Translations under genes and position numbers: made by a program | Source: a bacterium | GTDB lineage: Bacteria > Cyanobacteriota > Vampirovibrionia > Gastranaerophilales > JBAXKC01 | Assembly (NCBI GenBank): GCA_037137535.1 | Contig: JBAXKC010000029.1 | Span: 1-31,013 of the forward strand | Length of the DNA stretch: 31,013 nt | Direction: 5' to 3' | Part shown: positions 1-31,013 of the stretch, piece after piece | Numbering within the stretch: the first letter of the stretch is position 1 | How the letters are laid out: each line of letters begins with the position of its first letter | The notes under the pieces: generated by a model | What the model saw: only the letters and a program-made list of their open reading frames with translations | What the model was told of the DNA's origin: nothing | Databases searched by the model: none

Positions 1-51
1 ATAGCAATGATAAGGGTTACCGTTAAAAAATGTTTTTAACCAAACAGCTTC
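1..51. mobile_element. Terminal fragment of an IS-like element (IS5-family-like end), truncated by the window start
   Basis: 33-51 TTTTTAACCAAACAGCTTC is the exact reverse complement of 30964-30982 and is followed by TAA (52-54). Sequence outside the repeat differs between the two window ends, as expected for the left and right ends of one IS. Confidence 0.7.
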
Positions 52-110
52 TAAATGTAGAAAAAGCATAGTTTCTCATTAATTAAAGTAAAAAAGAAAT
101 TACTTATGAA

Positions 111-1319
111 TTAAAATTCATATAAATCACCACATGTATTATAAAGCTCATCAAAAATTCTATTACATCTCTTTGGTGAAAGTTCTATGTAATCATCTTC
201 ATACATATCGTATTCCAGTCCTATTTTATTATTCAAATCAAAGATTAATTTATTTCTTGAATCAATAACAAAAGTGTTTCCGTCTTTAGATTTATATTCA
301 TTCCACCCATGATTTTTATTCATCATTAAGCTGGTGTTAATGCCGCTTAGTTGAGCCATAGCTTTTAAAAACAAGGACTGAGTATCACATACTCCTGTTG
401 CTTTGGGTAGTCCAAATCCACCTTTTGAAAATTCACCTACATCGATAATACGAGTAGCAGCTTTATTGTGCTTGAATTCAGCATAACGTAGGTATTCACC
501 GTTTATAACAATTTCATTTTCATTTGAATCACAAGTATAAGTAGTACCATTTTTACTATAAGATTTAGTTATTAATTCAGGTTTAAAAAAATCTGATTCT
601 GTTTCTAATAAAGCTTTTGCAATTTCCATAGAATCTATTTTGTCTATTTTTTTTAAATTTTTATTTAATTTATTTGAGGCATCAACTAAAACAGGATCAT
701 CTTCAAGATTTACTCGAATTCTGAATTTAGAGTTATTATCATTAAGGTCATCCTCATAGATTTTCATAATTCCTTGAGAATTATAACTTCTAATGGTATA
801 CATAAAACCCTTTTCAAAATTCTGATCAAGTCTTGCTACCGGAATTTTACGAAAATTGCAATCTATTTTCTGGTTAAAAAATTCAGTCATTTGATCAAGA
901 GTTCTTTTAGGAACCTTAATTGCATAAGCTTGTTGTAATAACTGCAAATGAAGATTATCAATTTTATTTTTTTTATCACGATATGTCTGAATCTTATTTT
1001 GTTGGTTATTATTGGCAAAATTATCTTTTGCTATGTTTTTATATTTTTTGTTTTGCATTTCAGCTTTTGTAATACACCCTAATCCTTTATTAGCTATATG
1101 GTTTTTAAGGTTATAATCCTTTTCTTCTTGAGTAGCTTGAATAAGATAGTTTTCAGCCTTTTTTAGTGTTTTATCTATTTCTTTTGATAAAATATCTAAT
1201 TTTTTTTCCGGTCTGACGTTTTTGTCTTCCAGTATCTCTTGAGTTTCAATGTTTTTATCAATTATTTCCCTTGATGAAAGGGTTTTAGAGAAAATATTAT
1301 GATTGCCGAATATATTCAT
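111..1319 (-). CDS. Protein with C-terminal EDR1-like / transglutaminase-like (papain-fold) domain
   Basis: 402-aa ORF with AAGGA RBS. The motifs IRVNLEDDPVL, GVCDTQSLFLKAMAQLSGI, HGWNEY and FVIDS resemble the EDR1-type Cys-His-Asp pattern (GxC...HxWN...D). Confidence 0.6.
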   Translation of the reverse strand: MNIFGNHNIFSKTLSSREIIDKNIETQEILEDKNVRPEKKLDILSKEIDKTLKKAENYLIQATQEEKDYNLKNHIANKGLGCITKAEMQNKKYKNIAKDNFANNNQQNKIQTYRDKKNKIDNLHLQLLQQAYAIKVPKRTLDQMTEFFNQKIDCNFRKIPVARLDQNFEKGFMYTIRSYNSQGIMKIYEDDLNDNNSKFRIRVNLEDDPVLVDASNKLNKNLKKIDKIDSMEIAKALLETESDFFKPELITKSYSKNGTTYTCDSNENEIVINGEYLRYAEFKHNKAATRIIDVGEFSKGGFGLPKATGVCDTQSLFLKAMAQLSGINTSLMMNKNHGWNEYKSKDGNTFVIDSRNKLIFDLNNKIGLEYDMYEDDYIELSPKRCNRIFDELYNTCGDLYEF

Positions 1320-1547
1320 TCTTGTTTCCTTTAAAATATAACTTATATTAATTCAACACAGTTGGAAAAATGTTTTCTATTATTAATATAAACTTTTTGG
1401 TTTGTATATAGTCTTAATTAAATCTTTAACATAACGCATAAATTTAGGCACATAATCTTCTTCAAAAGCTTTTTTTTAAGTATTATTTGCTGTTTAATAA
1501 ACTTATAAAACTAATAAAATTCAAACCTAAATTACGAAAGGCATTAT

Positions 1548-2231
1548 ATGAATAGAATAGTTGAAATTTATACAGGTGCATATACCAGCGGAAAATCTGA
1601 AATATCTGTAAATAGGGCAATAGAACTATCTAAAGCAGGTAAAAATATAACTCTTGTCGATATGGACACAGTTGAACCTGCTTATACCCTTAGACCGATA
1701 AAAAAAGAAATAGAAGCCAATTACCCAATAAATGTAATAACTCAAGAAGATTATACAGGACTTGGTGAAGCAGGTAATATTATTACAACTGCACAACAAA
1801 ACTGCCTATTATCCCAAAACGATATTGTTATTGATGTCGGATATGGAGTAGGAGGACTTGATGCTTTAAATATTCTTAGCAATATAGACACAGAAGAAGA
1901 TTTGCGTATTTATATTGTTTTAAACACTTCAAAGCATGAAACCTCAAACGTAGAAAATATTACAGGCTATGTAAAATGGACAGAAGCAAGTGATGCATCT
2001 ATGGATTGGAAAAAATTCTCAGGTATTATTGCAAATCCACATTTTGGAGATGATACTGAGATTGAGGACATTAAAAAAGGTTATGAAATAATAAAAAAAG
2101 CAGCAGCTGTTTTAAATTTACCAATAAAAGCATTATGCATAGCAGAAAAATTTGCTGAAACCTTTGGAGATAATTACGATGGAACTGAAGTATGGACTTT
2201 AAAAAGGATTATGCCTAGAGCTTTCTGGTAA
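1548..2231 (+). CDS. P-loop NTP-binding protein (SIMIBI/CbiA-like family, function unknown)
   Basis: Walker A GAYTSGKSE, then LVDMDTVEP and IVIDVG motifs; 227 aa. Confidence 0.75.
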   Translation: MNRIVEIYTGAYTSGKSEISVNRAIELSKAGKNITLVDMDTVEPAYTLRPIKKEIEANYPINVITQEDYTGLGEAGNIITTAQQNCLLSQNDIVIDVGYGVGGLDALNILSNIDTEEDLRIYIVLNTSKHETSNVENITGYVKWTEASDASMDWKKFSGIIANPHFGDDTEIEDIKKGYEIIKKAAAVLNLPIKALCIAEKFAETFGDNYDGTEVWTLKRIMPRAFW

Positions 2232-2267
2232 ACATCAAAAAAACAAAGTGCTTTTATACTATTAACA

Positions 2268-2297
2268 AAGAGAGTAGAAAAATTTTTCTACTCTCTT
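2268..2297. terminator. Perfect 30-bp palindrome / probable terminator after the ATPase gene
   Basis: AAGAGAGTAGAAAAA|TTTTTCTACTCTCTT, 36 nt after the stop codon. Confidence 0.6.
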
Positions 2298-2466
2298 AAA
2301 TTTCAATTATCAAAAAATAAGTTGGATTGGTATAAATTAATAAATAAATAAACGAATTATATAGTCCTTAGAGTAACTAAAATACTTGAATATATAGCCC
2401 TACGGTCAATTTAAAAGCTATAAATTACAGTTTAATATAAGATAATACAGCACATAATAAATCATT

Positions 2467-2499
2467 AAAATCCTGCTTCTTCCATGCAGGATTTTTTTT
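2467..2499 (+). terminator. Intrinsic terminator-like hairpin with no adjacent upstream ORF
   Basis: AAAATCCTGC-ttcttccat-GCAGGATTTT within an 8-T run. Confidence 0.6.
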
Positions 2500-2579
2500 G
2501 TAATTTTTTTTGCGTATTTGTTAAAAAAAATAAAATTGTTATAATTAAAAAATAAAATGCGGAAATTATTAAAAATATT

Positions 2580-3254
2580 ATGAAATTAAATATATTTCTT
2601 TTTATTAATAAAAAATTATTTATAATTTTTCTTGTCCTGTTATTAAGCGCAGTTGTTAATTCTGCTGTTAAAGCTGAAGATACTAATACTAACGATGATA
2701 CAAAAACTAAAGTTGAAAATGATTGGGATGATTTTTATAGTCAGTCTCGAAAAAATGAGTTCGGCAAAATAATTTCTGATGAGGAATTTGATAAAGCTTA
2801 TAGAACAAGAAAAGGCCTTATCAGTAAAGAAGAAGAAAAACAAAAAATTAAAAAAATGAAATATAGAGCTGAACACCCTAGTCTTTTAGATAAAATTTTA
2901 GGCAGGAAGCCTCAGGGTATTCCCTTAACGAGTAGAGCTACTCCTCCGGAAAGTATTGATTATAATATATCAATAAGTCCTCTTTTAAGACTGACTCAAG
3001 ATATGTATTACAATGGAACAAAAATATCTAATGGATTTTATCTTGTGGATTTAGTGCTTAAAGACGGTAAGTATTATTTTACTTTAAGACAAGGCACTAA
3101 GTCTGTTATTACAGTAGATGCCACCGTAGCAAAAGAACCTAGTACAAGAGAAAAAATTACTCTTGAATGTGCAATTGTTGACGGAATTATTTTGAAAATA
3201 TTTTATTATCAGCCAAGAGGGCTTTTAATTGAAAGTGAATTAAGTTTTATATAG
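2580..3254 (+). CDS. Hypothetical exported protein (Sec signal peptide)
   Basis: 224-aa ORF; KK + hydrophobic stretch + AVKA cleavage-like site; terminator downstream. Confidence 0.7.
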   Translation: MKLNIFLFINKKLFIIFLVLLLSAVVNSAVKAEDTNTNDDTKTKVENDWDDFYSQSRKNEFGKIISDEEFDKAYRTRKGLISKEEEKQKIKKMKYRAEHPSLLDKILGRKPQGIPLTSRATPPESIDYNISISPLLRLTQDMYYNGTKISNGFYLVDLVLKDGKYYFTLRQGTKSVITVDATVAKEPSTREKITLECAIVDGIILKIFYYQPRGLLIESELSFI

Positions 3255-3256
3255 TC

Positions 3257-3290
3257 AAAAAATAGAGGATGGTTTGATCCTCTATTTTTT
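3257..3290. terminator. Bidirectional intrinsic terminator
   Basis: AAAAAATAGAGGAT-ggtttg-ATCCTCTATTTTTT between convergent genes. Confidence 0.85.
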
Positions 3291-3314
3291 ATCACTTTTT
3301 ACTGATTTTTCAGA

Positions 3315-4583
3315 TTATTTTGAAAAATAAAAGCCGTCAGTTTTCATTCTTTCAATTACCAGCCTTAAGTCATCGTCAGCAGATACAAAAGAAAGTCTGA
3401 AGTAACCTTCGCCGTATCCACCGAAAGCAGTACCAGGAACAGCGACAATGCCGGCGGTTTTTAATAAATCAGTAGTAAAATCTTCAGATGTTTTATATCT
3501 TGCAGGAATTGGCAGCCATAAATAGAAAGTTGCTTGAGGAATGTTTAAATTTGCAATATCCCAACCAAGTTCTTTAAATCCATCAAGAAGAATGGTTTGT
3601 TTTTGTCTGTAACGCTCATTCCACTCTTTTATGTACTTATCACCTTCTGCTGAAAGCAATATTTCAGAACCTGCTTTTTGTAATGCTTTAAATATACCTG
3701 TATCAACTGTTGATTTAACTTTGTTTAAAATACCGACAAGGTCTTTGTTTCCGCAAGCCCAGCCAAGTCTCCAGCCTGTCATGCTGTATGGTTTGCTTAA
3801 ACTATGAAACTCTATCGCAAGGTCTTTTGCATTTTCAAACTCGAGAATACTTGCAGGAGCTTCTTGATCGCCCCAATACATTTCAGAATAAGCAAGATCG
3901 CTTACGATAAGTATTTTTCTTTTTCTTGCAAATTCAACAACTGAATTAAGGTATTCTCTTGTTGCGGTCGCTCCTAAAGGATTATTAGGATAATTAACCA
4001 CAACTGCCTTAATTTTTTTGCTGTCAAAGCCTTTTTCTTCAAGCTCTGCAACTACTTCATTAAGGTCAGGCATGAAGTTATTCTCAAATTTTAACGGGAT
4101 CGGGTAAAATTTTCCGCCACAAACTTTTATTTGTTCCTGATAAGAAGCATAACCTGGGTCTGGAATTAAAATTATATCTTTTTCTGTTTCTATTAAAGAT
4201 GGATTTATAATTGCTCTGAAAAAATTAGCAAGCCCTTCTTTTGAACCGACTAGCGAAACAACTTCTGTTGAACTGTTTAATTCAACGTCAAATCTTTGCT
4301 TCATTCTTTTAGCTACTGCTTCAAGATAAAAAGGTTCGCCCTTTGGAGTCGAATAGAGATGAATACCAGGCTCGTCAAGAGCTTTTTTGAGAGAATTAAC
4401 AACAAACTCAGGCGGAGCTTGTACCGGTGCACCTATGCTCAAGTTAATAGGTTTTCTTCCCTTAGCTGTAAGTTCAGGTGTTAATTTGATAGTATCCTGC
4501 TTAATTCTGAACATAATATATGTTTCTAAAGTTTTAACGTAATCCGAGTAAAGATTTTTTACATCAAAATCCATCAATTCCAT
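3315..4583 (-). CDS. PLP-dependent class I/II aminotransferase (LL-diaminopimelate aminotransferase-like)
   Basis: Motifs GSKEG, PDPGY, NYPNNPLG, DLAY, the PLP-lysine motif EFHSLSKPYSMTGWRLG, and GEGYFRLS. Confidence 0.9.
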   Translation of the reverse strand: MELMDFDVKNLYSDYVKTLETYIMFRIKQDTIKLTPELTAKGRKPINLSIGAPVQAPPEFVVNSLKKALDEPGIHLYSTPKGEPFYLEAVAKRMKQRFDVELNSSTEVVSLVGSKEGLANFFRAIINPSLIETEKDIILIPDPGYASYQEQIKVCGGKFYPIPLKFENNFMPDLNEVVAELEEKGFDSKKIKAVVVNYPNNPLGATATREYLNSVVEFARKRKILIVSDLAYSEMYWGDQEAPASILEFENAKDLAIEFHSLSKPYSMTGWRLGWACGNKDLVGILNKVKSTVDTGIFKALQKAGSEILLSAEGDKYIKEWNERYRQKQTILLDGFKELGWDIANLNIPQATFYLWLPIPARYKTSEDFTTDLLKTAGIVAVPGTAFGGYGEGYFRLSFVSADDDLRLVIERMKTDGFYFSK

Positions 4584-4779
4584 TTTTTCTCCTTTATTTT
4601 TAATCTACCTATATGATGCATTTTATAAGGCTTTTAGCTATAACAGTTATCTTAGTTGAAGTAATTAAATCACTTAGGTATTTAATTTTTATTTAATTTT
4701 ATATCGAAAGAGCTTTAAAGAAAAACAAAAATTAGTTATAATCAATTGGTCTGACATTTTTTTTAAAGGAGGATAATGT

Positions 4780-5175
4780 ATGCGACTTATCGTTAACGGT
4801 CGTAACATAGAAATAACCACTGCAATTAGAGAATATACAGAAGAAAAAATTGGCAGAGTGGCTAGACACTACGACCAAATCAATGAACTTGAAGTAACAC
4901 TTAGTGTTGTAAAAAATCCAAGTGTTCAAAAAAATCACATTGCAGAAGTTACCTGTTCCTTAAACGGAGCAAGAGCTCACCTTACAGAAGAAGCTGAAAC
5001 TATGTATGCTAGTATTGATTTACTTGCTGATAAACTTGATAGACAAGTAAAAAAACATAAAGAAAAGCTTTTAAAAGGTAAATCAGGTTCTGCTTCAATC
5101 AGAACAGATAATAATCTGCCTGAAGAAGCTGAAGAAGAAGAAGTTGAAGAATCAATTGATGCAGTTGAAGAATAG
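4780..5175 (+). CDS. hpf: Ribosome hibernation promoting factor (HPF/RaiA family) with acidic C-terminal tail
   Basis: GRNIEITTAIREY...MYASIDLLADKLDRQVKKHKEK signature; strong RBS AAGGAGG. Confidence 0.92.
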   Translation: MRLIVNGRNIEITTAIREYTEEKIGRVARHYDQINELEVTLSVVKNPSVQKNHIAEVTCSLNGARAHLTEEAETMYASIDLLADKLDRQVKKHKEKLLKGKSGSASIRTDNNLPEEAEEEEVEESIDAVEE

Positions 5176-5192
5176 ACTTTAAATTCTAATTG

Positions 5193-5234
5193 AAAAAAAA
5201 CAGCCCTCTTTTTATTAAGTGGGCTGGTTTTTTT
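5193..5234 (+). terminator. Intrinsic terminator of hpf
   Basis: CAGCCC...GGGCTG stem followed by a T-run. Confidence 0.75.
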
Positions 5235-5292
5235 AATATTCTTGGTTCTGATAAATAAAGTCAAGACTGACAATTTATCAATTATCTTCTGA

Positions 5293-5392
5293 AAAATTGA
5301 GTTAAGAATAGACATTAATAGCTGTCTGAGCGGCAATGTTTTTTAAAAAATAAAAAACATTGCCGAAGGCTTTAGACATAGAAACTTTCTTG
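5293..5392. repeat. Dispersed structured repeat, copy 1 (short form)
   Basis: Shares three ordered blocks with 11750-11941: AAAAT(T/A)GAGTTAAGAA, TTTTTTAAAAAATAAAAA and GGCTTTAG(A/G)CATAGAAA(C/T)TTTCTTG. Hairpins AGACA/TGTCT and CGGCAATG/CATTGCCG. Confidence 0.75.
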
Positions 5393-5413
5393 ATATGAAG
5401 TGAAAAAAATGAC

Positions 5414-5439
5414 AAATGGCGGGGTTCTCCCCGCCATTT
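5414..5439 (-). terminator. Intrinsic terminator of bamA
   Basis: AAATGGCGGGG-ttct-CCCCGCCATTT perfect stem just past the bamA stop. Confidence 0.85.
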
Positions 5440-5449
5440 CTAAAAGTAA

Positions 5450-7384
5450 TTAAAATCTATCGCCAAAATCAACAGTCCATTTGCCTTTTCTTGACATACC
5501 ACCTTTAAGTGCACTTAAAGGCATGCCGTAGTCGATTTTAATAGGTCCTACGCCTGGCATGTTGATTCTTAAACCGCCACCAGCTGAAACACCAAATTCA
5601 GGTTTATCAAATATAGCATTTGAGAAATATCCGTTATAAACTCTACCTGCATCAAAGAATGCTGCTAGGCGCATATCTCTAAAGAAACCTATTTTTGTAA
5701 TCTTATCCATAAATGGGATTGGTGTTCTATATTCAGCAGAACCTAAGAGTAAACCTTGACCTACACCAACGTCACCTTCTCCAAATCCACGAATAGAACT
5801 TGCTCCTCCGAGTCTAAAGGATGCGAAGTCAGGCATTTTTCCTGCGATGTTTGAGCCGACCTTACCGCTAAGCATAAGGGTTGATTCTTTTCCAACAGGT
5901 AAATATTTTCTTATTTTAAATGAAGCATCTGCATAAGATCCTGCTGTTCCGCTTAACTTAAAGTTTTCTTTAGCTTCCGTTGAAATGTACCAGCCTGTGG
6001 TTGTATTGCTTAAACTGTTTCTTGTGTCATAGGCTAAGGATGGACCTAGTGATAGGTATGTTCCACCCCTAAGCTCTTCAGCTCTTCTTTTTATGTTATA
6101 GCCTTTATCGTGAAAAGCTTCTTTGATTCTTGAATAATCGCCTTCTTTTATCGAAATATTTTCAACACCCATACTCAAGCTTGAAACCAAATTTGGTATG
6201 TTTTTAATAGGTCGGGAAAGATTTAATTCTGTTCCTATTCTTCTTTCTACTGAAAGCGGTACATGGAATGAAGGATAGTCACGTACAAATATGCCTGCAT
6301 CTAATGTATTTAATGAACCTTTTAATCTTGGTTCTACAAAATTAAATTCAAGTTGAAAATTCCCATGACGTTTAGTATCTTTATCAGCTGTTATAACGCC
6401 GCTTCCTGTCATAACGGAAGCTGAAATCTTTTGCCCTCTGCCAAGGAAGTTATTTTCATAATAACCTACTGTTCCAAAAAGACCTGTTGCTGTATCAAGA
6501 CCGCCACCAAGGGAAATTGATCCTGATTTTTTCTCATCAACTTCAATTGCTAAATTGTATTTTTCAGGATTTTTAGTAGACGGAGTAATTACTCTTCTTA
6601 CATCTGAAAAGGCTTGAGTTCCATAAATTCTGGCAAGATCTTGCTTTAATACGTTTTCATTATAAATAGTGCCCGGTGAAGTTAAAATATTTCTTTTGAT
6701 AACATAATCTTTAGTTTTAACATTACCTTTGATGCTAATTTCATCAATAGTGCCTTCATTAACTTCTACATTTATCATTCCATCGGGATCATCAGCGATT
6801 CTGCTCACCCTTGCAAGAAGATAACCTTTATCACTATATAGTTTTTCAAGTTCTGAAACTGACTTGTTCAATTCTGTAATGTTTTGAGGCATTCCTGTAT
6901 GTTTATTAAATATTTTCATTATGTCTTCAGTTGAAACCATTTTGTTTCCTGAGACATTTATACCTGTAACAGGGGAGTTTTCTTCCACTACAACTTTTAG
7001 TTTAATTCCTTCCGGAGTGGCTTCAGGAACTGCCTTGATTTTATCGGTAAAATAACCGATATTATAAATATTTTTTAAATCATCCTGAATTTCATCACGA
7101 TTAAAGTATTCGCCAACTTTAGTTTTCATATTTTGAAGAATAAAATCATTTTTTACAAGATGGTTACCACTTATATCAATTGATTTAACGGTAAGTGACT
7201 GATCATATACTTTGTCTTTATTAGCATCTAATGCTTCAGGCAATATTTTTTCTGCTTCAATAACTTTTTTGTCTTTATCTTTGATATCTTTTGCATTAGC
7301 AATTGTTTGGAAATTTAAAATCATTCCAAAACCTAGTGCATAAACTAATAAATTACTATATTTTTTATTCATCATATAAACCAC
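5450..7384 (-). CDS. bamA: Omp85/BamA-family outer membrane protein assembly factor, three POTRA domains
   Basis: Signal peptide; three POTRA repeats (ISGN/VSGN/IKGN); barrel motifs ENNFLGRGQ, LGGASSIRGF, GPIKIDYG; terminal Phe. The start may be a downstream ATG (7375/7372). Confidence 0.88.
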   Translation of the reverse strand: MVYMMNKKYSNLLVYALGFGMILNFQTIANAKDIKDKDKKVIEAEKILPEALDANKDKVYDQSLTVKSIDISGNHLVKNDFILQNMKTKVGEYFNRDEIQDDLKNIYNIGYFTDKIKAVPEATPEGIKLKVVVEENSPVTGINVSGNKMVSTEDIMKIFNKHTGMPQNITELNKSVSELEKLYSDKGYLLARVSRIADDPDGMINVEVNEGTIDEISIKGNVKTKDYVIKRNILTSPGTIYNENVLKQDLARIYGTQAFSDVRRVITPSTKNPEKYNLAIEVDEKKSGSISLGGGLDTATGLFGTVGYYENNFLGRGQKISASVMTGSGVITADKDTKRHGNFQLEFNFVEPRLKGSLNTLDAGIFVRDYPSFHVPLSVERRIGTELNLSRPIKNIPNLVSSLSMGVENISIKEGDYSRIKEAFHDKGYNIKRRAEELRGGTYLSLGPSLAYDTRNSLSNTTTGWYISTEAKENFKLSGTAGSYADASFKIRKYLPVGKESTLMLSGKVGSNIAGKMPDFASFRLGGASSIRGFGEGDVGVGQGLLLGSAEYRTPIPFMDKITKIGFFRDMRLAAFFDAGRVYNGYFSNAIFDKPEFGVSAGGGLRINMPGVGPIKIDYGMPLSALKGGMSRKGKWTVDFGDRF

Positions 7385-7552
7385 AAAATTTTTATAGAAG
7401 CTAATACTAATAGGCTATTATAAATGGGTAGTATTATCAATCAATTATTAAACAATATTAAATACTATTCTTTTTTTATTGTATATATATTTGCAGTGTT
7501 TTAAAATAATTTTAAGAATTTTTAATCTTTTTAATGTATTAGAAAGGCAGTA

Positions 7553-7863
7553 ATGACAGTTAATATAGTTTTTGTGCATCAGCAAATAATGAAGAAGCAA
7601 AAAAAATCGCACATACTTTAGTTGAAAAAAAATTAGCTGCTTGTGTAAATATTCTTAACAAAGTTACATCTGTTTACATGTGGAAAGGTGAAATTTGTGA
7701 AGATGAAGAATATTTATTGGTTATTAAAACAAGAGCTGATAAATTTGAAGAGTTGAAAAAAGAAATTTTGTCATTACATTCGTATGAACTTCCCGAAATA
7801 ATTATGGTAGATGTTATTGATGGTTTACCTGAATATATAAATTGGGTCAAAGAACAAACATAG
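7553..7863 (+). pseudogene. cutA: Divalent-cation tolerance protein CutA, frameshifted (1 nt missing near 7570-7577)
   Basis: ATG 7553 after GAAAGG gives MTVNIVFV then a stop. The -1 frame reads SANNEEAKKIAHTLVEKKLAACVNIL...SVYMWKGEI...LHSYELPEII...YINWV (CutA signature) and has no start codon upstream of 7678. Confidence 0.8.
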
Positions 7864-7869
7864 GTATAT

Positions 7870-8712
7870 ATGCAGCTATTATTGCTTGAACAAAAAATCC
7901 CCTTAAATGAAAAAGATTTTATTAAATTCCTTCAAAATGAGGGGATTATCGTAAAGACTAATACTAAAGCTCGTGGCAATCTGGCTATTTGTTTTAGTAA
8001 TAGAATTGATATTTCTCAAAAAGTTGATAAAGAGCGTAGAATTGCTGTTCTTGCTCATGAATATGCTCATAAAATTCATTTTGATATGGAAAAAAAAGGT
8101 TTATCAAATGGCGGCTCTTTAGAAAAACTATTTAATCTTAAAAATATAGATATTATTAAAAAAGAATTACTTTTGATAACTCATTTTGTGGATAAAAATT
8201 CTCTTTTTTTGCCATTTAAAGATAAAAAAGTTTTATTGGATAAAGAGATTAGTAATTTAGAGCTAATAATAAAAAAAGAATATCCTGATTTCAAAAAATC
8301 TAAAGAATTTATCATTGCTGTAAAGCAGCTTAAAAAAGTCAATTCTGATTTGGTTTACCTTTTAAAATATGACCGAATAAGAATTAAGGGCGGTTTGTTC
8401 AAAAAAGAGAAATTTTATTCTATTGAAACTTTACAGAAGGATTTTCCTTTAATTCCCGATTATTTAAACGCTTATGTGAGGCTATTAAGTTTACAAAGGC
8501 AATACAAAAGGTTATATAACCATAAAAACAGAGCTGATAAGTATTATAAAAAGCCTACGGAGCTTTTTGCAAGATATGTTGAAGGATTTTTTCTTGATAA
8601 AGATAAAATCATAGAATTATCGCCCTTTACTACTCCGATTTTTTTAAATCTTTTAGAACAAGGTTATTACGGTAATTTAAAAAAGCTGTTTGAGATGGCA
8701 AATTTGTTATAA
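7870..8712 (+). CDS. Putative zincin-type metallopeptidase (HExxH)
   Basis: VLAHEYAHKIH motif plus distal YYKKPTELFARYVE; 280 aa; 6 nt downstream of cutA. Confidence 0.65.
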   Translation: MQLLLLEQKIPLNEKDFIKFLQNEGIIVKTNTKARGNLAICFSNRIDISQKVDKERRIAVLAHEYAHKIHFDMEKKGLSNGGSLEKLFNLKNIDIIKKELLLITHFVDKNSLFLPFKDKKVLLDKEISNLELIIKKEYPDFKKSKEFIIAVKQLKKVNSDLVYLLKYDRIRIKGGLFKKEKFYSIETLQKDFPLIPDYLNAYVRLLSLQRQYKRLYNHKNRADKYYKKPTELFARYVEGFFLDKDKIIELSPFTTPIFLNLLEQGYYGNLKKLFEMANLL

Positions 8713-8713
8713 G

Positions 8714-8745
8714 CAATAAGACACGCCATATAGCGTGCCTTATTG
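8714..8745. terminator. Hairpin terminator between convergent genes
   Basis: CAATAAG-a-CACGC-catata-GCGTG-c-CTTATTG. Confidence 0.7.
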
Positions 8746-8763
8746 GGTGAATTTTATTCTTAA

Positions 8764-9339
8764 TTAAACTACTTGATTTAAGTTTTGTAGAGCATTGCCC
8801 ATTTTTTCATAGGCTTCAGCTTTTCCGAGATTATTTACTGCTTTGTGTTCTCCGTCAACATGTCCGCCATCATAAGCTCTTTTTATTACAATTGCAGATG
8901 CAGCCGCTGCGGCAATAAATTTAACCGGGCCGGGAATATTTTTCAGCCATTCAAGAGCATTTGAGGAGTGTTGTACTACAAAGTCTTTTGCTGTCTTTAG
9001 CGACCCAATTTTTCTTAAAGGGGCTTTTATGCTTTCCATTATACTGTCTGCATGTCCTTTAACGCTCTTGCCAAAGGCATTAAGATTGTTTTTAACAAAA
9101 TCCTGATCGTATATTAATTTACTTGCTATCGCCAGTAATGATACTCCAAGAAGTTTTGCGGCTGCATTCATGTTTAAATTATTTTTATTTGGTTTAGGTG
9201 ACTCTTCAAACTTTTTAACCTCAGCATTAGCTTTATGGATAGCCCCCATTTCCATGTTTGCTTTTATTTGCTGTTTATTTATTTGATCAAATTGAGATAC
9301 AAATTGATTTTGCCCCACATTTCCTGCAAAGTTTACCAC
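8764..9339 (-). CDS. Hypothetical protein with two hydrophobic segments
   Basis: GTG start with strong RBS GAGGAGG; hydrophobic stretches AAAKLLGVSLLAIA and FIAAAAASAIVI. Confidence 0.75.
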   Translation of the reverse strand: MVNFAGNVGQNQFVSQFDQINKQQIKANMEMGAIHKANAEVKKFEESPKPNKNNLNMNAAAKLLGVSLLAIASKLIYDQDFVKNNLNAFGKSVKGHADSIMESIKAPLRKIGSLKTAKDFVVQHSSNALEWLKNIPGPVKFIAAAAASAIVIKRAYDGGHVDGEHKAVNNLGKAEAYEKMGNALQNLNQVV

Positions 9340-9417
9340 AATTATCCTCCTCAGAATTAAATCTCTTATTATTATAAAAACATTTCATTCTGTTTAATTG
9401 CCATGTGAATTCTGTAT

Positions 9418-9705
9418 TTAAGATTTTTTAAACCTTGGAAATATTATAACAAGGGCTGTTACCGCTATTAAGGCAAGTGTTCCAATAAATAAATTCGCTA
9501 TTTTCTGAAAGTTTTTAATTTTATGTTTTTTATCTTCATAACCTTGTAAATATGATTGAGAATAAGTGTCAGCAAACTCTGTTACATCTATATTAGAAGA
9601 TAAGGACGTTTTTTTGGCGTAGCTTTGAGCATAATCAACTGTTTGTTGGTAATGCTCCTGTTTTTTAAAATCTTTAGTATTAAAATTTGCTGATGTTAAT
9701 TTCAT
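9418..9705 (-). CDS. Small hypothetical protein with C-terminal transmembrane helix
   Basis: 95 aa; IANLFIGTLALIAVTALVIIF followed by a basic tail; starts 5 nt after the upstream gene's stop. Confidence 0.65.
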   Translation of the reverse strand: MKLTSANFNTKDFKKQEHYQQTVDYAQSYAKKTSLSSNIDVTEFADTYSQSYLQGYEDKKHKIKNFQKIANLFIGTLALIAVTALVIIFPRFKKS

Positions 9706-9710
9706 ATATT

Positions 9711-10037
9711 TTAAGCAATCTGATTGCTTGACATAAACTTACTTGGAATATTGTCTTCACCTTCTTCATATCCGATTTGATGACCTTTTATGAAGCCTTC
9801 TTCGACTCCTTTTTGGTAGCCATCTTCAAAACCTTTATTAAATCCGGCCATTATACCTTCTTTATAGCCTTTATCATAAGGATTTTCTTTCTTTGAAAAC
9901 CACATGGCGGGAACAGCTTGTTGAGGATTGGCAGTTGCAGAATTTATTTGAGCTTGAGCAGTTACAGGTGTTTGTTTAACCTGTTGATTTTGCTTAAAAG
10001 CCATTGGATTGTATGAAGAGAATCTATTTATATTCAT
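9711..10037 (-). CDS. Small protein with (GxxxG)n repeat (FliH/Yae1_N-like helix)
   Basis: Ten glycines at exact 4-residue spacing: YDKGYKEGIMAGFNKGFEDGYQKGVEEGFIKGHQIGYEEG. Confidence 0.7.
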   Translation of the reverse strand: MNINRFSSYNPMAFKQNQQVKQTPVTAQAQINSATANPQQAVPAMWFSKKENPYDKGYKEGIMAGFNKGFEDGYQKGVEEGFIKGHQIGYEEGEDNIPSKFMSSNQIA

Positions 10038-10338
10038 ATTTTTTCATCAATTAAACTGCGACACTTATACTAAAACAAAAGACAAAAATTAATTTACTGA
10101 ATAATTTTATAATAAAAAATATGATAAGTCATAAGGTAAAGAGTAATATGAAATTGAATTTACAGATTCGATTTAAATTGGCATGGGTGACTTTTGTATT
10201 TGGATTTAAGTTTTAATTATGATTTGTAAACTTTTTTAAACTTTTCTTTGGGATTTATCAATCTTAATTTTTTAGCGACTTAATAAAATAAATCCATAGT
10301 CAGATTGTTATGATTGGATGTAAGAAGAGGTTTGAATA

Positions 10339-11664
10339 ATGGTAAATTTGAATCCCGTTAGTTTTAAAGGGATATATGGAACGGTAAAAACAACTGATGG
10401 TAAAACTAAGAAGCTAGAGGACATTAAACCTGAATTAAAACAAGAAGGCAGTATTTTAACGATTGGGCCAGATTCAAAACTGATAATTGATGCCTTAAAA
10501 GGCTACAACTCAATCGAATCTGTTAAAATCACAAAAGTAGATAAGAACAGTACGCTTGTTCTTGATAATTCAAATGAAATAGTTCCTGATATTGAGATAG
10601 AAAATACTGATAATGCTTATGTTGACTTGCTGGGTAATTCAACAGCTAAAATAACAGGAACGGCTAAAGATAGTCAGATAAATGTTTCAGACAATTCAAA
10701 ACTTAATGTTGAAAAGTCTTTAGATACTCATGTTTCTCAATTTGGCGGTGAGCTTAATATTGATACTTTGAGCAGTAATTATCCAATTCCTGAATATGAT
10801 AAAAAACATACAATTAAGAAATATGCCTATAATAATCCTGTTGATGAAGATACAGTAAGAAGAGAAGGTGTAAATAGAGTAGAATCAACTATTAAAGATG
10901 CAAAAGAAGAGGTTAAGTTTGATACTGATTTTGCTAAAGGAAAATTAAGGGAATATTTAACTTCTCATAGTACAGTTGTTGTTTCCGGTGAAAATTCAAT
11001 TGCTAATGTTAAAAATGCAGAAAACGGAACATTAATTCATCATGCAAATGAGAAATCAGAAGTAACTGTTAATAATCTTGAAAAAGGAAGTAAACTTATT
11101 GCTCCTGGTAGATATAGCGAAAAGAATATTGATATAAAAAAATTAATTGCTTCATTAACGGATAGACAGTTTGAAGATAGTATTAGAGATTTATGTAAAA
11201 AAGAAGCTAGACATACTCTTGGAAAAATGAATAATAGAAATGAAAAAGATCAATTAGTCAATGAAATGGTGGAGACAAGGCTTACAAAAGTTGAAGATCA
11301 TAAACGAGTAAAAAAACAAAGATCGGAAGTTTCCATAAGTCAGGAAGAAGCTGGAATTATTATTGATTTTAACAGATTGGATCCTGCAAAATTCTCAAAT
11401 GGAATGGACAATAATGAAGCATCTGAATACAAAAAAAATCACGTTAAAAATAATAATGGTGGTGAAATTATAAGCAATACTAAATATTCCTATCAACGAG
11501 TCGGTAATACTTATGATGATAGTGACGATAATGTAGATAGAAATTATTTTGCTTATCGAAATAAAAGAGATGCAGTGCAAGTAGATTCTTATAATCTTGA
11601 ACCATTTACTAACAGGAGAGATTATGAGGAAAAATATAAAGCAGGATATGACGAACCTGTATAG
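10339..11664 (+). CDS. Hypothetical protein, probable beta-solenoid segments
   Basis: 441-aa ORF, RBS AGAGG, own terminator; repeated short beta-like units (NSTLVLDNS, NSTAKITG, DSQINVSDNSKLNV). Confidence 0.75.
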   Translation: MVNLNPVSFKGIYGTVKTTDGKTKKLEDIKPELKQEGSILTIGPDSKLIIDALKGYNSIESVKITKVDKNSTLVLDNSNEIVPDIEIENTDNAYVDLLGNSTAKITGTAKDSQINVSDNSKLNVEKSLDTHVSQFGGELNIDTLSSNYPIPEYDKKHTIKKYAYNNPVDEDTVRREGVNRVESTIKDAKEEVKFDTDFAKGKLREYLTSHSTVVVSGENSIANVKNAENGTLIHHANEKSEVTVNNLEKGSKLIAPGRYSEKNIDIKKLIASLTDRQFEDSIRDLCKKEARHTLGKMNNRNEKDQLVNEMVETRLTKVEDHKRVKKQRSEVSISQEEAGIIIDFNRLDPAKFSNGMDNNEASEYKKNHVKNNNGGEIISNTKYSYQRVGNTYDDSDDNVDRNYFAYRNKRDAVQVDSYNLEPFTNRRDYEEKYKAGYDEPV

Positions 11665-11676
11665 TCTTAAATAGAT

Positions 11677-11707
11677 AAAAATGCGAGTAATAAAACTCGC
11701 ATTTTTT
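11677..11707 (+). terminator. Intrinsic terminator
   Basis: AAAAATGCGAGT-aataaa-ACTCGCATTTTT. Confidence 0.85.
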
Positions 11708-11749
11708 ATACTAATTTAACTAATTTTTTGATAATATTTAAAATTTTTC

Positions 11750-11941
11750 AAAATAGAGTTAAGAACCACTATCCACAAGTGGTTTGCTTCTTTTCTCAAG
11801 AGTTACTTTGTGTGAAATTATTCAAGGAGTAAGAAGAGAAGCCAGTAGCGGGTAGATGCACTATCTTTTTGTTTTTGGTTACTTTTTATTTTTTAAAAAA
11901 TAAAAAGTAACTCAATGGCTTTAGGCATAGAAATTTTCTTG
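11750..11941. repeat. Dispersed structured repeat, copy 2 (long form with extra hairpins)
   Basis: Same three blocks as 5293-5392. Hairpins AACCACT/AGTGGTT, GCTTCTTTTCT/AGAAGAGAAGC and GGTAG/CTATC, plus a perfect 34-bp palindrome at 11878-11911. Confidence 0.75.
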
Positions 11942-12060
11942 TGTTAAGGGCTTTGAGAGCGGATGAAAGAAGTATTTTGTTGGATAGTTATATTAACATT
12001 ATTGACCGAATAACTGTTTGAACTTATCTGATATTTTTTAATGTTTTGACATTAAGGGTT

Positions 12061-13030
12061 TTAGTCAAATTTTTTATTCGATGAATTCTGTTTATTGTCA
12101 TAGCAGGGTTGTTGATTCATTATCAATGGTATGCTCGTTTCTATTCATAAACTTCATTGCTTCTATTGCCTTATAAGGCTCAAATCCTGCATCATATAAA
12201 TTAAAGCATATTTATCGGCTTCATGTTCGATTTGTCTTGATACAGATAGTATTTCATCTTCTTTGTTTTGTTTGAAGTTTGTTAAATATTCTGTTTGAGC
12301 TTTATCATTTATGCTTTTTCGAGCTGTTTTCATAACTTTTTCCATACGTGATGAATATTTTAAATTATTATTAGCCAGCTCATGTGCTACTACAAAGGCT
12401 AATACTGAAATATTCCCTGCATAGCTGTCATATAAAACAGGATAAATTAGGAGTTACGCAAAATTGTTTAAGAGCTAACTCTATTGGATTGTAGCGATGC
12501 CTAAACCTAAATGAATCCTATAGCTAGTATTGCGACTACTACTGCATATATAAAACCATGGTTATTTATTCAAAAAACTAGAGTTATATTCTAAATTTTC
12601 ATAAAAAACTCTAAAAATAATCTCTTTTTGAAGCAAAACTCATTATGGTTAATGGTCAAAGTACTCATTGTGAGATTCATTTAAGCACAGCTATTAAAAT
12701 AAGACTTTATTTTCAGCAGTTTTGATACTTTGCGTAACTCCTGATTATTATTAAATTTCTATCTGAAGCCACAGCATTAAATTCATCATTTTTAACAGGC
12801 ACATATATTCGCTATAGAATATTGTCAAGTTTATTTACACTAATAAGTCTTTCAGTTTTTCTATATAAAGTATAATTGTATTTATTTGATTCCGTTTCAT
12901 ATTTTTGATATAAATAAGTTTCTTTATTCTAATTTATTGTTTTTACTTGAGGTTTTAAAATTTTTTTTGGAGCAGTAATTATGTTATTTATAAACATTAA
13001 AGAAAATGCTAAAATTAATAAAAATCTCAT
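12061..13030 (-). pseudogene. Degraded M48-family metallopeptidase gene interrupted by a MITE
   Basis: Manual translation from ATG 13030: signal-like MRFLLILAFSLMF; in-frame TAGs at 12929-12931 and 12812-12814; DEFNAVASDRNLII|IYPVLYDS...LAFVVAHELAN; SRQIEHEADKYA; then frameshifted AGFEPYKAIEAM and EST/NPAM..NRI. The 3' boundary is approximate. Confidence 0.85.
12448..12743. mobile_element. 296-bp MITE (non-autonomous transposon)
   Basis: TIRs (T/C)AGGAGTTACGCAAA; AT dinucleotide on both flanks; removing the element plus one AT restores the M48 reading frame; symmetric internal IR TAAATGAATC (12508-12517) / GATTCATTTA (12674-12683); no transposase ORF. Confidence 0.88.
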
Positions 13031-13156
13031 TATTTTTTCCATAATTAACCATATTAATTATATAGGAAAAATTTAATATGATTCTGATTTTATTTAAGCC
13101 TATTTGTTTTAATTTTGTAATATATTAAATAGGTTGGAGCTTTAAAGGATTTAAGT

Positions 13157-13819
13157 ATGAAAAAGTTTATTTTAGTCGGATTAATGTCCTTACTTTTTGT
13201 TAACTCATCTTTTGCTAATGAACCGTCTGCTCATGTTAAACAAATCAGTGCTGATGAAGCATTTAACCGTTTAATTGACGGAAATAAAAGATTTGTAAAA
13301 TTAAAATTAATGCACCCTGATGAATCTAATAAAAGAAGACATGAGCTTGCCTCAGGGCAACATCCTATTGCTATAGTGTTAAGTTGTTCAGATTCAAGAG
13401 TTCCTCCTGAGTTATTATTTGATCAAGGTCTTGGTGATTTGTTCATAATAAGAGATGCAGGAAATGTTGCTGATGATGTGGTAATAGGAAGTCTTGAATA
13501 TGCAGCGGGGCATTTAAATGTTCCTCTTGTAATTGTACTTGGACACGAAAAATGCGGAGCAGTTACAGCAGCAGTTGATGGACATGCCGACTCTGAACAC
13601 ATAGAAAAAATATTAGACCAGATTAAACCAGCTGTAATTACTGCAAAAAAAGAACAGGGTGATTTAATCGATAATACTGTAAGAGAAAATGTTAAATATG
13701 TAGTTGATGAAATTAAAAATTCAAATCCTGTATTAGCAAAAAAATATAAAAATGGTGAATTAAAAGTAGTTGGAGCATATTATCATCTTGAAGACGGTAA
13801 AGTTGAATTACTTAAATAA
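13157..13819 (+). CDS. Beta-class carbonic anhydrase with N-terminal signal peptide
   Basis: LIDGNKRF, GQHP, CSDSRVPPE, GDLFIIRDAGN and HEKCGAV zinc-ligand motifs; signal peptide ending SFA. Confidence 0.93.
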   Translation: MKKFILVGLMSLLFVNSSFANEPSAHVKQISADEAFNRLIDGNKRFVKLKLMHPDESNKRRHELASGQHPIAIVLSCSDSRVPPELLFDQGLGDLFIIRDAGNVADDVVIGSLEYAAGHLNVPLVIVLGHEKCGAVTAAVDGHADSEHIEKILDQIKPAVITAKKEQGDLIDNTVRENVKYVVDEIKNSNPVLAKKYKNGELKVVGAYYHLEDGKVELLK

Positions 13820-13822
13820 AAA

Positions 13823-14947
13823 TCAAAATATAAATAGATCGCTGGTTATTTTATTTAAATATTTGCTCATTTGTGGCAAGGTTTTTAGGGTCTGCATTAA
13901 ATAAGTCGGACTAAGCACAGTTAAAATAATTAAATCTGGATTTAATTGATCAATTTCGTCAATAGAATATACTGAATAATTTTTAAATGTAGGGGCTTTA
14001 TTGTTTGCATTACCATCAATAAAGCCGACTACATTTAATTTTGAAAAATCAAACTTACCGAGTAATTTCTCGGCAAAAGCACCTGCACCATACAAACATA
14101 TTTTTTTATCTTTATTTTTATCAACAAATTCATTGAATTTATCTTCAATTTCAATCGCTTCAAGTTTATTTTCTGTAACTTTATCTAAATGAAAGAAAAT
14201 TAGCGGAATTTCTGCAATTTTTAAGTCTTGTTCCTGTAGTTTTTTATAAACAAAAAGAGCAGTTAATCGTTCCCCTAAAAATCCAAAAACTCTTTTATGA
14301 AATGGATCAGTAGAAATTTCTATCTTTTTTTCAACATTAAATAAAATGTTAAACAAAAACTCCATATATTCTTCAAATAAATCCCATTTCATAATAAAAA
14401 TATTATATAAATGTATTTCATTTTGAGAATACAACTCTGTAGCTGTTTTACTATATTGTGGATAAAGTTCATTAATTGTTTCAATTAAAGCATCCCATTC
14501 TTTTTCCGGATGATAAAATTTATACTGCTGTTCGACCGTAAATCTTTCTAAATTAACTTTTTTGGGCAAAATAACATCGTATTTACTAATTAAATCAGTA
14601 ATAAACTCGTTATTATTATATCCGTATTTATCAAAAACGGATTTATTTATATTTTTTTCAGTAAATAAGGCAGATTTATTATTAATTTTATTGAAAGCAA
14701 AATGCCTTCTGTAATGACAAAATCCTACATAATCGCTTTTGATATTATTTTTCCAAATGTTATACATTGCAGTAAGTTCACAATAGTTTGGATTTTTATT
14801 AGAAATATTTTCACCTTTATCATCAGAAAGCATCTGCAATTTTTTTGAAGAAACAGCACTTCCCGCCTGAATTGGGAAGATTAAATCATTTTGATAATCG
14901 CCAAAATCGTTATGGCAAACCGAATAAATTTTTACAGAAGTCAACAA
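13823..14947 (-). CDS. DUF4422-family glycosyltransferase with C-terminal Rossmann-like domain
   Basis: DDKGENISNKNPNYCELTAMYNIWKN, DYVGFCHYRRHF and RVFGFLGERL motifs; C-terminal ICLYGAG...VVGFID; TTG start after GGAGG. Confidence 0.85.
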   Translation of the reverse strand: MLTSVKIYSVCHNDFGDYQNDLIFPIQAGSAVSSKKLQMLSDDKGENISNKNPNYCELTAMYNIWKNNIKSDYVGFCHYRRHFAFNKINNKSALFTEKNINKSVFDKYGYNNNEFITDLISKYDVILPKKVNLERFTVEQQYKFYHPEKEWDALIETINELYPQYSKTATELYSQNEIHLYNIFIMKWDLFEEYMEFLFNILFNVEKKIEISTDPFHKRVFGFLGERLTALFVYKKLQEQDLKIAEIPLIFFHLDKVTENKLEAIEIEDKFNEFVDKNKDKKICLYGAGAFAEKLLGKFDFSKLNVVGFIDGNANNKAPTFKNYSVYSIDEIDQLNPDLIILTVLSPTYLMQTLKTLPQMSKYLNKITSDLFIF

Positions 14948-15098
14948 CGCTTTCCTCCAAACTATTTCGATTGAAGTTTAGCATATTAAAAATTAGCCTT
15001 CAAGTAAAATTACTATAAAATATAAACAAATAGAGATATACATTTCAAGCAGTATAGATTAAAATATATTGATAGATAAAAGTTAATAGGATGTCATC

Positions 15099-15446
15099 AT
15101 GGCAGATAAAATTGACGAAAAAATAATTAATATATTTGCACGACATAAAAAACAATATCCTGATTTATGTGATGAAAAAATAGTCAGATGTGAAAACGGC
15201 TATTATTATGTATGTTTAAAAAAAGACGATCATGACCACTATTTTAATTCGGAAAAAATTCTGCAACAAAGAAAACACTGGTACTATATAGTTAAAGTTA
15301 TGATTGAAACCAACGATAATCCGATTATCCACAATTATAAAGTAGCAGGCGATAAAATTAACGAGTTTTTAGCCTTATACCTCACAAATCAACGTGAAGG
15401 AATAATAGTGGAAATTGACAAATATGGATACGATGAACCTGCTTGA
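15099..15446 (+). CDS. Hypothetical protein
   Basis: 115-aa ORF, AGGA RBS, terminator overlapping the stop. Confidence 0.65.
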   Translation: MADKIDEKIINIFARHKKQYPDLCDEKIVRCENGYYYVCLKKDDHDHYFNSEKILQQRKHWYYIVKVMIETNDNPIIHNYKVAGDKINEFLALYLTNQREGIIVEIDKYGYDEPA

Positions 15447-15459
15447 GCAGGTTCTTTTT
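15435..15459 (+). terminator. Intrinsic terminator overlapping the stop codon
   Basis: GAACCTGCT-tg-AGCAGGTTC then TTTTT. Confidence 0.7.
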
Positions 15460-15525
15460 GTTTTCATTTAATTGCAACCCTTGAGTGGGTAAAGTAAACA
15501 ACGGTATTTTATAGGAGACCTGACA

Positions 15526-16551
15526 ATGAAAAAGATTAAAGCGGCATTCTTTGATATTAGAGAATTTGAAGTAAAACATATAGATGAAGTGAGTGCAGAT
15601 TATTTAGAATTAGTGAAAATTAATGAACCATTTCAAAATGAATTTGATAACAGATTAGATGATATTAAAGATATTGAAATTTTATCGGTATTTACCACCT
15701 CAACGGTTATAGCGGACTCATTAAAAAAACTCCCGAATTTAAAATTAATAATTACTCGTTCAACAGGTTTTAATCATATTGACAGTGATTATTGTAAACA
15801 AAATAATATAATCCTGGCTAATGTAGCAGGTTACGGAGAAACGACAGTTGCAGAATTTGCATTTGGGTTACTTTTAACTGTAATGAGAAAAATAACTCAT
15901 GCTTATAATTCATTACAAAAAAGAGTGATTAATATTCATGGATTTATGGGAAATGATTTATTTGGTAAAACTATCGGTGTCATTGGAACAGGTGCGATAG
16001 GTAGTCATTTTATACAAATATCCAAAGGTTTCGGGATGAATGTTATAGCTTCTGATCCTTATCCAAAGCAGGCATTAGTTGATAAATTTGATGTAAAGTA
16101 TGTATCACTTGAAGAACTATATAAGCAATCTGATATTATAAGTGTTCATTGCCCAGGGACTAAAGAAAATCATCATTTATTGAGCAATGATCAATTTGAT
16201 CAGATGAAAGAAGGCGTAATTATAATTAATACTGCAAGAGGTGAGCTTATAGATACAGATGCTTTGTATAAAGCCGTTACCGCAGGAAAAATTGGCGGAG
16301 CAGGTTTAGATGTACTTGAATGTGAAGATATTCTTATGCAGGAAGATAAATATTTATTAAAAATAGATTGTATTAAAGAAGATTGCCTGAGAAAAACTTT
16401 ATTGAATCATAAGCTGTTAGAGCTTGATAATGTTGTAATAACTCCACACGTTGCTTATGACACAATAGAAGCGGTGAACAGAATTCTTGATAAAACATAT
16501 GCAACAATAGATAAATTTTATAAAGGTGAGGAAATTAAATCTGTCTATTAA
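15526..16551 (+). CDS. D-isomer-specific 2-hydroxyacid dehydrogenase (D-lactate dehydrogenase-like)
   Basis: TRSTGFNHID, VAEFAFGLLL, GKTIGVIGTGAIG, INTARGELID, GLDVLECE and ITPHVAY motifs. Confidence 0.92.
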   Translation: MKKIKAAFFDIREFEVKHIDEVSADYLELVKINEPFQNEFDNRLDDIKDIEILSVFTTSTVIADSLKKLPNLKLIITRSTGFNHIDSDYCKQNNIILANVAGYGETTVAEFAFGLLLTVMRKITHAYNSLQKRVINIHGFMGNDLFGKTIGVIGTGAIGSHFIQISKGFGMNVIASDPYPKQALVDKFDVKYVSLEELYKQSDIISVHCPGTKENHHLLSNDQFDQMKEGVIIINTARGELIDTDALYKAVTAGKIGGAGLDVLECEDILMQEDKYLLKIDCIKEDCLRKTLLNHKLLELDNVVITPHVAYDTIEAVNRILDKTYATIDKFYKGEEIKSVY

Positions 16552-16582
16552 TTATAAATAAATCTATTTATGAACTAAAACT

Positions 16583-16627
16583 TTTAACGTGTATTTTTTT
16601 TGTGATATAAAAAATGTACACGTTAAA
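16583..16627. promoter_or_regulatory. Inverted repeat (terminator or operator) just upstream of the 16651 gene
   Basis: TTTAACGTGTA...TACACGTTAAA, 11-bp arms with an inner T-run/A-run. Confidence 0.5.
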
Positions 16628-16650
16628 TTAGTATAGTAATAGGAAATAGT

Positions 16651-17028
16651 ATGAATAATCTAAATCTTTCTCATCAAACACAACACAATACCGCTTTTCA
16701 AGGTGGAATTAAACTACCAAAAAAAGCAATAGCAACTGCTACAGCTGTTATGCTTAATTTGCCTTCAGCAGGAGTTGCTATTGCAGAAAAAGCTCCGAAG
16801 GCTGATATATGTGAATTAGGCGGAAAAATTGTTAATGTAGTTCCTGCTTCTAATAGAGGATTTTTCACAAATGTTGCAGAAAAAATCAGGTTAATTCAAG
16901 TAGATGCAGAATTGAGAAGACAAGAAACTAAGGCAGAGGCATGTCTTAAAAAGAACTCGCAAGAACTTCAGCAAATACAAAAAGTTTTAGATGATCAAAT
17001 CAAAAAAGCTTTTAAATCGCATGGTTAA
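16651..17028 (+). CDS. Hypothetical protein; polar leader followed by a signal-peptide-like segment
   Basis: 125 aa, AGGA RBS, followed by a bidirectional terminator. Confidence 0.65.
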   Translation: MNNLNLSHQTQHNTAFQGGIKLPKKAIATATAVMLNLPSAGVAIAEKAPKADICELGGKIVNVVPASNRGFFTNVAEKIRLIQVDAELRRQETKAEACLKKNSQELQQIQKVLDDQIKKAFKSHG

Positions 17029-17060
17029 TTTAAGATTTTGATAAAAATATTTTACACACT

Positions 17061-17094
17061 AAAAAACTCCTTATTTCAAAATAAGGAGTTTTTT
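17061..17094. terminator. Bidirectional intrinsic terminator
   Basis: AAAAAACTCCTTATTT-ca-AAATAAGGAGTTTTTT between convergent genes. Confidence 0.88.
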
Positions 17095-17113
17095 AAATTT
17101 AAAGGATTAAAGC

Positions 17114-17392
17114 CTATCTTGCAGGTAATGTACCATTATTTACATGAGCTGTAAGTCTTGATTTTTTTCTTGCAACTGTATTTTTGTGCATAACACCTTT
17201 AGAAACTGCTTTATCTAAATATTTGTAAGCGTTGTTTAAAGCTGCTGTGATAACTTCTTTTTCGCTGTTAGCTTTAATAGCATCTAAAACTTTTTTAACT
17301 GCTGTTTTAACTGAAGATCTAACTGCGATGTTTTTTAGTCTGTTACGCTCTGTAACTAAAACTCTTTTCTTTGCTGATTTAATATTAGCCAA
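17114..17392 (-). CDS. rpsT: 30S ribosomal protein S20
   Basis: MANIKSAKKR...RSSVKTAVKK...DKAVSKGVMHKNTVARKKSRL; TTG start after AGGAG. Confidence 0.97.
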   Translation of the reverse strand: MANIKSAKKRVLVTERNRLKNIAVRSSVKTAVKKVLDAIKANSEKEVITAALNNAYKYLDKAVSKGVMHKNTVARKKSRLTAHVNNGTLPAR

Positions 17393-17640
17393 TTTTATTA
17401 ACTCCTGTGATGTTTTACTATTTAAACACTTTTTGAGGATATGGATGAGACACCATGAAATTATATTACATAAACTGTTAAAGTAAACCTGATTATTAAA
17501 ATTAATAATAAAACTTAAACAAACTCAAAATACTTATTTTTAAAACTTTATAGCCAAAAAATTTATTATTAGATATACTATATTAATGAAATTAGGCGAT
17601 AAAAATACATTTATTACATAATTAAGGCAGTTTAACAGGT

Positions 17641-19434
17641 ATGATTAAAAAGATAAGAAATTTTAGCATTATTGCACATATTGACCACGGCAAATCAACT
17701 CTTGCCGATAGACTTTTAGAAAAGACAAAAACCATCGCTCAAAGAGATATGCAGAATCAACTTCTTGATTCAATGGATATTGAAAGAGAAAGAGGTATTA
17801 CAATTAAGCTGCAGGCAGCTAGAATGAAATATACAGCTAATGATGGCGAAGAATATATTTTAAATTTAATCGATACTCCGGGGCACGTTGATTTCAGTTA
17901 CGAAGTATCAAGAAGTCTTGCAGCTTGCGAAGGCGCATTGCTTGTAGTCGATGCAACTCAGGGTGTAGAGGCTCAAACGCTGGCTAATGTCTATCTTGCT
18001 ATTGAAAATGATCTTGAAATCATTCCTGTTATTAATAAAATTGACCTTCCAAGCGCTGATCCCGAAAGAGTTAAAAAAGAAATAGAAGATTTAATCGGAA
18101 TAGATACATCAAATGCTGTTTTGGTTTCTGCTAAATCGGGTATCGGTATTGAAGACGTACTTGAATCAATTGTTGAATATGTTCCTGCTCCTGAAGACAC
18201 TTCTGAAAAACCTTTAAGAGCATTAGTCTTTGACAGTTATTACGATGCTTATCTTGGAACAATCGTATTCTTTAAGGTAATGGACGGAAGTATTAAAGAG
18301 GGCGATCAGGTTACCTTCATGGCAAACAATAAAACCTATGATATTACTGAAATGGGTTATATGACCCCTGTCAGAATACCGTCTAAAGAAATCAGAACAG
18401 GTGAAGTAGGCTATTTGGCTGCGTCAATCAAGGATGTTTGCCAGCTTGTCGGTGATACTATTACCTTGAAAAATAACCCAGCCGAAGAGGCTTTACCGGG
18501 TTATAAAAAAGCTGTCCCTATGGTTTTCAGCGGTTTATATCCTGTTGATAACGATCAGTATCATGATTTAAAAGAAGCTCTTGAAAAGTTGAAATTAAGT
18601 GATTCAAGTATTACCTTTGAGCCTGAAACCTCACAGGCATTAGGTTTTGGCTTTAGATGCGGATTTCTTGGCTTGCTCCACATGGAAATTGCTCAAGAAA
18701 GAATCGAGAGAGAATATAATATCGGGCTTGTCACAACTGCGCCGAGTGTAGTTTATAAAGTTCATAAAACATCGGGTGAAGTTATAAATGTTGATAACCC
18801 TGCAAATTTGCCTTCCCCTCAATTTATTGACGATATTGAAGAACCGTTTGTAAAAGTAAACATAATTACAAGTAATGATTTTGTCGGCTCATTGATGGAT
18901 TTGGCGCAAACTAGAAGAGGTATTTTTATCAATATGAAATATATTGATACGACAAGAGTGAATATTGAATATGAAATGCCACTTAGTGAATTGATTACTG
19001 ACTTTTATGACCAATTGAAATCACGTTCAAAAGGTTATGCAAGTATGGATTATGAATTTTCAGAATATAAAATATCCAAACTTGTTAAACTTGATATTCT
19101 ACTTGCAGGTGATGTTGCAGATGCCCTAAGTGTAATTGTACACAAGGACAATGCTTCTTTTGTCGGACATAGGTTAACTAATAAGTTAAAGGACCTTATT
19201 CCGCGCCAAATGTTTGATGTTCCAATTCAAGCTGCCATAGGCGGTAAAATTGTCGCTAGAACCAACATAAGAGCGATGAGAAAAAACGTATTAGATAAAT
19301 GCTATGGTGGTGATATCACAAGAAAGAAAAAGCTTCTTGAAAAGCAAAAAGCCGGTAAAAAGAGAATGAAAGCCATCGGTAAGGTTGACATTCCACAAGA
19401 AGCGTTCATGGCTGTACTTAGTTTAGAGGAGTAA
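17641..19434 (+). CDS. lepA: Translation elongation factor 4
   Basis: [57 protein letters not shown]. Confidence 0.98.
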
Positions 19435-19441
19435 GTTACTT

Positions 19442-20671
19442 ATGCACAACAACGATGTCTTAGTTATGATACTTGCGGGCGGTGAAGGAAAAAGACTGAA
19501 TCCGCTGACTCGAGATAGGGCAAAACCCGCAGTGCCCTTTGGTGGAAGGTATCGTATTATAGACTTTGTGCTGAATAACTTTGTTAATTCAGGATTTTAC
19601 AAAATCAAAATAATGACTCAGTATAAATCCGACTCTTTAAACAAGCACGTTGCCAGAGGTTGGTATGTATCACCGTTTTTAGATCAATATATTGATCTAG
19701 TTCCTGCTCAAATGAGAAAAGGTTGCCAATGGTATACAGGAACTGCTGATGCAATTTATCAGAACATTAATATAATATATGATGAAAATCCTGAATATGT
19801 TTGCGTGTTCGGTGGTGATCATGTATTTAAAATGGACGTAAGACAAATGCTTGAGTTTCATAAGGAAAAACAGGCAGAGCTTACGATTTCTGCAATACCT
19901 GTCCCAATCTCAGAAGCGCATGAATTTGGAATCATTGAAGTTGATGAGAACTGGAAGTTAATAGGATTTGAGGAAAAACCGACTAATCCGAAGCCAATTC
20001 CGGGAAGGCCTGATTATGCGTTAGTTTCAATGGGTAATTATATTTTTAACAAAGAAACTATAGTTAGTGAGCTTGAATCAGATGCAATCAAAATAAACTC
20101 CAATCATGATTTTGGAAAAGATATTATTAATAATGTACTTGTTAGAAATAGTGCATATGTATATGACTTTTCACAAAATACTATTCCCGGTGAAACAGGC
20201 TCTGTTAAGGGTTATTGGAAAGATGTAGGAAATATAGATGCTTATTGGCAAGCAAATATGGATTTATTATCCGCAAATCCCGAATTTAACCTTTACAACA
20301 AGAATTGGAACTTAAGAACATTTAATTATAATTTTCCTCCCGCTAAATTCATTTGGGAAGAAAATGAAAGAGTTGGTATGGCAACTAATTCATTAGTTTC
20401 GGAAGGTTGTATTATAAGTGGTGCGCAGATAAGTAGATGTGTTCTTTCTCCTAATGTAAGAATAAACAGTTATTCTCATATTAGAGAGTCTATTTTAATG
20501 GAAGATGTTGTAATTGGTCGTTATGCAGAAATTCAAAAAGCTATTATCGATAAAAATGTCAACATACCTCCATATACTAAAATCGGCTATAATAGAGAAG
20601 AAGACATCGCAAGAGGTTTTTATGTCAGTGAAAGCGGCGTAACCGTCGTACCAAAAGGAGCCATTTTATGA
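19442..20671 (+). CDS. glgC: Glucose-1-phosphate adenylyltransferase (ADP-glucose pyrophosphorylase)
   Basis: [52 protein letters not shown] and YWKDVG motifs. Confidence 0.96.
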
Positions 20672-21105
20672 AAAGAAAATTAATCTTTATTTCAATAATA
20701 CTAGCTTTTTTACTTGTAAATGTTATTACACTTTCATTCGGAAAAAATGATTTATCTATTACTGCCTGTGCTGCTCAATCTTATGCTAAATCAGTAAGTT
20801 ACAATGATGCTGTTAAACTTAATAAGCCAGTTGTAGTTACTTTTTATGCCGATTGGTGCGGTTATTGTAGAAGATTTATACCTATTCATGAAGACTTAGC
20901 AAGTGAATTTGCATCAAAATACACCTTTGTAAATGTGAATGTTGATGCACCGGAAAATCAACAGGTTGTTAAATCATTTAATGTAAGATCTTATCCTTCG
21001 TTGTTTCTCGTAAATCCAAAAACAGGCGAAAAACAATTTATTAATCAAAGATATTACATTGATAAAGCTCAAATGGAAAAAGAATTTAATAAATTTTTAA
21101 AATAA
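20668..21105 (+). CDS. Exported thioredoxin-family protein
   Basis: FYADWCGYC active site, cis-Pro motif VRSYP, N-terminal signal/TM segment; ATGA overlap with glgC. Confidence 0.88.
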   Translation: MKRKLIFISIILAFLLVNVITLSFGKNDLSITACAAQSYAKSVSYNDAVKLNKPVVVTFYADWCGYCRRFIPIHEDLASEFASKYTFVNVNVDAPENQQVVKSFNVRSYPSLFLVNPKTGEKQFINQRYYIDKAQMEKEFNKFLK

Positions 21106-21120
21106 TTTATTAATCTCAGC

Positions 21121-21152
21121 TAAAAGCCGCTTTTATCATAAAGCGGCTTTTA
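21121..21152 (+). terminator. Intrinsic terminator of the lepA-glgC-trx operon
   Basis: TAAAAGCCGCTTT-tatcat-AAAGCGGCTTTTA. Confidence 0.85.
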
Positions 21153-21238
21153 TAAATTACACTAAAAGTATGTTTAGAAATTTTTGTTATAATAATATAA
21201 TTCTTGTTGAATAGTAGTGTTTATTTGGATAATTGTAA

Positions 21239-24200
21239 ATGAACTGCCCGCAATGTAATATTAGTAACTCAGATAATGCAGTTAAATGTGAAAACTGTGG
21301 TAATAAGCTAAAAATAGCATGCCCAAAGTGTAAGGTTATTAATAATATTAATGCCGTTAAATGCACTAATTGCTCTTTTAGGTTGATTTATCCTTGTCCT
21401 TCCTGCAAAAAACCTTACCAGATAAGTGCTAAACAATGTTCTACTTGTGGTTTTGAGGTGCTTAAAGCTTGCCCTGAATGTAAGGCGATGAATCTTTATA
21501 CTAAAATTAAGTGTAATAAATGCGGATTTAATTTATGTGAAGATCAGCCTATAGTACAAGAAGTTCAACCTAGTTCCAGCGTAGAACCTATTCAAGAATA
21601 TCCAATTTTGACCGCAGAACTTATAAATATCTTATCTATAAAAGATAAAGTTAAAAATCCTGTAGTCTTGACTAAAATTTTAAATGGTTTTTATAAAATA
21701 ATAGGACTTAATGCTGATATTTCAGGTTCTACTGCTAAAAAAATCAAAGAAAATATTGTATCTTTTAGTTTTAATGATTATGGTGATGGAGAAACCTCTT
21801 CAATTAGTGCTGTTTATACTGCTATTAAAATCCTTTCCGATATAAAAGAATATAATTATAAAATTAAAGATAAAGTTAAATTATCTTTAAAGATAAAAAT
21901 TGGCATTTCTATGCAAAATATCATGGATAAATCTGATTATTCACAGATAGAAAGAAGTTTAGCTTCTTTTGAAGATATAATCATCGATAGAAAAATTTAT
22001 AATAGTGTCTATGAGTCTTTTGAATTTGATGCAATCAAAGGAGCAGACGGACAATATTATTATAAATTAAAACAACTTGATGACATTAGTGTTGAAGGTT
22101 CTCAAGATTTGCCTCATGAAGAAGCCACTCCTTTAATTATTGAGAATGAGCCGATAATTGAAAATCAACAAGAGCAGGTTTCTTTAGAAGAACCTGTTGA
22201 AGAAGTTCCATATGAGGAAATCACCTTACAAGAATATAATGAGCAAGCTCCTGTTAATGACATAATAGAAGAGGAAAATGTTCAACAGGTAGAAGAACTA
22301 ATTCAACCGCAAGCTGAACAATTACCAGTTGAGTCATCAAATGAAAAAGAGCTTAATCAAGAAAAGACTTTTAATTTCTTATCCAATATTATTCAAAAAG
22401 CAGATAATGGCTTTATTATTCAACTTACTGCCCAAAATGGTGCAGGAAAATCTTCAATTGTTAATTCTGTAAGAAATTCCTTAACACAGGAAAAAATCTT
22501 ATGGCTAACAGGTCAATGCCAACCGTTTAATCAAATTGTTCCTTTTGGATTAATGAAAGATCTCTTTAAAAATCTATTTAATTTGCCAAGTCAGATAATC
22601 AATATTGAAGAAGCAAAGAAAAGTATTAATCATACCATTCAAAATATAATGGAAATTGATAATAAAGCAATTGAGCATAGTATAGCTAAGCTTGTTTTAT
22701 CTGATAATATTGTCGAACGAACAGATATAAATGCGAATCTATATGAAGTCTATAATACTATCGAGTCAATCTTTAACGTAATATCTAATAAATTAAAATG
22801 CGTATTAATCATTGAAGACTTTGAATATATTGATAAATCTTCGTTGGATTGTCTTAAATTCCTTATCGGTCGTGGTCTTTTAAATAACAAGTTTCATATA
22901 ATAATTAATCAAGTTCCTGAAGTTAACGCTAAAGATCAATTAATGAATATGGGAATTGATAATAGAATTTTCACTATTAAATTATTACCTTTACAACCCG
23001 ATGAAACTTTACAGACAATGATGTCTATGCTTAACGGGCAAGATATTATCCCTACAAAACTAAAAAATAAAATTATAGAAAAAGCTAAAGGCATACCGCT
23101 ATATGTTGAGCAAGTATTTTGGATTTTATATAATTCAGGTGCAATTGTAAGAGATGGGGAAGCCTATAAATTTAACCCCGAAGCCTCTGCAATTGATATT
23201 CCCGAAACAATAGAAGAATTGATTCAATTAAGAATAGGACAAATTCACTCTTTATCGGCAAGTGCTTTTAATATTTTAACTATGTCCAGTATTTTGGGTT
23301 ATAAATTTATACCTGTTATAGCTCAAAATATTACTAATATGAAAGCTGAAGAATTCTCTCATATTCTTCAAACTCTTGGAACAATGGGTATTTTCGTACA
23401 AGCGGATAAATTAAATATAAGTTTCAAGCATAAGTTAATTTGGGATGCTTGTTATCAAACCTTATTGACATTACCGCAAAAAAGCGAGTATTTTACTCAA
23501 GCTTATAATATCTTAAAAAATTATACAAAAACTTCAAGTGCAATGTTAGCATTGATTGCTGAAAGTTCAAATAATAATCGTGAAGCTTTAAATCAATGGG
23601 GCGGAGCATCACAGGAGTCTATCGTGCTTGGTGATTCTGAAACCTTTACTAAGGCACAGCAAAGAGCATTATCTTTAATTGACATGACTGATATTCCAGA
23701 AAAAGAAGCTATAAAAAACAATATTTATGAACAACTTGGTGTTATTAATTTTGAAATTAATCCTCAAGAAGCAACTACATACCTTTCAAATGCTATAATT
23801 CAAGGAGAAAAAGACAATAATATTCCTAAAATTATTGAGTTATCAGGTTATCTAGCAAAAAGTTGTGAAATTATTGGAAATTATGCAGGTTCTGTAGAGT
23901 GTTCAGATAAAGCATTAGCTTTATTGAATAAAGATCAAATGCCTCTGGATTATGCATTATTAAATTATTCAAAGATTGAACCTCTTGTAAATCTTGGAAA
24001 ACTTGAAGAAGCTATAATTTTAACTTCGCATGATGTTTTACCAATTTTACATCAGGCTTTTGAAAACAAAAGTACAATATCAGGACTGTCAATGAGTGAA
24101 TTGACCTATATAATGCTTGAGTCTGAATTATTGTTAGGTAAAGCCTTAGTCTATCAAGGTAATAAAAATGCTTTAAATGTGCTTCAATCAACAGCTTCAA

Positions 24201-25057
24201 AGGCAGTTGAGCTGGAGGTCGTTGATATTGAAGTTCAAGCTAGATTATTTGAGGCTATTTATAAAACAATTCAAGGCGATACTAAATCAAGCAACGCTAT
24301 GCTTGAGTATTTAAAAACAATTATTCCAAAAGTTAAAAATAAAAATACGATTAAAATTTATTGGGGTGCAGCTAATTTATTACTGCAATTCATTGAAGGA
24401 AATGCTAATGAAGCCAGTAATATTGCCTTTACTCTCTTGACAATGGCACAAGAGCAAAAAGATTATAATATTGAGGCTTTAGCTAAATTCATGATCGGCA
24501 AACTCTTAAAAGATGCAAGAAATTATGAAAATGCTAATACTATGTTTAATGATACTATTCAATATTGTTCAGAACACAAGCTGGCAACAGGTGCATTAAT
24601 GGGCTGGTATTTAATTGCAGAATCTAAGTTGACACTTGGTGATCTTGATAATGCACTTGAAATTGCTACTAAGGCTCTTGATGTTGCTACTAAATCAAAT
24701 ATTAATAACCATTTATTCAAAGTATTACTCAATAAAGTTATGTCTGAAGTTTATATTTTAAAAGGCGATTTTGAAAATTCTAAAATGTATATTGAGCAAG
24801 CAATTGAGCTGGCTACGCACATGGAGCTTTTCTTCTTGATCTCAAAGCTATATATGGCTTATGGTAAGACTTATCAGGAATATGCTATTTCATCAGAGCA
24901 TAATAGGCAAAACTTTGTTCATAATGCCCATTCTTTGTATATTACAGCACTACAAACAGCTGAAAGAATTGATAATGAGCAGCTGATTGCGCAGGTTAAT
25001 AAAGAAATTATTGATTTAGAAACCTTCTGCCAATTGTCCGGGATTCAGATTTCATAA
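21239..25057 (+). CDS. Multidomain protein: zinc ribbons + degenerate class III nucleotide cyclase + STAND-type ATPase + TPR
   Basis: Eight CxxC pairs; cyclase-fold pattern (ILTAELI...SAVYTAIKIL...LKIKIGIS); acidic linker; AQNGAGKS Walker A, LIIEDFEYID Walker B, AKGIPLYVEQ GxP motif, FKHKLIWDACY; helical TPR-like C-terminus. Confidence 0.8.
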   Translation: MNCPQCNISNSDNAVKCENCGNKLKIACPKCKVINNINAVKCTNCSFRLIYPCPSCKKPYQISAKQCSTCGFEVLKACPECKAMNLYTKIKCNKCGFNLCEDQPIVQEVQPSSSVEPIQEYPILTAELINILSIKDKVKNPVVLTKILNGFYKIIGLNADISGSTAKKIKENIVSFSFNDYGDGETSSISAVYTAIKILSDIKEYNYKIKDKVKLSLKIKIGISMQNIMDKSDYSQIERSLASFEDIIIDRKIYNSVYESFEFDAIKGADGQYYYKLKQLDDISVEGSQDLPHEEATPLIIENEPIIENQQEQVSLEEPVEEVPYEEITLQEYNEQAPVNDIIEEENVQQVEELIQPQAEQLPVESSNEKELNQEKTFNFLSNIIQKADNGFIIQLTAQNGAGKSSIVNSVRNSLTQEKILWLTGQCQPFNQIVPFGLMKDLFKNLFNLPSQIINIEEAKKSINHTIQNIMEIDNKAIEHSIAKLVLSDNIVERTDINANLYEVYNTIESIFNVISNKLKCVLIIEDFEYIDKSSLDCLKFLIGRGLLNNKFHIIINQVPEVNAKDQLMNMGIDNRIFTIKLLPLQPDETLQTMMSMLNGQDIIPTKLKNKIIEKAKGIPLYVEQVFWILYNSGAIVRDGEAYKFNPEASAIDIPETIEELIQLRIGQIHSLSASAFNILTMSSILGYKFIPVIAQNITNMKAEEFSHILQTLGTMGIFVQADKLNISFKHKLIWDACYQTLLTLPQKSEYFTQAYNILKNYTKTSSAMLALIAESSNNNREALNQWGGASQESIVLGDSETFTKAQQRALSLIDMTDIPEKEAIKNNIYEQLGVINFEINPQEATTYLSNAIIQGEKDNNIPKIIELSGYLAKSCEIIGNYAGSVECSDKALALLNKDQMPLDYALLNYSKIEPLVNLGKLEEAIILTSHDVLPILHQAFENKSTISGLSMSELTYIMLESELLLGKALVYQGNKNALNVLQSTASKAVELEVVDIEVQARLFEAIYKTIQGDTKSSNAMLEYLKTIIPKVKNKNTIKIYWGAANLLLQFIEGNANEASNIAFTLLTMAQEQKDYNIEALAKFMIGKLLKDARNYENANTMFNDTIQYCSEHKLATGALMGWYLIAESKLTLGDLDNALEIATKALDVATKSNINNHLFKVLLNKVMSEVYILKGDFENSKMYIEQAIELATHMELFFLISKLYMAYGKTYQEYAISSEHNRQNFVHNAHSLYITALQTAERIDNEQLIAQVNKEIIDLETFCQLSGIQIS

Positions 25058-25086
25058 TTAAAAGTTATGAAATCTTTATTTAAACC

Positions 25087-26073
25087 TTACTGGTCAGCAT
25101 CTTTAGGCTGAACTGTAACAACTTTGTTGACTGTCTTTTCAACAGCAGGAGTTTCTTTCAGCTTAATTGCTAAAGTATCAGGGCTGTCCCATCTCAAGTC
25201 TATATAGTCAATTTCTTGTTTTATTGATAAGGCTTTCTCTATAACAGGGCCTATTCTCTTTGTTCTTTTGAAAATACTTCTATTAAGCTGTCCTAGTCTT
25301 AGTCTTACTCCGCTTAATTGGGCATAGCACTCATCAGGATTTCTTATATCAAGATATAAAAGATCTTGTCCTGATTCTTGCTTGATGATTTCGGATAATT
25401 TAATAAGATATTTTAAATGATCTGGTGTCCATTTTTTGTATTCGCCATAGGTTAATACGGTATAAAGTTTATATTTTGGTGCAAGCGGTAAAAATTCACG
25501 TGTTGTTATGCTTGCATCTTCATTAAATACAGCAACAGGTCTGACTTTTGGTGATGGCGAAATTTCCAGTAAAGGTGTTTTTTCATCAATAACAATATTT
25601 AACCTTGCAGGAAACCAAAATCTTCTTATATAGACGTTTTTAATAGGTGTTAACGCTCTGATCTGTTTTTCAAGACGTCTTGTATTTAATAAATAAATAG
25701 GAGTTTTATCTACTTTTACATTTTTTAATTGAGAAATTATTTTATCTGTTGGTACAATTTCATTTCCTTCAATTGTTAAAGCAGCATTTGGATATTTATC
25801 AAATATTGTTTTACTTAAATACCATTGATGTAAATGACCGATAAAGAAAAATAACCATATTATAACAATAAAAGAAATTACTCTGGCAAGTGAACGCATT
25901 CTTATCAGTCTAATTTGCCACCTTTTCATTTCTCTTTTTGTTTTCATATATTTTAGGCGTCGTTGATGGCGAACCAAATTAATTTGAGAGTCATCAATAA
26001 CAATATTCTTATCGATGTCTGCTTTTCTTTTTTTAATTTTTGCTTTCGCAGCTTTTTTACGACTCATCACCAA
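25087..26073 (-). CDS. ftsQ: Cell division protein FtsQ/DivIB
   Basis: Basic N-terminus, single TM helix, POTRA (IEGNEIV...IRRFWFPARLNIVIDEKTP), C-terminal YIDLR; position after ddl. The start may be ATG 26067. Confidence 0.85.
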   Translation of the reverse strand: MVMSRKKAAKAKIKKRKADIDKNIVIDDSQINLVRHQRRLKYMKTKREMKRWQIRLIRMRSLARVISFIVIIWLFFFIGHLHQWYLSKTIFDKYPNAALTIEGNEIVPTDKIISQLKNVKVDKTPIYLLNTRRLEKQIRALTPIKNVYIRRFWFPARLNIVIDEKTPLLEISPSPKVRPVAVFNEDASITTREFLPLAPKYKLYTVLTYGEYKKWTPDHLKYLIKLSEIIKQESGQDLLYLDIRNPDECYAQLSGVRLRLGQLNRSIFKRTKRIGPVIEKALSIKQEIDYIDLRWDSPDTLAIKLKETPAVEKTVNKVVTVQPKDADQ

Positions 26074-26088
26074 AACCTATAATACGTT

Positions 26089-27042
26089 TTATTTATTTAC
26101 TGCTGCACTATTAAGGATAATGTTAACCAAAGCATCATACTCTATTCCCATTGCCTTTGATTGTGCAGGGAGATCGCTTAAATCTGTCATTCCCGGAATT
26201 GTATTTATTTCGAGAACATAAGGATTATTTGACTCATCTAACATAAAGTCTACTCTACTCATGCCAAAAGCACCAACTGCTTTATGTGAATTTACTGCAA
26301 TTTCCTGAATTTTTTTTGTTATTTCTTCAGAAATTTGAGCAGGTAATATAAATTCAGTCATTCCTTCTGTATATTTTGCTTCATAATCATACCATTCTGT
26401 TTTTGTTCTGAATTCAAGAATAGGAGTTGCAAAAGTTTTTGAATTAAAGTCAAGCACGCCTACTGTCATTGATTTTCCTTGAACAAAATATTCCAGCATA
26501 ACAAATCTATCGTATTCAAAAGCAACTTTTAAAGCTTCATCAAGTTCACTTCTGTCGTTTACTTTTGACATTCCGATGCTTGAGCCTTCTGAAGCAGGTT
26601 TTACCATAACAGGGAATTTAACATTTGTTACTAAATCTTTACAATCTTGATTTCTTTCGAGCATCACAGAGTCAATTATAGGAATACCTTGGGTTTTCAG
26701 CACACGTTTTGTGTAGTCTTTACTCATTGATATTGAACTTGCTCTAACTCCGCTTCCTGTGTATGGAATATTAAGTATTTCTAATAAACCTTGAATGCTA
26801 CCGTCTTCACCGTATTTTCCATGTAACGCAAGATAGGCCACTTCAATATTTTTTTCAAGTAATACATTCGCAATATTTTTATTCACATCAATAAGCTCAG
26901 CGTTTTTATAGCCTAATCGGTGCATTGCGGCAATACAATTCTTTCCTGAACGAAGAGAAACTTCTCTTTCACTGGACATTCCACCGCATAATACTGCTAT
27001 TTTTGAGTCTTTATCTATTTGTGAGCTGAAATAGTTTTCCAT
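26089..27042 (-). CDS. ddl: D-alanine--D-alanine ligase
   Basis: GGMSSEREVSLRSG, LHGKYGEDG, VKPASEGSSIG, YDYEAKY, RVDF and EINTIPGMT motifs. Confidence 0.97.
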   Translation of the reverse strand: MENYFSSQIDKDSKIAVLCGGMSSEREVSLRSGKNCIAAMHRLGYKNAELIDVNKNIANVLLEKNIEVAYLALHGKYGEDGSIQGLLEILNIPYTGSGVRASSISMSKDYTKRVLKTQGIPIIDSVMLERNQDCKDLVTNVKFPVMVKPASEGSSIGMSKVNDRSELDEALKVAFEYDRFVMLEYFVQGKSMTVGVLDFNSKTFATPILEFRTKTEWYDYEAKYTEGMTEFILPAQISEEITKKIQEIAVNSHKAVGAFGMSRVDFMLDESNNPYVLEINTIPGMTDLSDLPAQSKAMGIEYDALVNIILNSAAVNK

Positions 27043-27962
27043 ATTGTTTCTTCTTCCTGCGTAAATTCTCCGACATTTCTTACTTCTGCAATTAATTCAT
27101 ATCCGTATGCGTTTTTGACTTCGTTAAACATTCTAAACATGAGCCTTGCTATGTCTAATGATGAGGCATTTCCTCTATTAGTAACAAAATTGCCATGTTT
27201 ATCGGAAATAATTGCATCTCCTTCTGACCATGAACCTCTTGCTCCCAGCTCTTGAAGTAATTTTGCAGTATAAACTCCTTCTTTAGGATTTCTGAAGGTG
27301 CTTCCAGCGTTTGCTTCAGTTATTGGAGGGTGATTTTTTTGTCTATATTCGACATGAAAGGTCATAAGGTCCTGTATTTTTGTTTTATCTTCTTTGTTTA
27401 ATTTAAAATATGCTTTTAAAACCAAATGTTTTCCGTTTACTGCAAAAGAGCCTCTATAATCCAGTTTCAGTTCTTCTTTCGTCAAATGGGCAATTTCACA
27501 TGTTTCAATGTCTAATACATCCGCACCTGTTATGAAGTCCTTTATTGCCTGACCATGAGCGGATGAATTCATAATAACTGCTCCACCAAGAGAGCCAGGG
27601 ATTCCAATAAGAAATTCTAACCCTGTAAAACCAGCTTCAAATACAAGTTTTGCTACTTTTGCCGATTTTAATCCTGAGCTGAAACTGACATTTCCGTCTT
27701 TGTTGATTGTATACTCGCTTAATCCTGTTGTAAAAATTACTCCGCCGCAAATACCTTTTGATGAAACTAAAAGATTAGAACCTGCACCGATAATTGTGCA
27801 TTTTAACTTATTTGCTTTTAAATAACTTATTACTTCCAGTAGTTCTTCAACAGTTGCAGGGAAAAATGCTATTTCCGCATTACCGCCAATTTTAAAAGTT
27901 GTATGGCTTGCTACGTTGTAATCTTCAATATATTTACATTTTACGTTGATTTTTGTGTTCAT
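27015..27962 (-). CDS. murB: UDP-N-acetylenolpyruvoylglucosamine reductase
   Basis: HTTFKIGGNA, IGAGSNLL, GLEFLIGIPGSLGG, NAGSTFRNP and KHGNF motifs; start placed at the TAATG overlap with the murC stop (27962). Confidence 0.95.
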   Translation of the reverse strand: MNTKINVKCKYIEDYNVASHTTFKIGGNAEIAFFPATVEELLEVISYLKANKLKCTIIGAGSNLLVSSKGICGGVIFTTGLSEYTINKDGNVSFSSGLKSAKVAKLVFEAGFTGLEFLIGIPGSLGGAVIMNSSAHGQAIKDFITGADVLDIETCEIAHLTKEELKLDYRGSFAVNGKHLVLKAYFKLNKEDKTKIQDLMTFHVEYRQKNHPPITEANAGSTFRNPKEGVYTAKLLQELGARGSWSEGDAIISDKHGNFVTNRGNASSLDIARLMFRMFNEVKNAYGYELIAEVRNVGEFTQEEETIWKTISAHK

Positions 27963-29431
27963 TAGAAGCATTTTTCCATCATTAAGTGACCAAGTTTTGT
28001 TATATTTCCTGCACCCATTGAAATTAGCAGATCATTTTCTTCTAAATCAACAAAGACAATATTAGAAATTCTTTCTATTGAGCCGGATACATATCTGATA
28101 TTAGGGTGATTTGAATGTTCCACAAGATTTTCTGACGAAATATTCTCACGAGGCGCTTCACCTGCTGAATAAACATCACAAATATAAACAACATCAGCAT
28201 CATCAAAAGAAGCAACAAATTCATCCCAGAAATTTTCAAGCCTTGAGTATCTATGCGGTTGAAATACAGCTATAACTCTTCCTGATTTTGTTGTTTTGGT
28301 TATTTCTTTTGCTGCGCTTAAAGTTGCTTTAATTTCAGTTGGGTGGTGAGCGTAGTCATCAATGATTTTTGCTCCGTTAATTTCCCCTAAAATCTGAAAT
28401 CTACGCTTCATTCCTGTGAATTTTGTCAAAGCTTTAGTTACTTCGCTGAATTCTAATCCGTTTTCAACAGCTGCCGCAATTACTGATAATGCATTTGAAA
28501 TATTGTGTATACCTGGAACGGTAAGTTTTAATTCTCCAAGATATTCGTCATTTTTATAAACTTTACAGGTATTGTTAAAGCCGCTTAATTTTATATCTGT
28601 ACCTCTGTATTTAGCTTTAGAATGGAGTTCACTTTTTTCGTCTATGCTGTATAAAATAGCTTTATCTTTTGCAATTCTGTTTAATAATTGCAAATTTCCA
28701 GGACAATCAACGTTAAGAATAAGTTTTTGACCGTCTTTAAGTTTATTTGTATAGCATTCAAATGTAGAAATAACTTGTTCAAGTCCATCTGTATAGTGAT
28801 CAGGGTGATCATGTTCTAAATTCGTTACTATTGTGTAGTCTGGAGTATAAAATTCTATTGTTCCATCGCTTTCATCAAGTTCTGCAATAAAATAATTCCC
28901 ATTTCCGTATTTCGCATTGGTATTCATAAATGGAATTATTCCACCAACAACAACAGAGGGGGTTTTTTCACATTCTTCAAAAGCAAATGATGCCATACCA
29001 GAGGTTGTAGTCTTTCCATGAGTACCTGCCGCACCGATAGAAACTTGATTAACTCCTTCGTTAAGTCCTAACCCTTCCATTAATGCTGCTAAGAGCTGAG
29101 AACGATGGTATATCGGTAAGTTTTTGTTTAAGGCTTCCACGTATTCTGGATTGTCTGTTTTGATTGCTGAAGATGCAATTATGATGGAAGCATCACCTAT
29201 ATTTTGAGGATGATGTCCAATAAATACTGTTCCTCCAAGTTTTGTTGTCGCATTTGCATATTTGCTGTCTGCAATATCAGAGCCGCTTACTCTAAATCCC
29301 AATTCCAGTAAAAACTTTGCTAATCCGCTCATTCCAATACCACCAAGGCCGATAAAGTGAAACTTGGTTGATTTTGGTAGATTAACTGCTAATTTAAGCT
29401 CTTTCTCAATAGGGATTTTCTGATTATGCAT
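27962..29431 (-). CDS. murC: UDP-N-acetylmuramate--L-alanine ligase
   Basis: HFIGLGGIGMSGLA, AGTHGKTTTS, ELDESDG, DDYAHHPTEI, FQPHRYSR and MGAG motifs. Confidence 0.97.
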   Translation of the reverse strand: MHNQKIPIEKELKLAVNLPKSTKFHFIGLGGIGMSGLAKFLLELGFRVSGSDIADSKYANATTKLGGTVFIGHHPQNIGDASIIIASSAIKTDNPEYVEALNKNLPIYHRSQLLAALMEGLGLNEGVNQVSIGAAGTHGKTTTSGMASFAFEECEKTPSVVVGGIIPFMNTNAKYGNGNYFIAELDESDGTIEFYTPDYTIVTNLEHDHPDHYTDGLEQVISTFECYTNKLKDGQKLILNVDCPGNLQLLNRIAKDKAILYSIDEKSELHSKAKYRGTDIKLSGFNNTCKVYKNDEYLGELKLTVPGIHNISNALSVIAAAVENGLEFSEVTKALTKFTGMKRRFQILGEINGAKIIDDYAHHPTEIKATLSAAKEITKTTKSGRVIAVFQPHRYSRLENFWDEFVASFDDADVVYICDVYSAGEAPRENISSENLVEHSNHPNIRYVSGSIERISNIVFVDLEENDLLISMGAGNITKLGHLMMEKCF

Positions 29432-29762
29432 TTTCTCAACAACATCCTTCTTTTTTATTAAAACCTCTTACAGAATATTATAGTATTTAAAGATTTTTTG
29501 AGCATTAATTTTATTTAGTTTTTAGTCAACATTAATATATACTAATCGGGGGAATTTATGTGAAAATCCTTATATAATAGCTATTACAAAGTGTTTTTAC
29601 ATAAAACTAAGCTGTATATTTCATGTCTGCAAGAAGTCATCTTGTAAAAAATTGTAAATATTAATTCTTTATTCTCTTTATTTTGGCATGAAAACGATTG
29701 TTTTTTACTTATTAAAATAATAAAGAACATAATCGTGGGTTCAGTAATGGAAGGATTAAAGA

Positions 29763-30860
29763 TTGTTAAATACTTCAAATTACTCGCATAATTTAACAGC
29801 TTTTAATAGACAGCAAAATCCGATAGAAAATAATAAACTTGCATTTGGGTGCAGGATTATGGGCATGATTAAAGCTGAAGAACCAACCGTTGAAGATGAT
29901 ATAGTCAGAAAAGAATGTCTTGAAACCAATAAAGAATCTCTAAAAGCTCAAAGCACTCCGCAAGGAAATATTCAAAGAAACGGAATAAAAGAAGCATATA
30001 ATGTTGAGGATTATTTTAAAATTTATTCTCAGCGTGGCAATCCTGACGGTTGGGGTGTTTCTGCGCATTTCAGGAATTATCATGTTCCATTTATAAAGAA
30101 AAGCAAAGATTGTGCGGCTACTGATGCTAATTATGATAAAACTATTAATGATTTAATTGCTAAGCATCCAAAAGTAATCCTTGCTCATATTCGTTTGGCT
30201 TCTCCTGAATGTAAGCCTGTTTCAGAAAAAAATGCTCATCCGTTTTCTTATAAAGATTGGAGTTTTGAGCATAATGGTTTTATGGGCGGAGCATTGAAGC
30301 CTGAAATTCAAGATAAAATTAAAGGTTCATATTATTTACTGCTTGGCGACAGACCAAAAGGAAATACTGATTCTGAATCGACTTTTTATTACTTTATGGG
30401 CAAATTGAAAGAGCAACATGGCTCAACCGATACGTCTAAAATTGGCATAGAAAAAACTAAACAGACTTTTGCAGACACCCTTGTTGAGTTGTTCGATAAA
30501 ACTGATTTAAAAACATGGGATTTAGACGGAAGTGTTATGAATGTTAAAGGCAAGCTCGATCTCTCTCCGGCATGTAACATCATTTCATCTGACGGTAATA
30601 TGATTATGGCTTTCAGAAAAGGCCATGAACTTTATCTGGGCGAATATACAAACTTAAAGGGCGAACATCAATATATAGTTTCATCAGAAACTGTACAGCC
30701 TGAAAATCCGAGAGAAAGAATACATTGGGGTGAAATCCCTGATGGGCATATGGTTGTAGTTGCTAAAAACGAAAAAGGTGTTTTACAACCTGAATTTACA
30801 CCTCTTTCCTATTTGGTTCAAAATTATGACAAAATAAGAGATAAGAAGAAAGTAAAGTAA
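29763..30860 (+). CDS. Class II (Ntn) glutamine amidotransferase, YafJ/EgtC-like, with 29-aa N-terminal leader
   Basis: CRIMG, NPDGWG, AHIRLAS, NAHPF...WSFEHNG, GNTDSE and IVSSE motifs; TTG start after AAGGA; nucleophile Cys is residue 30. Confidence 0.85.
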   Translation: MLNTSNYSHNLTAFNRQQNPIENNKLAFGCRIMGMIKAEEPTVEDDIVRKECLETNKESLKAQSTPQGNIQRNGIKEAYNVEDYFKIYSQRGNPDGWGVSAHFRNYHVPFIKKSKDCAATDANYDKTINDLIAKHPKVILAHIRLASPECKPVSEKNAHPFSYKDWSFEHNGFMGGALKPEIQDKIKGSYYLLLGDRPKGNTDSESTFYYFMGKLKEQHGSTDTSKIGIEKTKQTFADTLVELFDKTDLKTWDLDGSVMNVKGKLDLSPACNIISSDGNMIMAFRKGHELYLGEYTNLKGEHQYIVSSETVQPENPRERIHWGEIPDGHMVVVAKNEKGVLQPEFTPLSYLVQNYDKIRDKKKVK

Positions 30861-30963
30861 TCAGTAATAAAGCTATTTCAATGTCTTTACTTTAGTTTTG
30901 ATTTATATTAAGTTGAAACAATTATTTTAGTAGTAATTGAGGTTATTGTTGTGACTAATATAA

Positions 30964-31013
30964 GAAGCTGTTTGGTTAAAAATGAAACAAAATCAGTAAA
31001 ATAGAGTCTATAA
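30964..31013. mobile_element. Terminal fragment of the same IS-like element, truncated by the window end
   Basis: GAAGCTGTTTGGTTAAAAA (30964-30982) preceded by TAA; inverted match to 33-51. Confidence 0.7.

Follow-up and report, generated by a model that had tools for sequence, protein, structure and literature searches.

The open reading frame at positions 29,763–30,860 of the window (i.e., the whole 31,013-nucleotide stretch of DNA analysed here) probably encodes a zymogen that is cut between Gly29 and Cys30, with a leader that is also shaped as the N-terminal tag of its lineage. The encoded protein would be a YafJ/EgtC-like Ntn amidohydrolase made in inactive precursor form and without a partner synthase domain, whose predicted activity is probably the hydrolysis of a gamma-glutamyl amide. 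Its disordered 29-residue leader would block the alpha-amino group of Cys30, and cleavage of the Gly29-Cys30 bond would remove the leader and unmask the nucleophile. We infer this cleavage because the enzyme class requires an N-terminal Cys, and the new point is that a tag here adjoins an obligatory N-terminal nucleophile. If this reading holds, it would reveal a large clade of YafJ/EgtC-type enzymes that has so far gone unremarked, made as precursors in which an invariant Phe-Gly adjoins the nucleophile, and would provide the first experimentally sharp handle on the polar N-terminal tag of the lineage. Since the chemistry of the enzyme dictates the position of the cut, self-cleavage and cleavage by a dedicated protease should be separable using this enzyme.

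Reading frame, leader and predicted enzyme

The frame specifies 365 amino acids on the forward strand and starts with a TTG two codons downstream of an in-frame TAA stop (29,757–29,759). The 28 in-frame codons between this TTG and the TGC of Cys30 include no ATG, GTG or TTG, and the first ATG codons of the frame (Met33 and Met35) both lie 3′ of the Cys30 codon. The start region is also spanned by DNA contigs that the same study obtained from two further samples (29,471–29,797 and 29,624–29,825); these differ from the window at position 29,667 only, so that the TTG is no assembly slip. Three contigs from an RNA library, probably of the source sample, lie inside the frame (29,832–30,012, 30,292–30,502 and 30,542–30,838); they are neither proof of transcription nor a 5′ end. 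A search of the whole window against Rfam gave no match.

It is hardly credible that the leader is an annotation artefact, with Met33 or Met35 as the true start and an upstream frame that is open by chance. An AGGA does occur 7–8 nt before the second ATG, and several homologues are annotated from a Met just past the Cys (i.e., P0003, P0005, P0020, P0024, P0071, P0104 and P0121), but a protein started at Met33 or Met35 would lack the invariant Cys, the TTG has a Shine-Dalgarno-like site of its own, the upstream frame is open, and F-G-C-R is conserved at the protein level over 21 loci with synonymous codon variation. Moreover, the leaders in the DNA of relatives are in frame with ATG starts of their own. 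At the FG positions of the 21 distinct loci, Phe is encoded by TTT (15) or TTC (6) and Gly by GGG (9), GGC (8), GGA (3) or GGT (1), and such mixed codons indicate that selection acts on the protein.

Downstream of the leader, the protein matches Pfam GATase_4 (PF13230; 44.6 bits versus a cut-off of 23, E = 1.1e-11, residues 92–230), with residue 92 corresponding to profile position 26. The EgtC equivalog model (NCBIfam TIGR03442) scored 57.9 bits versus a cut-off of 218.65; judged by sequence, the window enzyme resembles EgtC, yet is not EgtC. Among solved structures, the best sequence matches were 3MDN (E = 8.6e-31), 1TE5 (7.3e-19) and EgtC (9.4e-17). The AlphaFold model (pLDDT 93.1, pTM 0.89) is confident from residue 31 onwards, and its first beta-strand spans residues 31–37 with Cys30 at its start. 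In Foldseek the model matched EgtC with E = 8e-15 and a TM score on the target of 0.79–0.82, and also the GlmS glutaminase domain and PurF, with a probability of 1.00 for all three. Taken by sequence and model, the window protein thus belongs to the class II (Ntn) glutamine amidotransferase superfamily.

The leader itself was modelled with a mean pLDDT of 49 (residues 1–10), 58 (11–20) and 66 (21–30), and secondary structure begins only at residue 31. Within the low-confidence residues 21–29 (block mean 66), F28-G29 were not seen docked in the active site of the model. Helices at residues 43–55, 81–85 and 87–91 of the model belong to an insertion that separates the first strand from the DGWG motif and is missing from the Met-Cys relatives of 250–300 amino acids.

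An alignment of 78 sequences showed C30, G98, P160 and G172 to be invariant and R31, H142, R144, H159, F161 and E205 to be at least 90% conserved. In the comparison with solved structures, Cys30 lay opposite Cys2 of Met-Cys EgtC chains. By homology with PurF and GlmS, the Asn and Gly of the H-N-G motif presumably correspond to the Asn-Gly found in the oxyanion hole of class II enzymes. The sequence-only reading had claimed a TTG-started frame with no other start codon before the Cys, followed by intact YafJ/EgtC-type motifs; the former is confirmed by the frame and by the contigs of the two further samples, and the latter agrees with the GATase_4 match and the residues conserved in the alignment. 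The coordinates of these features are collected in Table 1.

Table 1. Features of the window that bear on the proposed precursor and on the tag
Feature	Position	Strand	Remark
Shine-Dalgarno-like GAAGGA	29750..29755	+	7 nt 5′ of TTG; read from sequence
TTG start codon	29763..29765	+	sole ATG/GTG/TTG in frame from TAA to Cys codon
Polar leader MLNTSNYSHNLTAFNRQQNPIENNKLAFG, 29 codons	29763..29849	+	no hydrophobic core; predicted disordered
First tag-like motif T-A-F-N, residues 12–15	29796..29807	+	best-scoring position in the frame with the seeded genome-wide matrix
Junction motif K-L-A-F-G, residues 25–29	29835..29849	+	proposed processing determinant; cut would follow Gly29
TGC, Cys30, predicted N-terminal nucleophile of mature enzyme	29850..29852	+	conservation and EgtC alignment
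Predicted mature YafJ/EgtC-like class II (Ntn) amidohydrolase, 336 aa and stop codon	29850..30860	+	profiles, model, Foldseek
Clade-specific helical insertion, residues ~38–92	29874..30038 (approximate)	+	between first strand and DGWG motif
A-H-I-R (H142, R144 nearly invariant)	30183..30194	+	alignment
H-N-G (G172 invariant)	30270..30278	+	alignment
T-D-S-E (E205 nearly invariant)	30366..30377	+	alignment
Tag carrier MVNLNPVSFKG..., 441 aa	10339..11664	+	score 20.0; no Pfam family above cut-off
Tag carrier MNINRFSSYNPMAFKQ..., 108 aa	9711..10037	-	score 12.3
Weak carrier …HNTAFQGG…	16651..17028	+	score 2.3, below threshold; recognisable TAFQG

Conservation of the junction and exchange with Sec signals

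Homologues were classified by what precedes the aligned Cys, for 159 proteins (11 from a first search and 148 among the 150 listed in a second). A polar leader was found in 66 (cluster representatives at 50% identity within the classified sample), a Met-Cys start in 35, and a signal-peptide-like extension, by the crude rule of at least 9 of 12 residues from LIVFMWAC, in 11; the other 47 had no aligned Cys, being truncated, called from a later Met, or short forms missed by the alignment. Short relatives start with Met-Cys; close homologues do not.

These leaders range from 4 to 49 amino acids and are wholly divergent in sequence, but FG directly precedes the Cys all the same. All 66 homologues with a polar leader have Phe at position –2, and 60 of them have Gly at –1, the junctions being FG/C (60), FK/C (3), FA/C (2) and FS/C (1). 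Both F28 and G29 are invariant in the 36 polar-leader homologues that were aligned, and FG is kept even in leaders of 4–8 residues (e.g., MLFG and MQINPGFG). The residue directly before FG is R or K in 38 of the 60 FG junctions. The three FK/C homologues have N-rich leaders, with Lys replacing Gly on two separate branches of the tree and N-rich leaders on both. Of the two findings that the sequence-only reading had named as fatal to it, a Met-Cys start in close homologues and an unconserved FG-Cys junction, neither was made. The invariant Phe(–2)-Gly(–1) is probably the processing determinant throughout the long-form clade.

In a sample of the phylum, 17 of 251 genomes gave matches, 16 of them (i.e., besides G000) outside the families that hold the long form in the class search. 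Matches in those 16 genomes begin at model position 70 or later, in open frames of at most 307 amino acids where whole, and their enzymes look like short forms. So far, among the genomes searched, every long form found by sequence comparison belongs to the sister class of cyanobacteria that lacks photosynthesis.

In some relatives the polar leader is replaced by a Sec signal peptide that ends exactly at the aligned Cys (17 such rows in the tree). By the crude rule given above, paralogues L007–L009 and 11 loci of family f14 are signal-peptide-like and the window's leader is polar; the Sec-type extensions end in …SLA/C, …VLA/C or …AWA/C (L007–L009 and f14 orthologues). Enzymes of the Sec type and of the polar type occur as orthologues in a single class, and the mature-domain tree requires four changes between the two types, at least two of which are forced by well-supported branches. 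Since the Sec signals end at the same Cys, the bond before this Cys is the one that needs cleavage. Likewise, if the enzyme needs a free alpha-amine, one would expect either a Met or a cleavable Sec signal right before the same Cys, as is seen in relatives.

This pattern also bears on the reading that the leader is never removed, the protein being a catalytically silent relative or using Cys30 as an internal nucleophile. The EgtC score, far under its cut-off, speaks in its favour, but strong conservation has kept Cys30, R144 and both the Asn-Gly and TDSE motifs, and relatives put a Met or a cleavable Sec signal right before that Cys, making a retained leader very unlikely. Returning to the zymogen reading, the repeated exchange of polar leader and Sec signal at one bond raises the question of whether the tag is an alternative export route.

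The N-terminal tag and the search for a processing route

The tag was defined as a polar N-terminus followed by [VIL][SAG]F[KG] in roughly the first 45 residues, and this motif marks the N-termini of ~3–6% of the frames in this genome, counted on crude calls (longest ORF, first start). With a seeded matrix, 95–161 of 2619 crude ORFs matched in their first 45 residues versus 10 of 2026 internal controls, and the list of 161 includes FlgE, IleRS, a radical SAM protein and two signal peptides as false positives. In a two-fold held-out test, 74–95 of 2619 N-termini matched versus 20–25 of 1914 internal controls (p from 8e-7 to 2e-5). The residue after F in these held-out matches is most commonly K (44–49) or G (15–22), and G/A/S are enriched directly past F-[GK] in the matrix. 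Narrow full-text searches of the open-access literature, which are not proof of absence, turned up neither a report of the tag nor one of a GATase_4 propeptide.

When the enzyme's own frame was excluded from the matrix and the Cys left unscored, its junction fitted the tag with p = 0.0003 among 25,541 internal Phe positions. Orthologues' junctions gave 0.0001–0.0012, and weaker ones 0.01–0.02. In addition, the TAFN motif earlier in the same leader reached p = 0.0065 with the matrix rebuilt without this frame. The claim of the sequence-only reading that the leader is of a shared type is thereby upheld, as an instance of a genome-wide N-terminal motif validated on held-out data. Its further claim that six other N-termini in the window are alike held in part: at a score threshold of 8.27, the frames starting at 10,339 (+) and 9711 (–) pass and the one at 16,651 (+) stays below, and those at 8764 (–), 9418 (–) and 111 (–) fell away. 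Judged by eye, the frame at 16,651 resembles a frame on contig 40 (2984–3418) that does pass.

A possible explanation of the shared tag is a lineage-specific peptidase or export-coupled protease that would cut all carriers after F-[GK] with a small residue next, perhaps during export. Besides the frequency of the tag and the G/A/S enrichment past F-[GK], the nature of the carriers is in line with such a leader class, as 43 of 55 scanned carriers have no Pfam family and the scanned set includes VanY, two dual-specificity phosphatases, a J-domain protein, a SLOG protein and an HNH protein. The enzyme would moreover supply a functional reason for a cut right after F-G, and Sec signals have replaced its leader two to four times among orthologues within one class. 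We nevertheless regard a shared leader class as doubtful. The sign of cleavage is limited to the enzyme among the carriers, and FG is invariant before the Cys even where the leader is as short as MLFG or MQINPGFG. The VanY-like carrier has a membrane span after its motif, which puts the motif on the cytoplasmic side there, and only 15 of 117 carriers have such a span.

Other lineages likewise weigh against it. Those with an [RKQ]FG junction fit this genome's tag poorly (p 0.04–0.26), and in an 800-kb sample of G520, from an [RK]FG lineage, a held-out N-terminal xFG motif was not significant (9–12 of 616 versus 3–7 of 501, p 0.07–0.64). An iterated matrix in G520 (41 of 616 versus 4 of 489) was rejected as over-fitted, its held-out version not being significant. 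Plain dipeptide and tripeptide counts have low power even in G000, and gave one nominal signal ([RK]FG, 2.2-fold, p = 0.024 among seven groups tested). In other families of the order, the G000 matrix matched 5 of 204 versus 1 of 160 (G015, where one of the five is a flagellar hook-type N-terminus), 2 of 195 versus 1 of 139 (G028) and 1 of 61 versus 1 of 42 (G002), suggesting that the tag is present there but much rarer, or that the matrix is genome-specific.

The search for a processing or export machinery produced no candidate protease. The Prp protease (PF04327) had no match in the 100%-complete genome, with the control positive in 3 of 14 named genomes, and Prp/L27-type processing was rejected on the absence of this gene. 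Two C39-ABC transporter genes are present and unlinked to the enzyme; they expect Gly-Gly rather than Phe-Gly or Phe-Lys, and the double-glycine route was rejected as not fitting a junction with Phe at –2 in 66 of 66 homologues. The conserved neighbours of the enzyme loci include no protease and no transporter, the recurring ones being serine dehydratase alpha (8 loci), an ACT-domain protein, DapB and unnamed ORFs. Co-occurrence with FlhA, used as a test of flagellar export, was uninformative (202 of 301 genomes; 19 of 19 in f14 and 25 of 25 in f18): FlhA occurs in every family with either leader type, so the flagellar-export idea gains nothing.

Known signals were also considered for the leader itself. 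With no hydrophobic core and an F-G end, it gives no basis for invoking signal peptidase I or II. Sec signals have a hydrophobic core of ~10–15 residues ahead of the cleavage site, and signal peptidase II substrates a lipobox as well; a Sec or lipoprotein signal was rejected for want of a hydrophobic run; lipobox and Tat readings were rejected on inspection. In type IV prepilins, the Gly at –1 leads into a hydrophobic helix that is ~20 residues long and carries Glu at +5; in the window, Gly29 is followed by CRIMGMIKAEEP with no hydrophobic helix, and this reading was rejected as well.

Possible routes of leader removal and comparison with known systems

The cut, if it occurs, would in our estimate be somewhat more likely to come about by self-cleavage than through a trans-acting leader protease, an estimate that leans on the precedent of another family (PurF). 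Self-cleavage would involve an N-to-S acyl shift of the Gly-Cys bond, as is reported for PurF-type propeptides. Two points tell against pure self-cleavage: three homologues have Lys at –1, and the junction closely fits a tag of more than 100 proteins that are unable to self-cleave.

In its simplest form, such a route would make the leader an ordinary self-cleaving Ntn propeptide, as the sequence-only reading had itself cautioned, with FG needed only for the N-to-S acyl shift and the likeness to the tag arising from polar composition and chance. This is quite possible, if short of probable. Phe and Gly are invariant before the Cys across lineages of differing composition with leaders of any length from 4 to 49 residues, an N-terminal xFG family finds no support in the held-out tests of G520, the named neighbours (serine dehydratase alpha, the ACT-domain protein and DapB) are housekeeping genes, and PMC7056826 reports PurF-type class II enzymes as self-cleaving. 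On the other hand, junctions in this genome's order fit the tag matrix with p = 0.0001–0.0003, and the match extends to the [VIL][SAG] before F that is missing in the rest of the clade, where R or K often takes this place. Chance likeness also sits poorly with the Lys found on two branches with N-rich leaders, and with the second tag-like motif (TAFN) in the same leader.

Under the zymogen reading that we prefer, the leader upstream of FG would in this order have taken the form of the lineage tag, i.e., a polar stretch followed by [VIL][SAG]F[KG]. Because the leader has this form, it probably serves the sorting or export function of the tag before its removal, which suggests a putative export role. 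A bolder extension, which we consider unlikely, is that FG/C naturally reports where an as yet undescribed leader class of Melainabacteria is cleaved, with a dedicated machine, cytoplasmic recognition, a cut after F-[GK] and probably Sec-independent export. Such a class would comprise more than 100 proteins per genome, mostly orphans together with phosphatases, a J-domain protein and a VanY-type peptidase, and the enzyme would be off until delivered.

Among known systems, the C39 double-glycine leaders are similar in being polar, non-Sec and 15–30 amino acids long, with Gly at –1 and a hydrophobic residue at –4. Position –2 in those leaders is Gly, Ala or Ser, whereas the window's clade has an invariant Phe there, tolerates Lys at –1 and lacks an LSxxELxxIxGG-type pattern. 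Periplasmic acylases of Gram-negatives carry a Sec signal adjoining the Ntn Cys; the window's extension likewise ends at the nucleophile Cys, but is polar and ends in F-G.

The proteasome beta-subunit (PMC4792962) is an Ntn enzyme with a nucleophile masked by a propeptide that is released autocatalytically. Penicillin V acylase, too, is an Ntn enzyme with an autocatalytically released propeptide. The nucleophile of the proteasome is Thr, versus Cys here, and both the proteasome and penicillin V acylase are other families. The proteasome propeptide has Gly at –1, and penicillin V acylase has Met-Leu-Gly before its Cys; we know of no conserved Phe at –2 in either.

With EgtC, YafJ and SPO2029 (4ZFJ/4ZFK/4ZFL, 1TE5, 3MDN), the window enzyme shares a stand-alone glutaminase-type Ntn domain with the Cys, Asn-Gly, Arg and TDSE-type motifs. 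Those proteins start with Met-Cys and have ~235–275 amino acids, whereas the window enzyme has the 29-residue leader and an insertion of ~55 amino acids past the first strand.

Finally, PMC7056826 reports class II amidotransferase (PurF-type) propeptides as self-cleaved, and a plant PurF-type propeptide as removed in E. coli. As in PurF of Bacillus subtilis, plants and animals, the catalytic Cys of the window enzyme is immediately preceded by a short extension of the N-terminus. The PurF propeptide, whose removal frees the alpha-amine, has 11 residues and ends in Glu-Glu rather than Phe-Gly, and to our knowledge it does not alternate with Sec signal peptides. Unlike PurF, the window enzyme is of the GATase_4/YafJ family and its leader belongs to a proteome-wide motif.

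The amidotransferase gene and its start

The final gene of the window, an AT-rich stretch (G+C 28–37% in 2-kb windows), starts at a TTG with a TAA two codons upstream and a GAAGGA 7 nt 5′ of it. As the sequence-only reading had stated, the polar leader (residues 1–29, ending Phe28-Gly29) lacks an internal start, since none of the 28 codons between this TTG and the TGC of Cys30 (29850–29852) is ATG, GTG or TTG. The start region is also covered by DNA contigs from two further samples in the study (29471–29797 and 29624–29825), and because these differ at 29667 alone, the region is no assembly error. A 14-codon ORF (29747–29791), beginning at an ATG out of frame with the enzyme gene, overlaps both the Shine-Dalgarno site and the TTG. 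The sequencing runs are labelled freshwater metagenome, a homologue at 44% identity bears the source name 'Candidatus Gastranaerophilaceae bacterium', and we infer the host to be a non-photosynthetic member of the Melainabacteria.

Sequence comparison places the enzyme in the YafJ/EgtC group of the GATase_4 family (Pfam GATase_4, 44.6 bits vs. a cut-off of 23); an identity as EgtC itself was rejected (NCBIfam EgtC, 57.9 vs. 218.65). A profile of 78 relatives matched the solved structures 3MDN (8.6e-31), 1TE5 (7.3e-19) and EgtC (9.4e-17), the EgtC alignment beginning at chain residue 2, i.e., the Cys of Met-Cys. An AlphaFold2 model from the same alignment (pLDDT 93.1, pTM 0.89) has its first strand at residues 31–37, with residues 1–30 unstructured and of low confidence (block means 49, 58 and 66), and Foldseek matched it best to EgtC (E = 8e-15, TM on target 0.79–0.82), then to the glutaminase domains of GlmS and PurF. 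Across the 78 relatives C30, G98, P160 and G172 were invariant, and R31, H142, R144, H159, F161 and E205 at least 90% conserved. Family match, model and conserved residues therefore predict a class II Ntn amidohydrolase whose catalytic machinery is intact, with Cys30 as nucleophile. Whereas Met-Cys relatives span 250–300 aa, the clade of this enzyme adds a helical insertion of ~55 residues after the first strand.

In eight loci of family f18 (L013, L015, L018–L023) the gene lies directly 3′ of serine dehydratase alpha (PF03313, E 1e-66 to 3e-69), itself preceded by an ACT-domain ORF and with DapB nearby in several; this conserved gene order might point to a substrate related to amino acids.

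The junction in homologues

The enzyme gene was rare in closer kin (6 of 41 relatives, 6 of 401 genomes of the order, 0 of 367 in the large family f3). Polar leaders at the orthologous loci began with an ATG of their own and ended in LSFG/C, ISFG/C (twice) or VGFG/C (slash, junction), the shortest reading MQINPGFG/C, while paralogues in the same genomes carried hydrophobic signal peptides ending SLA/C. An exhaustive profile-free search returned 685 matches at E ≤ 1e-3, and N-terminal classes were assigned to 159 proteins, i.e., 150 listed matches plus the initial homologue set. A polar leader of 4–49 aa preceded the aligned Cys in 66 and 35 started Met-Cys; 11 were signal-peptide-like by a crude hydrophobicity rule, although by eye one of these was TTFG/C, one an over-long-called Met-Cys and two other architectures. 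The remaining 47, without an aligned Cys, were fragments, calls from a Met just 3′ of the Cys, or short forms missed by alignment.

The proposal that FG-Cys would be conserved despite diverged leaders was borne out, as Phe stood at –2 in all 66 polar-leader proteins (FG/C 60, FK/C 3, FA/C 2, FS/C 1), and the F28, G29 and C30 columns were invariant in an alignment of 36 polar-leader sequences. Both the F and the G codons were mixed across 21 distinct loci, so constraint acts on the protein. The three FK/C homologues had N-rich leaders and fell on two separate branches.

Within the class, the gene was present in 30 of 301 genomes. Family f18 had 13 loci with polar leaders ending [RKQL]FG/C (a further one was truncated at the edge of its contig), family f14 a single RFG/C locus and 11 with Sec-type signal peptides ending in A/C, and families f11 and f12 Met-Cys. 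A phylum-level sample gave matches in 17 of 251 genomes. The 16 besides this genome belonged to families other than those in which the class-wide search had shown the long form and, judged from their match start (model position at least 70) and frame length (at most 307 aa for open frames that are whole), look like short forms.

In a quick IQ-TREE tree of mature domains only (99 rows, at most eight of them Met-Cys; SH-aLRT support only; P0139, P0155 and rows below 230 mature residues dropped; labels of homologues P0082 and P0098 reassigned by eye), the long forms made one clade (91 rows, support 100) with the signal-peptide forms nested within the polar-leader forms. The signal-peptide label required four changes on this tree, at least two being forced by well-supported branches. 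The cleavable element, whatever its type, is predicted to end exactly at the Cys. Where signal peptidase can cut, F-G is no longer kept, and by eye some 7 of the 17 signal-peptide rows retain Phe or Trp at –2.

A proteome-wide N-terminal tag

Crude ORF calls on the 2.95-Mb genome (longest ORF, first start, greedy overlap resolution) gave 2619 ORFs. Dozens begin M-x-[IL]-N, followed by an Asn/Gln/Ser/Thr/Lys-rich stretch and then [VIL][SAG]F[KG…][GAS], a tag motif that often occurs twice per leader. A seeded matrix, with its threshold set on the internal control, found 95–161 of 2619 N-termini vs. 10 of 2026 internal windows, counts that are too high because the matrix was trained on these very N-termini. 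A two-fold held-out test seeded from all N-terminal F[GK] gave 74–95 of 2619 (2.8–3.6%) vs. 20–25 of 1914 (1.0–1.3%; p 8e-7 to 2e-5). The motif is real in this genome.

Pfam was run on 55 of the 58 carriers within 20 fetched genome regions, out of 115 filtered matches, and 43 of the 55 had no family at E ≤ 1e-3. Those matched include a VanY peptidase, two dual-specificity phosphatases, and J-domain, SLOG/LOG, HNH and FHA proteins; FlgE, IleRS and a radical SAM enzyme are evident false positives, and two more matches lay under family cut-offs. A membrane-span-like segment followed the motif in 15 of 117 carriers; in the VanY-type protein the motif precedes the span and hence lies on the cytoplasmic side. 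As a set, the phosphatases and J-domain protein look effector-like for a bacterium that lives free or in the gut. The tandem paralogues, two of which were scanned without any Pfam match, may reflect concerted evolution.

Features of the window and of tag-bearing loci on other contigs (C20, C24, C25, C40) of the same genome
Feature	Position	Strand	Details
Enzyme ORF	29763–30860	+	365 codons, TTG start
Orphan ORF cluster	8764–9339	-	small to mid-size; listed with 16651–17028
Orphan ORF cluster	9418–9705	-	
Orphan ORF cluster	9711–10037	-	
Orphan ORF cluster	10339–11664	+	
VanY-type D-Ala-D-Ala carboxypeptidase	C25:41180–42121		E = 7e-42; tag …DSISFTS… before single membrane span
Two dual-specificity phosphatase proteins, tag-bearing	C24:37466–38260, C20:48067–49077		PTP-NADK, Tc-R-P, Y_phosphatase3; E 1e-8 to 1e-10
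J-domain protein, tag-bearing	C40:3555–4268		
Five tandem paralogues	C25:29118–30881		111–115 aa; near-identical tag leaders MQLTTRTTANYPTYQK…QVAFSGNIG

Two ORFs of the orphan cluster in the window bear the tag, and no Pfam family exceeded its cut-off in that cluster (Yae1_N reached 26.8 vs. 27.5 on the third ORF). Beside it, 11665–13156 (~1.5 kb) holds no ORF above 60 aa and no Rfam match, and adjoins the window's highest GC skew (0.24, 10001–12000). Further on, a 1272-aa ORF (21239–25057) has several N-terminal Cys-x2-Cys zinc-ribbon-like repeats, then a long helical region.

The enzyme leader was scored with a matrix rebuilt without its ORF, on positions –8 to +1 alone and conditioned on Phe. 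Ranked against the proteome's 25541 internal Phe positions, its junction NNKLAFG gave p = 0.0003 and the upstream TAFN p = 0.0065; orthologue junctions from N-rich lineages reached 0.0001–0.0012, weaker ones 0.01–0.02, and polar composition accounts for part of such scores. In G+C-richer lineages, the [RKQ]FG junctions did not fit (p 0.04–0.26). A resemblance of the leader to six other N-termini of the window, as claimed earlier, held for two, which pass the motif threshold; the other four do not. The leader probably also acts as this lineage's tag. That the tag is an export signal is a tentative idea, and a cut after F-[GK] in all carriers seems unlikely.

Probable removal of the leader

Class II amidotransferases require the free alpha-amine of their first Cys. 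Because of this requirement and the PurF-type precedent, the most economical reading would be a precursor cut at Gly29-Cys30, a cleavage we regard as probable. PurF-type propeptides are reported to be autocatalytically cleaved, exposing the alpha-amine of the Cys, and a plant PurF-type propeptide to be removed in E. coli (PMC7056826).

Given cleavage, it is somewhat more likely that the enzyme would cut itself, by analogy with PurF, with cleavage in trans a substantial but lesser prospect. Self-cleavage is favoured, besides that precedent, by the retention of F-G across lineages even in four-residue leaders, by the lack of a conserved protease or transporter among the gene's neighbours, and by Prp not being found in this genome. 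A shared machine that reads and cuts the junction is less likely, although the junction's tight fit to the tag in the order, tolerance of Lys at –1 (within the tag, Phe is followed most often by K and G), the small residues that come after F-[GK] in tag motifs, and the repeated swapping of polar leaders with Sec signal peptides argue for it. It predicts that [RK]FG/C lineages carry a matching proteome-wide N-terminal family. In 800 kb of one other genome of the class, G520 (616 ORFs after a GC3 filter), simple counts carried no information, an iterated but over-fitted matrix gave 41 of 616 vs. 4 of 489, and held-out halves of this under-powered sample gave 9–12 of 616 vs. 3–7 of 501 (p 0.07–0.64), which does not support the shared machine.

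C39-ABC transporters expect Gly-Gly, and the two in this genome were accordingly rejected as processors of the leader. A flagellar route gained nothing, as 202 of 301 genomes have FlhA and it is present in every family that bears one leader type or the other. The FHIPEP search gave at least two FlhA-family matches in most genomes of the class and three in this one; family f13 has two full-length matches on different contigs (e.g., G494, E 1e-231 and 3e-227), and these lineages may possess a second type III export gate.

The leader is not of Sec, lipoprotein, Tat, prepilin, double-glycine or Prp type, and a narrow search of open-access text found no literature on the tag or the Phe-Gly leader clade. 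By analogy, the enzyme would work in like manner to the masked Ntn enzymes of PurF or proteasome type. What appears new is a large GATase_4-family precursor clade in which Phe-Gly invariably precedes the nucleophile, the alternation of this leader with Sec signal peptides and, in the order of this genome, a junction identical to an uncharacterised tag that occurs across the proteome.
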